A stretch of 64,000 bases of DNA, taken from the NCBI GenBank assembly GCA_964434055.1, contig CAYSSY010000001.1, forward strand, positions 5,094 through 69,093, written 5' to 3'. This document shows, in pieces, positions 1 to 64,000 of the stretch (within the stretch, counting starts at the first letter, position 1; each line of letters starts with the position of its first letter). The stretch comes from an uncultured Gammaproteobacteria bacterium (GTDB lineage: Bacteria > Patescibacteriota > Patescibacteriia > UBA2196 > CAYSSY01). A program made the position numbers and the translations under genes. The notes under the pieces are model-generated. The model searched no databases. It was not told the DNA's origin and worked only from the letters and a program-made list of their open reading frames with translations.

Positions 1-783
1 GCAGAACTGGAGAGTCAAAAAATAAACCAGATGGTGGAATATAATTCTGGTTATACTCAAACATATTCAAACCAGGTTTATCCATACTCTAACCAATATA
101 CTCTCGGCCCGGTTTACTTTGGGGTGGCTTCTCGATATCACAGCTCCTTAGATGGTAATCCAACATCAAATGGGGAGATATATAACGAACGAAAGTTAAC
201 GGCCGCTCACCGCACATTACCTTTTAACACTTGGGTGCGAGTCACCAATATTTTTAACGGGCGGAGTGTCCTAGTCAGAATTAATGACAGAGGGCCTTTT
301 GTTAAAGGTCGAGACATTGACCTTTCAAAAGCCGCTATGTCTGAGATCGCTGACCTAAGGCAGGGTTTAGTTAGAGTTAAGATGGAGGTGATTAACATGC
401 CTCCACAGTACCAAAACTGGCCGACGCCGGGCTACTACCGGATTGTCAGCAGGTTTGGTGCTTCGCGTAGTGGGGGATTAAGAAGGCATAAGGGGATAGA
501 TATTGGCACACCAGACTATGTCCCAGTACGGTCAAGTGCGCTTGGCATTGTCGCGTGGGCAGGCCATCGTGGAAAATATGGCAACGTCGTTTATGTTCGC
601 CATCTTAACGGGTATGAAACCCGTTATGCCCACTTGAGTCGCATTCACGTGCGCTATGGCCAAATTGTAAACCAGTCTACTGTTCTTGGTTTAACTGGTC
701 AAACTGGGAATTCTACCAGCCCACACCTGCATTATGAGGTGCGCCGCTACGGCCGCGCCCTCAATCCAGTTACAATGAAGTAA
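1..783 (+). CDS. RlpA-like double-psi beta-barrel + M23 (LytM) peptidase fusion, peptidoglycan hydrolase. The reading frame is open to the window edge, so the gene is probably 5'-truncated.
   Basis: The translation has an RlpA/DPBB-like block (VRVTNIFNGRSVLVRINDRGPFV). It ends with an M23 core: GIDIGTP...GNVVYVRH...LTGQTGNSTSPHLHYEV (the HxH zinc motif). There is no stop upstream of the ATG at 31 in frame and no signal peptide after Met31. GC is about 45%, clearly above the local background. Confidence 0.7.
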   Translation, partial: AELESQKINQMVEYNSGYTQTYSNQVYPYSNQYTLGPVYFGVASRYHSSLDGNPTSNGEIYNERKLTAAHRTLPFNTWVRVTNIFNGRSVLVRINDRGPFVKGRDIDLSKAAMSEIADLRQGLVRVKMEVINMPPQYQNWPTPGYYRIVSRFGASRSGGLRRHKGIDIGTPDYVPVRSSALGIVAWAGHRGKYGNVVYVRHLNGYETRYAHLSRIHVRYGQIVNQSTVLGLTGQTGNSTSPHLHYEVRRYGRALNPVTMK

Positions 784-824
784 TTAATTCAAATAACTGT
801 TTTTCTTTAAAGAAGGAGTAAGCC

Positions 825-1430
825 ATGAAACGCAATCTGTTTTTCATCGCGATTTTGGTTCTGGTAATCGCCACTATTGTCTCTGCTCAGACCAAAATCG
901 AAGTCACCGACCCGCAGGGGTTGGTGGTTCCACAGCCGGCGTTCATCCAGTACCTTGCCTACCTGGCCGCTGACGATAGCGCCAGCCAGGCCAAGGCACG
1001 CATACTCGAAAATGTGATCGGCAAGGCACAGCTCGGGAAATTAATCACCACCTACTACACTGAGGTGGCAAAAAACCCGGGCAAGTTCGAGATTCGCGGC
1101 TCCAATGGATTCGGAGGGATCTTTGATCTCCTCTACAAAAAAAACCCGGACATCGTGAATTTGAATCAGACTCTTGCTCTGCTCCCTAACAATGTCATGG
1201 CCGGCGCCGCTGCTCGTGCCATCGACAAAAACGACGCCAACCTGCAAGTTCTCGAACATACCCGTTCGCCATGGGGCATGCCCGGCAGTACGGAAACGGT
1301 CTACAAAGGCAACTTCCAGGGCAACTATGGCGCTGGCGGGTATTCAACCGGCGGCCTGGATGCGCAGACCTTTGACGCCGCTTATCAAGCTTCGGCGGCA
1401 AGAGCGGCTGCCAAACGCCGCCTGCGCTAG
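825..1430 (+). CDS. Secreted hypothetical protein (Sec signal peptide, Ala/Gly-rich), GC-rich island gene
   Basis: AGGAG SD 8 nt upstream of the ATG. N-terminal signal peptide MKRNLFFIAILVLVIATIVSAQT. About 55% GC versus about 33% background. No recognisable domain. Confidence 0.5.
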   Translation: MKRNLFFIAILVLVIATIVSAQTKIEVTDPQGLVVPQPAFIQYLAYLAADDSASQAKARILENVIGKAQLGKLITTYYTEVAKNPGKFEIRGSNGFGGIFDLLYKKNPDIVNLNQTLALLPNNVMAGAAARAIDKNDANLQVLEHTRSPWGMPGSTETVYKGNFQGNYGAGGYSTGGLDAQTFDAAYQASAARAAAKRRLR

Positions 1431-1454
1431 GCAACACATTCGCAACATAAAAAA

Positions 1455-1497
1455 AGCGGATCGAACTCTTTAAGAGTGAGATCCGCTTCATTTTTTT
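1455..1497. terminator. Bidirectional rho-independent terminator (GCGGATC...GATCCGC stem, A-run and T-run)
   Basis: aaaaaGCGGATCgaactctttaagagtgaGATCCGCttcattttttt. Sits between convergent genes 825..1430(+) and 1507..1947(-). Confidence 0.6.
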
Positions 1498-1506
1498 ATA
1501 AGAACT

Positions 1507-1947
1507 TTAAGGATTAGTTCGAGTGGCATTTTCTAGAATCAAAAAGATAGTATAAGTCACTGAATAAGCGGCAAAAATTAACAGCAACCCGATGCCCGCA
1601 TTCTTAATGGTCTTTAAAGCGGTAGTAATTTGCTCTTCATTTCCCGCGGCAGTCATCCAGCGAACGCCAGCAATAACAATCAAGACTAAAAATATAATAC
1701 CCACTAAAGATAAAACAAAACGCACGCCCTGAGCGATCACTAATGGTAATGGTAAATTGGAAACCTGAAAACCCAAACGTCCCATAACTTCGCCAATCTT
1801 TGAAGTTATCTCGCCTCTCAAACTTGTATCAGGAGGCGGGGGAGGCGGCGTACTCTGAGCCAATGAAATCTGAGGCAACAAACAGAAACAAAAAATTATT
1901 AAAATAAAAACTTTTAAACTCAAAATGGCTTTGTTGTTATAATTCAT
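1507..1947 (-). CDS. T4SS-pilin-like (VirB2/TrbC-like) small secreted two-helix protein, paralog 1 of tandem array
   Basis: Sec signal peptide (ISLAQS cleavage region), a poly-Pro linker, then two hydrophobic helices flanking the conserved motif VRWMTAAGNEEQ. Shares its core with the next three ORFs. Confidence 0.55.
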   Translation of the reverse strand: MNYNNKAILSLKVFILIIFCFCLLPQISLAQSTPPPPPPDTSLRGEITSKIGEVMGRLGFQVSNLPLPLVIAQGVRFVLSLVGIIFLVLIVIAGVRWMTAAGNEEQITTALKTIKNAGIGLLLIFAAYSVTYTIFLILENATRTNP

Positions 1948-1952
1948 AAATT

Positions 1953-2393
1953 TTAAGGAGTTGGGGTTGTTACTGGCGTAGTCGCTTTAAAAAGGATGTC
2001 AATCACAAACCAGGTAATGATCCCTGATAAGAAGATAACTACCAAACCGCCAGCGGCATTTACAATAATCTTATGAGCTTTTTCAATATGTTGCTCATTA
2101 CCGCCAGCCGTCATCCAAATGACGCCACCATAAATAATCAAAACAAAAAATATTACTCCGAGCAATCCTAAAAGATAAAAAATAACATCGCCAATGACTT
2201 CAGCCAGCCTAATATCCTCTCCGGAAGCGGTGGAATAGCCAGCCTGACCAGCAGTTTGATTTAACATATCACCGGCCTGATCAACACTGGGCACAGGTTC
2301 CTCTGCTGTTTGTGCTAAGAGCTCGGGTATAAAAATACTTGAAGTAAAAATTATAATCAAAGCTAGAACTAAATAGGAAATTATATTTTTCAT
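1953..2393 (-). CDS. T4SS-pilin-like small secreted two-helix protein, paralog 2
   Basis: Signal peptide, variable N-terminal region, and the core GGVIWMTAGGNEQHIEKAHKIIVNAAGGLVVIF. Confidence 0.55.
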   Translation of the reverse strand: MKNIISYLVLALIIIFTSSIFIPELLAQTAEEPVPSVDQAGDMLNQTAGQAGYSTASGEDIRLAEVIGDVIFYLLGLLGVIFFVLIIYGGVIWMTAGGNEQHIEKAHKIIVNAAGGLVVIFLSGIITWFVIDILFKATTPVTTPTP

Positions 2394-2408
2394 ATTATAA
2401 CATTTAAT

Positions 2409-2846
2409 TTAAGTGGCGGGGGTAGAAATCTTGGAAAGATTAACTATTCGGTCTAAAACATAAGCGGTAATCACATAAGCTAAAACTATGATCACTAAAC
2501 CAATCGTTGCATTAATTACAATCTTTTTACCTTTGCCAACTTGTTCCTCGTTGCCCGCCGCCGTCATCCAGGTAAACCCACCAAAAATAATTAAAATAAA
2601 AAAAATTACACCCAGAAAACCTAAAACAACGCGGATCATGTTACCAATAAAAATCGCTAAACTTGGATCAGAACCCTTTTCAATTAAACCACCTTTTTCT
2701 GCAGTATTTTTTAAAGTATTAATCGGGTTAACTTGCTGAGCGGAAACGAATAATGGCTGGACTAAAAAAACAAAACAAACAGAAATGACCAAAGCTGATA
2801 AAAAGTATTTTTTAAAATAAGGCATAGGGACTTTGATAATTTTCAA
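2409..2846 (-). CDS. T4SS-pilin-like small secreted two-helix protein, paralog 3. The track start is TTG; an alternative ATG start is at 2825.
   Basis: Core GGFTWMTAAGNEEQVGKGKKIVINATIGLVIIV. The upstream region carries the AATTTTCAATT repeats. Confidence 0.5.
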   Translation of the reverse strand: MKIIKVPMPYFKKYFLSALVISVCFVFLVQPLFVSAQQVNPINTLKNTAEKGGLIEKGSDPSLAIFIGNMIRVVLGFLGVIFFILIIFGGFTWMTAAGNEEQVGKGKKIVINATIGLVIIVLAYVITAYVLDRIVNLSKISTPAT

Positions 2847-2935
2847 TTCTTAATTTTCAATTTTCATTGAATTTTCAATGAGTCAGTTTTTAAACACCTT
2901 CGTCATTGTAAATTGGAAATTAAAAATTGAAAATT
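2838..2935. promoter_or_regulatory. Cluster of 11-mer AATTTTCAATT repeats (3 direct copies, 1 perfect inverted copy, variants) upstream of pilin-like paralog 3
   Basis: aattttcaatt at 2838, 2852, about 2870. The inverted copy aattgaaaatt is at 2925-2935. A variant aattggaaatt is at 2911. Confidence 0.4.
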
Positions 2936-3004
2936 GTACTTAAAAGAGCCGATACCGGCTTTAGGTTTCCCGGTACCGGCCCCAAACAAATTTCAATTTA
3001 ATCT

Positions 3005-3379
3005 TTAGGTCGCAGATGTTAAAACTCTGAAGATGAAGACAGTAACTGCATAAGCGACGAAGATAATAATCAAACCAATAACGCCAGCACCAATTGTTTT
3101 TTTGGCTGAACCAATTGCTTCTTCGTTACCAGCAGCAGTCATCCAGCGAAAACCGCCAATTAAGATAATAACCAATGCCACTATACCCAAAATACCCAAA
3201 GCGACGTTAATAATTGCGGCCACAGTATCTCTAACATCTTTAGTACCTAGACCGGCATTTTGGCCGTAGCCAACGCCCCATTTTGAATCAACACCAGTTT
3301 GAGCAGAAACAACCACTGGCAAAACAAGCAAAGAAACTAAGAATAAACTTAATGCGTATTTCTTAATATTTTTAGTCAT
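3005..3379 (-). CDS. T4SS-pilin-like small secreted two-helix protein, paralog 4
   Basis: Signal peptide VSAQTG. Core GGFRWMTAAGNEEAIGSAKKTIGAGVIGLIIIF. Hairpins GCCGatacCGGC and CCGGTACCGG follow the stop. Confidence 0.55.
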   Translation of the reverse strand: MTKNIKKYALSLFLVSLLVLPVVVSAQTGVDSKWGVGYGQNAGLGTKDVRDTVAAIINVALGILGIVALVIILIGGFRWMTAAGNEEAIGSAKKTIGAGVIGLIIIFVAYAVTVFIFRVLTSAT

Positions 3380-3618
3380 AAATTTTATCTATACTTAAAT
3401 TTTATTATTCTGGCTGGGAAAATGAGGATATCAGGAAATATTAAATTATTTATGTGTCTTAGATAAATAATTACTAAAATAAAACGTTTAACGTGCGACC
3501 TTTTGTTTTATTATATAAGAATTATTAAAAAATGTCAAATTTTATCTGGATTAATTTTATTATAACAAAAAAGATAGAAAAATTATAGGAAACAGCAATA
3601 AAAAATAAAAGAATTAAC

Positions 3619-4119
3619 TTACTTCTGACACTCGATTTTTGACCACGGGGACTTAACGGCTTTGGCTAATCGATCGTTAAATTTAGTGGTACCAGCACTC
3701 CAGTCAGTGGTAAACATTCCAATAATCATGCCAATTAATTGCCAGGCGGCCAAAACAAAAATTATTCCGAGAAAAGTATGCAGAATTAATTTTTTATTCT
3801 TATTTATGCTTTCCGCATTCCCCCAATTCATTACTAATCCTACACCAGCCCAAATCAACATTACCATGGCGACACCACTGACACTCATTAAAATTAAACG
3901 AGCTGCCTGAAAAAAAATCGCTACAAAATCGCAGACATTACAATTGCCGTTGCAATAACAGTCATCGCTGACTTCGTGCATTAAATTCCAAATATTATCA
4001 TTTAGCGAAGGATCACAGGTTTGCTGCGCCCGAACCGGTAAAGCAAACATTAACAAGCTGCTGATTAAAATTCCGGCCAGCCCGAGAAAAAATATTTTTT
4101 TTGTAAAAAAATTAAACAT
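3619..4119 (-). CDS. Divergent Cys-rich member of the same two-helix pilin-like family
   Basis: N-terminal Cys cluster (CDPS...CYCNGNCNVCDF), then two helices flanking VMNWGNAESINKNKK. This mirrors the WMTAAGNEE architecture. The closest paralog is 36439..37347. Confidence 0.5.
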   Translation of the reverse strand: MFNFFTKKIFFLGLAGILISSLLMFALPVRAQQTCDPSLNDNIWNLMHEVSDDCYCNGNCNVCDFVAIFFQAARLILMSVSGVAMVMLIWAGVGLVMNWGNAESINKNKKLILHTFLGIIFVLAAWQLIGMIIGMFTTDWSAGTTKFNDRLAKAVKSPWSKIECQK

Positions 4120-4137
4120 AAAAATAATAAATATTCT

Positions 4138-5532
4138 CTACCTTAAAGTTTGAGTAACTTGTTGAGCAGTAAAATTAATAACCTCATTAGCTGGTTTTTG
4201 ATTAACAACGACATCCTTAATCATATTTTTAAAAGCATCTCTGGCATAACCGACATTCATGCCCTTATACCAACTCTTGGCAGTCAATGCCTGGTTAGCA
4301 AAAACAGTTATTTCTGGATCAGCAAACTGTTTTTCTAAAACGCTTCTTAAAGCGGCCGGTTTCTTAGCTAAACTCAGGTATCGTTCGGCATTCTGGGTTG
4401 AAGTTAAATAGGAAACAAAACCCCATGCTTCGTCTGGATATTTAGTTTTTTTAGAAACCGTCTGCAACCAGTAGCTGGCATAATTGGTTTCATAACCAGA
4501 GGTATCCATACCGTTTGAATTTATGTGCGGCACTTTCACTACTCCCCAGTTTAAACGTGAACCTTGGGCTTTAATAAAAGGAATTTGATAGGCATAACCA
4601 AGCATCATACCCAAATTGCCGCGGACAAAAGCTTCTTGAGCTTCGGGCATTGTTTCATTCCAGGTATAGGCCTCCCGTGAGGGCATAGCAAAATCTGAAT
4701 AAAAACGCACAGCCTCAGCTCCGGGATAATAACTACTGTTCTGCGCATAGCTAGTCGGCTGATTAAAAGTAACTGATCCATTTGCAGCATCAAACATTTG
4801 AGTGCCGTTTTGCAACATCAATAATGAAATAATGTCAAAAATATTATTAACATTATCGATGCCCCCAAAAGCTAAGCCTGACCGGATGATATTACCTTCA
4901 TTATCTTGAAGAGTAATTTTTTTTGATGCTTCCAAAACTTCAGCCCAAGTCTGTGGTGGGTTAAAAACTTTTGCCTGATCAAGCAGGTCGCGGTTATAAA
5001 AAAGGGCCAGGGTATCAACTGATAAAGGTAAACCTAAAATTTCTCCTTTATCATTAATAACATCGCCAGCCACTACATCAACAAAATCACGTTTTATAGT
5101 TTGTGGAGTATAAGTCGGAGTTTCCCGAAAAAAAGCTTTTTCTACCTGACCGGTTCTAGAATAACTTTCGGCATAAGGCAGTTTAATCTTAGCTGGTAAT
5201 GGTAAAATTTTATTGTTATATTTTTTAACCCAATTATTATGAATAGTAAAGATATCAGGGCCCTCATCGGCTGCCCAGCCTTCAAGCAAAGCTTGCTCGT
5301 ATTCCTCATAACGCAACAAGCGATAATTAATGGTTATGTTGGGGTGCGATTTTTTAAAATCAGCTAATATCGCCTGAAAATTTTCTTGACCTTCATATAC
5401 CTGCCACCAATTTAAAGTAATTGGGGTTTTTAAAGATTTAACTGCAGCCAGGTCACCACTTTTAGTACAGCTTAACCCGGTAGTAGAAAAAACGATTAGT
5501 ATTAAAAATAAAATATAAACCCTTTTTTTCAT
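4138..5532 (-). CDS. Extracellular solute-binding lipoprotein (ABC transporter family-1 substrate-binding protein, sugar-type), orphan
   Basis: Lipobox LSC after the signal peptide. Length 464 aa, with a composition typical of SBP_bac_1. No permease or ATPase gene is adjacent. Confidence 0.6.
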   Translation of the reverse strand: MKKRVYILFLILIVFSTTGLSCTKSGDLAAVKSLKTPITLNWWQVYEGQENFQAILADFKKSHPNITINYRLLRYEEYEQALLEGWAADEGPDIFTIHNNWVKKYNNKILPLPAKIKLPYAESYSRTGQVEKAFFRETPTYTPQTIKRDFVDVVAGDVINDKGEILGLPLSVDTLALFYNRDLLDQAKVFNPPQTWAEVLEASKKITLQDNEGNIIRSGLAFGGIDNVNNIFDIISLLMLQNGTQMFDAANGSVTFNQPTSYAQNSSYYPGAEAVRFYSDFAMPSREAYTWNETMPEAQEAFVRGNLGMMLGYAYQIPFIKAQGSRLNWGVVKVPHINSNGMDTSGYETNYASYWLQTVSKKTKYPDEAWGFVSYLTSTQNAERYLSLAKKPAALRSVLEKQFADPEITVFANQALTAKSWYKGMNVGYARDAFKNMIKDVVVNQKPANEVINFTAQQVTQTLR

Positions 5533-5536
5533 AAAT

Positions 5537-6430
5537 TTATTTAAAATTATGAGTCTTTATTGTCTCTTTCATATACTCCTTGAGCGGTTCACTCAATTCC
5601 TTATTCTTTAAGGCAAAACGAATAATTGTTTTTATATACTCCAATTTATTGCCGGTATCGCACCAAGTGGTGTTAGTCAACCGACAAGCGTAAACTGGCC
5701 TTTTTTTAGCTAACTGTTTGATAGCATCAACCAACCAAACCTCACCACCTCTACCAGCTTTTAATTTTTCCAAAATTGGAAAAATATCTGGTGTTAAAAC
5801 ATAACCTGATGGTGCGGTCAAAAAAGGTATTTTTACTTTATCAGCACCGGGTTTTTCCACAATTTCTTTTACAAGCCAAATATTTTTTTCCACTTCTTTA
5901 CCATAAATTATGCCGTAGTGATTGGCATCTTCTTTGCCCCGTGGCTCCATGCCAGTAATAATTGGACTCTGGTATTTCTCCCAGCATTTCATAAGTTGTT
6001 CGGCTCTCGACGGCTTGGCATCAAATAATTCATCTCCCCAGACAACAAAAAACGGCTCATTGCCAATAATATGTCGAGTATTGAGAATCGGCGTGCCGTT
6101 GCCATATAACCCCTTCTGACGAATATAAATAAAATTAGCTAATTCAGCTATCCGCCTTATCTCTTTTAGTTGTTCAATTTTCCCAGCTTCTTCCAATCTT
6201 TTTTCAAGCTCAAAAGGATAATCAAAATGATCTTCAATAATACGCTTATGCCAACCAGTTACTAAAACAATGTCCTTGATACCAGCTTCAACTGCTTCCT
6301 CAACAATAAACTGAATGGTTGGTTTATCGACGACCGGTAACATTTCTTTAGGCATCGCCTTTGTCGCTGGCAAAAATCTAGTTCCAAAACCAGCCACAGG
6401 AATAACGGCCTTTTTTATTTTTTGGACCAT
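5537..6430 (-). CDS. galU: UTP--glucose-1-phosphate uridylyltransferase
   Basis: N-terminus KAVIPVAGFGTRFLPATKAMPKEMLPVVDKP, which is the GalU signature. Confidence 0.85.
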   Translation of the reverse strand: MVQKIKKAVIPVAGFGTRFLPATKAMPKEMLPVVDKPTIQFIVEEAVEAGIKDIVLVTGWHKRIIEDHFDYPFELEKRLEEAGKIEQLKEIRRIAELANFIYIRQKGLYGNGTPILNTRHIIGNEPFFVVWGDELFDAKPSRAEQLMKCWEKYQSPIITGMEPRGKEDANHYGIIYGKEVEKNIWLVKEIVEKPGADKVKIPFLTAPSGYVLTPDIFPILEKLKAGRGGEVWLVDAIKQLAKKRPVYACRLTNTTWCDTGNKLEYIKTIIRFALKNKELSEPLKEYMKETIKTHNFK

Positions 6431-6507
6431 AGGGTTTAAAAAAGTTATGCTAGCTGAGGAAAATTTACTATAGTCAGTATATCATTTTTACTAATTCGAA
6501 GAAAATA

Positions 6508-6903
6508 TCATTTCTTGAGAAGATCTCTAATCTCGGTTAAAAGTTTTTCCTGAAGTGAGGGTTCAGGTGTCGCTGGTTGTGTTTGTTCTTTTTTCTTTAA
6601 AGAATTGAGTACTTTAATAGCTAAAAAAATAACTGCCGCAATAATCACAAAATCAACGGCTGCTTGAATAAACGAACCATAATTTAAAGTAACTGCTGCC
6701 TGGTTGTTGGTGGCACTCTTTAAAATTATCTTAAGCTCAGTAAAATTAATGCCGCCCAGAAGAACCCCAAAAGGAGGCATTAAAACGTCGGCAACAAAGG
6801 AAGACACGATCTTGCCAAAAGCCCCACCAATAATCACGCCGACTGCTAAATCAATGACACTTCCGCGCATGGCAAAATGTTTAAATTCTTCAAAAATTTT
6901 CAT
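6508..6903 (-). CDS. mscL: Large-conductance mechanosensitive channel
   Basis: FKHFAMRGSVIDLAVGVIIGGAFGKIVSSFVADVLMPPFG, the classic MscL N-terminus. Length 131 aa. Confidence 0.9.
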   Translation of the reverse strand: MKIFEEFKHFAMRGSVIDLAVGVIIGGAFGKIVSSFVADVLMPPFGVLLGGINFTELKIILKSATNNQAAVTLNYGSFIQAAVDFVIIAAVIFLAIKVLNSLKKKEQTQPATPEPSLQEKLLTEIRDLLKK

Positions 6904-6934
6904 AACTTCTCTTATTAATAATCAATTCTTAAAA

Positions 6935-7492
6935 TTAACGTACAGCTTTTAATTCCATATACCAACCTTGGGGTTTTTGGCACAACGGACATTTCCCTGG
7001 AGCACTTGTGCCTTTGTGGACATAACCGCAATTCAAACACTTCCATTCGGTTTCTGTCTCGCTTTTAAAAAGTTTGCCCTGCTCTAAACGATCAGCCAAA
7101 ATTGTATAGCGTTCGGCGTGTTTCTCTTCGACTTCAGATATTTCCTGAAACAAATGGGCAATTTCCGTTTCTCCTTCATCCTCAGCAACTTTTTTAAAAT
7201 CGGGGTACATTGTACCAAATTCATATTCCTCACCTTCAGCTGCATGTCTTAAATTTTCCAAAGTGGTGCCTAAGGGATGAATATCATAGGTATTGGTCAT
7301 CTCTGTCTTCTCTGTTAATTTTTCCAACTCTTCTTGAGCATGCGCCCGTTCATTATCAGCGGTTTCCAAAAAAACTTGAGCAACCCACATCAACCCTTCT
7401 TTTTGAGCAATCTCAGCAAAATAAGTATATTTGTTGCGAGCCATTGACTCTCCGGCAATAGCTTTTAATAAATTGGCTTGTGTTTGTTTCAT
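6935..7492 (-). CDS. Rubrerythrin (ferritin-like diiron domain + C-terminal rubredoxin-like CxxC...CxxC)
   Basis: C-terminus CLNCGYVHKGTSAPGKCPLCQ. The N-terminal region carries ExxH-type diiron motifs. Confidence 0.8.
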   Translation of the reverse strand: MKQTQANLLKAIAGESMARNKYTYFAEIAQKEGLMWVAQVFLETADNERAHAQEELEKLTEKTEMTNTYDIHPLGTTLENLRHAAEGEEYEFGTMYPDFKKVAEDEGETEIAHLFQEISEVEEKHAERYTILADRLEQGKLFKSETETEWKCLNCGYVHKGTSAPGKCPLCQKPQGWYMELKAVR

Positions 7493-7643
7493 ATTAATGT
7501 CCTTATTAATATTTAACCTAAATGGTTAAATAAATGACTGATTAATGCTTTCTATACTATAAATAATATACTATTTAAATAATAAAGAAAATATTGTTAT
7601 ATTTTAAATTTCAACTTTTATTCTTGTTTGGTGGCTTAAGATA

Positions 7644-8021
7644 TTAAAAATAATTTAATCCTTGGGGTGATTCATGACTAGTTACTATCTTTTGATATTC
7701 TGGCTCATAAATTTCCGTAATTTGATATTTGCCGGAAGTTGTTTGATTTTCTCGACTATCACCTTGTATGGTTTGCTCGAGTATAATAATTTTACCCCAA
7801 TAAAGCCACTTATCTTGAATGTTCTGCACTAAAAAACAGCGGTTAGGTGCCGGATGGTAAAGCCGGGCACCTTTTTTATTATGAAATTCAAAGACTTTAC
7901 CCTGAACAACTTCTAATTTAATTCGATTAAGTTGGTGTTTATTAACATCTAAAATATCGGCGGGAAAGCCCTGTTCAGCTGTAATTCTTAAAGTATCATT
8001 TAATTCCACGAAACTACCCAT
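7644..8021 (-). CDS. Hypothetical protein
   Basis: 125-aa ORF with an ATG start and no recognised motif. Confidence 0.35.
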   Translation of the reverse strand: MGSFVELNDTLRITAEQGFPADILDVNKHQLNRIKLEVVQGKVFEFHNKKGARLYHPAPNRCFLVQNIQDKWLYWGKIIILEQTIQGDSRENQTTSGKYQITEIYEPEYQKIVTSHESPQGLNYF

Positions 8022-8054
8022 ATAAAATAAGTTTATTATTTATCAAAATAAATT

Positions 8055-8139
8055 CGGAGAGGCAGGGATTTGAACCCTGGAGGGCTTGCGCCCAAACGGT
8101 GTTCGAGACCGTCGCCTTAAACCGCTCGGCCACCTCTCC
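8055..8139 (-). tRNA. tRNA-Ser (anticodon CGA), long variable arm
   Basis: The reverse complement folds as a cloverleaf: acceptor GGAGAGG/CCTCTCC, anticodon loop CTCGAAC, T-loop TTCAAAT. The track ORF 8014..8217 overlaps it and is spurious. Confidence 0.85.
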
Positions 8140-8158
8140 ATAAACAAAACTCAAAAAA

Positions 8159-9559
8159 TTAATTTCTGTTGCCCAGACATTGTTTAAGATTATGACTATT
8201 TTGTGTTTTGCTGACAACTATCATCATACCAATCAGCAACCAAAACAAAACCGCTAAGTCATTTTTAAAATATGGCACATCGACTAAACCGTGAACAAGC
8301 AAGGCTATCATAGATGCCATCAATACGGTTGAAAATTTACAATCAATGACTGTTGTCTGTCGTTTGTTGTCTGTCGTTTGTTGTCTGTCGTTTGTTGTCT
8401 TTCTAAAACCAGCGACATAAAACCACCCGACTATTATTATAAAAGCAGTTAATCCTAACAAACCAGTTTCAGACCAAAAAGTCAAAAAAATGTTATGAGG
8501 ATATAAAAATATTTCAATATACTGCTTCTGGTGAAATGACGCCAGCGCGCTTTGATAACCATTAATACCCGAACCGAGTAATGGTCGTGTCTTTAGCATT
8601 TTAACAGTTTCACTCCACATTTCAAGACGAGTGGAAATTGAATCACCTCCAACAACTGTGGTGTCGCCTTTAAAATTCGGCAAGCCATTCATTAATATAT
8701 AAAAAAATAAAAATAAAAAAACAATAATTATGAATCCTAAAAAATATTTTCTAAACGGCTTATAAAAAAAGGCATAGAAAATAATACCCACTAAAACTGC
8801 CAATAATCCGCCTTTTGATTTAGTAAAATAAATAACGGTAAACCCCAAGATACAAGATAAAATTAACAATAAATTTTCAATTCTTAATTTCCAATTTTTA
8901 CTCAATTCCTTGACTCTCAATTTTTGCTTCTCAATCCCAGCTACAAAAAAACCCAACAACATTATAACTACTGGTGCCAGATAAAGCGCTAAGGCATTCG
9001 GATACGTAAAAATTGATGTTACTCGCCTGGTTGCCTCAGCTGCCCAAAAAGGATTAGTAATAAATTCACCGGTAAATTTTTGATACAAAGCAAACAATGA
9101 CAAGATTAAAACATTTAAACCTAAAACTGCGATTACTTTTCTAAAATCCTCTTTGTTCATGATCGAAATAAAAACAATAAAAAATAAAAATGGCTCTAAA
9201 AAATACGCGCGCCACAAACCGACGGCCGAATATAAGTTAGGCGACATAAAAATAGAAATAATTGATGCAATCAATAACAATGAACAGCCAACTAACAGTA
9301 ACTTAAAATTTATAATTTTAGATTTAAAATTGCTAATTATTTCTTTAGCGTCTCCGTATTTTAATGCTCTAATGAAAAAAACCACAAATAAAATCAAAAT
9401 TTCAAACTCCAATATGGTTGTTGGTAAACCAAAAACTTTAAAACGCACTAAATATAAAGGCAATGTCAAAATAACTAAATAAACACTATTCTTCAGATTT
9501 TTAAAAGAAAGAATTAAAAAAATTATCAAATAAATGGTAATAAAAAAAAGTTTAAGCAT
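8159..9559 (-). CDS. O-antigen ligase / Wzy-like polytopic membrane protein
   Basis: 466 aa, more than 10 predicted TM helices. Overlaps the downstream flippase gene by 8 bp, so the two form an operon. Confidence 0.5.
   Translation of the reverse strand: MLKLFFITIYLIIFLILSFKNLKNSVYLVILTLPLYLVRFKVFGLPTTILEFEILILFVVFFIRALKYGDAKEIISNFKSKIINFKLLLVGCSLLLIASIISIFMSPNLYSAVGLWRAYFLEPFLFFIVFISIMNKEDFRKVIAVLGLNVLILSLFALYQKFTGEFITNPFWAAEATRRVTSIFTYPNALALYLAPVVIMLLGFFVAGIEKQKLRVKELSKNWKLRIENLLLILSCILGFTVIYFTKSKGGLLAVLVGIIFYAFFYKPFRKYFLGFIIIVFLFLFFYILMNGLPNFKGDTTVVGGDSISTRLEMWSETVKMLKTRPLLGSGINGYQSALASFHQKQYIEIFLYPHNIFLTFWSETGLLGLTAFIIIVGWFYVAGFRKTTNDRQQTTDNKRQTTVIDCKFSTVLMASMIALLVHGLVDVPYFKNDLAVLFWLLIGMMIVVSKTQNSHNLKQCLGNRN
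8351..8400. repeat. 14-bp tandem repeat (tgttgtctgtcgtt x3.5) inside the coding sequence of 8159..9559
   Basis: Three full copies at 8351, 8365 and 8379, plus a partial copy. It encodes the repeated TTDNKRQ motif near the C-terminus. Confidence 0.8.
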
Positions 9560-10988
9560 GATTGCCGTTCTTACCTTTAATGAAATCTACTGGATTGAAA
9601 GTTCCTTTTTTAAAAACACCAAAAAAATATAAACTACTAAAATAAACAACGCCACCTAAAACGATAGACAGCAACAGACCTCTTTGACTAAAAAATATGA
9701 TCGTCGCCATTACTAAACTGGCTAAAAAACTTAAAAAACTATTCTTAAATTTAATTTTTATTTTTGTTTCCTGTCGGACATTCGCCCAAGAAGCCACAAG
9801 AATGAAAGCTTCAACAAAAACAGTTATCAGCGCTGCTGCCCAATATGAATAACGAGGAATAAAAATAAAATATAAACTAAGCGCACTCAAAGCAGCTACA
9901 ACATAATATTTCATCATTGTCTTCTGACGATTAACGGCAACAACGGCAAAAGTCGAAAGGTGTGCCCAAAAAATTATTCCAGTCGCGACAATTAATATTC
10001 TTAATATCCCAGCTGAGGCTATAAATTTGTCGCCAGCAATTAACATTATTAAAGGATTTGCTAAAATAATAGTTCCTAAAACCATAGGGCAAACAATCAG
10101 TGACAAAAAATCAAAAGCTTTCTGAAAAAAATTCTGGAATTCTATTTGGTTTTTCAAGGACCAAGCGCGAGAAAGATAAGGTGAAACCAAACCCATAAAA
10201 ATCGCTGGAAATGCAATAAGAACTTCTAAAATTTTGTATGGCGCGCCATAAATTCCTACTTCTGACTGTGGACGATAAAGTGAGAGAATAATAGTATCAG
10301 CTTTAAAATAAATCATTGAAAAAACCATATAAGTCGCCACTGGCCATACTTTTTTAAAAGTATCACGCCAAATATTTTTATCAAAAGCAAAAGAAAAAGA
10401 TAAAATTTTTCTGGCAAAATAAAAATTAATTAGAAAATGGACAGCCGTACCAGCCACAACAGTTAGAAGTACGGTCAAAAAACCAGCCTGACTCCTAATC
10501 ACTATCAAAGTCAGTGCTAAAATAATAATCTTGCCACAAATTTCTGCCAGAGCTGGATATTTTGTTTTTAACTGTTGTTGAAAAAGTGCCACCAGGATCT
10601 GATCAAGCATCATTAAAAATACCGGAATGGCAATAATTAACGTACCATTTTTTATTTCTTGATCATAAGGAAAAAGAAAAATAAGTACACCGGCTAAAAA
10701 CATAAAAAAAAGACTGGAAAAAAATCGCATGGTAAAAATATTGCTATAAAATCTTTTCTGATCTAAATTATCACGCCCTAATTCATTAACTGACACTAGA
10801 TAAAGTCCTAGATCACCAATGGTTGAAAAGAAAAAAAGATAGGAAAAAACGGTGGTATAATAGCCATAACCTTCCGGACCTAAATAGCGAGTCAATAACC
10901 CGATAATGAACAAACCTAAAGCCGAACCGGAAAATTTTCCCAGTGTATGAATAAGTGTATTTTTAGCAATGGAAAGCTTTAAACTCAT
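9552..10988 (-). CDS. Polysaccharide biosynthesis protein / oligosaccharide flippase (Wzx, MOP superfamily)
   Basis: The N-terminus LKLSIAKNTLIHTLGKFSGSALGLFIIGLLTRYLGPEGYGYY is typical of Wzx. The track start 11024 is TTG; the start was moved to ATG 10988. Confidence 0.7.
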   Translation of the reverse strand: MSLKLSIAKNTLIHTLGKFSGSALGLFIIGLLTRYLGPEGYGYYTTVFSYLFFFSTIGDLGLYLVSVNELGRDNLDQKRFYSNIFTMRFFSSLFFMFLAGVLIFLFPYDQEIKNGTLIIAIPVFLMMLDQILVALFQQQLKTKYPALAEICGKIIILALTLIVIRSQAGFLTVLLTVVAGTAVHFLINFYFARKILSFSFAFDKNIWRDTFKKVWPVATYMVFSMIYFKADTIILSLYRPQSEVGIYGAPYKILEVLIAFPAIFMGLVSPYLSRAWSLKNQIEFQNFFQKAFDFLSLIVCPMVLGTIILANPLIMLIAGDKFIASAGILRILIVATGIIFWAHLSTFAVVAVNRQKTMMKYYVVAALSALSLYFIFIPRYSYWAAALITVFVEAFILVASWANVRQETKIKIKFKNSFLSFLASLVMATIIFFSQRGLLLSIVLGGVVYFSSLYFFGVFKKGTFNPVDFIKGKNGNHA

Positions 10989-11136
10989 AGGTTGATTGTA
11001 GCACCTGACACGCCTTTTTGACAAAAATCTATATAGATATTTTGATTTTTTTATCCACAGTTGACGCTTTAGTAATTATCCTTTATTCTTAATAATGAAA
11101 ATGCCTATCAGACAAAAAAAATTAAACACTTACTGA

Positions 11137-11172
11137 CAGCTCCCTTAAGGATCATAAGGGAGCTGTTTTTTT
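11137..11172 (+). terminator. Strong intrinsic terminator hairpin with T7 tail and no upstream plus-strand gene. It may end a short sRNA.
   Basis: CAGCTCCCTTAaggatcaTAAGGGAGCTGttttttt. A perfect DnaA box TTATCCACA lies at 11046-11054. A possible -35 TTGACG is at 11061. Confidence 0.45.
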
Positions 11173-11200
11173 ATAACTCAAGACTAGGAGGGTAATTCAA

Positions 11201-11689
11201 ATGACCCAAAGAATTCAAGACACATATTTAACCAATCTCTTGCAAAGGCAAATTAATCAAGAGGCAAAACCAAACTGCCCATTTACCGAGTCATGTCTGT
11301 TGCATAAAAAAAACATGTGCCCAACTCCTCAGTTAAATTCTTGTGGTGAGTTTACCAGCCTAATTATCGGTCGCTGTCTAATCTGTCAATATCAAAACAG
11401 ATTGAAAGTTCGTACAATTGATGGCACTGATCTAGAAATAAGCCGGGATTGGTTAAAAGTCACTGTTCTAAAACCTTTCTTTCAAGAATTGCCGCCAATT
11501 ATCTGTAATCACTGCCGTCAACAAATATACAACCGTTGCCCGCGCTGTGATAATAAAGGCATCTTAAAAATTGGTTTAAAGACTGGCTGGCTGACCTTGC
11601 CAAAGGAGTTAAAAAAAATAGATCCATTCAAGAAGCTATTTGAGGAACTTGGTTGGGTGCCATGCGATCAATGCTGCCAAGCACAATAA
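11201..11689 (+). CDS. Cys-rich zinc-ribbon-like hypothetical protein (multiple CxxC pairs)
   Basis: AGGAGGG SD. 20 Cys in 162 aa, including CNHCRQQIYNRCPRCDN and CDQCCQ. Confidence 0.5.
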   Translation: MTQRIQDTYLTNLLQRQINQEAKPNCPFTESCLLHKKNMCPTPQLNSCGEFTSLIIGRCLICQYQNRLKVRTIDGTDLEISRDWLKVTVLKPFFQELPPIICNHCRQQIYNRCPRCDNKGILKIGLKTGWLTLPKELKKIDPFKKLFEELGWVPCDQCCQAQ

Positions 11690-11692
11690 AAA

Positions 11693-11720
11693 AGGACCTA
11701 ATTTTCTGGGTCCTTATTAA
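11693..11720 (+). terminator. Rho-independent terminator after 11201..11689
   Basis: AGGACCtaattttctGGGTCCTtatt. Confidence 0.5.
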
Positions 11721-12000
11721 TTTTGACTTGTGTATCTGTTGTATTCTAGAGATAAAAATTATTTACTCGGGGGCAGTTCTTTTATTGGCGGCGGTGCGAC
11801 CTGTGAATTGTTATTCTGACGTATAAAAGATTTGTCTTGCTGAATCACCAGCTAGCAGACAAAACCAAATATAATTGTTAACATTAAAACAACAAACCAT
11901 CTCCTGTGTTTCATTTTGGATCATCCTATCAAAAAATTTTAAGGTTTAAGGCTTTACAATTTTAAATCATTTCAGATAAAACGGCAAATATTTTAAATGA

Positions 12001-12029
12001 TTGACAAGACGTTATTTTTAAAGTATAAT
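12001..12029 (+). promoter_or_regulatory. Consensus sigma-70-type promoter (TTGACA-N17-TATAAT) for nusA
   Basis: ttgaca at 12001-06 and tataat at 12024-29, with a 17-nt spacer. Confidence 0.65.
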
Positions 12030-12088
12030 TATATTAATCGCTAGTTTAATTAAATAAACTAGCTTTTTTTAATAGCTAAATTAATCAT

Positions 12089-13324
12089 ATGCCCAGCGAA
12101 CTTAATATCGCCATACAACAAATTTGCGACGAAAAAGGCTTATCAGCCGATACTATCAGAGAAACAATTGAGGCAGCACTCGCTGCTGCCTACCGCAAAG
12201 ACTTCGGATCCAAACAACAAAATATTAAAGTTGAATTTAATTTAGAAAAGGGTGGTTTTAAGGTTTTTGATGTTAAAGAAGTAACAACTGATGAATTAAA
12301 GGAAGAGACTGAAAAAATGAGAGCAGAGATGATGGAACAAAAAGACAAAGAACCAACCAGAGAAACAGAAGAAATTAAAACTGACGGACAAGAAGAAGTA
12401 AAACATTTTAATCCGAAAACGATGTTGGCTCTTTCTGAAGCGCGCTTAATTAAAAAAACGGCGGCGGTTGGAGATATTATAAAACAAGAATTGACAGTGC
12501 CGGCTGATTTTGGTCGCATGGCTGCACAAACAGCCAAGCAAGTTATTATCCAAAAACTTAGGGAAGCCGAAAGAGAAACTGTTTACAATGAATTTAAAAA
12601 TAAACAGGGTGAACTTATTACCGGAGTTGTCCAAAGAGTAGAAGGTAAGTTGGTTCTAATTGATATGGGTAATATTACTGCTGTCATGCCTACAACTGAA
12701 CAAATAAGAGGCGAGGCTTACCGTCCCGGGATGCGTCTCAAATTATATATCAAATCGGTTGAACAGGGTTCAAAGGGACCGGAGGTTGTGGTGTCCCGTT
12801 CACATGCCGAAATGGTTAAAAAAATCTTCCGATTAGAAGTCCCGGAAATAAATTCTGGTGCCGTTCAGATCAAAGCTGTTGCCCGTGAGGCTGGCTCACG
12901 GACAAAAATTGCTGTCTTTGCCAAAGATGAAAATATCGACCCAATTGGTTCCTGTGTTGGCCAACGCGGAACACGTGTCCAAACTATTATCAACGAACTG
13001 GGTGGAGAAAAAATTGATATTATCGAATGGCATGAAAACGTTGAAAAATTTATCACGAATGCTTTGGCGCCAGCCAAAATAATTAGAGTTGATTTAAACG
13101 ATAAGGACAAAGAAGCTAAAGCCTATGTCAAGGGTGATCAATATTCTTTAGCAATTGGTAAAGAAGGTCAAAATGTCAGACTGGCTGCTAAGTTAGTCGG
13201 TTGGCGGATTGATATTGTCAGTGAAACTGGTGATCAGACCACAATAACAGAATCTAATGATACTGAAATAAATGAAGAACAGACAGAAAATAACACTGAA
13301 GAAGAACAAAAAACTACAGAATAA
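12089..13324 (+). CDS. nusA: Transcription termination/antitermination factor NusA (with an acidic insertion and acidic C-terminal tail)
   Basis: MPSELNIAIQQICDEKGLSADTIRETIEAALAAAYRK, then S1/KH-like regions (GELITGVVQRVEGKLVLIDMG; GSCVGQRGTRVQTIINELGGEKIDII). Confidence 0.85.
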   Translation: MPSELNIAIQQICDEKGLSADTIRETIEAALAAAYRKDFGSKQQNIKVEFNLEKGGFKVFDVKEVTTDELKEETEKMRAEMMEQKDKEPTRETEEIKTDGQEEVKHFNPKTMLALSEARLIKKTAAVGDIIKQELTVPADFGRMAAQTAKQVIIQKLREAERETVYNEFKNKQGELITGVVQRVEGKLVLIDMGNITAVMPTTEQIRGEAYRPGMRLKLYIKSVEQGSKGPEVVVSRSHAEMVKKIFRLEVPEINSGAVQIKAVAREAGSRTKIAVFAKDENIDPIGSCVGQRGTRVQTIINELGGEKIDIIEWHENVEKFITNALAPAKIIRVDLNDKDKEAKAYVKGDQYSLAIGKEGQNVRLAAKLVGWRIDIVSETGDQTTITESNDTEINEEQTENNTEEEQKTTE

Positions 13325-13358
13325 AAAATTTCAACCTTTAATATAGGAGGAACACATC

Positions 13359-14144
13359 ATGGTTCCTTATCCAGCTGTCTACCCACTGATTCATTTATGG
13401 TTTCTCAAGTGGATCAAAGGTATCAGGGGCATTGAAAACCTACAGCTCTTAGAAAAAGACAAACCATTTTTAGTGATTGCTAATCACCCAACTTGGTTTG
13501 ACTATATTTTTCAGATTTCAGCCCTGGCGATTATTCTAAAAAAAGAATTCATGGTTTTAGTTGACTGGCATGTTGGTTTAGCTGTTCGTTGTTTCCCCAT
13601 CTTAAGACCACTTTCTAAACATCTTAAGATGATCTTTATCAACACCAAAGTTGACTGCCGGCTAAAAAATGTCGCCTACCTAATTGACCAGATGAAAACG
13701 CGCAATTGGTCAGTCTGGATTTATCCGCGTGGTAAGGAAGACCGGCCTAAAAAAGCGCGCTATGGCGCTAGCCTCCTAGCACTGCTCACTGACTGCCAAA
13801 TATTACCAGTGAATATTTGGTACGACCAAGTATCACTGGAAAGACCTAAAGGTAATTGGATAAATTTTGTCTTTCAAGGTCTCAGACAATTAATGGCCAC
13901 CAGAAACAAAATTTATCTGACTATTGGCCAACCATACCGCCTAAGCGAGCAGAGTCAAGAAATTGAAAAATTACTTAGCATTAATTATAAGCAGTTACTG
14001 CTCGGTTTGCAGAAACTAATGACTGCTCAAGGCAGTGAACGCGTCCTAATAGGCTTAAGACAAATATGTCAAAAGATAATGGTTGAATCCTATCTCAAAT
14101 TAACCCCAACCCCCAATAACATCTCTGAATTTGCGCCTCTCTAA
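13359..14144 (+). CDS. Lysophospholipid acyltransferase (PlsC-family, HxxxxD motif)
   Basis: VIANHPTWFDYIF (NHxxxxD), N-terminal membrane anchor, GGAGG SD. Confidence 0.55.
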   Translation: MVPYPAVYPLIHLWFLKWIKGIRGIENLQLLEKDKPFLVIANHPTWFDYIFQISALAIILKKEFMVLVDWHVGLAVRCFPILRPLSKHLKMIFINTKVDCRLKNVAYLIDQMKTRNWSVWIYPRGKEDRPKKARYGASLLALLTDCQILPVNIWYDQVSLERPKGNWINFVFQGLRQLMATRNKIYLTIGQPYRLSEQSQEIEKLLSINYKQLLLGLQKLMTAQGSERVLIGLRQICQKIMVESYLKLTPTPNNISEFAPL

Positions 14145-14222
14145 ACATAGGGGGGTATTTTTTTGCTCAATTATAGAAGGCATGCTAAAATAACGTCATT
14201 ATAAAAATTAATAAATTTATTT

Positions 14223-15527
14223 ATGAATCATAAAATAAAAAATCTTCCCTCAGGACGTCTAGAAATTGAAATCTCAGTGGAACCAAGTGAATACCAAAAT
14301 AATTTGGAAAAAGCCGCCCGTAATCTGAAAGATATTAAAATTGATGGTTTCCGGCCCGGCCAAGCGCCTTACGAGTTAGTTAAAAATAAATTGGGAGAAA
14401 CTAAATTATTAGAAGTAGCTTTGGAAGATATCGTCAGCCACACATTTTTTCAAATAGTCAAAGATAATGATTTAAATGTCATTGGTGCTCCTGAAATTAA
14501 AATTATCAAAATGGCCCCGCAGAATCCGCTGGTCTATCAGGCTGTGGTTGACTTATTGCCGGAGCTGACATTGCCTGATTTGGAAAAAATAAAAATAGAA
14601 AAAAAAGAAATAATTGTTTCTGAAGAGGACATCAATCAGGCGTTGACAGAACTACAAACTATGCGGTCTAAAGAATCTCTGATTAATCGGCCTGCTCAAA
14701 AAGGTGACAAGGTGGAAATTGACTACAACATCAGTCTTAATAACGTACCAATTGAAGGCGGGCAACAGAAAAAATTTCCTATCTATTTAGGGGAACAAAA
14801 AATGATTCCTGGTCTTGATGAACAAATTTACGGTCTGAAAACTGGTGAAGAAAAAGAATTCCCGCTGCAATTACCTGAAAACTTTTTTAATAAGAATCTG
14901 GCGGGCAAAACTGGCGAATTCAAAATTAAAGTTCATGGTGTCTTTCAAATCGATAAAGAGGAAATTAACGATGACTTCGCCGGTCGGGTTGGCACCTTTA
15001 AAAACTTAGCTGAACTAAAAAAACAGTTGTCCGATAACATCAAGATAGAAAAAGATCGTGAGGAAGAAAAAAAAGTGGAAACAACTTTAATTGACAATTT
15101 AATCGATAAAACTAAGTTTGGCGATATTCCAGAAAATTTAATTAAACGCGAAACGCAAATTATGATTGAAGAGTTAAAAAATAACCTAGCCAATTATCAA
15201 ATTAATTTTCAAACTTGGCTCAATAATCTTAATAAGAAAGAAGACGACTTAATTGCAGATTTTCAGCCCCAAGCTTTGAGGCGTGTTCAAGCGGCGCTAA
15301 TCATGCGAGAAATTATAAAACAGAATAATTTGCAAGTAACTGCTGAAGAAATTGAAGCTGAGATTGAACATCTACAGGAACATTATATTGAACATCTACA
15401 GGAACATTATCAAGACAACAATGAAGTAAAAGAAAAAATTAATTCTCGGGCTTATCGTGATTACTTAAAACAAAATTTGCTTAGTCAAAAAGCTATGAGC
15501 TGGCTTAAAGAAAAAGTGGTTAAATAA
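14223..15527 (+). CDS. tig: Trigger factor
   Basis: GFRPGQAPYELVKNKLG motif and a length of 434 aa. Contains an internal 24-nt duplication (EHLQEHYIEHLQEHY) at 15366-15410. Confidence 0.8.
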   Translation: MNHKIKNLPSGRLEIEISVEPSEYQNNLEKAARNLKDIKIDGFRPGQAPYELVKNKLGETKLLEVALEDIVSHTFFQIVKDNDLNVIGAPEIKIIKMAPQNPLVYQAVVDLLPELTLPDLEKIKIEKKEIIVSEEDINQALTELQTMRSKESLINRPAQKGDKVEIDYNISLNNVPIEGGQQKKFPIYLGEQKMIPGLDEQIYGLKTGEEKEFPLQLPENFFNKNLAGKTGEFKIKVHGVFQIDKEEINDDFAGRVGTFKNLAELKKQLSDNIKIEKDREEEKKVETTLIDNLIDKTKFGDIPENLIKRETQIMIEELKNNLANYQINFQTWLNNLNKKEDDLIADFQPQALRRVQAALIMREIIKQNNLQVTAEEIEAEIEHLQEHYIEHLQEHYQDNNEVKEKINSRAYRDYLKQNLLSQKAMSWLKEKVVK

Positions 15528-15580
15528 AAACCACTTTTTTTGTTTTACCTTACATCACTAAATTGCTACAATATAATCAT

Positions 15581-16426
15581 ATGTTAATCGGCACTCATAT
15601 TTCAGCGGCTGGCGGGCTGGTAAACGCACCAAAAAATTCTCACGCGGTCGGTGGTGAAATTTTTCAGTTTTTTTCGCGCTCCCCAAGAGGTGGCAAAGCG
15701 CCAGTTATTACCAAGGCGGTTGTCACTGACTTCAAAACAGCAATGAAAAAATATCAACAACAAGAATGTTACATTCACGCCCCTTATTACATCAATCTTG
15801 CCTCAACTAATAACCGTATTTATTATGGTTCAATTTCTGTATTAAGAGAAGAATTAGAACGTGGTTCGCTCTTAGGTGTAAAATATCTTATGACTCATCT
15901 TGGTTCGGCCAAAGAATTGGGTGAAAAAGAAGCTTTGAAAAAAGTAGTAGCTGGTATTAAAAAAATTCTTGAAGATTATACTGGCTCCACACAATTTTTA
16001 ATTGAAATGTCAGCCGGCGCTGGCATGATTATCGGTGACTCTTTTGAGGAGATATCTTTAATAATTAAAAATTTAAAATTAAAAAATAAAAATTCTGTTG
16101 GTGTTTGTTTCGATACGGCTCATGGTTTTGCTTCTGGCTATGATTTGCGTGATCAAAAGGCAGTTAAAAAAACCTTTGATGATTTTGATAAGCTGATTGG
16201 CTTAAAAAGATTAAAACTGATGCACGTCAACGACTCCATGGTTGAGCTTGGCTCGCACCGCGATCGCCATCAAAATATCGGTGAGGGTAAAATCGGCCAC
16301 CAGGGTTTTGAAGCTTTGGTTAAAGAACCGCGTTTAGAAAACATTAATTTAATTCTGGAAACGCCAGACAAAGACAAAGATCAACTCAATATAAAAATCT
16401 TAAAAGATTTCAGGAATAAAAAATAA
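15581..16426 (+). CDS. nfo: Endonuclease IV (AP endonuclease family 2)
   Basis: MLIGTHISAAGGL...FFSRSPRGG...HAPYYINLAS. The track start 15563 is TTG; ATG 15581 was used. Confidence 0.8.
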   Translation: MLIGTHISAAGGLVNAPKNSHAVGGEIFQFFSRSPRGGKAPVITKAVVTDFKTAMKKYQQQECYIHAPYYINLASTNNRIYYGSISVLREELERGSLLGVKYLMTHLGSAKELGEKEALKKVVAGIKKILEDYTGSTQFLIEMSAGAGMIIGDSFEEISLIIKNLKLKNKNSVGVCFDTAHGFASGYDLRDQKAVKKTFDDFDKLIGLKRLKLMHVNDSMVELGSHRDRHQNIGEGKIGHQGFEALVKEPRLENINLILETPDKDKDQLNIKILKDFRNKK

Positions 16427-16430
16427 ACTT

Positions 16431-17196
16431 ATGCAACTCACTATTTTAGGATCCGGTACGGGTATTGCCACAAAAAATCGTAACGCACCCGGCTATCTTA
16501 TAAACGTCGGTAATAAATTAATATTACTTGACGCCGGAGAAGGAACAAAAAGACAAATTATTAAAGCAGGGTTTGATTTATTTTCATTAACACATATCTT
16601 TATTACTCACACCCATGTTGATCATGTGGCTGAAATTCCGGCAATAGTATGGCCTTTTCATTTTACACGGGTAAAAAGTGTTCTAAATTTTTTTGGTCCA
16701 CCACGGTTTAAAAAATTTTTTGGAACCGCTTTCAAGGCATTCATACCGAATATAAATCAAAGAAAGAAACTAAAAATTAAAATCAGAGAATTAAAAAATA
16801 ATAAAATAAAGCTAGATGACATAACTATTGAAACCAGACTGATGACTGAAAAAATGGGAAGCACTTTTTTGTGAACAAGAAATCGGCTATAGCATCACTT
16901 CAAAAAACAAATCAGTAGTTTTTTGTGGAGATAATACTGAAGAAAGTCTGCCAGACATAATGTGCTTAGCAAAAAACTGTGATCTGTTAATTTTAGATTG
17001 TGGACAGATTAAACCAGGTAATGGTCACTTAACACCAACTCTCGCTGGTCAAATAGCACAAGCCGCACAGGTAAAAAAACTGCTACTCACTCACTTTTAT
17101 CCTGAAATGGAAAAAATTGATATAAAAAAAATAGTCAAAAAATATTATTCCGGCCCAATTATATTGGCCAAAGATTTAATGAAAATTAAAATATAA
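16431..17196 (+). pseudogene. MBL-fold metallo-hydrolase (RNase Z/ElaC-like). It is split by a +1/-1 frameshift in a T6 homopolymer at 16865-16870.
   Basis: ORF 16431..16874 carries HTHVDH (the HxHxDH motif). ORF 16960..17196 in another frame carries the C-terminal part (LLLTHFYP). Removing one T from the tttttt run joins them into a roughly 255-aa protein. Confidence 0.6.
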
Positions 17197-17200
17197 ATTT

Positions 17201-17638
17201 ATGAAAGATAACAAAAATAAAAGACTTATGGTGGGGGTTGTTGTTGGTGTAGTTATTAAAAAAAACAACCACTATCTTCTGGTCCAGGAAAAGAAAAAAG
17301 AAGTTTATGGTTTATGGAATTTACCGGCCGGTCATGTTGATGTCGGCGAAACATTAGAAGCCGCTGCCAAGAGAGAAGCTAGGGAAGAAACTGGTTTCAA
17401 AGTTAAAATTTTAAAGCACATTTTAATGCGCATTAAAGTTCATCATGATGGAAATGAATCAAATATTAAATATGTTTATCAAGGGAAAATTGTCAGTGGA
17501 AAAATAAATTTTCCAAAGGATGAAATTCTTGATGTAAAATGGTTTACTTTTAATGAAATAATGAAAATGAAAAACAAACTTAGAAACATTTGGGTTATTG
17601 ATTCCATTAAACTAGCAAAAAAATATGAACTTAAATAG
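17201..17638 (+). CDS. NUDIX hydrolase
   Basis: Nudix box GHVDVGETLEAAAKREAREETGF. Confidence 0.8.
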   Translation: MKDNKNKRLMVGVVVGVVIKKNNHYLLVQEKKKEVYGLWNLPAGHVDVGETLEAAAKREAREETGFKVKILKHILMRIKVHHDGNESNIKYVYQGKIVSGKINFPKDEILDVKWFTFNEIMKMKNKLRNIWVIDSIKLAKKYELK

Positions 17639-18401
17639 AGAAAAACAAGTTGCTCTTTTGGCAGCTAAAAAAGCCGGGGCAGAACTTTTAAAACATTTTA
17701 CTAAAATCAGCCGCGCAGTTATCAAAACTAAAAGCAAGCATGAAATTATTACGCCGGCTGATTTGGCTTCGGAAAAAATCATCCTAAATTTAATCAAAAA
17801 AAAATTCCCTAGCCATGCTATTCTTTCAGAAGAAGCCGGACAGAATAAAAAACATTCTGATTATCTGTGGGTAATTGATCCTTTAGATGGCACAACAAAT
17901 TTTGCTATGGGCAATCCTCTTTTTTCCATATCTATAGCTCTTGCTTATAAAAACGAAGTGGTAATGGGACTTGTGACAGCGCCTTACTTAAAAGAAATTT
18001 ATTTGGCAACAAAAAATCATGGCGCTTTTTTAAACGGAAAAAAAATTAGTGTTTCTCAAGAAAGAGAAATTACAAATTCGCTTCTAACATACTGCCATGG
18101 TAACAATAACCAAAGTATCAAGCGTGCCATCAAAATTCATAGTCGTTTAAAATTTCTAGCTCGAGACATCAGACAGATTGGTTCAGCAGCCATTGAGATG
18201 ACCTGGGTCGCACGAGGCAGAACTGATGCTATTATTATTCCAGGTGTCAGACCTTGGGACATTGCCGCTGGCGTTCTTATAGTGCTTGAAGCTAATGGCC
18301 AAGTTACAGACTTAAAAGGCGAGACGTGGCATTTAAAAACCAACGATGTTTACGCCAGTAATGGATTGGTGCACGACAAATTACTAAAATTAATCCAATA
18401 A
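17625..18401 (+). CDS. Inositol monophosphatase family protein (SuhB-like)
   Basis: WVIDPLDGTTNFAMG and LSEEAG motifs. Overlaps the NUDIX gene by 14 nt. Confidence 0.8.
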   Translation: MNLNREKQVALLAAKKAGAELLKHFTKISRAVIKTKSKHEIITPADLASEKIILNLIKKKFPSHAILSEEAGQNKKHSDYLWVIDPLDGTTNFAMGNPLFSISIALAYKNEVVMGLVTAPYLKEIYLATKNHGAFLNGKKISVSQEREITNSLLTYCHGNNNQSIKRAIKIHSRLKFLARDIRQIGSAAIEMTWVARGRTDAIIIPGVRPWDIAAGVLIVLEANGQVTDLKGETWHLKTNDVYASNGLVHDKLLKLIQ

Positions 18402-18443
18402 AAATATCCTACATTCGATATTCTACATTCTATATTCTTAATT

Positions 18444-18674
18444 ATGTTTCTCAACATTAAACTCATACCGCGCGCCAAACACAATAAAATCGAAAGAATC
18501 AATGAAAACAACTATAAAATTCACCTAACTGCCCCGCCGGTCGACAATAAAGCCAATGAAGCTCTGCTTGACATTTTGGCTAAAAACCTTAGAATAAGAA
18601 AAAGCAATCTTAGAATTGTCAAAGGAGAAAAAACAAGAAACAAAGTAATTGAAATTATTCAATTTAGAAATTAG
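18444..18674 (+). CDS. DUF167/YggU-family small protein
   Basis: KIHLTAPPVDNKANEALLDILAKNL...VKGEKTRNKVIEI. Confidence 0.6.
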   Translation: MFLNIKLIPRAKHNKIERINENNYKIHLTAPPVDNKANEALLDILAKNLRIRKSNLRIVKGEKTRNKVIEIIQFRN

Positions 18675-18686
18675 AAATTTTCGTCT

Positions 18687-18761
18687 GGTCCCTTCGTCTA
18701 ACGGTTAGGACATCAGGTTTTCATCCTGAAAATAGGGGTTCGATTCCCCTAGGGACTACCA
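18687..18761 (+). tRNA. tRNA-Glu (anticodon TTC), CCA encoded
   Basis: Acceptor GGTCCCT/AGGGACT, anticodon loop TTTTCAT, T-loop TTCGATT. A terminator hairpin follows at 18767-18796. Confidence 0.85.
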
Positions 18762-18868
18762 AAAGATACTCATTCGTGATAATGAGTGTTTTTTGTTTTA
18801 GAGGTTTTTTCTTTTGTTAAAAAATTAAAAAAAGTCTGATCAATACTGATCAGACTTTAAGAGTCTTG

Positions 18869-20635
18869 TTATTTTTTCTCCTCCAACTTGAGTCTGAATA
18901 ATAACTGCCAAAGATATGTTTGTAATTTGCCATAACTCCAAGTCTGGTTATCAATCCACGTATCGCCCCCTGCCAACACCTTTTCCAGATGATTAACAAC
19001 CGCTTGCCAACCACCAACTTCTCTGCTCACCTCTTCATTGATCACAAAAGGGTCAAAATCTGCAACTGTCTCTGCTATGGGAAGAATGTGGCAAGCACAA
19101 TAGAAAGATTCAGCTAAACCAGCTTCTTCATCTCCGATCGCACCAGCTGCTTCATACAATGAGTCAGCAAAGTCTTGGATTTCAGTGACTGAATACTCCG
19201 GTACCACAGTTGGGCCGCAAATATAGATTGTACCTTGACCAGTAGTGGCATCGTTGACCACTTCAATTGGTACCTGCCAAACCTTGATACAGCGATCAAA
19301 TTTGGCACAGCACTCAAGCTGATGTAAAAACGCCAAGTCAGTCTCAGTACCAATAAATAAGATATCCTCTCGGCTGCAGATCTGCTGAAAATGTTGTCCA
19401 CCGCGACCGCTAGTGTGGTTAAGAGAAGGGAGACCGGCGGAAATATGACCCACAGTATTATACTGAAGTTCCACTAACGCAGCAGCGTTATTGAAATGGG
19501 TATAACTTAACGTTGGAACACGTTCAAAGGATAATCCGGCCACTAAAGGACCAAAGCCAGAAAAACCTGTCTGGGGTACTATCAGCAGATAATTTTTGAG
19601 GATACCGTTAAGATATTCTAGCCAAGAAACATTTTCGTGCGTCCAACCATGTAAACCAGCCCGAACTACAACCTGACAAAACTTCTTGCCATGATTCACG
19701 ATGTCGGTCCCTTGGCACAAAATTACTTTACCTGTGGCTTCATGTGAAATCGGGTCAGGAATTTTATCCTCAAATGGTGCTGCTTGCACAACGGTGATCG
19801 CATCTGGATTAGTATCCGGTGTAGCCCATTCGAGATAATAATTTTTCTGGATTTTAAGTAAGCGCAACGCCTCCCAGAATTTTATCAGTGGCTCGGGTGA
19901 AAAACATCGCCGTAATTCATCAGGCACTGGAATTTCTTCACACTGTCCAGATTCAACATTTATTGCCTGTAAAGTACAAAGATGACTGAGGTTGTAACTG
20001 ATATCAAACATGGTTGGCAACTCTTTGCTAATAACCACCGCTTCAGAATCAACTGCTTTTGTCCCTAAACCCAGACAAACTCGGATTAAACGCTGACCTC
20101 CATAACTCGTGTAAGCACTGCCTGCCAGAAGCGGACAAAAGTACTTACCATAATGACGACCGACCACTGATTGAATCATGACTGCAATACCAAAAGGTGT
20201 ATAGTGTTTTTGGCGATAAGCTCTGGCGTCAGCGCTAAACTCACTGGCAAAAACTGTACATTCAGCCTGCCACAGGAGTTCAAGATTTGATTCCTGGTTT
20301 GCTTTGGGCACAATGAAAACTGTTTTATAAATACCAGTACCGCCCCGCTCACCTCTGGCTGAGGAACGGACAGCTACTGGATAACCTGTTTTGAACCCTG
20401 AAACTAATTCCTGATTAATTGTCAGAAGATCTGGCGGAATTCTGCCACTCAGAACCTGATCTTGATCAGTGTTTTGCTCAAAACCGTTTGTTGCCAAAAA
20501 AGATAAAAAATATTCAACCCCTACTATCTCACCGATAATCGCCTGTAAACCAGCCTGAGATACATCTTGAACAGCGTCTAACAAATCTTGAAATTTGAGA
20601 CCGCCGTCCTGACCGTGTAATTTGTAAAGAGCCAT
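18869..20635 (-). CDS. PEP synthase / pyruvate-phosphate-dikinase-like protein: N-terminal ATP-grasp (PPDK_N-type) domain plus a possible degenerate swivel-His segment. It lacks the C-terminal PEP-binding TIM barrel. GC-rich, likely foreign.
   Basis: PVAVRSSARGE...VFASEFSADARAYR...GIAVMIQSVV...CLGLGTKAV aligns block-wise to the PPDK_N consensus (VAVRSSA, VFASLF..R...YR, AWGLGE). Later, TSGRGGQHFQQICSRED resembles the GGxxSHAAIxARE phospho-His motif. About 47% GC. The track start is TTG; the start was moved to ATG 20635, which has an AAGGAG SD. Terminator hairpin at 18833-18856. Confidence 0.5.
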   Translation of the reverse strand: MALYKLHGQDGGLKFQDLLDAVQDVSQAGLQAIIGEIVGVEYFLSFLATNGFEQNTDQDQVLSGRIPPDLLTINQELVSGFKTGYPVAVRSSARGERGGTGIYKTVFIVPKANQESNLELLWQAECTVFASEFSADARAYRQKHYTPFGIAVMIQSVVGRHYGKYFCPLLAGSAYTSYGGQRLIRVCLGLGTKAVDSEAVVISKELPTMFDISYNLSHLCTLQAINVESGQCEEIPVPDELRRCFSPEPLIKFWEALRLLKIQKNYYLEWATPDTNPDAITVVQAAPFEDKIPDPISHEATGKVILCQGTDIVNHGKKFCQVVVRAGLHGWTHENVSWLEYLNGILKNYLLIVPQTGFSGFGPLVAGLSFERVPTLSYTHFNNAAALVELQYNTVGHISAGLPSLNHTSGRGGQHFQQICSREDILFIGTETDLAFLHQLECCAKFDRCIKVWQVPIEVVNDATTGQGTIYICGPTVVPEYSVTEIQDFADSLYEAAGAIGDEEAGLAESFYCACHILPIAETVADFDPFVINEEVSREVGGWQAVVNHLEKVLAGGDTWIDNQTWSYGKLQTYLWQLLFRLKLEEKK

Positions 20636-20897
20636 CTTAGTCTCCTTCAATTTTATTTTCCATAATCTCAACAGTCACATGTTACTTGAAGGTCAAAAAC
20701 TTGTCAATTTAAACTTTGATTATCATGACCCCAAACACAATTAAATAAAAGATCTAATTATTGGTTTTAATGCTAGTATTTTCAAGATTTTGACTAAATT
20801 GAAAAAACAAACCCTTGACAAGTAGCCAACTAACTCTACTATTAATATTAATAATTTTTCAATTCTAATAATTACCTATTAAAATCAGTATTAATTT

Positions 20898-22466
20898 ATG
20901 GAAACAGATACTAGGTCAAACGGTCAATTAGCAATCAAAAAAATAGGCACAAACGAAGTATTAAAAAAACTTAAAGAAAGTATCTTGATTCACAAACCAG
21001 TACTACGTCAGATTATCAATGATCACGGCGATAAATATATTAGCCAGTATGCTGAAAGTTATCATCAACTATCAATTAGTAAAAAAATAACCTCACGACA
21101 AATACAACTACTTAATACCTTTAATAAATATGTAGCAGACCGCCTTGATCAGTCGGTGGCAGATCAGGCTACGCAGCAGCTTAAAAAATCTTATTTTGTT
21201 TCTACTACTGATCATCATGGACCGTTAATTCATCCTTTTTTTGTTAATGGTAACCTAATCAGCGCCGCCTCACATCTCAGTCAAAATCCACAAGGACCAA
21301 ACAATGTCATTGTTTTTTCCTGTGCTAACGTATCTTTAAATAACTCATCTTTTCCGCGCGGCCTGCTTTTCCACCGGCTAGAAAAAAATAAAGCACACAT
21401 GGAACGACTGTCTTTCTATCCGGCCAGTGACCGACTGTGCCCTGTCTATGGTTTGCGACCTTATACCAGCAAAGATATCGATCGACTTGTCAAACAAATA
21501 AATAACTTGAATAAAAAAGGTAAACTCTCAAATAAAACCACGGCCGATATCCGCGAAATACTAACTGGTGTTATGGGAACAGAAAAAATACTCACAACCA
21601 AAAACTTTACTGATCAAGTTACAAAAATTAATTTTCAACTTTGGCAAATTTTCTTCCGCCGTAATAATCTTAATGCTATGAATCTGATCTATATTGATCA
21701 AGAGGGTTTAGTAAATGAGTTGTTACTTAACTACCACCTAGACAAAAATACACTGATCAATAAAATTCTATTCAATAATGAAGTCAGAAAACTCTGGTTG
21801 TTATATTTTGACGGTATCATCGGCTCGTTCAATACTGCTGATAAAATCGGCACTCATTTCTTTTGGGCAATACCACCGAATGAAAAATACCGTCAACAGC
21901 TCTGGTATAAAGACGGCCGTCTGCAAACAAGTGATGGTAGTTATTCTCTGGATTTAAATCCACAAACAATCAGACAGGCAATTCTCAATAAAGAAATTAT
22001 GCCCGGCATGGCATTAACCTTTACCATACTGGCTTTTTATTACGGTTTAAAATGTTTAGGTGGCTTTAGTCAGGTCAATTATCTAAGTGAGATGAAAGCT
22101 AGTTTCCTGAAACTAATCACTGACATCAACGACATAGAAAGCCGGGAAATAAGCCAAGGAGTAATTACCAATGAATTATGTGGAGAGGTAACTTTAGCCT
22201 TCATTCAAAGCCCAGGACAATTTATTCATCCCGCTACCTTTATAGATTTGTTGCTCTATGGCGACAGAAGCACCTGGCAAAAAATTACTCAACTAATGAA
22301 ACAAATAAAACTTGAAGAGGCTCTCGACCCTTTAATGCCTGAGCTTTACCGCATTGTCTATAGTGATCAAGAACGTTTAACGTTTTTAACCGATATTACC
22401 CCTGAACATATTATTCAAGAAACCAAACTAGGTAAAAAAATACATCCTTGCGCTTTTCTTGTTTAG
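20898..22466 (+). CDS. Hypothetical 522-aa protein, divergent from the PPDK_N-like gene
   Basis: Long ORF with an ATG start and no recognised motif. A candidate promoter TTGACA is at 20814. Confidence 0.4.
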   Translation: METDTRSNGQLAIKKIGTNEVLKKLKESILIHKPVLRQIINDHGDKYISQYAESYHQLSISKKITSRQIQLLNTFNKYVADRLDQSVADQATQQLKKSYFVSTTDHHGPLIHPFFVNGNLISAASHLSQNPQGPNNVIVFSCANVSLNNSSFPRGLLFHRLEKNKAHMERLSFYPASDRLCPVYGLRPYTSKDIDRLVKQINNLNKKGKLSNKTTADIREILTGVMGTEKILTTKNFTDQVTKINFQLWQIFFRRNNLNAMNLIYIDQEGLVNELLLNYHLDKNTLINKILFNNEVRKLWLLYFDGIIGSFNTADKIGTHFFWAIPPNEKYRQQLWYKDGRLQTSDGSYSLDLNPQTIRQAILNKEIMPGMALTFTILAFYYGLKCLGGFSQVNYLSEMKASFLKLITDINDIESREISQGVITNELCGEVTLAFIQSPGQFIHPATFIDLLLYGDRSTWQKITQLMKQIKLEEALDPLMPELYRIVYSDQERLTFLTDITPEHIIQETKLGKKIHPCAFLV

Positions 22467-22603
22467 AATTATCCAATAAACCAATAACTTAACTTGGCTA
22501 AACTATTGGTTTTTTGTCTATAAAATATTATTATTGTATAATATATCTATCCAATTATAACTAACCCACAGCTCCCAAGAGAGCTTGACGATAATATAAA
22601 AAT

Positions 22604-23080
22604 ATGGCCACAAAATTTTTCAACAAACTTATTGGCTTACAAGATAATAATGACGACGAAATAATAGATAAAAGCCAGGAAGAAAAAAAGACAGCAAATG
22701 AAGATTTGCCACTGGCTCCTAAAAATTCGGCTTGGCCAGCTACTGATGAAGAAGGTCAATTATCAGTTGATGTTTACCAAACTGAAAATTCTTTGATTAT
22801 CAAATCGACAATTGCTGGTGTTAAGCCTGAAGATCTAGATATTGCCATCAATAATGACATGGTCACCATAAAAGGCGAACGCAAACACGAAAAGGAAATC
22901 AAAGAGAGTGATTATTTCTATCAGGAATGCTACTGGGGCAGTTTTTCTAGATCGATTATTCTGCCAATGGAAGTTGTAGCAGATGAAGCTGATGCTTCCT
23001 TAAAAAATGGTGTTTTAACTATAACTTTACCTAAGGCAAGAAAAAGTCAGTCAGTTGCAATCAAGATAAAAACAGATTAA
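22604..23080 (+). CDS. Hsp20/alpha-crystallin family small heat-shock protein
   Basis: SVDVYQTENSLIIKSTIAGVKPEDLDIAINNDMVTIKGER...NGVLTITLPK. Promoter TTGTCT-N17-TATAAT at 22514-22542. Confidence 0.85.
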   Translation: MATKFFNKLIGLQDNNDDEIIDKSQEEKKTANEDLPLAPKNSAWPATDEEGQLSVDVYQTENSLIIKSTIAGVKPEDLDIAINNDMVTIKGERKHEKEIKESDYFYQECYWGSFSRSIILPMEVVADEADASLKNGVLTITLPKARKSQSVAIKIKTD

Positions 23081-23087
23081 TAAAATT

Positions 23088-23318
23088 ATGAATGAAGTTA
23101 TAAATTATCTTAAAGTTACCCTAGACCGTTTCGAGGGTAAAGATGCTATTCTGATTTCTGAATCAGGGCAACAATTTAATTGGCCTTTAAAAAATCTGCC
23201 AGATGACGCCAAAGAAGGCGATCAATTCCATCTAATACTGGCTAACTCGGAATCAGAAAAAGAAGAAAAGGAAAAAAAAGCTAAGGCTCTCCTTAATGAA
23301 ATTTTAAAAAATGAATAG
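23088..23318 (+). CDS. DUF3006-family small protein
   Basis: VTLDRFEGKDAILISESGQQFNWPLKNLPDDAKEGDQF pattern. Confidence 0.5.
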   Translation: MNEVINYLKVTLDRFEGKDAILISESGQQFNWPLKNLPDDAKEGDQFHLILANSESEKEEKEKKAKALLNEILKNE

Positions 23319-25196
23319 ATGCCAACTTTAAAAATTAAAACGGTCACCGAGCATAATAAAAAAAACAATGTTGCATTAGTGGCAACTGTTTTTTTGATAT
23401 TTTTTTTACTCACAACGGTCGGTTTTAATCTGGTCTATGATTTAATTTTTAAAAACAAAGTTTATTCACAGATTATGATAGGCGATTGGGATTTGGGTGG
23501 TCAATCAAGTCAGGTCGCTCTCGATATTTTAGAACAAAAAACAGGCACACTAAAAAATAATGGTTTTAGTTTACAAGTTAACAATGAAAAAAAAATCACT
23601 ATTTTACCGATTGTCTCTTCACTCTCAGACCCTGACTTAAGTTATGAATTAATTAGTTTCCAAAACAAAGAAACCATTGATCATGCCTACAATCAAGGCC
23701 GAAGCAATAATCTAATAACTAATTATCTTTTCAAAATCAAATCACTTTTTGTACCAACACCAATAACACTTATTTATCAAATAGATAGACAAAAATTATT
23801 AACTATAATTAGAAGCAGTCTTGAATCCCAAAAAAAACCAGCTCAAAATGCGACTATCAAATTCATTGGCGATGAAATAGTAATTTTGCCGGAGGAACAA
23901 GGCACAATTTTTGATTACGAACAAGTATTAAAAGAAATTGAACTACGCCTAAAAAACCTAACTAATCAACCAATAAATATATTGGCTCAGGTCGATTTAC
24001 CTAAAGTAAAACAACAAGAGGCTCAAAACTTAATTCCGGCTATTAAACAGATAATGAACACTTCAACACCAGTACTTTATTTTAATACTGCTGCAGACGG
24101 TCAAAAAGAAAAAAAGTTAACTTGGGCAATATCTTTAGCTGAAATAAAAAAATGGCTGGTTTTTGATAAATTAGATAGCAATGATGTTATTTTAAACTTT
24201 AATTCAGAATTGGCAATTGATTTTTTTACACCAATCAGTCAAGAAGTAAATCTACCAGTTCAAGAAGCAAAATTCGAAGTTAATAACGGCCGGGTAACAA
24301 AGTTCCAGACTTCGCGTGACGGACGAGAACTTGATCTGGAAAAAACATTAGAAAAATTACGCCATGATTATCTGATTAGTAATAAAAAAGAAGTTGAGTT
24401 GGTAATTAAAAGCACAAAATCAAAAATTACTACAGTTAGTGATATTAATGATTTGGGGATTAGCGAAATTATTGGTATCGGAAGATCAAATTTTGCCGGT
24501 TCACCAAAAAATAGGAGACACAATATAAAAACAGGGGCAGAGAGTATAAATGGGCTATTGATCAAACCAGAAGAAGAATTCTCGCTAAATAAAGCTTTGG
24601 GGAACATCGACGCTTCAACGGGTTATCTGCCGGAATTAGTTATAAAAGGAGATCGCACTATACCTGAGTACGGAGGTGGTTTGTGTCAAATCGGCACCAC
24701 CATGTTTCGAGCAGCTCTTGATAGTGGCTTACCAATAACTGAAAGAAAAAATCATTCTTATCGTGTCAGATATTACGAACCGGCTGGCACTGATGCTACT
24801 ATTTATTCACCTCATCCCGATTTGCGTTTTATGAATGACACAAAAAATTATTTACTTCTACAGACAAAAATCGAGGGCGATGATCTTATTTTTGAGCTCT
24901 GGGGACAAAACGATGGACGACATGCAACCACGACCCCTTCTAAAATATATAATTTCATTGCCCCGCCTCCGAGCAAAACAATCGAAACTGAAGATCTAAA
25001 ACCGGGTGAAAAAAAATGCACCGAACACGCGATTACTGGTGCCACCGCTGAATTTACCTACACCATTAACTATCCAGACGGAAGAAAGATAGAAAATATT
25101 TTTAAAAGCGTCTACCGACCGTGGCAAGAGGTTTGTCTAATCGGCATTGACCCAACAAAAAAAGTTGCCACCACTACTTCAGAAACTATCCCCTAA
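23319..25196 (+). CDS. VanW-family protein (N-terminal TM anchor, C-terminal VanW domain)
   Basis: GGGLCQIGTTMFRAALDSGLPITERKNHSYRVRYYEPAGTDATIY matches the VanW core. Confidence 0.75.
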   Translation: MPTLKIKTVTEHNKKNNVALVATVFLIFFLLTTVGFNLVYDLIFKNKVYSQIMIGDWDLGGQSSQVALDILEQKTGTLKNNGFSLQVNNEKKITILPIVSSLSDPDLSYELISFQNKETIDHAYNQGRSNNLITNYLFKIKSLFVPTPITLIYQIDRQKLLTIIRSSLESQKKPAQNATIKFIGDEIVILPEEQGTIFDYEQVLKEIELRLKNLTNQPINILAQVDLPKVKQQEAQNLIPAIKQIMNTSTPVLYFNTAADGQKEKKLTWAISLAEIKKWLVFDKLDSNDVILNFNSELAIDFFTPISQEVNLPVQEAKFEVNNGRVTKFQTSRDGRELDLEKTLEKLRHDYLISNKKEVELVIKSTKSKITTVSDINDLGISEIIGIGRSNFAGSPKNRRHNIKTGAESINGLLIKPEEEFSLNKALGNIDASTGYLPELVIKGDRTIPEYGGGLCQIGTTMFRAALDSGLPITERKNHSYRVRYYEPAGTDATIYSPHPDLRFMNDTKNYLLLQTKIEGDDLIFELWGQNDGRHATTTPSKIYNFIAPPPSKTIETEDLKPGEKKCTEHAITGATAEFTYTINYPDGRKIENIFKSVYRPWQEVCLIGIDPTKKVATTTSETIP

Positions 25197-25339
25197 AAAA
25201 ATAACCCCAGATTACTCTGGGGTTTAATTTTCTACTCTAACCTTTAGGCGATATTTTAAGTTTATAGGGAAACTTTTAGGGAATTGATGTTAGTTTTATT
25301 TCTAATAATTTAGAATTAAAAAGCTAACTTAATTTAAAA

Positions 25340-25490
25340 GGTCGAGTTTCTCGCCTAAAGGTTAGAACCGAAAATTATCCCGGTGAGTCTGCAGGCAAGA
25401 AAACCTTTATACAGGCATAATCGAGGTAAAACCCAGATAAGCCTAACAAAGGTCCCCATGCTCGTCGTGCCTGCAGACTAACCAGGATAA
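25340..25490. ncRNA. Candidate structured RNA / GC-rich element of unknown class in an AT-rich intergenic spacer
   Basis: A 12-bp inverted repeat GAGTCTGCAGGC (25385-96) / GCCTGCAGACT (25469-79) encloses nested helices ACCTTT/AAAGGT and CAGGC/GCCT. The local GC is about 50%. No ORF. Confidence 0.25.
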
Positions 25491-25650
25491 TGAACAAATC
25501 CATAAAAATTAAAAAAATAGCTTTAATTAGCTAAAATATTTCAATTTCAAAGTTTAACAAATAACTATAGCACTCTGGTTAATTCTTGTCAAGATTAGAT
25601 AAAAATATTAAAATAAAAAGATAAAAAATAATTAAAATAAATCTGACATT

Positions 25651-27048
25651 ATGGCAACAAAAGAATCAAGACTTCTCTTTAATAGACCGAATTTTTGGGA
25701 AGAAGCTAATCCAAAGACAATAAAAGAGGCCTTTAGTTTTTCTGAAAACTACAAAAATTTTCTTAATAATGCCAAAACAGAAAAACAGGTTATAAATGAA
25801 TGTATAAAAAGTGCTTTAAAAAAGGGGTTTAAAATATCTGAACTAAACATCCCATCAGCAAATGCTCGGGATAATAAAAAATTTATTTTTATTAATCGCA
25901 ATAAAAGTGCTATATTTGTTTCTCTCGGCAAGAAAAAACTCGTCAGCGGTGCTAATTTTATTATTGCTCACGTCGATGCGCCACATCTCGACCTAAAAGT
26001 TAGACCACTTTATGAAGATAGCGGTATTGCTTATTTTAAACCTCATTATTACGGTGGTATAAAAAAATATCATTGGCCAGCAATACCTCTTAGTCTTCAT
26101 GGCACTGTTATTTTAAAAAATGGCCAAGAGATAGAAATTAATATCGGTAACAAAGATAACGATCAAATATTTGTTATATCCGATTTACTTCCCCATTTGG
26201 ATAGTGACCGTCTTGATCGCCCTCTAAATAAAGCAGTCGAGGCAGAAGACCTAAATATCATTGTCGGCTCGATACCTGTTAAAAATAAAAAAATAAAGAC
26301 TCGTGTAAAACTAACGGTACTGGAATGGTTAAACAAGAATTATCAGATGGACGAGGAAGATCTATTTACGGCTGACTTAAGATTTGTACCAGCTTGGTCA
26401 GCTAAAGATGTTGGTTTTGATCGTAGTTTAGTAGCCAGTTATGGTCAAGACGACCGAGCATGTGTTTATACTGGTTTCCAAGCTTTTCTTGACGCAAAAA
26501 ACGAACAACAAACAAAAATATGTTATCTTGTTGATAAAGAAGAGATCGGCAGTGTTGGCACAACCAGTGCAGATTCTAATTTTTTAGAAAATTCGATTGA
26601 ACATTTAATTAGCCTGACAAATAGCTCCTTGAGTGTTAATGATTTTTTGCGACTTTCACAAGGTGTTTCCGCTGATACAACAGCAGCCTTTGATCCTGAT
26701 TATAAAAGTGTCTATGATCCTCACAATTCAATCCATTTAGGTAAAGGTGTGGCGATTGAAAAATATCTTGGTCGGGGCGGTAAATATTTTACCATTGAAG
26801 CAGAACCAATATTTATCAGAAAAATTCTAAATATTTTCAAAAAAAATAATATCATTTGGCAAACCGGCCATTTAGGGAAAGTTGACCAAGGTGGCGGTGG
26901 CTCTATCGCTGGTTATTTAGCAAGACGTAATATGGAAATAGTTGACATGGGACCACCACTTCTAAATCTACACTCACCTTGTGAATTGTCATCAAAAGCA
27001 GACATTTACTCAGCATATAGAGCTTATAAGGTTTTCATGGAAAATTAA
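25651..27048 (+). CDS. M18-family aminopeptidase
   Basis: IIAHVDAPHLDLKV (cf. the HTDSP motif) and a length of 465 aa. Terminator at 27058-27092. Confidence 0.65.
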   Translation: MATKESRLLFNRPNFWEEANPKTIKEAFSFSENYKNFLNNAKTEKQVINECIKSALKKGFKISELNIPSANARDNKKFIFINRNKSAIFVSLGKKKLVSGANFIIAHVDAPHLDLKVRPLYEDSGIAYFKPHYYGGIKKYHWPAIPLSLHGTVILKNGQEIEINIGNKDNDQIFVISDLLPHLDSDRLDRPLNKAVEAEDLNIIVGSIPVKNKKIKTRVKLTVLEWLNKNYQMDEEDLFTADLRFVPAWSAKDVGFDRSLVASYGQDDRACVYTGFQAFLDAKNEQQTKICYLVDKEEIGSVGTTSADSNFLENSIEHLISLTNSSLSVNDFLRLSQGVSADTTAAFDPDYKSVYDPHNSIHLGKGVAIEKYLGRGGKYFTIEAEPIFIRKILNIFKKNNIIWQTGHLGKVDQGGGGSIAGYLARRNMEIVDMGPPLLNLHSPCELSSKADIYSAYRAYKVFMEN

Positions 27049-27143
27049 TAATTATAAAACCGCTTCTACTTACAAGAAAAGCGGTTTTTTAATTGCCAAA
27101 AACTGTTTAATAATGGTAAAATTTACTTATAAAATTTGAATTT

Positions 27144-28166
27144 ATGACTAACAACCGCCTAATTACTTCCCGGGAAAAACCGGAAGATAAAGTACTTGAT
27201 CAAACTTTAAGACCGCACTCGCTCGATGACTTTATTGGACAGAATAAAATTAAACAAAATTTAGAGATTCTAATTCAAGCTGCTAAAAATCGCCGAGAGG
27301 CTTTAGATCATATTCTGATTTATGGCTCACCGGGTCTAGGAAAAACAAGTCTCGCTCATATTATTGCTCATGAAATCGGAAGTAATATAAAGATTACATC
27401 GGGCCCGGCCATTGAACGTGCTGGCGACCTGGCGGCTATTTTAACCAATATGGAACAAGGTGATGTTTTATTTATTGATGAATTACATCGCCTTAACCGC
27501 ACTATTGAAGAAATACTTTATCCAGCCATGGAAGATTATGCTCTAGATATAGTTATTGGTAAGGGTCCATCAGCCAGAACTCTAAGACTTGATTTGCCTC
27601 ACTTCACTTTGATTGGTGCGACAACTCGTTTAAGTCTTCTCTCTTCTCCACTACGTAATCGCTTTGGTTCAACTTACCGAGTTGATTATTACACTGAGGA
27701 AGAAATTAAAAATATTATTTTACGTTCAGCTAAAATTTTAGGAGTAAAATTCGACCATGATTCGGCTTTAGAAATTGCCAAAAGATCAAGAAAAACACCG
27801 CGTGTAGCCAACCGACTTTTAAAAAGAGTGCGTGATTATGCCCAGGTTAAAGCTGATGGTAATATTAATCAAAAAACATGTGTGCAAGCTCTGGAAATGC
27901 TTGAAGTTGATGAATTGGGTCTTGATGAAATTGATCGCCGTATATTAACAGCTATTATTGAAAAATTTTCTGGTGGTCCAGTAGGCTTAAACACCTTGGC
28001 GGCAGCGGTTTCTGAAGAGACATCAACTCTAGAAGATATCTATGAACCTTTTTTGATGCAACTCGGTTTTATGGCTAGAACTCCCCGAGGCCGAATCGCC
28101 ACGGAATCAGCCTATCAACACTTAAAATTAGCACTCCCTAGTGGCACAATAAAAAAGATGTTCTAA
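27144..28166 (+). CDS. ruvB: Holliday junction branch migration helicase RuvB
   Basis: [19 protein letters not shown]...[20 protein letters not shown]...DELHRL. Confidence 0.9.
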
Positions 28167-28176
28167 TTTAAAAAAT

Positions 28177-28437
28177 ATGGAAATATCTTTAACAATCTTT
28201 TTAATAATCTATTTCATCTTGGTCACTGTTTTTATTGTTTTTGCTTTTTTTAATATTTATCACGCTATTCGCTTTGGTTATGCCTCCTGGACCAATATTT
28301 TATCACTAATTATTTTCTTGGGTATGACTTTAGTGCTGCTTTTCTTGTCCTTCGCCTTTATCGTCAAGACTGACTGGAATCGCACTATTATTGTTTTTGA
28401 AAATTTTGATTTTATAGAAAAATTCTTTTTATTTTAA
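28177..28437 (+). CDS. Small 2-TM membrane protein
   Basis: Hydrophobic 86-aa ORF directly upstream of a membrane-PH-like gene. Confidence 0.4.
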   Translation: MEISLTIFLIIYFILVTVFIVFAFFNIYHAIRFGYASWTNILSLIIFLGMTLVLLFLSFAFIVKTDWNRTIIVFENFDFIEKFFLF

Positions 28438-28441
28438 ATTT

Positions 28442-29020
28442 ATGCTCCCAGCACAATACCTTCCCAATCCACAGCCTGATGAAGAAATTATCATTTTTTT
28501 GAGACGTAATATTTTTATTCTAATTAAACATATACTCACTTACCTGGTAATTTTTCTTGTTCCATTAGCTGTTTATTTGTTAGCAAACTTATATCTCCCA
28601 CAATTAATTGAAAAAGATGTTATCTCTGATTTATTAACTTTGCTAATGTTTCTTTATTTCTTATTTACCTGGCTTTTCTTTTACCGCGGTTTTTTGGATT
28701 ATTTCTTGGACGTCTGGATTGTTACCAACTACCGGATTTTAAGCATTGAACAAAGTGATTTATTCCACCGGACAGTAGCTGAACAAAAACTTTTTAGAAT
28801 TCAGGATGTTACTTCCCAACAAAAAGGCCTGTTACCAACTTTTATTAACTATGGTGATGTCTATATACAAACAGCCGCTGAACAGATGCGCTTTGTTTTT
28901 GAAGAAGTTTCAAACCCTCATAAAATTGCTCGAGAAATAACCCAACTTGTTGATTGGCAAAAAAAAGAACATGAAAAGGAACAACGCCGTTATAATAAAA
29001 ATATGGAATTAACCGATTAA
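28442..29020 (+). CDS. Membrane protein with bacterial PH-like (YdbT/DUF304-type) C-terminal domain
   Basis: Two TM helices, then INYGDVYIQTAAEQMRFVFEEVSNPHKIAREI. Confidence 0.45.
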   Translation: MLPAQYLPNPQPDEEIIIFLRRNIFILIKHILTYLVIFLVPLAVYLLANLYLPQLIEKDVISDLLTLLMFLYFLFTWLFFYRGFLDYFLDVWIVTNYRILSIEQSDLFHRTVAEQKLFRIQDVTSQQKGLLPTFINYGDVYIQTAAEQMRFVFEEVSNPHKIAREITQLVDWQKKEHEKEQRRYNKNMELTD

Positions 29021-29023
29021 CTA

Positions 29024-30061
29024 ATGAAGTCTAATCTATTTTTCTATCAATTACCCAAGGAATTAATTGCCCAGAAACCTGCCACACCTCGAGATCGCTC
29101 GAGGTTGCTGATTTTAAACAGAGAAGAAAAAAAAATTAAACATGATTTTTTCTATAACCTGCCAAAATATTTAACTGCTGATGACGTTCTAGTCTTTAAT
29201 GATACAAAAGTTTATCCGGCTCGCCTAATTATGAACAAGCCAACTGGAGGAAGAGTGGAAATTTTGTTACTAAAAAAAGATAAAGGCAATTACTGGCAGG
29301 CACTGGTGTCTGGTAAGAAAAGAAAGCCAGGATTAATGCTCTCACTAAAAAAAACATCTTTAAATTGCCGACTTTTAAAAAACGCGGGTGATTATTGGCT
29401 AATTAAATTCAATATCAATCAAAAAAAGTTATGGTCTTTAATAGAAAAATTTGGTCAGACGCCATTACCTCCTTATATAAAGCAAACAAAAAAATTTCTT
29501 TCTGAAAAACAGATTAAAGATGCTTATCAAACTATATACGCAAAAAATAACGGTTCGGTCGCAGCACCAACAGCTGGTCTGCACTTTACACCTGAGCTGT
29601 TAAAAAAAATAAAAAAACAAGGCACTGAATGCCTATTTGTAACGCTGCATGTCGGTTTGGGGACATTCGCGCCAGTTAAAGAAAAAAATATTGCTTACCA
29701 TAAAATGCATGCTGAACTCGCTGTTGTTGATCAACAAACGGCCAAAAAAATAAACAATTTGAAAAAACAAGGCAAGAGAATCATTGCTGTTGGCACAACG
29801 ACCACTAGAGTCCTTGAATCTTTCGCGAATCAAAATGGTTTCATAAAACCAGATAAAAAAATGACTAATATTTTTATTTATCCACCCTATAAATTTAAAA
29901 TAACTTCCGCGATGATCACCAATTTTCATTTGCCGCAGTCAACCTTATTAATGCTGGTGAGCGCTTTTGCAGGGCGGACTAAAATCTTAAATGCCTACCG
30001 CGATGCGATCAGAAAAAAATATCGTTTCTATTCGCTTGGCGATGCAATGCTTATCTTATAG
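29024..30061 (+). CDS. queA: S-adenosylmethionine:tRNA ribosyltransferase-isomerase
   Basis: FFYQLPKELIAQKPATPRDRSRLLIL...TAGLHFT...GTTTTRVLE. Confidence 0.85.
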   Translation: MKSNLFFYQLPKELIAQKPATPRDRSRLLILNREEKKIKHDFFYNLPKYLTADDVLVFNDTKVYPARLIMNKPTGGRVEILLLKKDKGNYWQALVSGKKRKPGLMLSLKKTSLNCRLLKNAGDYWLIKFNINQKKLWSLIEKFGQTPLPPYIKQTKKFLSEKQIKDAYQTIYAKNNGSVAAPTAGLHFTPELLKKIKKQGTECLFVTLHVGLGTFAPVKEKNIAYHKMHAELAVVDQQTAKKINNLKKQGKRIIAVGTTTTRVLESFANQNGFIKPDKKMTNIFIYPPYKFKITSAMITNFHLPQSTLLMLVSAFAGRTKILNAYRDAIRKKYRFYSLGDAMLIL

Positions 30062-30212
30062 TAAAGTCAGGTTGTAAAATTGGTATTATATAAATTTGAA
30101 TTTTAAAAAGATTTCTGATAAATTAAAGTAGACCATCGGATCTACATGGTGAGGCGACAAGTGTATTAACCAAGTAACTCAATAAATAGTCTATCTGCGT
30201 GTCATGGCCCTA

Positions 30213-30284
30213 GGCCTGGTAGCCAAGTGGTAAGGCGTGAGTCTGCAAAACTCTTATGCGGGGGTTCGATTCCCCCCCAGGCCT
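30213..30284 (+). tRNA. tRNA-Cys (anticodon GCA)
   Basis: Acceptor GGCCTGG/CCAGGCC, anticodon loop CTGCAAA, T-loop TTCGATT. Confidence 0.85.
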
Positions 30285-30414
30285 GAGGCGATGGTAGACA
30301 GAGAAAACTGTTATCCGACAATTTGATTCTGTTACAAAGAGCTTAATTAAAAAACCTTCCAAAAAGGAAAGGTTTTTTGATATAAAAATTTTTACCTTTA
30401 ACCTAAATCACAAA

Positions 30415-30993
30415 CTATCTTTTTTTCCGGTGTTTTCTTTTTTCCTTTTGTAAATCCTTTTTAATCAACTGCCAAAATTCTTTGATATCTTTATTACCAA
30501 GCTTTTTTATAATATTATTTGGCCAGTTTAATAATTGACTAAACTCTTCCGCACCCCAGTAACGTGAACCTGAATCTAAATGCTGCAGTTGTGACTCAAT
30601 TCTATCAACAGTATAGGCCAAACGTGCTTCAAGACTCTTAGCTTTTTCAAACTCAATAAACAGCTGGTAATATTCTTTATATAAGGGTTTTGGTAATAAA
30701 GAAAAAACCTTTTTAGCGTGCATGAGTTCCTGTTGATAATGTGCTTCTTTTTTAATAAACCCCGGTATATCTCCATCGATTAATTCCGGAATATCATGAA
30801 TTAAAAGCATTTTTACTGCTTTTAAAATATCAACTTTTATTTTAAATGTGTCTTGCAAAACCAAAAGTAACAAAGTCGCACGCCAGGTATGTTCTGCGGA
30901 ACTCTCTTGCCGACCAGTTCGCGTCCAATTATGCCTTAAGGTTGATTTGAGCTTTTCAATTTCTTGAAAAAAATTAAGGATTTTTCGTTCCAT
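30415..30993 (-). CDS. HD-domain phosphohydrolase (YfbR-like 5'-deoxynucleotidase family)
   Basis: H...HD motif (LLIHDIPELIDGDIP). Length 192 aa. Confidence 0.7.
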   Translation of the reverse strand: MERKILNFFQEIEKLKSTLRHNWTRTGRQESSAEHTWRATLLLLVLQDTFKIKVDILKAVKMLLIHDIPELIDGDIPGFIKKEAHYQQELMHAKKVFSLLPKPLYKEYYQLFIEFEKAKSLEARLAYTVDRIESQLQHLDSGSRYWGAEEFSQLLNWPNNIIKKLGNKDIKEFWQLIKKDLQKEKRKHRKKR

Positions 30994-31005
30994 AAAAAAT
31001 TAAAA

Positions 31006-31087
31006 TGCCGAGGAGAGGACTCGAACCTCCACGCCCTAAGGCACGTGGTCCTAAACCACGCGTGGCTACCAATTACACCACCTCGGC
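31006..31087 (-). tRNA. tRNA-Leu (anticodon TAG), long variable arm
   Basis: The reverse complement is GCCGAGG...TTTAGGA...GGTTCGAGTCC...CCTCGGC. Confidence 0.8.
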
Positions 31088-31188
31088 TTAATATAATTAA
31101 AGCTATTTAACTCGTTCTTGTCAAACAAATAATTGTCAGATTAATAAATATATTTTACAATAAAAAGGTAAAAAATGAATTAAAAGCT

Positions 31189-33534
31189 ATGGCTCCCAAG
31201 CTCGGCCAACTAGCACGTATAATTATTGTACCAGTGGTGCTATTTTTTAGCCCACTTTTTGTTTTTGCCCAAGATAGTCAAGTGCTGATCAATGAAGTTC
31301 AGATTGCCGGGCAAACAGCAACCGATGAATTTATAGAGCTTTATAATCTAACAAATCAAAAAATTAGCCTTACCGGTTGGCGACTAGCTAAAAAAACTGC
31401 CAGCGGTAATCTCTATAATCTGGTAACTTCTTTTATAGACGTTAGTATCGAACCAAAAAGTTATTTATTAATTGCTCATAAAGATTTCCAAGCTGATTTT
31501 AATGCCGATGTTTATTATTCAACTTCATCATCAATCGCCGATAATAATACACTGATTATTTACAGTGATGCCGGCAAAACAGTGGTCGACAAAGTTGGTT
31601 GGGGTGAAGCAATAGATTTTGAAGTTAAAGCCGCGCCCAGTCCTAAAAATAAACAAAGTCTCAGTAGAACTAACGGCCTTGACACGGGTGACAATGCGAC
31701 TGATTTTGTTGTTTCAACATCACCATCGCCGAAACAAGAAAACCAAATCACAAGTAACCAACCAACAACTAACAATCAACAAAATTTAGAAACAAATACC
31801 CAACCAAACAATCCAGACGTTTCTAACCAAATCCCAATATACCAAACCTATACCAAGCAAATTTTTTTTAATGAACTTTTGCCTAATCCCGCGGGTAGCG
31901 ACGAAGAAAATGAGTGGTTTGAGTTATTTAATCATTCAAATTTTGAAGTCAATCTTAACGGTTGGATAATTATTGATAATTCCGGCAAAAAATTTATCAT
32001 TAACCAAGAAAAATTGGCCAGTACCACTATCGCCCCCGATGGTTACTTTTTAGTTAAGAGGGGTGTTTCTAATATCAGCCTTAATAATGACAACGATCTC
32101 TTAAAACTCTATCAACCAAATGGCGAATTAATTGATTCTGTTAGTTATAAAGATGAGGCTGGAGAAAACATCGCTTATGCCAGAGATCAGAGAAATAACA
32201 CCTGGTCATGGACAACAACTATTACTCCAGCCGCTAGTAACATAATATCTTCTCCTTCAGAAAAAACTGAAGATGACGGTGAAATCACTCCGGTCGGGGA
32301 TGCAATAAAAACCACGGACAACAAAACATCTTTTACTGAAAAGGCTAATATAGAAAAATTAACTGATTATTCGCGACAAATAATAATTAATGAGGTTTTG
32401 CCGAACCCACAAGGTAATGATGAGGAACATGAATGGATTGAATTAAAAAATCTTACAAGTGAGGTTGTTGATTTGATTGACTGGTTTTTGGCCGATAGTT
32501 CGCGACAATATCAAATCTCTAAAAAAGATTTTAACAATTCAGTGATCCAAGCTAACGGCTATTTTTTGATACCAAGAAAAAATTCTCAACTCGCCCTTAA
32601 TAATTCAGGCACAGAAAAAATACAATTACTGCATCCTGATAAAAATCTTGTTGAAGAAGTTGAGTATTCGGGTCATATTAAAGAAAATGTCAGTTATGCC
32701 CGCGATGAAGATGATTTATGGTTTTGGACCACTGTACCAACACCAGCAGGACCTAATATTATTGTGCTACCAACTGATAAAGAGGTTGAGGAAACCGCTA
32801 CTGATGACAAGCAGGACAAGATACAAATTGATAAACAAACAATTGAGGGGATAGTTATTGCTAAACCGGGCTTATTTGGTGTCACTTACTTTTACATTAA
32901 TGGTTTGAGAATATATTGTGCTAAAAAAGATTTTCCTGAACTTAAAGTCGGTGATAAAATTAAAATGACTGGGGAAATGGATATAATGAATAATATCTCT
33001 GTTTTTAAAATTAAGAATCAGGATGATATTACCATCATCTCCTCAAATAATGCCGTCAACCCACTAATTAAAACCACGGAAAGCTTAACACGTGATGATC
33101 TTAGTAAATTGGTTAAGCTAACCGGACAGATCCTTGATGTTAAAAGTACTAAAATATACCTAGCCGATGATGACGGTGAAATTGTTCTGACAATAAAACC
33201 AAATACTAATATCAAAAAAGAAATCTTTGTGTCTGGTGACCAAATTGCGGCAACTGGCATTGTTTTTACTTCCAGTAATGAATTAACTATCGTGCCCAGA
33301 TCAGAAGCAGATATAGAATTTGTTAATCAAGTGCTGGGCGCGACTAAAAAAAAAGAAACTGTCTTTAACCGACAAAAAAATGATAACTTCAGAAATTATT
33401 TATTCCTAACCCTTGGAGCCATAATTATTATTTCTTTGATATTAATAATCAGAAATCTTCAGGTGATTGCCATCTGGTGGCATGAAAAAAAAGAGGTTTG
33501 GAAAAAAATTAAAGAAATTCTTAATAAACCTTGA
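31189..33534 (+). CDS. Surface protein with three lamin-tail-domain (LTD) repeats, OB-fold-like C-terminal modules and a C-terminal TM anchor
   Basis: Signal peptide. LTD-type repeats: VLINEVQIAGQTATDEFIELYNLTNQKISLTGWRL; IFFNELLPNPAGSDEENEWFELFNHSNFEVNLNGWII; IIINEVLPNPQGNDEEHEWIELKNLTSEVVDLIDWFL. The C-terminal hydrophobic helix is LFLTLGAIIIISLILII. Confidence 0.6.
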   Translation: MAPKLGQLARIIIVPVVLFFSPLFVFAQDSQVLINEVQIAGQTATDEFIELYNLTNQKISLTGWRLAKKTASGNLYNLVTSFIDVSIEPKSYLLIAHKDFQADFNADVYYSTSSSIADNNTLIIYSDAGKTVVDKVGWGEAIDFEVKAAPSPKNKQSLSRTNGLDTGDNATDFVVSTSPSPKQENQITSNQPTTNNQQNLETNTQPNNPDVSNQIPIYQTYTKQIFFNELLPNPAGSDEENEWFELFNHSNFEVNLNGWIIIDNSGKKFIINQEKLASTTIAPDGYFLVKRGVSNISLNNDNDLLKLYQPNGELIDSVSYKDEAGENIAYARDQRNNTWSWTTTITPAASNIISSPSEKTEDDGEITPVGDAIKTTDNKTSFTEKANIEKLTDYSRQIIINEVLPNPQGNDEEHEWIELKNLTSEVVDLIDWFLADSSRQYQISKKDFNNSVIQANGYFLIPRKNSQLALNNSGTEKIQLLHPDKNLVEEVEYSGHIKENVSYARDEDDLWFWTTVPTPAGPNIIVLPTDKEVEETATDDKQDKIQIDKQTIEGIVIAKPGLFGVTYFYINGLRIYCAKKDFPELKVGDKIKMTGEMDIMNNISVFKIKNQDDITIISSNNAVNPLIKTTESLTRDDLSKLVKLTGQILDVKSTKIYLADDDGEIVLTIKPNTNIKKEIFVSGDQIAATGIVFTSSNELTIVPRSEADIEFVNQVLGATKKKETVFNRQKNDNFRNYLFLTLGAIIIISLILIIRNLQVIAIWWHEKKEVWKKIKEILNKP

Positions 33535-33621
33535 CTGATTTATAATAAAGGGTATAATTATTTTAAAATAAAATATAAGCCTAAAAATATGGCGGGCCTG
33601 CCCGCCGAAGCTTAAGCGAAG

Positions 33622-33696
33622 GCGGGTATCGTATAATAGTTATTATGCCACCTTGCCAAGGTGGAGAAACGGGTGCGATTCCCGTTACCCGCTCCA
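33622..33696 (+). tRNA. tRNA-Gly (anticodon GCC), CCA encoded. Promoter TTGACT-N16-TATAAT at 33531-33558. GC hairpin GGCGGGcctgCCCGCC in the leader.
   Basis: Acceptor GCGGGTA/TACCCGC, anticodon stem CCACC/GGTGG with loop TTGCCAA. Confidence 0.8.
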
Positions 33697-33770
33697 GTCA
33701 AAAAAGTCCCATTTAAAAGAATGAGGCTTTTTTGATTTGACATTCTCAAAAAAATTATTATGATAAAAAA

Positions 33771-34235
33771 ATGACAACCAACAACATTAGCCTAGTTTTA
33801 TACAATATCCGTTCGCGTTTTAATGTCGGCGCGATTTTAAGGACAGCTGACGCAGCTGGAGTAAAAAAAGTCTATCTTTGTGGTATTACTCCTTTCCCGC
33901 CACACCCCAAAATCAATAAAGTTTCTTTGGGTGCTGAAAAAACCGTGGCTTGGAAATACTCTAAGCAAACTGTACCTTTGATTAAAAAGTTAAAAAAAGA
34001 TGGTTTAATAATTGTTGCTTTAGAGCAGACACCAGCTAGCCGTCCTTATTATCAATTTAAAAATAATAAGCCACTGGCTTTAATTCTAGGCAATGAAGTA
34101 AAAGGTTTGCCTAAAAAAATTCTTAATTTGACTGATGAAATAGTTGAAATCCCTATGCATGGCCACAAAGAATCTTTAAACGTCGCCGTCGCTGCTGGTA
34201 TCGTTTTATTTGATTTAATTAAGAAAGTTAGATAG
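33771..34235 (+). CDS. SpoU/TrmH-family RNA 2'-O-methyltransferase (TrmL-like size)
   Basis: 154 aa. VLYNIRSRFNVGAILRTADAAGV...LILGNEVKGLP...ESLNVAVAAGIVLFD. Confidence 0.75.
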   Translation: MTTNNISLVLYNIRSRFNVGAILRTADAAGVKKVYLCGITPFPPHPKINKVSLGAEKTVAWKYSKQTVPLIKKLKKDGLIIVALEQTPASRPYYQFKNNKPLALILGNEVKGLPKKILNLTDEIVEIPMHGHKESLNVAVAAGIVLFDLIKKVR

Positions 34236-34342
34236 AATGTAAATAATGCAAAATTTAAAAATTAAAAAATGCAGAATACCAAAATTAAAATATTAAATAG
34301 ATTAATTTTAATTTTTGACTTTTGAATTTTACATTTAATTTT

Positions 34343-34429
34343 GCCCAGGTGGTGGAACTGGTATACACGCAAGACTTAAAATCTTGTGGCCTTCAAGCCA
34401 TGCGGGTTCGATTCCCGCCCTGGGCACCA
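34343..34429 (+). tRNA. tRNA-Leu (anticodon TAA), CCA encoded
   Basis: GCCCAGG...CTTAAAA loop...long variable arm...GGTTCGATTCC...CCTGGGC ACCA. Confidence 0.85.
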
Positions 34430-34438
34430 GTATCATAA

Positions 34439-34512
34439 CGGGGTGTAGCGAAGTTGGCTATCGCGCCTGCTTTGGGAGCAGGAGATCCCGAGTTCGAGTC
34501 TCGGCACCCCGA
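34439..34512 (+). tRNA. tRNA-Pro (anticodon TGG), followed by a terminator at 34517-34544
   Basis: CGGGGTG...anticodon stem CCTGC/GCAGG with loop TTTGGGA...GAGTTCGAGTCTCGG CACCCCG. Confidence 0.8.
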
Positions 34513-34579
34513 AAAAACAAACTGTCATAGAGTTTGTTTTTTTATTTGAAAAAAAAATTAGTTTTGTTAAAATATCATT

Positions 34580-35563
34580 ATGACAAAAGTATATTTCCTA
34601 AAAAAAATAGAATTCAAAAAAATTAAAACCGTTCTGCCTAATTTTAAACAACCACTTGGTGTTAAGGTCCACTTTGGTGAACGAGGTAATGAAACTTTTA
34701 TTTCCGCTTCAGTCATTAAACAAATTACTGACTTACTTCAAGCACCAACATTGATTGAGTGTAATGTTTTATATAAAGGTTCACGGACCACTAAAATCGA
34801 TCATTTAGAAATTGCCAAACAGCACGGTTTTAATTTTGCTCCTATTGATATTCTTGATGGAGAATTAGGTGAAAAACATTTAGAATTATCTCTAAAAAAT
34901 TGTAGTCACTTTAACAAGGTGTATATTGGTAAAGGTTTAGAAAAATATAACTCACTTCTTGTAATCTCACATTTTAAGGGTCATATTTCTGCCGGCTTCG
35001 GTGGTGCTATTAAAAATCTGGGTATGGGCCTTGCCTCCAGACAAGGTAAACTGGCGCTCCATGCTTCAATTAAACACCAAATTAATTCCATTAAGTGTAT
35101 TGCCTGCGGTCAGTGCTTAGAGAACTGTCCAGTGAATGCTATTAATTGGAACAGTTATCATAAAGCCCAAATTAATCAAAACTTATGCGTTAGCTGTTCA
35201 AAGTGTATTGCCTTGTGTTCTGAAAAAGCCATTGAAATTCCCTGGCAAAGCACCAAACCGGAAACTTTACAGGAAAGAATCGCTGAATACACTTTAGCAA
35301 TAACTGACAGGCTGCCCTGTTTTTTTATTAATTTCTTAACTAACATAACGGAACACTGTGATTGTATTGGACAAAAGCTACCACTGCTAACGCCTGACAT
35401 CGGCCTGCTGCTATCTACTGACCCGGTTGCTATTGACCAGGCTTCTTATGATTTAATCACAAAACACCATCCCCCTTTTCAAAAATTTAAAGGTCTGGCA
35501 CAATTAGAATATGGAGAAAAAATCGGTTTGGGATCAAAAGATTATCAATTAATAAATCTATGA
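34580..35563 (+). CDS. DUF362-domain protein with two 4Fe-4S ferredoxin-type cluster motifs
   Basis: CIACGQCLENCP and CVSCSKCIALCS. The N-terminal region is DUF362-like. Confidence 0.55.
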   Translation: MTKVYFLKKIEFKKIKTVLPNFKQPLGVKVHFGERGNETFISASVIKQITDLLQAPTLIECNVLYKGSRTTKIDHLEIAKQHGFNFAPIDILDGELGEKHLELSLKNCSHFNKVYIGKGLEKYNSLLVISHFKGHISAGFGGAIKNLGMGLASRQGKLALHASIKHQINSIKCIACGQCLENCPVNAINWNSYHKAQINQNLCVSCSKCIALCSEKAIEIPWQSTKPETLQERIAEYTLAITDRLPCFFINFLTNITEHCDCIGQKLPLLTPDIGLLLSTDPVAIDQASYDLITKHHPPFQKFKGLAQLEYGEKIGLGSKDYQLINL

Positions 35564-35910
35564 AAAAAAATATTTTTTTTATCTTTATATTATCTTTGAT
35601 AATAATAACGAGTGGTTGCACAAAAAAAGAGCAAGTAAATACAAATTACAACTTGAATCTTAATCAAAATGTTTCGATAGAGATCAGAGATATGTCACAA
35701 GTACCTGCTGATTATTATTCTGGCAATTCACGATTCAGTCGTGGCATTTGCACTCAAGATAGTGAGTGCTTTAATATTGGTTGCTCTTTGGAAATGTGTT
35801 CTAATGACAAAGATATGATGACCTCGTGTGAAATTGGGGGAAATTTTCCTGATAAGAACAAATATGCTTGTGGTTGTATAAAGGATAGGTGTGGTTGGTA
35901 TAAAAAATAA
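35560..35910 (+). CDS. Small Cys-rich lipoprotein
   Basis: Signal peptide plus lipobox (ITSGC). 10 Cys in the mature part. Overlaps the upstream stop (ATGA). Confidence 0.45.
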   Translation: MKKNIFFIFILSLIIITSGCTKKEQVNTNYNLNLNQNVSIEIRDMSQVPADYYSGNSRFSRGICTQDSECFNIGCSLEMCSNDKDMMTSCEIGGNFPDKNKYACGCIKDRCGWYKK

Positions 35911-35928
35911 TTTTAAATTTTTAAAAAA

Positions 35929-36270
35929 ATGAAAAATTTTTTTCTGGCCGTTTATGATGTAGTCAAAAAAGTGCCACCAGGTAAAGTAACAACTTATGGT
36001 CAAGTGGCAACTCTGTTAGGTAATCCCAGGTCAGCTCGAATAGTTGGTTGGGCTTTACATCAACTAAGACTCGAGGACCAAGTCCCTTGGCAAAGAGTAG
36101 TTAATTCTCGCGGTTTAATCTCCACCACTTGCTTAGAACATAATGCGTGTCTGCAGGCAAAACTTTTACAAAAAGAAGGTGTTCATGTAGAATTTAAGGA
36201 AGGTGTTTACTTAATAGATTTAAAAAAATATTTGTGGATGCCAGGATTTGTGTTCTCTGCCTTCACTTGA
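35929..36270 (+). CDS. Alkyltransferase-like protein (MGMT/Ogt DNA-binding domain with Trp in place of the acceptor Cys)
   Basis: VPPGKVTTYGQVATLLGNPRSARIVGWAL...VPWQRVVNSRG: the PCHRV motif is replaced by PWQRV. Confidence 0.7.
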   Translation: MKNFFLAVYDVVKKVPPGKVTTYGQVATLLGNPRSARIVGWALHQLRLEDQVPWQRVVNSRGLISTTCLEHNACLQAKLLQKEGVHVEFKEGVYLIDLKKYLWMPGFVFSAFT

Positions 36271-36342
<72 letters not shown>

Positions 36343-36438
36343 GAGGCGAAGGCGGTTAATTAATCTACTTAACATCATAATAGTGTTTAAAAAACTCCTT
36401 TGTCAGGAGTTTTTTAAATTCTTAAACTATTAATAAAA

Positions 36439-37347
36439 TTAAATACCACCACATTCTTTAGCACTAACATGGAAATGACCAACGGTATAATAGTTACCGT
36501 CATTATCTTTGGCTTTATATTCTTCATAACGAAAGTTGCCACCACAAATATTCATAACTAAATCCTTCATGGCTATTTGATCTCCATTATCAAAACCTCG
36601 ACTTCTAAAATCAACAGCATAAGATCCGTCGAGTTTTTTGAATGGCCCACCGTAATGACAAGAACCATAACTATGAGCACAGACCGCGTCAGACCAGTTA
36701 TCACGACAAGTTGCTAATCCGGCGTTATCGCTCACAGAAGTAATAACTAATGTCTTACTAGATAATCTAGTATAATTATTCTTTTTTGTATTAATACAAT
36801 TTAACAACTTATAAAGCGAAGGTGAAACATCACCGCACTGACTAGTTTTAATTGAAGTAGCGGTTGCAATACTGGCACAGTTACCGCTGACAATATCTTC
36901 TTCGGTTGGTCTGACAATTTCAATGGTTTCACATTTTGGCACCTGCCACCAACCACGAGAAACAACTAAGCCCTTATTAAGGGTCAACATATTAATAATA
37001 ATGCTAATTAAACTCCATGAAACCATAACTAAACAGACAGCTAAAAGGGTATTAAAAATTAGTTTTTTATTAGCGGCGATCGACTCTTTGTTACCCCAAT
37101 TCATAACTAAACCTATACCACCCCAGATTAATAAAACCAATGCTGCACCGGACATAAAATAAAGAATTAAACGGGCAGCTGATGAAAAAACTGATAAAAA
37201 ATCACATACTGAGCAATCTCCATTATTAACACACTGGAGAGATAGCTCATCAAAAAGACTATAAGCTCTAACTTCAGTCCTAAGCGAAAAAATAAAAATT
37301 AACAATAAGCTAAATATAAAAAATCTGACTTTTATGGTTTTTCTCAT
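36439..37347 (-). CDS. Extended Cys-rich paralog of the two-helix pilin-like family (N-terminal family core + roughly 180-aa Cys-containing C-terminal extension)
   Basis: CSVCDFLSVFSSAARLILYFMSGAALVLLIWGGIGLVMNWGNKESIAANKKLIFNTLLAV closely parallels 3619..4119. Confidence 0.5.
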   Translation of the reverse strand: MRKTIKVRFFIFSLLLIFIFSLRTEVRAYSLFDELSLQCVNNGDCSVCDFLSVFSSAARLILYFMSGAALVLLIWGGIGLVMNWGNKESIAANKKLIFNTLLAVCLVMVSWSLISIIINMLTLNKGLVVSRGWWQVPKCETIEIVRPTEEDIVSGNCASIATATSIKTSQCGDVSPSLYKLLNCINTKKNNYTRLSSKTLVITSVSDNAGLATCRDNWSDAVCAHSYGSCHYGGPFKKLDGSYAVDFRSRGFDNGDQIAMKDLVMNICGGNFRYEEYKAKDNDGNYYTVGHFHVSAKECGGI

Positions 37348-37919
37348 AAAATAATTATACTTTTATTTTAATCTTTTTTCAATAAATATTTATTAATCAA
37401 CTAAAGAAAAGAACCACCTAATCGTTATGGTGATTCTTTTCACTTATCAGGCGACATATGGATTATGCCCCTAATATAAAAGTTTAGGAACTGAAAAACA
37501 CTTACTGCCAAGTGCTAACAGTCCCCACATAGCTTAAGCAGATTGTTCTTCAGTCGGCGTTGACTGTTCCTCGGGAGTCGCAACACTTTCATCAGCTTGT
37601 GGTTCTTGAGTGATTGGTTCGTCTTGCATATTTTTTTTGTTAATTATTAAACAATTTCGCATCAGCTTAGATCTTTTATATCAGAAAAACTTTTATAAAA
37701 ATAAAAAAGCTCATAAATGACCTTTATGCAATTTAAAAATTGCACTCTTATTATAACATTAAACGATTTATTGTCAATGTGTAAAATTAAAAAAACTCGA
37801 CATTTTTTTTATTAGAGATATAATATTATAAGAAATTATTAATAACCGACGCCCAGGAAAAACGTACTGGCTAACCAAAAAATATCAATCGGTTCAATTA
37901 TCAATAAAATTCAAAAAAT

Positions 37920-38504
37920 ATGCTTGATACAGAACTACCAAAATTAAATTACAATTTTGACGCCTTAGAACCATATATTGACGCCGAAACAATGGAAATT
38001 CACTATAGCAAGCATCATAAAGCTTATCTAGAAAAATTTTTAGCGGCTTTGGATAAATATTCTGATCTTAAAAAAAATAATCCTCAAGATATAATTAAAA
38101 AATTAAACTCTTTCAGTGTTGAGGAAAAAGATCGTTTAGCAATCAAAAATTTTGGCGGTGGTTATTTAAACCATAATCTATATTGGCAAATAATGGATCC
38201 GAATAACAAGCGCGATGAACGACTGATTGATGAATTAGAAAAAAATTATGGTTCATTAAATGAGTTTAAAAAACTCTTTAATAATCTAGCTATTAGCCAT
38301 TTTGGTAGTGGTTGGACTTGGTTAGTCAGGGATGAAAAAGGTGTTTTACAAATTTATTCATTACCAAATCAAGATTCTCCTTTAACACTCGGTCATGAAC
38401 CGATTTTGACTGTCGACTTGTGGGAACATGCTTATTATCTTAAATATCAAAATCGTCGTTCAGAATATATCGAAAATTGGTGGCAGACCATAAAAATTAT
38501 TTAA
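37920..38504 (+). CDS. sodA: Fe/Mn superoxide dismutase
   Basis: LPKLNYNFDALEPYIDAETMEIHYSKHHKAY...DLWEHAYYL. Confidence 0.9.
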   Translation: MLDTELPKLNYNFDALEPYIDAETMEIHYSKHHKAYLEKFLAALDKYSDLKKNNPQDIIKKLNSFSVEEKDRLAIKNFGGGYLNHNLYWQIMDPNNKRDERLIDELEKNYGSLNEFKKLFNNLAISHFGSGWTWLVRDEKGVLQIYSLPNQDSPLTLGHEPILTVDLWEHAYYLKYQNRRSEYIENWWQTIKII

Positions 38505-38647
38505 ATTTTAACTAATATAAATAGACAAAAAAGTTTAACCCAGTAAGATAATGCTAATCACTAATTTTTTGATTATGTTAAACTACCACTTGCCAAAAAA
38601 ATAAATTTATAATAACATTAAAATCAATAATAAATATAAAGAAAAAT

Positions 38648-38911
38648 ATGCCAACTATTTCCCGTTCAGCCGCTAAACGCCTAAGACAATCAGAAAAAAG
38701 AACTATTGTTAATAATAAGGCCAAAGGCAACATTGATTTTTTAATAAAAAAGGCTTATAAAGCCATAACTGCTAAGGATAATAATCAAATTACTGAAACA
38801 GTGAAAAAAGCAGTCAAAGCCATTGATAAAGCAGTGCAAAAAAAAATCATTAAAAAAAATACAGCGGCCAGAAAAAAGAAGCAACTGTTTTTTGCACTTA
38901 AAAAAAAATAA
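38648..38911 (+). CDS. rpsT: 30S ribosomal protein S20
   Basis: MPTISRSAAKRLRQSEKRTIVNNKAKG. Confidence 0.8.
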   Translation: MPTISRSAAKRLRQSEKRTIVNNKAKGNIDFLIKKAYKAITAKDNNQITETVKKAVKAIDKAVQKKIIKKNTAARKKKQLFFALKKK

Positions 38912-38915
38912 ATAC

Positions 38916-39866
38916 TCAGTAATTGTTAAAAACGAGCAGGTCTATCAATGTTTTAAAATTCTTGCTACCGGTTTTAAGTGCTCCATCAATAGCTAATAAC
39001 TGATTGTATATTGATTTTAAATTTTCCAAATTATACTTGGTACTTTGCGACCAAGTTTTTTTAATAACATAGGGATGATAATTTAATAAGGAATTTATTT
39101 GATTGAGGTTGTGCCCAAATTCACTAAGATTCTTGATTTGTAGCATGATTCTAAACTGCCGAATAAGCATTGCCAAAAGATAACTTTCATTAATACCAGA
39201 ACTTAAATGTTTATCAATAAGTTGAAGAGCTAGGGCCTGTTTTTTCTCAGTTACGGCATCAGTTAACTGAAAAATATTTTCATTAAAACTAGCTGTTAAA
39301 ATTAGTTCGAGACTTAAATCGTTGACTTCTTTTTCCAGCCAATTATGAGCTGTCAATTTGTCAATTTCTCGATCAAGCAACCACATATCATCACCAACAA
39401 AATTTATTATTTTTTCAACCTGTTTGTTTTCAATTCTTATCTTATTTGATAAAAATTTATTTTTTACCCACTTCATCAGCTCAACATTTTTTAATTTTTT
39501 AAATTCCTCAACCTGCTTCTGACTCTTAAGATATTTGAATATTTTTGAATCTTGTTCATAATCATCGGCTTCCCAAAAAACCAAAACACAACTGTTATCT
39601 AAATTATTTCTTTTTAAAAGCTCAATTATTTCTTCCTCATTGGTTATTTTCTTTGATAATATACCCTCAATAATCACCATTCTTTTTCGAGTCAAAAAAG
39701 AATTTGTATTTAATGCTTGCCGCAAATGGTTTAAATCAATTTCATTCTTATTGAGCTCTATCAGGCTTCTTCCCGAAACATCAACTTCTTTTAAAAACTT
39801 TTCTTTTATTAACCTAAGTTTTTCGCGCGATCGAAAAGTATCAGGTCCATATAAAAAAAATATCAT
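38916..39866 (-). CDS. holA: DNA polymerase III delta subunit
   Basis: MIFFLYGPDTFRSREKLRLIKEKF... 316 aa, lying next to polA. Confidence 0.6.
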   Translation of the reverse strand: MIFFLYGPDTFRSREKLRLIKEKFLKEVDVSGRSLIELNKNEIDLNHLRQALNTNSFLTRKRMVIIEGILSKKITNEEEIIELLKRNNLDNSCVLVFWEADDYEQDSKIFKYLKSQKQVEEFKKLKNVELMKWVKNKFLSNKIRIENKQVEKIINFVGDDMWLLDREIDKLTAHNWLEKEVNDLSLELILTASFNENIFQLTDAVTEKKQALALQLIDKHLSSGINESYLLAMLIRQFRIMLQIKNLSEFGHNLNQINSLLNYHPYVIKKTWSQSTKYNLENLKSIYNQLLAIDGALKTGSKNFKTLIDLLVFNNY

Positions 39867-39903
39867 ATTATTAAAACTTATTGTTATTTATCTAACTGAA
39901 TAA

Positions 39904-42669
39904 CTATTTACACTCACCCCAATTACTACCATGACTAATACTGATTTTTATTGGCGCTGCTAATCTATAAGCTTCTCTCATTTCTCTTTCAACAATTTCT
40001 TCGACTTGACTTAAAAATTTGTCTTTAACCTCCAGCACTAATTCGTCATGAACCTGCAATAACATTCTAGCGTCATCAACTGTGAATTTCCTTCTTAACT
40101 CAGAATGAATATTAATCATGGCGATCTTTATTAAATCCGCGGCTGTACCTTGGATTGGATGGTTAATAGCCATTCGCTCCGCTTGGGCTCGTAATTGTTG
40201 GTGGTGAGTATTAATATCCGGCAAATAGCGCCGTCTCTTAAAAATTGTCTCCGCGTAACCATTCTCCCTTGTTTTACTAATTGTTTCTTCTATATAACTC
40301 TTTATGCCGGCGTAAACTTCAAAATATTTTTCAATAAAAATTTGAGCTTCTTCAAGAGTGATCCCCGCCCCTTGAGCCAGCCCTCTTGGGCCCAAACCAT
40401 ATATTACACCAAAATTAACGGCTTTGGCTTGTCGTCTCTGGTTTGGGGTTACTTTTTTAACCGGCACGTCAAAAATACGACTAGCGGTCTCAGTATGAAT
40501 ATCTCTATTCTTATAAAATGCCTCGAGCATTTCTTCGTCTTGAGCTAGTGAGGCAATTATTCTAAGTTCGATTTGTGAATAATCAGCAGCTAAGATCCAA
40601 TAACCTTTCTCGGCTATAAAAGCCTGTCTAACCTTTTTCCCTAACTCAGTCCGAATTGGAATATTTTGCAGATTTGGATCTGATGAAGATAGTCGTCCGG
40701 TTGCTGTTATTGTTTGATTAAAAGAAGTGTGTACTCGTTGGTTCTCATCGACTAAATTTGGTAACGGATCAAGATAAGTATTCTTTAGTTTTGATAACTC
40801 ACGGAAATCAATTATCAGGTCTATAATTTTGTGGCGACCCCTGAGTTTCTCTAACTGCTCAGCCGCTGTCGATATGCCTGTCTTAATACGTGATAAACCC
40901 CGGGTTGAGATTTTTAATTTTTCAAACAAAACCTCTTTAAGTTGTAGAGGTGAAGCAACATTAAATTCATAACCGGCAATTTCATAAATTTTTGATTCCA
41001 GAGACTTTATGTTCAAAAATATTTCTGAACCCATTTTATTTAAAAATTTTATATCTAATTTAATTCCGCTGTGTTCCATGTCAGCCAATACCGGTATTAA
41101 CGGCATTTCAATTTTCTCCAAAACTTCTTCAATTAATACTTCATCAAGCTTCTCTGATAATTTTAAATAAAGTTGCCAAGTGACATCAGAATCTTCACAG
41201 GAATAATTTGCTACTTTTTCTAAGTCTATTAGTGAAAGGTCAATTTCTTTAGTTTTAGTCGTGCCTGATAACTCCTCGATTGTCTGCGTCCGATAACCCA
41301 ACTCGACAAAAGCTAAATTATCTAAACTATGCTGACGTGTACCTGGATTTAGCAAATAAGAAGCAATCATTGTATCAAAATATAAACCAGCAGTGTTAAT
41401 ACCAAAAGATGACAACACTTCATAATCAAACTTCAAATTATGACCAATTTTTTTAAAACTTTTGTCTTCAAAAATTTTATTAATTCTTAAATCCTGTTTC
41501 TTAATTCTCTGAACGGGTAAATACCATGCCTCATTTTTCTTCCAACTAAAACTAATACCTAATAATTTATTCTTAAACGGATTAAGACCATCGGTTTCAG
41601 TATCAAAAGCGAAGACTTTTTGTTTTAAAAGCTCTGACAAAAAAATTTCGAATTCATCATCACTATTAATTAAATGATAGCCCGCCTTTAAAACAAATTT
41701 GTTTTTGGCTTCATTATTATGAGTGTTGTTTAATTTTTTTTGAAAAAGAGTGCCTTGTTTCTCTAACATTATCTTCTCTGCTTGCGGTATTCTAGCAATT
41801 AACGAATTAAAATTAAAATTTTGAAACAATTTAACAACTTTTGGGGTGTTGAAAGACTTAATTTGGCAATCTTGCAACCTAAAATTAATCGGCACATCTT
41901 TAACAATAAGTGACAATTTTTGTGACAAATAGGCATCTTCTTTTGATACTTCTAGTTTATTTATAACCGCATCGTTTATTAGTTTCGATTTATTTCTAAT
42001 TGAATCGTTTTTATTATCTAAATATTGATATATTTTTTCCAGACTACCAAAATTTCTGATTAAGTCCTGTGCTGTTTTTTCTCCAATACCTCTAACACCA
42101 GGAATATTATCAGATTGGTCTCCTTTAAGCGCTCTAAAATCAACAATTTTTTCAGGACCAAAGCCGTAACGCTCTTCAACTGCATCTCTATTATAAATAA
42201 CCGTCTCGGAAATTCCTTTTTTTAAAGTATAAACCTCTGTGTTGTCATTAATAAGTTGCAAAGTATCTAAATCGCCAGTAACGATAATATTCTTTACTTG
42301 TTTATCATTATTTAAATTAACTAAAGTGCCAATAAGGTCATCAGCTTCAAAACCTTCTTTTTCATAAATCTGCACCTGAAAAGCATCCAGCACTTGTTTA
42401 ACTAAGGCAATCTGATCATATAACTCTTGCGGCTGTTTAACTCTTTTTGCCTTATAAGCCGAGTATTCTTTCTTACGAAACGTATCCTTCGATACGTCAA
42501 AACAACAAGTAATATAATCCGGCTTTAAATCCTTTAAAACTTTTAAAAATATAGTAATAAAACCATAAACAGCATTAACCAACAATCCGTCTCTGTTAGT
42601 TAAAGGCGGTAAGGCATGAAAAGCTCGATGGATTAAAGCATTGGCATCAATAATAATAAATTTTTTCAT
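39904..42669 (-). CDS. polA: DNA polymerase I (5'-3' exo, 3'-5' exo-like and polymerase domains)
   Basis: MKKFIIIDANALIHRAFHALPPLTN... Polymerase motifs: RRQAKAVNFGVIYG, LLQVHDELVLE. Confidence 0.9.
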   Translation of the reverse strand: MKKFIIIDANALIHRAFHALPPLTNRDGLLVNAVYGFITIFLKVLKDLKPDYITCCFDVSKDTFRKKEYSAYKAKRVKQPQELYDQIALVKQVLDAFQVQIYEKEGFEADDLIGTLVNLNNDKQVKNIIVTGDLDTLQLINDNTEVYTLKKGISETVIYNRDAVEERYGFGPEKIVDFRALKGDQSDNIPGVRGIGEKTAQDLIRNFGSLEKIYQYLDNKNDSIRNKSKLINDAVINKLEVSKEDAYLSQKLSLIVKDVPINFRLQDCQIKSFNTPKVVKLFQNFNFNSLIARIPQAEKIMLEKQGTLFQKKLNNTHNNEAKNKFVLKAGYHLINSDDEFEIFLSELLKQKVFAFDTETDGLNPFKNKLLGISFSWKKNEAWYLPVQRIKKQDLRINKIFEDKSFKKIGHNLKFDYEVLSSFGINTAGLYFDTMIASYLLNPGTRQHSLDNLAFVELGYRTQTIEELSGTTKTKEIDLSLIDLEKVANYSCEDSDVTWQLYLKLSEKLDEVLIEEVLEKIEMPLIPVLADMEHSGIKLDIKFLNKMGSEIFLNIKSLESKIYEIAGYEFNVASPLQLKEVLFEKLKISTRGLSRIKTGISTAAEQLEKLRGRHKIIDLIIDFRELSKLKNTYLDPLPNLVDENQRVHTSFNQTITATGRLSSSDPNLQNIPIRTELGKKVRQAFIAEKGYWILAADYSQIELRIIASLAQDEEMLEAFYKNRDIHTETASRIFDVPVKKVTPNQRRQAKAVNFGVIYGLGPRGLAQGAGITLEEAQIFIEKYFEVYAGIKSYIEETISKTRENGYAETIFKRRRYLPDINTHHQQLRAQAERMAINHPIQGTAADLIKIAMINIHSELRRKFTVDDARMLLQVHDELVLEVKDKFLSQVEEIVEREMREAYRLAAPIKISISHGSNWGECK

Positions 42670-42747
42670 AACCTAATTTTAACACTTGGACACTAAAAAA
42701 CCAAGGTATTTTTACCTTGGTTCTTTAAATAAAAAATATTCAAAATC

Positions 42748-42822
42748 TGGTGACCCCGCTAGGAATCGAACCTAGATCCGAAGCTTAGAAGGCTTCTATT
42801 CTATCCTTTGAACTACGGGGCC
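42748..42822 (-). tRNA. tRNA-Arg (anticodon TCT), CCA encoded
   Basis: The reverse complement is GGCCCCG TA GTTC...GAAGC CTTCTAA GCTTC...GGTTCGATTCC...CGGGGTC ACCA. Confidence 0.8.
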
Positions 42823-43032
42823 AAATGCAAGATAATTATCAAAAATTATCTAAAAAATAGCAAATTATAATGTTACTTTACATTATTTCATTGAGACTTG
42901 CAATATTAAAGGTTTTATGATAAACTTTCTTCAGTTATCCAATCACTGCCAATTTGGCAGACTAATAAACTTAAACGATTTTCTAGGTCATACTCAAAAA
43001 GTTGCACTTGGATCATCGTTGCCTAACAATTT

Positions 43033-43401
43033 ATGCTAGACAGAAAAAAGAAAGAGAGTATAATCAAAAAATTTAAGACTCATGAAAAAGATACTGGGTC
43101 ACCGGAAGTGCAAATTGCAATTTTATCTGAGGAAATAAGAGAATTGACTGACCACTTAAAAAAACACAAACATGATTTTTCATCAAGACGAGGGTTGTTG
43201 AGAAAAATAAGTTTACGCCGTAAATTACTGCGTTACTTAAAGAAGGAAAATGAGAAGAGATACGAGGAACTAACAAAAAAATTAAAAATAAAAAAAATTG
43301 AGGAGTTGGAAGAACCATCATTAAACGACGAAGATGCTGCACCGTTAATAAAGGAGGTTGAAGAAAACACAGAAGAAATAATAGAAACAGAAAAAGAATA
43401 A
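43033..43401 (+). CDS. rpsO: 30S ribosomal protein S15 with acidic C-terminal extension
   Basis: [52 protein letters not shown]. Confidence 0.8.
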
Positions 43402-43418
43402 CAATTTAAAGTTTATAT

Positions 43419-43922
43419 ATGGTCAAACTCCCTGATCAAAGAATTGCTGTTTTTGTAGACGTCCAAAATCTCTATCATTCTGCTAAAAACTTATTCAATG
43501 CCAGAGTAAATTTTGCTGAAGTCTTAAAAGAAGCTGTGGCAAAAAGAAAATTAATTCGTGCGGTCGCCTATGTCATTAAATCGCCTACCCAAGAAGAACA
43601 AAAATTTCTTGAAGCCTTGGATAAACAAGGTTTTGAACTAAAAATAAAGGATCTTCAAATTTTTGCCGGTGGCGCAAAAAAAGGAGATTGGGACGTTGGT
43701 TTGGTAATTGATGCCATTAAAATGGCCCCGCAATTAGATGTTGTAATCTTGGTCAGTGGTGATGGCGACTATGTCCCGGCGGTGGAATATCTCCAGTATC
43801 ATGGCAAAAAGGTAGAAGTTATCGCATTTGGAGAGACTTCCTCAGTCAAATTAAAAGAAGTGGCTGATGACTTTATTGATCTATCGTGGGATCCAAAAAA
43901 ATTCCTATTAAAATTAAAATAA
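43419..43922 (+). CDS. NYN-domain (LabA-like) protein inserted between rpsO and pnp
   Basis: RIAVFVDVQNLYHSAKNL...VILVSGDGDYVPAVEYL, typical of NYN/LabA. Confidence 0.7.
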   Translation: MVKLPDQRIAVFVDVQNLYHSAKNLFNARVNFAEVLKEAVAKRKLIRAVAYVIKSPTQEEQKFLEALDKQGFELKIKDLQIFAGGAKKGDWDVGLVIDAIKMAPQLDVVILVSGDGDYVPAVEYLQYHGKKVEVIAFGETSSVKLKEVADDFIDLSWDPKKFLLKLK

Positions 43923-44018
43923 TTAACTAACTTGATCTTAAGTCGGTAGATAGAATAGACTAAAAATTCTCTTTCTCAATAATTATGAGAATTAGAGTCT
44001 ATGTACCTGCCGGTTTAA

Positions 44019-46280
44019 ATGATCCAAGCAATTTTAGATATTATGGAAAACAAAAAAGAAACTTTTGAAAGTGAGATCGGTGGAAAAAAATTCATTATTA
44101 CTACAGGAGAATTAGCTAGTCAGGCCAACTCTTCCTGTACTGTACAATATGGTGATACCGTGGTTTTAGCCACGGTTTGTGTTTCTCCAGTTCCAAGAGA
44201 AAACGCTGACTTTTTTCCTTTAATGGTAGACTTCGATGAAAAACTATATGCCGCTGGAAAAATTAAAGGCTCACGTTTTATTAAACGTGAAGGTCGGCCA
44301 ACTGATGAAGCTATTTTAACTGGGCGTTTAATCGACCGGGCCATAAGACCCCTTTTTCCTGAAGCTATAAAAAATGACGTACAAGTAGTCGTCACTGTCC
44401 TGTCATTTGATCAAGAAAATGATCCTGATATCCTTGGACTTAACGCTGCTTCTGTTGCCTTGGCTAAATCAAACATACCCTGGAATGGACCAATTGCTGC
44501 TGTTAGAGTTGGTCAAATTAATGGCGAGTGGGTTTTAAATCCATCTTACGAAGCACGTACTAAATCAAGTATTGATTTAGTAATTGCTGCCACAGAAAAT
44601 GAAATAGTGATGATGGAAGCAGGTGCAAATGAAGTTGAGGAAAACGTCGTTTCAATGGCAATCGAATTTGGCTTAAAACACCTAAGAAAAAATTTAACTC
44701 TTATAAAAGATGTTCAAAATAAACTCGGCCAGGAAAAATTAACATTCAACAAAATATTAACAGATGAGGAAAAAGATAACCAAGAAAAAATTAAAGTTAA
44801 AGTTAAAGATATTGCTCTAAAAGAACTTGAACTGATTTTTGGTACCAAAGAAAAGAAAATTTATGCTCAAAGAATAGAGAGCATAAAAATTAAAATTGAT
44901 GAATCCTTAAAAGCAGACAATGAAGTTTCCAAAGATGATCGTGTTTGGGGTATTAAATATTTTGATCTTCTAATAGAAGAACAAGCTCGAATTTTGACTT
45001 TAAACAAAGGCACCCGAGCCGATGGCCGTAAATATAATGAAATCAGAACAATTAATTGTCGAGCTGGAATTCTGCCACGTACACATGGTTCAGGCCTATT
45101 CACTAGAGGTGAGACTCAAGTGCTGTCTGTTGTTACTTTAGGTTCACCGTCTGACGAACAAGTTCTAGATACTATGGAAGAGTCAGGGAAAAAACATTAT
45201 ATGCATCATTACAACTTCCCTGGCTTCTCGGTTGGTGAAATCGCGCCTTTGCGTGGCCCCGGGAGACGTGAAGTTGGTCATGGTGCTCTTGCAGAACGTG
45301 CGTTACTACCGGTCTTACCTGAAAAGCTTCAATTTCCTTACACAATCCGAGTCGTCTCAGAAGTACTCTCAAGTAATGGTTCGTCATCAATGGCTTCAGT
45401 TTGTGGTTCAACGCTAGCGCTGATGGATGCAGGTGTACCAATAAAAAAGCCAGTGGCTGGTATTTCTGTTGGTATGTTTTCTAATCCTGAAAACAAAGAA
45501 GAATATCAGATTGTAACTGATATTCAAGGTGTTGAAGATCATGCTGGAGATATGGATTTTAAAGTTGCGGGAACACGTGACGGTATTACTGCGATTCAAC
45601 TCGATATCAAGCTTGATGGCATTTCTTTAAAGGTTGTCTCTGAAGCTTTAGAAAAAGCAAAAGTCGCACGCCTCCTTATTCTTGATAAAATAAAGGAAAC
45701 TATCCCGGAACCACGACCGGAACTTTCTCAATATGCACCAAGGATTTATACCTTGCAAATAAACCCTGAGAAAATTCGTAATGTCATCGGACCTGGCGGT
45801 AAAATGATAAATGAAATTATAGACGCAACTGGTGTGACAATTGATATCGATGACTCGGGTCTTGTAATCGTCACAGCTGTTAAAGAAGAAGCGGCTTCTA
45901 AAGCGCTTAATTGGATCAAAAACTTAACTCGTGAGGTTGTTATTGGTGAAATTTTTGAAGGAAAGGTCACAAAAATATTTGATTTCGGAGCAATGGTAGA
46001 AATCTTACCACACACTGAAGGTTTAATTCACGTTTCGGAAATAGCACCTTTCAGGGTTCCGGCAGTTAAAGATGTCCTAAAAACTGGGGATATTATCAAG
46101 GCTAAAGTTATTTCCATTGACGAACTGGGTAGAGTTAACCTATCATCAAAACAAACCGATTTTGACTTTTCTGAAATGCGTCAAAAAGTCTTAATGCGGG
46201 GAAATACTGAAAATAATTCTGAAAATCATCAACGTCATAACCGATACCAGCAACGAAATCCCTCGCGAAAAAATTATTAA
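44019..46280 (+). CDS. pnp: Polynucleotide phosphorylase
   Basis: 753 aa. RNase PH repeats, KH (IRNVIGPGGKMINEI) and S1 (GEIFEGKVTKIFDFGAMVEI) domains. An alternative ATG is at 44043. Confidence 0.9.
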   Translation: MIQAILDIMENKKETFESEIGGKKFIITTGELASQANSSCTVQYGDTVVLATVCVSPVPRENADFFPLMVDFDEKLYAAGKIKGSRFIKREGRPTDEAILTGRLIDRAIRPLFPEAIKNDVQVVVTVLSFDQENDPDILGLNAASVALAKSNIPWNGPIAAVRVGQINGEWVLNPSYEARTKSSIDLVIAATENEIVMMEAGANEVEENVVSMAIEFGLKHLRKNLTLIKDVQNKLGQEKLTFNKILTDEEKDNQEKIKVKVKDIALKELELIFGTKEKKIYAQRIESIKIKIDESLKADNEVSKDDRVWGIKYFDLLIEEQARILTLNKGTRADGRKYNEIRTINCRAGILPRTHGSGLFTRGETQVLSVVTLGSPSDEQVLDTMEESGKKHYMHHYNFPGFSVGEIAPLRGPGRREVGHGALAERALLPVLPEKLQFPYTIRVVSEVLSSNGSSSMASVCGSTLALMDAGVPIKKPVAGISVGMFSNPENKEEYQIVTDIQGVEDHAGDMDFKVAGTRDGITAIQLDIKLDGISLKVVSEALEKAKVARLLILDKIKETIPEPRPELSQYAPRIYTLQINPEKIRNVIGPGGKMINEIIDATGVTIDIDDSGLVIVTAVKEEAASKALNWIKNLTREVVIGEIFEGKVTKIFDFGAMVEILPHTEGLIHVSEIAPFRVPAVKDVLKTGDIIKAKVISIDELGRVNLSSKQTDFDFSEMRQKVLMRGNTENNSENHQRHNRYQQRNPSRKNY

Positions 46281-46357
46281 TTAAAAGTCGGGGTGTGAAC
46301 CCTGATTTTTTATTTGCATAATTTTGTTATAATTAATAGGTAAATCATATTAAAAAA

Positions 46358-47935
46358 ATGAACCAAAATAAAACAAATAATAAATTGTTTAATATTAAAT
46401 CTGATTTATCTGATAAAAGGAAATCACGTGTTTTTTATTTAATTTCTGTGATTTTACTTATTTTGGCTATTACTGGAATTTTAATTTATTCACAAAGTTT
46501 TTTAAAAAAAGTAAAAACAAATAGATTAATAGATGCTGTTGTTACAGACACTCTCTTATTTGCACAGATACCGGTAAACTATCTTCTAATTAGTGACTTA
46601 GATAAAAATAAACAGCAAGATGCTTGGTGGCTAGCACTCAAAAATAAATACCAATCCGATTACCTTGGGCGACTAAACCTGAATATTAACGACTTTGAAT
46701 CTCTCTTAAAAAAGGGGGTCAAAAAAATTGGAATAATAAACACTAAGAACAATGACTTAGCTTTAATTCTTGAATTTGTTAATCAAAATCAAATTGCCAA
46801 AATTATTGCTAGTGACTTAACAAAGTTTCCGCACTTAATAACTAATAAAAATATTGCGGTCATAACCTCCTCTAATAATTTACTTAATGAAATCTCATTT
46901 CAACTCAAAAACCCAAACGCCGTCTCACCAAAAAACTTAGCGCTTCAAAACCAAATAAAAGAAAATCAGCTTTCCGACGAACACGTCTTTATGTATTTAG
47001 ATTATTTTTTGTGGCAACAGATATTGGCAAACCAAAAATTATCAAATTTAGTTGACATAAAATCTTTAGTCAACAATAAACCAGCCTTTGTTAATATAAT
47101 AAAAAAAAATCAAGGTCTTGAATTAAATATATCTCTCTCTCATGTACTAGAATCAGCAATAGTATTTGATAACCAAGACAGCGACCAAAAACAAAATACG
47201 ATTATAGAAAAAATTAATAATCCTGATTTAATTTTTTTTACAAATTTCAAGCCGATATTATACATGCAACAAATCGAAAAAAAAATAAGCAATGAATATT
47301 TGGAAAAAAAATGGAATGGCCTAATTGATATTTGGAAAGAAAAATATATTTTAAACTCTGATGAAATAAATATTTTTTTGAATCAAAATTTAACTCTGGC
47401 TGTTCCGGTTGATCAAATTGATAATTTTTTTTCTGGCAATTACGATATCCTATCTAATCCATATCTGTTAGTATTCAAAAAAAACAACGAGAGTGTTTTT
47501 TTTCTTGAAATGGTCAAAAAAATAATTGCTGTTAGAAATCCCGAGGAAAAAATAACGATATTAACAGATAATAGTGAGGCAATTGAATTAATTGCTGAGC
47601 CACAGAATATAAATTTTTTAAAAACAGATGACGGGAAAAAAAATTATTATTGGCTACAAAACGGACCTGAAAAAGTTGGTTATTTCATTATGGATGACTA
47701 TTTATTTTTTAGCTCATCCATTGATATGTTAAATAAAATTTACATTGATCTGAATAAATCAAATAACTTAAATGAGGAAAGTAAGCAAACTTGCCTAAAA
47801 ACACCAAAAACCTTAATTCACTTTAACCAACCCGGTACAATTCATAAGAATCTCTCTCTTTTTAAAAAAGCTACTTTAATGGGTTTGGAACATAAAAAAA
47901 ATTATCTTAGTATCAATTTATGCCTTGAATATTAA
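46358..47935 (+). CDS. Hypothetical membrane-anchored Asn/Lys-rich protein
   Basis: A single N-terminal TM helix (VFYLISVILLILAITGILIYS), then a 480-aa low-complexity soluble part. Confidence 0.4.
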   Translation: MNQNKTNNKLFNIKSDLSDKRKSRVFYLISVILLILAITGILIYSQSFLKKVKTNRLIDAVVTDTLLFAQIPVNYLLISDLDKNKQQDAWWLALKNKYQSDYLGRLNLNINDFESLLKKGVKKIGIINTKNNDLALILEFVNQNQIAKIIASDLTKFPHLITNKNIAVITSSNNLLNEISFQLKNPNAVSPKNLALQNQIKENQLSDEHVFMYLDYFLWQQILANQKLSNLVDIKSLVNNKPAFVNIIKKNQGLELNISLSHVLESAIVFDNQDSDQKQNTIIEKINNPDLIFFTNFKPILYMQQIEKKISNEYLEKKWNGLIDIWKEKYILNSDEINIFLNQNLTLAVPVDQIDNFFSGNYDILSNPYLLVFKKNNESVFFLEMVKKIIAVRNPEEKITILTDNSEAIELIAEPQNINFLKTDDGKKNYYWLQNGPEKVGYFIMDDYLFFSSSIDMLNKIYIDLNKSNNLNEESKQTCLKTPKTLIHFNQPGTIHKNLSLFKKATLMGLEHKKNYLSINLCLEY

Positions 47936-48083
47936 TAATACAAACCAATTATTGGCTGTGCATAACATGTTAATTATTTCATTTACTTATTTAGTTACGG
48001 CTTAAACAAAATTCAACTTTTATAAATTTCACAAACTAGTAAATTATGGTATTTTGTTTTATATTAGCTAAATATTATTAACG

Positions 48084-48112
48084 TTGACAGAAAACAAAAA
48101 ACTTGCTATACT
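48084..48112 (+). promoter_or_regulatory. Strong sigma-70-type promoter TTGACA-N17-TATACT in a 680-bp intergenic region
   Basis: ttgaca at 48084-89 and tatact at 48107-12. No ORF follows for about 500 nt. Confidence 0.5.
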
Positions 48113-48399
48113 AAAAGCAGAACTAAAATAAAAACAAAAACAGCTAAGATAAACTTCTTCTTAAAAAATAGGTCCTTGAGAAATCAATTATAGATTCTTG
48201 AAGATTCTTAATAAAAATGAATTTAAGAAGAATTTTTTCTTTACTGTTCGTTTAGGGTTTCAATGCCGAAAAACCCCAAAAAACTAAAGTAAAAAACAAA
48301 AATAAAAAGGTAAACTTTTATTATTTATATATAGAGGTCTTACCATAAGAACGGTAATAGAAAATACGCTTGCTTTTTGACATCACTCGGCACAAAAAG

Positions 48400-48565
48400 C
48401 ACCAGATTTGTGGATAAGAAACACAATCTGGGAAGCGGACACATATTTCGAACACTTTCAATCAAGGGTTTGAGATATGTGTCCGTGCCCAGTGGCCTTA
48501 TCCACTTGGGCGCGTTACGTCCTTAAAATAACTTTTAATTGGGGCGCTAACTGCGCCCTTTTTTG
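48400..48565 (+). ncRNA. Candidate stand-alone structured ncRNA: a long nested hairpin followed by a strong intrinsic terminator
   Basis: Nested inverted repeats GTGGATAAG/CTTATCCAC, CTGGG/CCCAG and GGACACATAT/ATATGTGTCC. Then GGGGCGCtaactGCGCCC plus T6 (48541-48565). A new promoter TTGATT-N17-TATAAT (48583-48611) follows for the next gene. Confidence 0.4.
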
Positions 48566-48627
48566 TTTATCAAATTTATATATTGATTTATTAAAGTAAT
48601 CTTGCTATAATTTCTGTGTCAAAAAAT

Positions 48628-48990
48628 ATGAACAATGAATTTATCCAAGAACAAAAAAAATTATTGACCGAGCAGTTAGAAGAGTTTTCGTTGCGTTTAA
48701 AAAATAATACGATAAAGACTGACCATGGCGAAGAAGTAAAATTTCCTGATATTGGAGATGCTTCTGATGAAAATGCTGCTGAAGTTGATCAATATCAAAA
48801 TTCTTTAGCCTTAGCAGAAACTCTTGAAAAAGAAATATCTGATATAAAAAAATCACTTGAGCGTATTGAAAAAGGCACTTATGGTGTCTGTAAATATTGT
48901 GGCAAAGAAATAAGTGAGGGTCGTTTAAAAATACGTCCGACATCTTCTTCGTGTGTGGATTGCAAAAAAAAATTATCCGGTGAAGAATAA
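48628..48990 (+). CDS. DksA/TraR-family C4 zinc-finger protein
   Basis: C-terminal CKYCGKEISEGRLKIRPTSSSCVDC, plus a coiled-coil N-terminus. The track start is GTG 48616; ATG 48628 was used. Confidence 0.7.
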   Translation: MNNEFIQEQKKLLTEQLEEFSLRLKNNTIKTDHGEEVKFPDIGDASDENAAEVDQYQNSLALAETLEKEISDIKKSLERIEKGTYGVCKYCGKEISEGRLKIRPTSSSCVDCKKKLSGEE

Positions 48991-48999
48991 CTTTAAAGC

Positions 49000-49437
49000 A
49001 TGGCTAAAATACCTAAAAAATTTTTGGGGATCAGTCTAATTTGTCTGGTCCTTTTTGTTTTAGACAGATTTTCAAAAAACTTCTTCCTAAATAATCACAA
49101 TATTAATCTGTGGGGGTTAACTAGTTTTCAAAAGAATTGTGGTTTTATTTTTGGCGCGCAGTTTCCCGGTTGGGAAAATATTTTTTATACTTTTATTTTT
49201 TGTGCTTTTATTATTTTATTTTATTTATTAATTGTTTTTTTAAAAGAAGGAAGAATAACAGAACTACTAGCGACAGAACTTATAATCATCGGGGCTTTGA
49301 GTAATGTTCTTGACCGTATATTTTATGGTTGTGTTACTGACTTTATTAGCTTTTGGATTCTGGGGGTATTTAACATGAGCGATGTTTACATTTTTATCGG
49401 TGCTTTATTTTTATTTTTAAATTACTTAAAAAAATAG
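49000..49437 (+). CDS. lspA: Lipoprotein signal peptidase II
   Basis: Four TM helices with LSNVLDRIFYGCVTDFISF and FNMSDVYI motifs. Confidence 0.7.
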   Translation: MAKIPKKFLGISLICLVLFVLDRFSKNFFLNNHNINLWGLTSFQKNCGFIFGAQFPGWENIFYTFIFCAFIILFYLLIVFLKEGRITELLATELIIIGALSNVLDRIFYGCVTDFISFWILGVFNMSDVYIFIGALFLFLNYLKK

Positions 49438-49442
49438 AATTG

Positions 49443-50966
49443 TTAGATGACTTCTTTCGGCCGATACTGCAAAGCTTCGGCAACATGAATTGTTTCTATT
49501 TTTTCACTATCTGCCAAATCAGCGATGGTGCGACTCAGTTTTAGAATTCGATAATAAGAACGGGCAGACAACCTGAATTGACTAACAGCGCTGCGCATTA
49601 ACTCTTGTGATGCAAAATCAATTTGGCAATATGTCTTAATCTCATTTATACCCATCTCGCTGTTAGCTTTTATTTTAAGTGTTTCGAACCTTTTTGCTTG
49701 AATATTGCGAGCTTGTTCAACCCGCAAACGTACATGATTAGAGCTCTCACTGCTTTCTATAGACGTTAATTTATCAAAATCAACTCTCGGAACCTCGATA
49801 TGCAAATCAATGCGGTCAAGAAGCGGACCGGAAATTCTCTTATGGTATTTCAATATCTGAGTTGGAGTACACATACAATGTTTTACAGAATCATTGTAAT
49901 AGCCACAAGGGCACGGATTTTGAGCAGCAACAAGAGTAAAGCGTGAAGGAAAGGTCACACTACCTTGTGCCCGAGATACTGTTACCTGACCATCCTCCAG
50001 TGGTTGACGCAAATTTTCAAGCACTGACCTAGAAAATTCTGGAAATTCATCCAAAAATAAAATGCCGCGGTGTGCAAGACTAATTTCCCCTGGTTTGGGA
50101 TAAGTTCCACCACCAACTAAAGCCACACCCGATGAGGTGTGGTGAGGTTGGCGAAATGGCCGATCTCTAATTATTGGCTGACTTACTGGCAAACTACCGG
50201 CAACACTATAAATTTTCGTGACTTCCAAAATCTCACTTTTGGTCATAGTGGGCAGAATACCTACCAATGCCTTAGCTAACAATGTTTTACCAGAACCTGG
50301 CGGTCCAAACATTAATAGATTATGGGCTCCAGCAGCGGCAATCTCAAGTGCTCTTTTGGCTTGTTCTTGACCTTTAATGAAGGCTAAATCAACTTCAAAA
50401 TTTCTGTCTTTAGAAGGTAGCTCTATAAATAATTCATGTGGCTTTGGTAAAATTACTTTATCTCCCTTAAGATGGAGGATGAGTTCAATTAAATTATTAA
50501 CTGGAATTATTTTTATTCCTTCAACTAAAGAAGCTTCCTGAGCGTTAGCAACAGGCACAAATATATATTTTACCCCATGTTCTTGGGCAAAAATGGTTAT
50601 AGGCAAAACACCTTGAATTGGACGCAGTGTTCCATCCAAAGATAACTCGCCAATAAATAAACTGTCTTTTAGGTTGAAGTTAAAGTTATTCTCTGCTTCA
50701 ATAATACCCAGAGCAATTGGTAAATCGAAGGCTGGACCTTCTTTTTTTATATCAGCTGGCGCTAAATTAACAGTTAATTTATGTCGTGGAAAATTAAAAC
50801 CAGAATTTTTAATAGCACTTCTTACACGTTCTTTGGCTTCATCCACCGCTTTATCAGGTAAGCCAACAATAATAAATGAGGAAAGTCCTTGCGAGACGTC
50901 AATTTCAACTTCTACTTGAGTTGTATCTAAACCCAATACTGTTCCTGAATACACTTTAATTATCAT
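49443..50966 (-). CDS. YifB/ComM-family Mg-chelatase-like AAA+ ATPase
   Basis: 507 aa. Walker A LLMFGPPGSGKT. ChlI-type core: GQVTVSRAQGSVTFPSRFTLVAAQNPCPCGY. Confidence 0.85.
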   Translation of the reverse strand: MIIKVYSGTVLGLDTTQVEVEIDVSQGLSSFIIVGLPDKAVDEAKERVRSAIKNSGFNFPRHKLTVNLAPADIKKEGPAFDLPIALGIIEAENNFNFNLKDSLFIGELSLDGTLRPIQGVLPITIFAQEHGVKYIFVPVANAQEASLVEGIKIIPVNNLIELILHLKGDKVILPKPHELFIELPSKDRNFEVDLAFIKGQEQAKRALEIAAAGAHNLLMFGPPGSGKTLLAKALVGILPTMTKSEILEVTKIYSVAGSLPVSQPIIRDRPFRQPHHTSSGVALVGGGTYPKPGEISLAHRGILFLDEFPEFSRSVLENLRQPLEDGQVTVSRAQGSVTFPSRFTLVAAQNPCPCGYYNDSVKHCMCTPTQILKYHKRISGPLLDRIDLHIEVPRVDFDKLTSIESSESSNHVRLRVEQARNIQAKRFETLKIKANSEMGINEIKTYCQIDFASQELMRSAVSQFRLSARSYYRILKLSRTIADLADSEKIETIHVAEALQYRPKEVI

Positions 50967-51106
50967 ATAAATAGAATAAATAATCTATTTTAAGAATAAC
51001 TCAAACAGTAATAATCTGTAAATGAGGTAAGAATTTGCCATTTAAAAACCTTCTCTGTTATAATGATAAATACGATAAACTTTTATTAACTAAATAAGAA
51101 AAAAAT

Positions 51107-51433
51107 ATGCCAGAATTATTAATTACTGATCAAAATTTTGTTGAACAAATTATAAAATCGAAAGACATTGCCTTGGTTGATTTTTGGGCTCCGTGGTGTG
51201 GTCCTTGTCGGTTGCAAGGCCCAATTATCGAAGAATTGAATAAAGAGTTTGAAGGTAAACCTGTAAAAATCGGTAAGCTCAATGTTGATGAAAACCCAGA
51301 AACCGCGCAACATTATAATGTTATGAGTATTCCTACACTAGTTATTTTCAAAAACGGCCAAGTTGTTGAAATGATGACCGGCCTAAGATCAAAAGAAGAT
51401 TTATCTGAAAAGTTGAATAATCTATTAAAATAA
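51107..51433 (+). CDS. trxA: Thioredoxin
   Basis: WAPWCGPCR active site. Length 108 aa. Confidence 0.9.
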   Translation: MPELLITDQNFVEQIIKSKDIALVDFWAPWCGPCRLQGPIIEELNKEFEGKPVKIGKLNVDENPETAQHYNVMSIPTLVIFKNGQVVEMMTGLRSKEDLSEKLNNLLK

Positions 51434-51446
51434 TCTTTTGTTAAAA

Positions 51447-52379
51447 ATGACGGAAATTACAAGCAAAAATTACGATATTATCATAGTCGGTGGTGGAGCT
51501 GCTGGTTTGACAGCTGCAATTTATACATCACGAAAAATGCTATCAACATTATTGGTCACACCTGAAGTTGGCGGACAAGCAGCTTTGACTAATTGGGTTG
51601 AAAATTATCCTGGCGTAACTGAGACTGACGGTTTCTTGATTATGCAAAATTTTAAAAAACAAGCTGAAAAGTTTGGAACACAATTCTATACTTCAAAAAT
51701 TACAAAAATAAACAAAATTAATTCCGGTTTTGAATTGGTTTGTGAAAACGCCGTCTCATTAACAAGTCGAGCTGTGATTCTGGCTTTTGGTTTACAACAC
51801 CGTCTTCTAAATATAGGTGGCGAAAAAAAATATACTGGCCGGGGTGTTGCTTATTGCGCCACGTGCGATGGTCCTCTTTATAAAAACAAGACCGTCGCTG
51901 TTGTTGGTGGCGGCAACTCTGCTTTGGGGGCGGCGGAATATCTATCAAGTCTAACCAATAAAGTTTATCTGTTAAATAGAAATGCCAATTTCTCTGGTGA
52001 TGATTTTATTGTCAACAGAATAAAAAAAATTAGTAATATTGAAATAATGCACAATACTGCAGTGATGGAAATAAAGGGCGATATAATAGTAAAATCACTT
52101 CTCATAAAAATAAAGGACGATGAACAAGAAATTCCCATTGATGGAATTTTTATTGAAATCGGCTATCAAGCTAAGACTGATTGGCTAAAAGGCTTAATTG
52201 AGTTGAATGATCGTGGGGAAATATTAATTAATCAAAATAACCAAACAAATGTTGAAGGAATTTTTGCTGCTGGTGATGCTACCTCAGTCAGTCATAAACA
52301 GATAGTAATAGCCGCTGGTGAAGGAGCAAAAGCGGCACTCTCTGCTTACTATTATCTAAAAAATAATAATAATTATTAA
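51447..52379 (+). CDS. trxB: Thioredoxin-disulfide reductase
   Basis: DIIIVGGGAAGLTAAIY, CATCDG redox motif, GGGNSA. The track start is TTG 51438; ATG 51447 was used. Confidence 0.85.
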   Translation: MTEITSKNYDIIIVGGGAAGLTAAIYTSRKMLSTLLVTPEVGGQAALTNWVENYPGVTETDGFLIMQNFKKQAEKFGTQFYTSKITKINKINSGFELVCENAVSLTSRAVILAFGLQHRLLNIGGEKKYTGRGVAYCATCDGPLYKNKTVAVVGGGNSALGAAEYLSSLTNKVYLLNRNANFSGDDFIVNRIKKISNIEIMHNTAVMEIKGDIIVKSLLIKIKDDEQEIPIDGIFIEIGYQAKTDWLKGLIELNDRGEILINQNNQTNVEGIFAAGDATSVSHKQIVIAAGEGAKAALSAYYYLKNNNNY

Positions 52380-52409
52380 AAACTACCTTTATCGGTGGTT
52401 CTGCGCAAT

Positions 52410-53678
52410 ATGGTCAATCTATTTACTCAAACTTTAACACAGTTAAAAAAGGCTCACGTTTTGGGTAGTTTTAGTGATTCGTTTTGGCAAGCTTTAAAAA
52501 ATCCACAAACAGTCTTGGAGTTTAACTTCCCTGTTAAAATGGATAACAATTCAGTAAAATACTTTAATGGTTATCGTGTTCAGTACAATAATGCTCTTGG
52601 GCCTTTCAAGGGCGGCTTGCGCTATTCTTTAGGGGTTAATCTTAATGAAATTAAAGCCTTGGCGCTTTTAATGGCCTTAAAATGCGCGGTGGTTAACATA
52701 CCTTTTGGTGGTGGCAAAGGTGGAGTAGAAGTTGATGCAAAAAATTTAAGTCCACGGGAACTAGAAAATTTAACACGCTCTTTTACTCAAATCTTAGCCA
52801 CCCATATTGGTCCAGACAAAGACATACCAGCACCAGATATGTATACTAACTCACAGGTTATGGCATGGATCGTTGATGAATTCAGTAAATTATCTGGTTA
52901 CCTTGCGCCTGCAGTAGTTACTGGTAAACCGTTAGAACTCGGTGGATCATTGGGACGAAATGAAGCAACTGGTCAAGGCGGTTATTATGTCTTTGAAGAA
53001 TTAATTAAAAAATCAAAACTAAAAAAGGATTTAACCATTGCTGTTCAAGGTTTTGGTAATGTTGGTTATCATATTACAAAATTTCTTCATAATGCTGGTT
53101 ATAAAATTATTTTGGTGTCTGATTCTCAGGGTGGTATCTACGATCTAAGAAAACACGGTATGGACCCAGAAAGACTTCAGGAAATGAAACATAAAGATAA
53201 CGGCATTAATGGCTGTTATTGTAAAGGCACTGTTTGTGATTGTGATAATTATAAAAAAATTTCTAATGACCGACTACTAGAATCGCAAGTTGATGTCTTG
53301 ATTCCTGCGGCGCTAGAAAATGTTATTACGGAAAAAAATGCTAGCCGAATTAAAGCTAAATACATTTTAGAAATGGCAAATGGAGCAATCAATTTAAATG
53401 CCGAGAATAAACTCTTAAAGAAAAAAATTGTTGTTGTTCCAGATATTTTAGCGAATGCTGGCGGGGTCACGGTCTCCTATTTTGAATGGCTACAAAACAA
53501 ACAAGGTGAAAGTTGGACACTGACCGAAGTGAATGCAAAACTTAAGGAAATCATGGTCAGAGCAACTCGTGACATCTGGTCAATGGCTCAAGAAAAAAAT
53601 CTCGATTTAAGAACCGCAGCTCATCTTGTCGCTTTACAAAGAATGGAACGTGCTATGAAATTAAAGGGGTTAATTTAA
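52410..53678 (+). CDS. gdh: Glu/Leu/Phe/Val-family amino-acid dehydrogenase (glutamate dehydrogenase-like)
   Basis: PFGGGKGG motif and an NAD(P)-binding GFGNVG. The track start is GTG 52395; ATG 52410 was used. Terminator at 53706-53732. Confidence 0.8.
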   Translation: MVNLFTQTLTQLKKAHVLGSFSDSFWQALKNPQTVLEFNFPVKMDNNSVKYFNGYRVQYNNALGPFKGGLRYSLGVNLNEIKALALLMALKCAVVNIPFGGGKGGVEVDAKNLSPRELENLTRSFTQILATHIGPDKDIPAPDMYTNSQVMAWIVDEFSKLSGYLAPAVVTGKPLELGGSLGRNEATGQGGYYVFEELIKKSKLKKDLTIAVQGFGNVGYHITKFLHNAGYKIILVSDSQGGIYDLRKHGMDPERLQEMKHKDNGINGCYCKGTVCDCDNYKKISNDRLLESQVDVLIPAALENVITEKNASRIKAKYILEMANGAINLNAENKLLKKKIVVVPDILANAGGVTVSYFEWLQNKQGESWTLTEVNAKLKEIMVRATRDIWSMAQEKNLDLRTAAHLVALQRMERAMKLKGLI

Positions 53679-53730
53679 TCTCTCTTTTCCAAATTTCCAA
53701 TTAAAAACAGCGGGGAAGCTCCACTGTTTT

Positions 53731-54768
53731 TTAGTCCAATTTTCTTACAGATCCACTCGAAGTATCAACTTCGACCAAATCACCGTCATTAAAAATTTGT
53801 GTAGCACATCGTGTTCCAACAACACAAGGAATTCCTAGCTCACGGGAAATGATGGCAGCATGACACATCAAACCGCCCTCATCAGTCACTATCGCTTTAA
53901 CATATTTCAATACTGGCACCAACTGCGGGTTGGTCATGCCAGTAATTAAGATACAATCTTGAGGTAAATCAGGAACGTGACTAAACGACAAATGCAGTTT
54001 AGCACGACCAACTACTTTTTCATTGACCTGATAGGAAACCCGTCCGGTAACTTTTTTTTCAGTCTTATTAACAGACAATTTATCCCTTAAACCCAAATAT
54101 TCATGATCAGTGTGTATGACCCAGTTTTTTCTAAAAACATAACCGCTTTTTCTTTGTAAGAGTGCTGGGGCATTAACAAATTTTTTATTAAAAATCAAAT
54201 TACTAAATTCATCAAAAGTCATAATCTCGATGTCGTCTAGCGCAATTTGAAACTCTTTGCCGGCTTTGATAATCACCTTTTCAAAAAGCAGATGCAAGAC
54301 ACTTAGATAATGGTGAGCCTTTAATCTAAACTGGCCGATAAACTCCAAACGTTTATAGATTCCGGTATTATCTTTTTGTTCTTCCAATGATAAGAGTGAC
54401 GATTCCTCACATAAAACATAGACATCGCATATGTCTTTTATATATGCCAAAAGCATCTGCCACCATTCATTAAAGTACTTACTATCAAATTTGGGAATTT
54501 GTGTTTGGTTAATTTTATCTATCACGACAAACTTTTGTTTCAGTTCATTAAATATTTCCTGCCACTGATCATTGTCTAGTAGATACCGCTTACCCATTAA
54601 ATAAGCTTGCTCCATGCCCGCTTTTGTCAAATAAACAGAGAAAGCTTTCTGTTCACCATCATAAAGGCAAACATAGTCATTATTACCATAATCAGTCTTT
54701 TCGAATAGATAGCTGACCAACGGTAATGGAAACTGTTCTTTAAAATTTAAATAATATTCTTGATTCAT
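53731..54768 (-). CDS. Protein with C-terminal PEP-utilising-enzyme mobile (swivel phospho-His) domain. The N-terminal 250 aa are uncharacterised.
   Basis: ITGMTNPQLVPVLKYVKAIVTDEGGLMCHAAIISRELGIPCVVG matches the GGxxSHAAIxARExGIPxVVG consensus. Confidence 0.6.
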   Translation of the reverse strand: MNQEYYLNFKEQFPLPLVSYLFEKTDYGNNDYVCLYDGEQKAFSVYLTKAGMEQAYLMGKRYLLDNDQWQEIFNELKQKFVVIDKINQTQIPKFDSKYFNEWWQMLLAYIKDICDVYVLCEESSLLSLEEQKDNTGIYKRLEFIGQFRLKAHHYLSVLHLLFEKVIIKAGKEFQIALDDIEIMTFDEFSNLIFNKKFVNAPALLQRKSGYVFRKNWVIHTDHEYLGLRDKLSVNKTEKKVTGRVSYQVNEKVVGRAKLHLSFSHVPDLPQDCILITGMTNPQLVPVLKYVKAIVTDEGGLMCHAAIISRELGIPCVVGTRCATQIFNDGDLVEVDTSSGSVRKLD

Positions 54769-54876
54769 ATTTTTATTATCTTGCGCCGGTCAAACATTAA
54801 TAATAAACTTAACCGGTCCAGTTTAACAAAAATTATTGGAGCAGACAGACAAAGTGCATCTGTCTGCTCCTGTGTG

Positions 54877-55464
54877 CTAACTGCTTTTAACCTCCTCTAA
54901 GGAAATCGTTGACAATTTACCTGTTTCCAGATCGTAACGGAAGCAGTGAATGGATCCCGGCTTTGGTGCAAACACCTCATAAACACGTAGATAATGATCT
55001 TCATCTACTGGAATAATCCCGTTTGCTAGTGTATATAATGGTACGATGTATGCGCCACTTCCCACCAGCAACGCCCGACCACCTTCTGATAATCGCTCAG
55101 CCAAATTTCGGATAATCACCTTCGCTATCGGCTCGTACTCATCAATGAGTCGGTCACCGGCGCCTTCAGGATACAACTTGCCACATTTACTGTTTGTACG
55201 AGGATCAAGACGAGTGTCACACACTCGTTTTCTATAATTTACTCTGGTTTCAATGTGTGACCATGTCTCCCGCATCCGCTGTAAAGCACCATGAGCCACG
55301 AGATCGAACTCCATTCCCTCCACTTGTTCTGCAGCGCCGTCTCCTTGAGCGTGTCCGTCTGATGAAAGACCGGCATCACCCGATTCTAACCTTTCAATGT
55401 CATCCGCCGACGTATCGCCGTGGCGTACGAAGACGATGTCTATAAACTTTTTGGTCGTTTCCAT
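54877..55464 (-). CDS. Histidine-phosphatase-superfamily (PGAM-like, RHG motif) protein, GC-rich gene
   Basis: IVFVRHGDT (RHG), SSDGHAQG. About 52% GC. AAGGAG SD. Lies immediately upstream of the swivel-His gene in the same orientation. Confidence 0.55.
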   Translation of the reverse strand: METTKKFIDIVFVRHGDTSADDIERLESGDAGLSSDGHAQGDGAAEQVEGMEFDLVAHGALQRMRETWSHIETRVNYRKRVCDTRLDPRTNSKCGKLYPEGAGDRLIDEYEPIAKVIIRNLAERLSEGGRALLVGSGAYIVPLYTLANGIIPVDEDHYLRVYEVFAPKPGSIHCFRYDLETGKLSTISLEEVKSS

Positions 55465-55645
55465 TTTAATTCTCCTTATAAAAGGTTGTTTGGTATTTTT
55501 GTTGGCAAAGAACTATTTTTAATTTAACCGTCCATTATACTGCCAATTGTTGTTTGTGTCAATAATTATGGCAAAAGTAAATATTACATTAATCGCTAAA
55601 ATTAGATAAAAATTAATAAATTTATTATTGGTGTTGTCAGAAATA

Positions 55646-55674
55646 TTGACATAATGAAGCTTGGGTTTTATATT
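55646..55674 (+). promoter_or_regulatory. Promoter TTGACA-N17-TATATT. The -10 ends 6 nt before the ATG at 55681, implying a leaderless transcript.
   Basis: ttgaca at 55646-51 and tatatt at 55669-74. The ATG is at 55681 with no SD. Confidence 0.45.
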
Positions 55675-55680
55675 ATCTAT

Positions 55681-56427
55681 ATGGCAGTTGAAGAAAAAAT
55701 TTTAATTGACTTGGGTCTGTCACCCACCGAAGCCCAGGTTTATTTAGCCGCCTTAGAATTAGTCAGCGACACTGTTTTAAATATCGCAAAAAGGGCAGGT
55801 GTAAAACGGCCAACTTGCTATATAACTCTGGATAATCTTTTTCAAAAAGGTTATGTCAGTAAAATTGAAAAAGAAAACACCACACTATATAGTGCAGAAA
55901 AGCCCTCATTTATTTTAAACAAGTTCAAAGAAAAAATTGATAATTTTAAAGACTTATTACCTTTCTTTGAAGCCAAGTTCAACAATGGGCCCAAACCTAA
56001 GATAAGATATTACGAAGGACGGGAAGAACTGTGGAATGTATACACAAAAATTTTATTTCCGGCCAAAGAGATTTATTTTTTTGGTACCAATGTTGAAAAA
56101 ATTATGCAACATTTTTCAAATCTCTTTGATTACTGGATTAAGAATTATGTCAGTAAATACGATAAAGTGTTGGAGATTGTATCCTATAATGAAGCGGGTC
56201 TAAAATACCAAAAAGATTATGGTGATAAATGGCAAATAAAAATTATGCCCAAAAACCTCCCAGTCTTTGCTGACTCAGTGATCACTGAGGATAAACTATT
56301 TATTGTCTCAATTGATAATTTATTTGGTGTTCTAATTGAATCAGAGGATTTGGCAAAGACATACAAAAATTTTTTTATGCTAGCCTGGCAAGCAAATGAT
56401 AATAAACATAAAATTATCAACAACTAA
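55681..56427 (+). CDS. TrmB-family HTH transcriptional regulator
   Basis: LGLSPTEAQVYLAALELVSDTVLNIAKRAGVKRPTCYITLDNLFQKGYV, an N-terminal wHTH of TrmB type. Terminator at 56447-56474. Confidence 0.6.
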   Translation: MAVEEKILIDLGLSPTEAQVYLAALELVSDTVLNIAKRAGVKRPTCYITLDNLFQKGYVSKIEKENTTLYSAEKPSFILNKFKEKIDNFKDLLPFFEAKFNNGPKPKIRYYEGREELWNVYTKILFPAKEIYFFGTNVEKIMQHFSNLFDYWIKNYVSKYDKVLEIVSYNEAGLKYQKDYGDKWQIKIMPKNLPVFADSVITEDKLFIVSIDNLFGVLIESEDLAKTYKNFFMLAWQANDNKHKIINN

Positions 56428-56535
56428 TTATTTTTAAATTAATTTTAAAAAGACCATCCTTTGGATGGTCTTTAGTGTTGATTTTTGGTGATGTGCGGAC
56501 CGGTGCCGCCAAAAGAACGATGAAACGGGTTCATT

Positions 56536-57330
56536 TCATTCTCCTAAACGCCAAAAGTTCGGCGTTAATAAACAAACTAACAGTTCTTTGAACCATGGCA
56601 CCAGAATTCTAAAAAAATCATATCTTTCTGGTTCTTCACTAGGAATTAAAATCAATCCTTCTGGAAATAATGATTCGGTAATAACTTTAGCCTCCTCGGC
56701 CATCTGTGCAATACGGTATTTTGTTTCCCATATTAAATTATCTTGATCTGCTTTATCTAATTCATTCAATTCAATAATCTCTCGCCTTAAACGTCTCTCA
56801 TATTCAAACCTAAATGCGTCTTTTTTAACCAAATTAGTGAAATTTAAAAGAACGTCTTGATTAGGATTTATTTTGTTTATACCAAAACTGTTTAAAAAAT
56901 CTAACCAATCATAAAACAAAATATCACCAACACCGCCTGCCAGGTTCTGATACAAATTCATTATTTCTTTTTTTACAGTCAAGCTTGCTTGTCGTCTAGT
57001 GTTTTCTGAATCAACAAAAATAAAAAACCAATTAATGCTAAATCCATAACTTTTAAAAAGTGCTACAATTTTCGGTATTTCTCTATAAAAAACCCTTAAT
57101 TCACTCTTAAGCGGTTTAAGTCTGTTGTTTTGTAGAATCTTTCTCTCGTCTAATGACTTGGTCACACAACACTGTGTTAAAATATTAACCGCCATTCTTT
57201 TGTTCCAACAATCAAATAAATAATCCTTGGCCCTATTACCGACTCTTAATACACCTTTTGGTCGTAGTTTTAAACTACTATTAACCTCTTGTAGTTTTTT
57301 AACAAAAGCTTCAATTAAACTGGCTGCCAT
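56536..57330 (-). CDS. Hypothetical protein
   Basis: The track start is TTG 57345; ATG 57330 has a GGAGGAG SD. No recognised motif. Confidence 0.4.
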   Translation of the reverse strand: MAASLIEAFVKKLQEVNSSLKLRPKGVLRVGNRAKDYLFDCWNKRMAVNILTQCCVTKSLDERKILQNNRLKPLKSELRVFYREIPKIVALFKSYGFSINWFFIFVDSENTRRQASLTVKKEIMNLYQNLAGGVGDILFYDWLDFLNSFGINKINPNQDVLLNFTNLVKKDAFRFEYERRLRREIIELNELDKADQDNLIWETKYRIAQMAEEAKVITESLFPEGLILIPSEEPERYDFFRILVPWFKELLVCLLTPNFWRLGE

Positions 57331-57411
57331 GATTCTCTCCTCCAATTATAATTAAAAAAGAAAAATTCCTTCTCTTTTTGGGAAGGAATACAAAATTGAA
57401 CTTCATAATAC

Positions 57412-57729
57412 TCAAATACTTCCCAAATAGTTAAGTTTTGGGTGATGTTTGCTGTGTGCCCTATTTAAAATTAACTGATACCCGCCTGTACCTTTTTTTA
57501 GCCATTTAGCAATTCTTGCTACGGTGGTGGAACTTAAACCAGTTTCTTTTTCGATGGTAGAATAGGGAATTTTATTATTAAGTAATTGTGCTGTTGCCCA
57601 GCGTTTGCTAAATTCTATTATCTCTTTCTCGGTCAATAGATCACGTAAAAAAGCTTTTGCTTCATCGTAATTAGCAAGTAATAGTATTGCGTTATATAAA
57701 TTGTCTATTCTAATGTTTTCTTCTAACAT
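57412..57729 (-). CDS. YerC/YecD (TrpR-related) small DNA-binding protein
   Basis: LLANYDEAKAFLRDLLTEKEIIEFSKRWATAQLL...STIEKETGLSSTTVARIAKWLKKG. Confidence 0.65.
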   Translation of the reverse strand: MLEENIRIDNLYNAILLLANYDEAKAFLRDLLTEKEIIEFSKRWATAQLLNNKIPYSTIEKETGLSSTTVARIAKWLKKGTGGYQLILNRAHSKHHPKLNYLGSI

Positions 57730-57841
57730 AACTATACTTTATTTGACTAAAGTACTTTACCTAAATAAAGTATATATTATAGCTAATAGGTTGTCAAGTA
57801 TATAGAGGAATATCCCCATAAATAATAACTTATCCTCAATT

Positions 57842-57861
57842 TGTCTACATTGGTGTAGACA
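57842..57861. repeat. Perfect palindrome TGTCTACA-ttgg-TGTAGACA followed by a T-run (copy 1 of 2)
   Basis: Seen directly in the sequence. Copy 2 is at 58195-58214. Confidence 0.8.
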
Positions 57862-58194
57862 TTTTTATCAACAAAAGGCATCTATTGTCAGTTTCCACAT
57901 GGAAACTCACAAAAAGCTTAGTACAATCAAACCTATCTTTTCCAAAAAAACAAAAGGAACAAGAATAAACCTTTTGATAAAAAAACTTTTCAAATGATTA
58001 AAACAAATAAATGTATAATTTTTTTAAATTATAACTAAAATTAGCTATAAAGCTTAAATTAACTAAAATCAATAAATAATTATATGATATATAAACTTTT
58101 TGGCTAATACAAAATTTTTTTAGCAAAAAAATTTATTTTAGCATTTTTAATAATTATTTGACTTAATATAAAATTTGTGTTTTAAAAATATTAA

Positions 58195-58214
58195 TGTCTA
58201 CACTAGTGTAGACA
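58195..58214. repeat. Perfect palindrome TGTCTACA-ctag-TGTAGACA flanked by an A-run and a T-run (copy 2). It doubles as the likely terminator of the minus-strand tRNA pair.
   Basis: Seen directly. It lies immediately 3' of tRNA-Ala on the minus strand. Confidence 0.8.
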
Positions 58215-58236
58215 AATTTTTTTAAATAATTTAACT

Positions 58237-58309
58237 TGGACCCGAGGGGAATCGAACCCCTTACCTTCGCAATGCGAATGCGACGCTCTACCAGATGAGC
58301 TACGGGCCC
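58237..58309 (-). tRNA. tRNA-Ala (anticodon CGC)
   Basis: The reverse complement is GGGCCCG TA GCTC...TCGCA TTCGCAT TGCGA...GGGGTTCGATTCCCC...CGGGTCC A. Confidence 0.8.
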
Positions 58310-58316
58310 AAAAAAA

Positions 58317-58388
58317 TCTCCTCAAAGGGAATCGAACCCCTATCTTACCCTTAGGACGGGTCTGCTCTATCCTTTGAGCTATGAGGAG
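58317..58388 (-). tRNA. tRNA-Arg (anticodon CCT)
   Basis: The reverse complement is CTCCTCA TA GCTC...loop GTCCTAA...AGGGGTTCGATTCCCTT TGAGGAG A. Confidence 0.7.
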
Positions 58389-58510
58389 TTTTTAATTAAA
58401 TCTATTTTATTAAGTTCAGTCTATCATTTTAGCTTTCTTAAAACAAATTTTTGACACTAATACTAAAAAATATTAAGCTTAAAATGAAATATAATAATTA
58501 AAAAAAAAGT

Positions 58511-58951
58511 ATGTTTAACAGTAATCTCAAAAATAATTCTGAAAGTGATTCCAAAAAGATTGAAACCTATGTTGGGTTATCAGTAAAAATTGAAGGTCAT
58601 CTTAAGTCTGAAGGTGATATTTTTATAAACGGAGATGTTAAGGGTGGAGTAACAACAAAGAAAAATATAACAATTGGAAATCAAGCCAAGATTAATGGAA
58701 ACATAAGTGGTCAAAAAATAATCATCAATGGCACTGTTTTAGGTAATATAAAATGTCAAGATCGGTTAGAGTTGGGTGAAACCTCGAAAATTATTGGTGA
58801 TATAGAGACTAAGGCGCTCTCTGTTACTGAGGGAGCGTTAATACAGGGTCAATTAAAAATGGATATTTCAGAAAATAAAGTTTCAAAACAGGATATTTTA
58901 TCAGTTCCTGGAAATTCTGATAAATTAATTGAAAAAAAAAGTAAAATTTAA
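58511..58951 (+). CDS. Bactofilin-family cytoskeletal protein
   Basis: Repetitive beta-helical core: VKIEGHLKSEGDIFINGDVKGGVTTKKNITIGNQAKINGNISGQKIIINGTVLGNIKCQDRLELGETSKIIGDIETKAL. Confidence 0.75.
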   Translation: MFNSNLKNNSESDSKKIETYVGLSVKIEGHLKSEGDIFINGDVKGGVTTKKNITIGNQAKINGNISGQKIIINGTVLGNIKCQDRLELGETSKIIGDIETKALSVTEGALIQGQLKMDISENKVSKQDILSVPGNSDKLIEKKSKI

Positions 58952-58957
58952 CTTACC

Positions 58958-59716
58958 ATGTATAGTTTTTTTTATAGTGCAAATTTGGATAAAAAAAATT
59001 CAAAAAAATTACGGTTGGTGGAAAATGCTTTGTCGAATTTAGGTATTAAAGATCGAATTAATAAGATTACACCGCTTACCAAAATAGGTGACTTAGTTAA
59101 TAAAGAAGCAAGGTTGGGAGTAAAAACGTTTGTTGTGATTGGATCAAATAATCTATTATATAATTTTTTAGACTTGTTGGCAGAGAAAAATTTATGCCTT
59201 GGTTATATACCCTTTGATTCTGATAGCGTTCTATGTAAAGTTTTCAGTATCTCCAGTACTCAATCTGCTTGTGAATTATTAGCAGCGCGAAGAATTGTTA
59301 AAATAGATCTTGGTTTAATAAATAACAAAAATTATTTTTTTGATAATATAACTTTTAACGGTAGTGAATTGTTGTTAAAATACGATAAGTTTGACCTATA
59401 TATTAAAAAAAAATGTCAATTAATAATTACGAATTCTCTTTGGAAAGTTAAAAAAAATATCTATTTTGAAGCAGGTTCAAGGGAAGGAATATTGGAAACG
59501 TATGTATTTAACAAAGAAAATAAGTTTTATAATCTTCACAACAATTCTCTAAAAAATTTATTAGTAAAAATAACTACTAAAAAAGTGGCTATTGCGGGCC
59601 ACTCAAGTAATTTTTCTTTTTTGATTGATAATAAAAAAGTGTCGGGCGGTATATCAGATATTAGGATTATAGAAAAAGCAATAAATATTGTCGTTGGAAA
59701 AGGGCGTGCTGATTAG
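58958..59716 (+). CDS. Hypothetical protein, possibly a degenerate DAGK-catalytic-like (YegS/lipid-kinase) fold
   Basis: VKTFVVIGSNNLLYNFLDLL sits where GGDGT(L/V)NEV would be. The match is weak. Confidence 0.3.
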   Translation: MYSFFYSANLDKKNSKKLRLVENALSNLGIKDRINKITPLTKIGDLVNKEARLGVKTFVVIGSNNLLYNFLDLLAEKNLCLGYIPFDSDSVLCKVFSISSTQSACELLAARRIVKIDLGLINNKNYFFDNITFNGSELLLKYDKFDLYIKKKCQLIITNSLWKVKKNIYFEAGSREGILETYVFNKENKFYNLHNNSLKNLLVKITTKKVAIAGHSSNFSFLIDNKKVSGGISDIRIIEKAINIVVGKGRAD

Positions 59717-59940
59717 TTCAAACTCAGCCATTCAGTTTTTTCTTTTTAAAAAAACCTTTTTTTATTTTTTTAAAATTACTTCTTTTTTATACCTACTCTG
59801 GGTAAATTTTTTTAGATTCTGTTGACCCAATTATATTTGCTAGCGCTTTATGGTTCACAATATTTCTTAGGGTCGTTACGATGTTTAATTTAATTTACTC
59901 TTAATTAAAATGTGTGCTAATCGTTTTTAAAAAACAACTA

Positions 59941-60651
59941 CTATTTCTCGTGTTTATTTAAAAAATAAATCTGTTGAGCAATGGTTATAATTGTTGTCAT
60001 AAACCAATACAACGCTAGACCGCTGGGAAATTTAAGACCAAAATAAAAAGTTAAAAGCGGCATTAAAAAAATCATCTGTTTATTCATTATTGCAGCCATG
60101 TTTTCATCTTTAGCTGTTTCAATTTTTGGTGATTTTTTTGTCATCAACATTTTTGCTGACCACCATTGTGCAATAGCGGCTAAACCAGCCAATATAACAT
60201 TCGGCTGACTTAAATCGATAATATTTAAGGAAATGGTATTAATTTGACCGGGGTTACCAATAAAATTATATATTAAATTAAAATTAGCAGATTTAAGCCC
60301 GCTTTGAAAGGATTGATATATGGCAATAAAAAATGGCAACTGAATTAGTAATTGCAAGCAAGAAGAAAATGGATTAATTTTTTGTTGTCTATAAAGCTCC
60401 ATTGTTGCCCGAGATAAATCCTCTTTGTTGTGAGCATGTTTCTTTTTTAATTCTTCAAGTTTTGGTTGAAGTTCTTGTAAAATTTTTTGCGATTTTATTC
60501 TCTTCAAAGATAGAGGAAATAGAATCAAATTAATAATAAGAGTTAAAACAACAATAGCCACCCCTATATCTTTCCCTGGTATAATATTATATAAAAAAAT
60601 TAATAAATTAAAAATCGGTTGATATAAAAAAGTATTATAAAAATTGATCAT
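59941..60651 (-). CDS. yidC: Membrane protein insertase YidC (short YidC/Oxa1 type)
   Basis: 236 aa. 5 TM helices. Gene order is rpmH-rnpA-yidD-yidC. Confidence 0.8.
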   Translation of the reverse strand: MINFYNTFLYQPIFNLLIFLYNIIPGKDIGVAIVVLTLIINLILFPLSLKRIKSQKILQELQPKLEELKKKHAHNKEDLSRATMELYRQQKINPFSSCLQLLIQLPFFIAIYQSFQSGLKSANFNLIYNFIGNPGQINTISLNIIDLSQPNVILAGLAAIAQWWSAKMLMTKKSPKIETAKDENMAAIMNKQMIFLMPLLTFYFGLKFPSGLALYWFMTTIITIAQQIYFLNKHEK

Positions 60652-60941
60652 TTTGTTATATAATTATTTTTTTTGCTAATATTAGCCATTTTTTTTAACA
60701 AAGGGTCATACCCGCCACTGTTAAAGGGATTACATTTTAATAATCTTTTAATTGTCAAAAAAATACCTAATATTAGCCCTTTTTTAGTTATGGCTTGGTA
60801 GCTATAATCTGAACAGCTTGGATAAAAGCGACAGCCATAAAAAGGAAAAATGTGTTTAAGTGGACCATGATCAAATGATAAAGTTTTTTGATAAAATACA
60901 ATAAGCATTAAAAAAAAACTTCTAACGGGATTCTTTTTCAT
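60648..60941 (-). CDS. yidD: Membrane protein insertion efficiency factor YidD
   Basis: FYQKTLSFDHGPLKHIFPFYGCRFYPSCSDYSYQAI. Confidence 0.85.
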   Translation of the reverse strand: MKKNPVRSFFLMLIVFYQKTLSFDHGPLKHIFPFYGCRFYPSCSDYSYQAITKKGLILGIFLTIKRLLKCNPFNSGGYDPLLKKMANISKKNNYITK

Positions 60942-61266
60942 TTTTTATAATTTTATTCAATAATTCGTTCAGTTTTTGTGTTTGCTCTTTTTGTGAATAA
61001 TTTAAACATTTTTTTCTTGCAATCACTAGATACAACCCTTCACCAATGTGAGACAAATTGGCTTTTATGTTTTTTTTAATTTGTCTTCTAATTTTGTTGC
61101 GCACTGTTGAAAGACCGCTAATTTTGTTAGAAATTATAATGCCAAATTTTTTTTTCTTATCTGCTTGTCGGAATTTTACAAAAAAAGCTTCATTTTTATA
61201 AACTTTGCTTGATGTAAATTTTAAAAAATCACTTTTGGAAATTAAGCGACTTTCTTTTTTAAGCAT
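60922..61266 (-). CDS. rnpA: Ribonuclease P protein component
   Basis: KKKFGIIISNKISGLSTVRNKIRRQIK, in the rpmH-rnpA context. The track start is TTG 61275; ATG 61266 was used. Confidence 0.75.
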   Translation of the reverse strand: MLKKESRLISKSDFLKFTSSKVYKNEAFFVKFRQADKKKKFGIIISNKISGLSTVRNKIRRQIKKNIKANLSHIGEGLYLVIARKKCLNYSQKEQTQKLNELLNKIIKNEKESR

Positions 61267-61288
61267 AGTAGACAAAAATTCTATTAAT

Positions 61289-61426
61289 CTATACCGCTAA
61301 TTTAACCCTCTTCTTGAAGCGCCTCCCTTTAATAACCTTGGCTCCGTTTTTTGTACTCATGCGAACTAAAAAACCGTGTGTTTTTTGTCTTTTTCTCTTG
61401 TTTGGTTGGTATGTTCTTTTTGGCAT
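61289..61426 (-). CDS. rpmH: 50S ribosomal protein L34 (45 aa; below the ORF-track threshold)
   Basis: Hand-translated as [45 protein letters not shown], the canonical L34. Confidence 0.9.
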
Positions 61427-61624
61427 CTTTTGTATTATTAATTAAATTATTTATTTAATTGTAACAATTTACACCTTTTTGGTCAATTAACTTATTAATA
61501 AACATTCTATCAACATATTATTAACATAATTTGCTATTTTAATGATTTTGTGATAATTTTTTTTGTGTTATTATTAAAGAAATACAAAATAATACTTCAT
61601 TTTAAATTATAAAATAATAAACCC

Positions 61625-62992
61625 ATGAATCCAGAACAACTTTGGCAAACAACCCTTGGTGAGCTTGAGTTAATGATTTCTAAAGCTAATTTTACTACAT
61701 GGTTTAAAAATACTTATGTCGCCTCTTGGGAAAAATCAAAAATTATTATTGGCGTTCCCAATACATTTACCAAAGCGTGGCTTGAGAAAAAATATCATGG
61801 CTATATTTATAAGGCTTTACAAAATTCTTCAAAAGGTGAGATAAAAGAGATTATTTATAAGGTTGAGATAAAAAAACCGCAAAATAATATTCTTGTTAAT
61901 AACTCAAGTGTTGTTACAAATAGCGTTTCGGTGTCTGAGTCTGGTGTTCAATTAAATAATTTTGGCTTAAATAATTACTATACTTTTAATAAATTTATAG
62001 TTGGTAAGGGTAATGAATTGGCCCATGCAGCGGCTCAGGCTGTGGCCCGCCAACCGGGCTCTCTATATAACCCTTTTTTTATTTATGGTGGGGTTGGGTT
62101 AGGTAAGACTCATTTGCTTCAAGCGATTGGTCATCAAATTACTGAAAATTATAAAGATAAAAAAATTCTTTACATTACTTGTGAGAGGTTTACTAATGAC
62201 TTTGTACAATCAATAAGAAATGGAACATCTTTGGAGTTTCAGGGTAAGTATCGGGGAGTTGATGTGTTGTTGATTGATGATATTCAATTTATGGCTGGGA
62301 AAGAGCAGACTCAGGAACAATTTTTTCACACATTTAATGCTCTACACCAAAACGGAAAACAAATTATTATATCTTCCGACAGACCACCAAAAGCTATACC
62401 CTCTTTGGAAAACAGACTTTTGTCGCGTTTTGAGTGGGGCATGATTGCTGATATTGGACAGCCTGATTTTGAAACACGAATAGCTATTTTGGAGGCAAAA
62501 CTAGCCGAAAAGGGATTAGATATTGAACTTGGTCGTGATATTATTAATTATATTGCAACAAATGTTCAAAATAATATTCGTGAATTAGAAGGCTCTTTAA
62601 ATAGAATTCTTGCTATTTACGAATTAAATAAAAAAATACCTACGATTGATGAGGTAAAAATAATAATTAATTCACTAAACACAAGAGCAAAAAAAACCGC
62701 CATAACCTGCAAATATTTAATAAAAACAGTGGCTGATTTTTATGAACTAAACATTGATGATTTAATTGGTGAGAGTAGAAAAAAAGAATTGGTGTTTCCG
62801 CGACAAATTTCTATGTTTTTAATTAGAGAGGAAATTAAAAGTTCGTTTCCAAATATTGGACAAGAGATGGGTGGAAGAGATCACACAACGGCAATGCATG
62901 CTTATTCAAAAATATCAAAAGAGTTAGAATCAAACCAAAAATTACAACAAGATATAAATTTAATAAAAGAAAAGTTGTATAGTAATTGTTGA
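61625..62992 (+). CDS. dnaA: Chromosomal replication initiator protein DnaA
   Basis: Walker A GGVGLGKTHLLQAIG. LLIDDIQF. The C-terminal DnaA-box binding domain reads ISMFLIREEIKSSFPNIGQEMGGRDHTTAMHA. Confidence 0.95.
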   Translation: MNPEQLWQTTLGELELMISKANFTTWFKNTYVASWEKSKIIIGVPNTFTKAWLEKKYHGYIYKALQNSSKGEIKEIIYKVEIKKPQNNILVNNSSVVTNSVSVSESGVQLNNFGLNNYYTFNKFIVGKGNELAHAAAQAVARQPGSLYNPFFIYGGVGLGKTHLLQAIGHQITENYKDKKILYITCERFTNDFVQSIRNGTSLEFQGKYRGVDVLLIDDIQFMAGKEQTQEQFFHTFNALHQNGKQIIISSDRPPKAIPSLENRLLSRFEWGMIADIGQPDFETRIAILEAKLAEKGLDIELGRDIINYIATNVQNNIRELEGSLNRILAIYELNKKIPTIDEVKIIINSLNTRAKKTAITCKYLIKTVADFYELNIDDLIGESRKKELVFPRQISMFLIREEIKSSFPNIGQEMGGRDHTTAMHAYSKISKELESNQKLQQDINLIKEKLYSNC

Positions 62993-63200
62993 TAAAGGTT
63001 TAATAAATTTAATATTGTTTGTTTGGTTTCTTGTTTATTAACAGTTAAAATAATTTTTATAATGCTTTGTTTAACAAATTAACCACTGATTACTTAATAA
63101 TTTTAAGCTTAAGATTAGTAAAAAAAAAGAGTTATTAACAAAAAATTACATCTATATTAATTAATATAAAATAAAATTAATATAAACTAATTATAATAAT

Positions 63201-64000
63201 ATGAAATTTAGTTGCACTCAAGAGAATTTAAATAAAGGACTACAAACAGTTGTTCATCTTGCTGGCAAAAACTTAACCTTACCAATTTTGAATAATATTT
63301 TAATTGAAACCGAAGAAGGTTTGATTAATTTGTCGGCAACAAATTTAGAGATCGGTATAAAAATAAGTGTTAGAGGAAAAGTTTTAGAGCCGGGAAAAAT
63401 AACAATTCCCGCCAAAACAATTAGTGATTATGTTTCGCTGCTACCAAAAGAAAAAATTGATATTAGTTTAGAAAAAGATATTTTGTTTTTAGAGTGTTTG
63501 AATAATAAAACTAAAATTAAAGGGGTTTCAGCTGAGGATTTTCCATTAATTCCAGTTTTGAAACAAAATTATGGATATGTGTTAAATAAAGAAGATTTAA
63601 AGATCGCAATAAATAAAACATTAATTTCTTGTAGTGTTGATGACACCAGGCCAGAGATTAGTGGTGTTTTATTTGCCGCAACAGACGACACACTAAAATT
63701 AGTAGCCACAGACAGTTTTAGGTTGGCTGAAAAAAAAATAAAAATTAAAAATAAAATTGATAGTGAAAACAAAATTGTTGTGCCCTTAAAAACACTTAAT
63801 GAACTTCTAAGAATTATTGATAATAGTGAAACGAGCGAAATAAAAGTGTTTTTAGAGGAAAATCAAATTATGTTTAAACAGGAAGAAATATTATTAATTT
63901 CAAGATTAATTGACGGTCAGTTTCCTGATTATGAACCGATAATACCAACAACTTATAAAACAAAAATAGAAATAAACAAAGAAGAAATAATTAAAGCTGT
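63201..64000 (+). CDS. dnaN: DNA polymerase III beta sliding clamp, 3'-truncated by the window edge
   Basis: MKFSCTQENLNKGLQTVVHLAGKNLTLPILNNILIETEEGLINLSATNLEIGI... The ORF is open to the window end, so it is absent from the track. Confidence 0.85.
   Translation, partial: MKFSCTQENLNKGLQTVVHLAGKNLTLPILNNILIETEEGLINLSATNLEIGIKISVRGKVLEPGKITIPAKTISDYVSLLPKEKIDISLEKDILFLECLNNKTKIKGVSAEDFPLIPVLKQNYGYVLNKEDLKIAINKTLISCSVDDTRPEISGVLFAATDDTLKLVATDSFRLAEKKIKIKNKIDSENKIVVPLKTLNELLRIIDNSETSEIKVFLEENQIMFKQEEILLISRLIDGQFPDYEPIIPTTYKTKIEINKEEIIKA

Follow-up and report, generated by a model that had tools for sequence, protein, structure and literature searches.

The longest ORF-free gap in the window, the 64,000-nt stretch of DNA analysed here, spans 781 bp (57730-58510; the earlier note on this DNA gave 780 bp) and is best read as a Patescibacteria/CPR origin of replication (oriC), in which two copies of a 20-bp palindrome would serve as sites for dimers of a small HTH_17 protein that modulates initiation or origin organisation. 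We put the probability of this reading at roughly 0.6. The palindrome is conserved and syntenic across relatives, shows a fixed-spacing link to DnaA boxes and is linked to an HTH gene; from this we infer that the region fires as oriC, that binding alters initiation and that the HTH protein is the binder. A replication or segregation site was one of several options put forward in the earlier note, and synteny, the DnaA-box link, the AT-rich stretch and parS-like sites in relatives all support it.

The palindrome pair, TGTCTACA-N4-TGTAGACA, was found exactly as originally placed, with copy 1 (TGTCTACAttggTGTAGACA, spacer ttgg) at 57842-57861, on the DnaA-box side of the putative origin region, and copy 2 (TGTCTACActagTGTAGACA, spacer ctag) at 58195-58214, on the tRNA side of an AT-rich stretch; neither is assigned a strand. 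No third copy occurs elsewhere within the 64 kb, the four occurrences of the 8-mer arm in the window are the four palindrome arms, and allowing up to 3 mismatches in 16 positions returned no convincing extra copy in the window. None of 100 dinucleotide-preserving shuffles contained two matches, even with two mismatches allowed. The described T-run after copy 1 (TTTTT), and the A-rich sequence before and T-run after copy 2, were likewise confirmed, and both copies have a T-run on their inner side. The tetranucleotide AATT at the outer ends of both copies extends the outer inverted repeat to 12 bp, but these flanks are uninformative because AATT is itself palindromic and the DNA is AT-rich.

The 333 bp between the two copies have a GC content of 18.3%, as against 34.4% for the whole window, and are, together with the dnaA-dnaN spacer, its lowest-GC sequence. 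They include a stretch of ~240 bp (57950-58190, no strand assigned) with ~16-18% GC that, by composition, is a candidate DNA-unwinding element adjacent to the DnaA boxes and carries repeated TTTTGGCTAA and TTAGC motifs common to relatives. Beside copy 2 lie tRNA-Ala(cgc) (58236-58310) and tRNA-Arg(cct) (58317-58388), both on the minus strand as the earlier note had them, and at least 11 genomes keep this tRNA-Arg/tRNA-Ala flank of the palindrome/DnaA-box region. An Rfam search of 57300-58600, with gathering and permissive thresholds, detected no RNA family besides these two tRNAs. On the opposite side, a minus-strand yerC-like gene (57412-57729) lies 113 bp from copy 1, and its sigma-70-like promoter (TTGACA-17-TATACT, 57769-57797, minus strand) directly abuts the DnaA-box/palindrome module, with 45 bp between the -35 element and copy 1. 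The plus-strand dnaA gene (61625-62992) starts 3.4 kb from copy 2, close to the ~3.5 kb first estimated, with the minus-strand rpmH-rnpA-yidD-yidC cluster (59941-61426) in between.

This linkage to dnaA is an expected feature of an oriC, and it is retained in other Patescibacteria. Four relatives (L032, L098, L103 and L119) share the gene order dnaA-rpmH-rnpA-yidD-yidC-hyp-bactofilin-tRNA-Arg(CCT)-tRNA-Ala(CGC), followed by the palindrome or palindromes, where hyp is the hyp252 gene between yidC and bactofilin, and the proteins encoded by their syntenic genes are 28-73% identical to those of the window; L032 is the closest relative in the comparison. All four place a palindrome exactly 3 bp from DnaA boxes, beside parS-like sites and 300-400 bp of AT-rich sequence. 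The aligned layout runs from the tRNA genes to a palindrome or terminator, the AT-rich 300-400 bp, a parS-like site and then a palindrome followed by AAN, TGTGKATAAG and, further on, TTTTGGTGGATAAC. A palindrome at the tRNA-proximal position equivalent to copy 2 is present in L119, L032 and L043 and absent from L098 and L103, so that bracketing by two palindromes is not universal. The neighbouring protein-coding gene on the DnaA-box side varies: the window has yerC there, L032 and L119 have the 3' ends of trmB and of a methyltransferase gene, respectively, and L098 and L103 have trxB or a small ORF. The palindrome/DnaA-box module, by contrast, remains constant across these syntenic genomes. 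Contigs from close strains (L001-L004) are uninformative for this comparison because they show no differences (100% identity) and break off within the region. The population itself occurs in samples SRR27676563, SRR27676565, SRR12133404 and JGI 3300028622.

The DnaA-box-like 9-mers of the window all lie on the plus strand. Compared with TTATCCACA, those starting at 57830 and 57865 have one mismatch and those at 57810, 57891 and 57938 have two, forming a cluster (57810-57946) that is present but weak. The 9-mer TTATCAACA, reported previously as a near-consensus DnaA box, does exist, one base away from the position first given for it (57865-57873 instead of 57866-57874), at a distance of 3 bp from copy 1. 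The opposite flank of copy 1 has, again at 3 bp, TTATCCTCA (57830-57838), which the earlier note does not mention. Its offset and orientation relative to the palindrome are repeated in five other genomes, and a module consisting of a DnaA box, 3 nt and the palindrome is common to the window, L032, L103, L098, L119 and L036. The degenerate ATATCCCCA (57810-57818) occupies the position of the second box, TTATCCACC, in the module of the relatives. The best DnaA-box score among the 300-bp segments of the 64 kb was obtained for 57801-58100. A further score peak at 48.2-48.7 kb was rejected as an origin, since it consists of two mutually complementary 9-mers within what looks like an unannotated structured RNA.

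DnaA boxes are clearer in the syntenic relatives, with four in L119, three perfect ones in L111 and three in L013/L112. Within 50 bp of 24 non-promoter palindromes of the CPR type, 23 boxes with at most one mismatch were counted against 1.76 expected (13-fold, p = 3e-18), the set of 24 loci having been assembled after some of the boxes had been seen. Seven of these boxes point at the palindrome with a gap of exactly 3 nt. No enrichment in DnaA boxes was observed around 92 unrelated matches to the pattern.

The window also contains a counterpart of the parS-like sites seen in relatives. The additional hairpin of the earlier note, GTTTCCACATGGAAAC, is real and maps to 57891-57906 instead of ~57890-57907; it has no strand assigned and overlaps the two-mismatch DnaA-box-like GTTTCCACA. 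Relatives carry parS-like sites of the form TGTTCCAC(G/A)TGGAACA in the equivalent region, and the inner 12 bp of the window's site (TTCCACATGGAA) are identical to those of L103. The canonical 16-bp parS, TGTTNCACGTGAAACA, has no match in the window at up to 3 mismatches, and GTTTCCACATGGAAAC differs from it at 7 positions when centre-aligned; at the equivalent place L098 has TGTTCCACGTGGAACA, with a single mismatch. With 7 mismatches here and near-parS sequences at equivalent places in relatives, GTTTCCACATGGAAAC appears to be a diverged parS homologue of uncertain function.

In its raw form, cumulative GC skew reaches a minimum twice in the window, at 43 kb and at 58.5 kb, and is thus ambiguous; skew became informative only once its transcription and replication components were separated. 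The transcription component is equal on both sides of the gap. The replication component changes from -0.058 left of 57.8 kb to +0.110 right of 58.2 kb, a right-hand value drawn from only ~6 kb of the window and 375 G+C bases in minus-strand genes. Right-replichore skew is already present in the minus-strand genes at 59.9-61.3 kb, which would place the switch to the left of dnaA, between 57.7 and 59.9 kb. The classical position for an origin is the dnaA-dnaN spacer, which in the window (62993-63201) is as AT-rich as the inter-palindrome stretch; the spacers flanking dnaA contain no cluster and no DnaA box better than one mismatch.

Searches beyond the window returned at least 119 exact matches to the palindrome pattern in GTDB. 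Roughly 16 of these fall in a coding region conserved among Bacteroidota (spacer AAAT/ATTT), and other matches are scattered singles, in line with the ~140 that we estimate to be expected by chance (596 Gb / 4^16). The 16 arm bases are conserved in Kuenenbacteria, UBA2196, Uhrbacteria, Falkowbacteria and Saccharibacteria. In the complete chromosome OZ246400.1, the palindrome is located near position 676,393. Two relative genomes were matched twice, UBA2196 (L014 and L098) and AMR_MDS_2570 (L096 and L103), each having exact copies on at least two contigs, one near the origin and one at the promoter of an HTH gene. A scan of viral contigs returned 30 matches, all with unrelated spacers and contexts, and hence no association with viral or mobile contigs. 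Among known motifs, NrdR and LexA boxes, TrpR operators (CTAG core) and McbR sites (TAGAC-N6-GTCTA) presumably do not correspond to the palindrome, as their spacing or sequence does not fit. Full-text literature searches on the motif, the protein family, CPR origins and the DUF5667 link found nothing relevant.

The HTH gene in question encodes a protein of ~95 aa with an HTH_17 domain. At 14 of the at least 119 pattern-scan loci, the palindrome overlaps or abuts the -10 element of this gene, in the layouts TTGACA-N13-palindrome or TTGACA-N17-CAATAT-palindrome. Among 79 metagenome loci retrieved with the protein as the sole query, independently of the palindrome pattern, 57 presented a site with at most 3 mismatches in 16 positions within 200 bp upstream of the HTH_17 gene, often as two to four sites per locus, ~70-120 bp apart. 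The consensus from the 79 loci, TGTMYAVA-N4-TBTRKACA, has symmetric arms and a T at spacer position 2, and both palindromes of the window fit it. Changes in the arms at these promoters are symmetric (TGTATACA/TGTATACA, TGTCCACA/CGTGGACA), and the operator type follows residues of the HTH and wing, with A/S-GRYK accompanying TGTATACA and Q/R-GRYK accompanying TGTCTACA. This co-variation between protein and operator, together with promoter co-location, makes the HTH_17 protein the likely binder, and suggests that the palindrome is the self-operator of a protein found CPR-wide.

The HTH_17 protein matches Pfam PF12728 (E = 1e-8 to 5e-7) and TIGR01764 (E = 6e-8), and has a conserved C-terminal tail (GIGQFV..WKIKN.LYSPNP). 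Residues 1-55 are modelled by AlphaFold with pLDDT 74-91, and their closest structural matches are Xis (4j2n), BldC (6ama), RacA and the DNA-binding domain of pSK1 Par, all of them weak (no E better than 0.006) and generic among MerR-like winged helices; the sole match in a PDB profile search was a phage Xis (E = 0.19). Protein clusters (90% identity) that match the family number more than 3,400, and the only annotations they carry are 'excisionase family' or hypothetical; members P0056, P0092, P0169 and P0184 are found in single-contig genomes of 0.58-0.76 Mb. The gene belongs to the CPR core and sits in a fixed cluster, with a divergent ECF sigma-DUF5667 pair on one side and recO downstream. 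It is absent from the 64-kb window, so that its presence in this organism is inferred from relatives. Two candidates for this organism's HTH gene (P0141 and P0143) were rejected, since they share no samples with the contigs of the window.

Copy 2 may have an additional role. It begins 21 nt downstream of the tRNA-Ala 3' end, forms a stable RNA hairpin (-12.2 or -12.6 kcal/mol, depending on the strand) between A- and T-run flanks and has the tail TTAATATTTTT, which together are the features of an intrinsic terminator. The earlier suggestion that it sits where the tRNA pair needs a terminator is thus reasonable by placement and hairpin energy, and copy 2 is probably also the bidirectional terminator of the tRNA-Arg/tRNA-Ala operon. 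Copy 1 does not qualify, because its hairpin and TTTTT are on the plus strand and no gene of that strand lies upstream, in agreement with the first description of it as lying at no gene end. The 8-bp stem, 4-nt loop and T-rich tail, and the placement of copy 2 after a tRNA operon, are all shared with Rho-independent terminators; here, however, phylum-level lineages have kept the same stem sequence, which is found in promoters too. Since L032, L098 and L103 have a separate GC-rich terminator hairpin after the tRNA, termination is not the reason for the conservation of the sequence. A related proposal, that both palindromes are plain intrinsic terminators insulating the spacer and owe their identity to a recent local duplication, would agree with the inner T-runs, with the position and hairpin energy of copy 2 and with the terminator-like call that both copies received in the scan. 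We regard it as very improbable, because a generic hairpin is not expected to keep the same 16 arm bases from Kuenenbacteria to Saccharibacteria, because the motif in HTH promoters precedes the gene and has AA, and no T-run, after it, and because copy 1 is at no plus-strand gene end, the three relatives have their GC-rich hairpins and no other gene in the window is followed by the motif. The possibility that the palindrome is a common terminator found after many genes genome-wide also runs against its rarity among the matches listed.

Two further options of the earlier note fare worse still. Were the palindromes the inverted repeats at the ends of a 373-bp non-autonomous element, the 12-bp inverted repeat ending in AATT on both sides would fit, but the arrangement keeps the same syntenic position in genomes at 36-58% protein identity, a depth of divergence that speaks against mobility, the window has no dispersed copies of the kind seen with MITEs and the viral-contig matches are unrelated in spacer and context. 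An operator for the neighbouring YerC/TrpR-like or TrmB-like regulators could be argued from the 113 bp separating yerC from copy 1 and from the TrmB gene 76 bp from the palindrome in L032. These neighbours are not constant, however: yerC is missing beside the palindromes in L032, L098, L103 and L119, and TrmB in the last three, while the motif is closely tied to another small HTH gene, at 57 of 79 loci. Either proposal is hardly credible on this evidence.

A more serious competitor holds that the gap is an ordinary intergenic control region, in which the HTH protein and DnaA act as transcription factors on yerC and/or the tRNA operon, the true origin being the dnaA-dnaN spacer. The abutting yerC promoter and the equally AT-rich dnaA-dnaN spacer fit this account, as do the DnaA-box-like 9-mers that also occur beside some HTH-promoter operators (e.g. 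L180, L194 and L165). In L013, L112, L036, L051 and L097, moreover, the palindrome or palindromes, whether accompanied by DnaA boxes or not, precede a conserved gene for a secreted protein, and there the region could be an ordinary promoter-regulatory region. We nonetheless judge this account unlikely for the window, since the module persists across syntenic genomes while the gene next to it changes, it comes with parS-like sites and a long AT-rich stretch, the dnaA-flanking spacers are poor in DnaA boxes and the skew appears to switch to the left of 59.9 kb. The binder might instead be an origin-proximal centromere or anchoring protein, RacA- or ParB-like, with the palindromes as segregation or organisation sites. 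Its DNA-binding fold matches RacA and pSK1 Par as well as it does Xis and BldC, and the sites lie beside parS-like palindromes and recur several times per locus at ~70-120 bp. These fold matches are generic, as noted above, the position of the motif over the -10 element of the protein's own promoter is classic repressor behaviour, sites per genome are few among the matches listed and the fixed 3-bp spacing suggests an interplay with DnaA, all of which renders a centromere or anchoring role improbable.

Under the preferred reading, in which the gap is an origin with HTH_17 sites, one side of the gap would hold the DnaA-box-like 9-mers in a single orientation (57810-57946), including the parS-like palindrome, followed by the ~240 bp at 16-18% GC as the unwinding element and then by the tRNA-Ala/tRNA-Arg operon. 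The twin palindromes bracketing the AT-rich stretch would be bound by a dimer of the ~95-aa HTH_17 protein, which would repress its own promoter via the same palindrome. With DnaA boxes at 3 bp on both sides of copy 1, the bound protein would touch or compete with DnaA, and this contact or competition could modulate origin firing or origin organisation. The hairpin of copy 2 would stop tRNA read-through into the origin.

Regulators that bind among DnaA boxes are known in other bacteria, including CtrA at the Caulobacter Cori, Spo0A at the '0A boxes' of the B. subtilis oriC, AdpA at the Streptomyces oriC, MtrA in Mycobacterium and HP1021/CosR in Epsilonproteobacteria. The arrangement proposed here resembles that of these systems in having regulator sites in oriC, beside or overlapping DnaA boxes, and also in the regulator's own and other promoters, and control of initiation is the consequence expected by analogy with systems of this type. 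It differs from them in that the putative binder, instead of being a response regulator, is a ~95-aa HTH_17 protein with a conserved C-terminal tail, and in that its predicted site is a 20-bp palindrome with a fixed 3-bp gap to the DnaA box. The RacA 'ram' and pSK1 Par systems (PDB 5i44, 8csh) share the MerR-like winged-helix fold of the DNA-binding domain (TM-score normalised to the target of 0.60-0.70 over 47-63 aligned columns) and short inverted repeats clustered near the origin, to which binding is here proposed. Their sequence motif is a different one, however, sequence homology with the HTH_17 protein is not detectable and an autoregulatory operator over the -10 element is not a feature of RacA. 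Streptomyces BldC and the Xis/RdfS excisionases belong to the same HTH_17/TIGR01764 class and provide the best structural matches (Xis 4j2n and BldC 6ama), but BldC binds head-to-tail direct repeats, whereas the arms here are inverted and co-vary symmetrically, and the NCBIfam BldC model scores the protein at 13 bits against a cut-off of 77. Unlike Xis/RdfS, the HTH_17 gene resides in a fixed CPR cluster and not in a prophage or ICE.

To our knowledge, almost nothing is known about the control of replication and transcription in the CPR, which represent a large share of bacterial diversity and of which few are culturable. If the origin reading is correct, it would provide a sequence-defined origin architecture for a broad CPR clade, consisting of tRNA-Arg/Ala, palindrome, AT-rich stretch, parS-like site and palindrome with DnaA boxes, that would serve genome finishing, estimates of replication rate (iRep/PTR) and shuttle vectors. 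More tentatively, the CPR-wide winged-helix protein, encoded divergently from a conserved operon for an ECF sigma factor and DUF5667 (a putative anti-sigma factor), might be a dedicated initiation regulator that makes replication in these obligate episymbionts respond to a signal from the envelope or from host contact, with the origin lying beside tRNA-Arg(CCT)/tRNA-Ala(CGC), and not beside dnaA, across much of the radiation; this is a possibility that we consider less likely than not. The origin reading would also give a core CPR transcription factor its first candidate regulon, and would offer a testable link between the HTH_17 factor, the ECF sigma module and DnaA at the origin.

Both palindromes reported in the earlier note were confirmed at 57842-57861 (copy 1, TGTCTACAttggTGTAGACA) and 58195-58214 (copy 2, TGTCTACActagTGTAGACA), within a segment (57730-58510, 781 bp) that is indeed the longest ORF-free gap of the window. 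No dinucleotide-preserving shuffle produced two matches, and neither the 8-mer arm nor a degenerate further copy was found elsewhere in the 64 kb. The 333 bp separating the copies have a GC content of 18.3%, versus 34.4% for the window. The gap is bordered on one side by a minus-strand YerC/TrpR-like gene (57412-57729; PF01371, TIGR02531) and on the other by minus-strand tRNA-Ala(cgc) and tRNA-Arg(cct) genes, beyond which lie a bactofilin gene, the yidC-yidD-rnpA-rpmH genes and, at 61625, dnaA. The hairpin and the DnaA-box-like TTATCAACA previously noted in the gap are present, with positions amended to 57891-57906 and 57865-57873, and copy 1 has a second DnaA-box-like 9-mer 3 bp away (TTATCCTCA, 57830-57838). 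The strain was also assembled independently from other samples, and all four assemblies (L001-L004) break within the yerC-tRNA spacer, with L003 terminating inside copy 2, which fits assembly-graph breaks at hairpins or low-complexity AT-rich DNA.

When one genome per GTDB species was scanned for the exact pattern, at least 119 loci matched, for an estimated chance expectation of about 140 matches (596 Gb / 4^16). Among the matches listed, many were scattered or fell inside one conserved Bacteroidota coding region (about 16 Bacteroidota matches), and about 30 formed a distinct class of non-coding, AT-rich sites with CTGG, CTAG, TTGG, TTAG or ATAG spacers. This class stems from Patescibacteria (Uhr-, Falkow-, Kuenen- and Saccharibacteria, UBA2196 and MAGs titled 'bacterium'), a few of its MAGs, including one 931-kb chromosome, bearing the title 'uncultured Gammaproteobacteria'. 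In MAGs of Chitinophagales and Catalimonadaceae, TGTCTACA-AATT/ATTT-TGTAGACA forms tandem or clustered arrays with extra TGTCTACA half-sites (L070 2380-2520; L068 1840-1910 and 5150-5220; L088 6290-6340), a different, unrelated repeat family with the same arm sequence.

Searches with tBLASTn using the window proteins identified four loci (L032, L098, L103 and L119) that keep the window gene order (dnaA/rpmH/yidD/yidC/hyp252/bactofilin/tRNA-Arg(cct)/tRNA-Ala(cgc)), the palindrome(s) coming next. These include a UBA2196 genome (L098) with a DnaA 58% identical to that of the window, a Kuenenbacteria genome (L119), and L032, whose TrmB presents 73% identity. The tRNA pair also lies less than 1 kb from a palindrome in six other loci (L013, L112, L036, L042, L043 and L051). 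Since 16 identical intergenic positions at such divergence require selection, the palindrome must be under selection, and we predict with high confidence that each palindrome is a conserved site to which a protein binds sequence-specifically. Among the relatives recovered, L032 is the closest; its trmB ends 76 bp from the first palindrome (5766-5860), the equivalent window segment (56536-57729) containing two additional minus-strand genes (a 269-aa protein without Pfam match and yerC) and the window one DnaA-box/palindrome module versus two, which points to an insertion or deletion at the edge of the putative origin.

The syntenic loci present an origin-like architecture. In L119, tRNA-Ala is followed by a palindrome (spacer TTGG), an AT-rich stretch of about 400 bp containing direct repeats, a second palindrome (spacer CTGG), aaT-TGTGGAAAA and TGGTGGATAA, a degenerate palindrome, and then aaT-TGTGGATAA and TGGTGGATAA, so that four same-orientation DnaA boxes are interspersed with palindromes. 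A composite of DnaA box, 3 nt and palindrome, with identical spacing, is found in the window, twice in each syntenic relative and once in L036. The five-way alignment also revealed conserved parS-like palindromes, with one mismatch to the parS consensus in L098 (TGTTCCACGTGGAACA) and TGTTCCACATGGAACA in L103; the window counterpart, GTTTCCACATGGAAAC, is diverged yet symmetric, does not qualify as a canonical parS, and is identical to L103 in its inner 12 bp. In 16 non-promoter CPR-type loci, a class delimited after some boxes had been seen, 23 DnaA boxes (up to 1 mismatch) lay within 50 bp of a palindrome versus 1.76 expected (13-fold, p = 3e-18), with no enrichment around the remaining 92 pattern matches. 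The top 300-bp DnaA-box score in the 64 kb maps to 57801-58100, and no DnaA-box cluster was found in the spacers flanking dnaA.

Decomposition of the top-strand GC skew by gene strand yielded a transcription component that is equal on the two sides (0.086 and 0.091) and a replication component that shifts from -0.058 before 57.8 kb to +0.110 beyond 58.2 kb, evidence that is suggestive, not decisive, because the right arm spans only 6 kb. The skew of the minus-strand genes at 59.9-61.3 kb is already that of the right replichore, which argues for a switch around 58-60 kb and against one at dnaA-dnaN. Taken as a whole, the gap region is a good candidate for oriC.

Other elements were observed in these spacers. 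A short motif (TTTTGGCTAA / GCTAA-N2-TTAGC) is present in all five syntenic genomes within the AT-rich spacer of the putative origin (window 58040-58150; L119 3990-4110; L032, L098 and L103) and, in sigma-HTH intergenic regions, again shortly upstream of the last operator (L207 5663-6000; L215 5624-6000); it could be a -35-like element or the site of another protein. The spacers of L119 (3975-4160) and L032 (equivalent region, reverse complement) share two conserved ~85-bp direct repeats and a 13-bp inverted repeat (TTTYCATAAAAAT-N3-ATTTTTATGRAAA), neither recognisable in the window. The second-longest ORF-free gap of the window (48085-48565, plus strand) carries a promoter-like TTGACA-17-TATACT (48085-48113) followed by about 450 nt that terminate in a GC-rich hairpin and T-run (GGGGCGCtaactGCGCCCttttttg). 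Its two 'DnaA boxes' (TGTGGATAA at 48409 and TTATCCACT at 48498) are mutually complementary and hence look like an RNA helix; Rfam gave no match even at E <= 1, and the segment is a candidate unannotated structured ncRNA.

At 14 loci among the pattern matches listed, the palindrome lies directly upstream of a conserved gene encoding a ~95-aa HTH_17 / 'excisionase family' protein (PF12728, E ~1e-8; TIGR01764), a family whose 90%-identity clusters number at least 3,428 and bear only generic names. In the L014 and L096 promoters the palindrome starts right after the -10 element (TTGACA-17-CAATAT-palindrome), and elsewhere it overlaps that element (TTGACA-N13-palindrome), itself supplying TACAAT or TACACT. 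To guard against ascertainment bias, 80 metagenome loci were collected by protein alone; 57 of the 79 with enough upstream sequence present a site with up to 3/16 mismatches within 200 bp upstream of the gene, the chance expectation being far below one per locus. Twenty loci carry 2-4 sites, spaced roughly 55-135 bp apart. The variants are symmetric, most commonly TGTATACA...TGTATACA, then TGTCCACA...CGTGGACA and TGTCTACT...AGTAGACA. Arms with A at position 4 (TGTATACA-type) pair in 16/21 loci with '...V[A/S/G]GRYK' proteins, mostly also 'N.QT', and arms with C at that position (TGTCTACA-type) do so in only ~2/42 loci, pairing instead with Q/R-GRYK; at the sequence level, and among phylogenetically non-independent loci, operator type thus tracks the protein. 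Promoter and origin sites co-occur in two relatives, UBA2196 (L014 promoter, L098 origin) and AMR_MDS_2570 (L096, L103).

No close solved homologue of the HTH_17 protein was found. AlphaFold models residues 1-55 with confidence (pLDDT 74-91 by 10-residue block) as a winged helix, best matching Xis, BldC, RacA and the pSK1 Par DNA-binding domain in the PDB, and the conserved C-terminal tail with low confidence. The HTH_17 gene lies divergent from an ECF-type sigma-70 gene, itself followed by a DUF5667 protein, in 39/46 loci, recO lies downstream in L207 and L215, and no palindrome-related sites were seen on viral contigs; the gene is hence core, not mobile. Homologues of this gene or of its sigma, DUF5667 and recO neighbours were not found in the 64-kb window, and the binder in this organism is therefore deduced from relatives, which make an HTH_17-family protein a strong candidate.

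Across the CPR loci (L124-L203, L207-L222) the cluster comprises a ~1,200-aa unannotated protein, DUF5667 and the sigma factor on one strand, the divergent HTH_17 gene, and convergent recO and ileS downstream. In several Uhrbacteria-like genomes, a gene for a conserved secreted protein without Pfam match (signal peptide, MTS(P/T)(S/N)(F/Y)(E/Q)I(R/Q)WD...) adjoins the palindrome/DnaA-box region (L013 7398-8000; L112 7281-8000; L036 4632-5582; L051 3713-4642; L097 3331-4026), with four exact palindromes (spacer ATAT) within 900 bp upstream in L097, and may be an additional regulon member. An apparent diversity-generating retroelement, with a reverse transcriptase (RVT_1) beside a bAvd-like gene, is situated some 5 kb away from the HTH locus on one CPR contig (L207 11138-12285).

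Several alternative roles had been proposed for the palindromes. An operator for YerC or TrmB is contradicted by relatives in which the sites lack these neighbours (yerC in L032, L098, L103 and L119; trmB in L098, L103 and L119), and the ends of a small mobile element (MITE) are ruled out by synteny and copy number, the divergence at which the sites are conserved excluding recent insertion. The suggested terminator role is plausible for copy 2, which is suitably placed after the tRNA genes, forms a hairpin of about -12 kcal/mol flanked by A/T-runs, and very likely stops the tRNA transcript. Copy 1, however, ends no gene, the tRNA genes of L032, L098 and L103 have a GC-rich terminator of their own, and the motif in HTH promoters precedes AA, not a T-run, so generic termination cannot explain the conservation.

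The serious rival is that the gap is an ordinary control region regulated by DnaA and the HTH protein rather than the origin; it is disfavoured by the skew, the AT-rich block, the parS-like sites and the variable identity of the flanking gene. Within the oriC reading, a replication or segregation site as the earlier note had also suggested, binding of HTH_17 is tentatively predicted to modulate initiation; the protein may instead have a centromere-like role, organising or segregating the origin as RacA does. We assign a probability of roughly 0.6 to the composite explanation of an oriC with HTH_17-bound palindromes that affect initiation.

Some bacterial origins carry sites for accessory regulators, such as CtrA, Spo0A, AdpA, MtrA and HP1021, among their DnaA boxes, and the system proposed here resembles them functionally; structurally, the modelled binder would share the MerR-like winged helix of Xis, BldC and RacA. 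The proposed system stands apart by its protein family and motif, by the fixed 3-bp gap between palindrome and DnaA boxes, by the association with an ECF sigma/DUF5667 module and by an origin placed next to a tRNA-Arg/tRNA-Ala pair, 3.4 kb from dnaA. The full-text literature, incompletely covered and thus offering absence of evidence only, held nothing on the palindrome motif, DUF5667 or Patescibacteria oriC. An origin with accessory-regulator sites is itself of a known kind; here it would involve an uncharacterised, radiation-wide factor.
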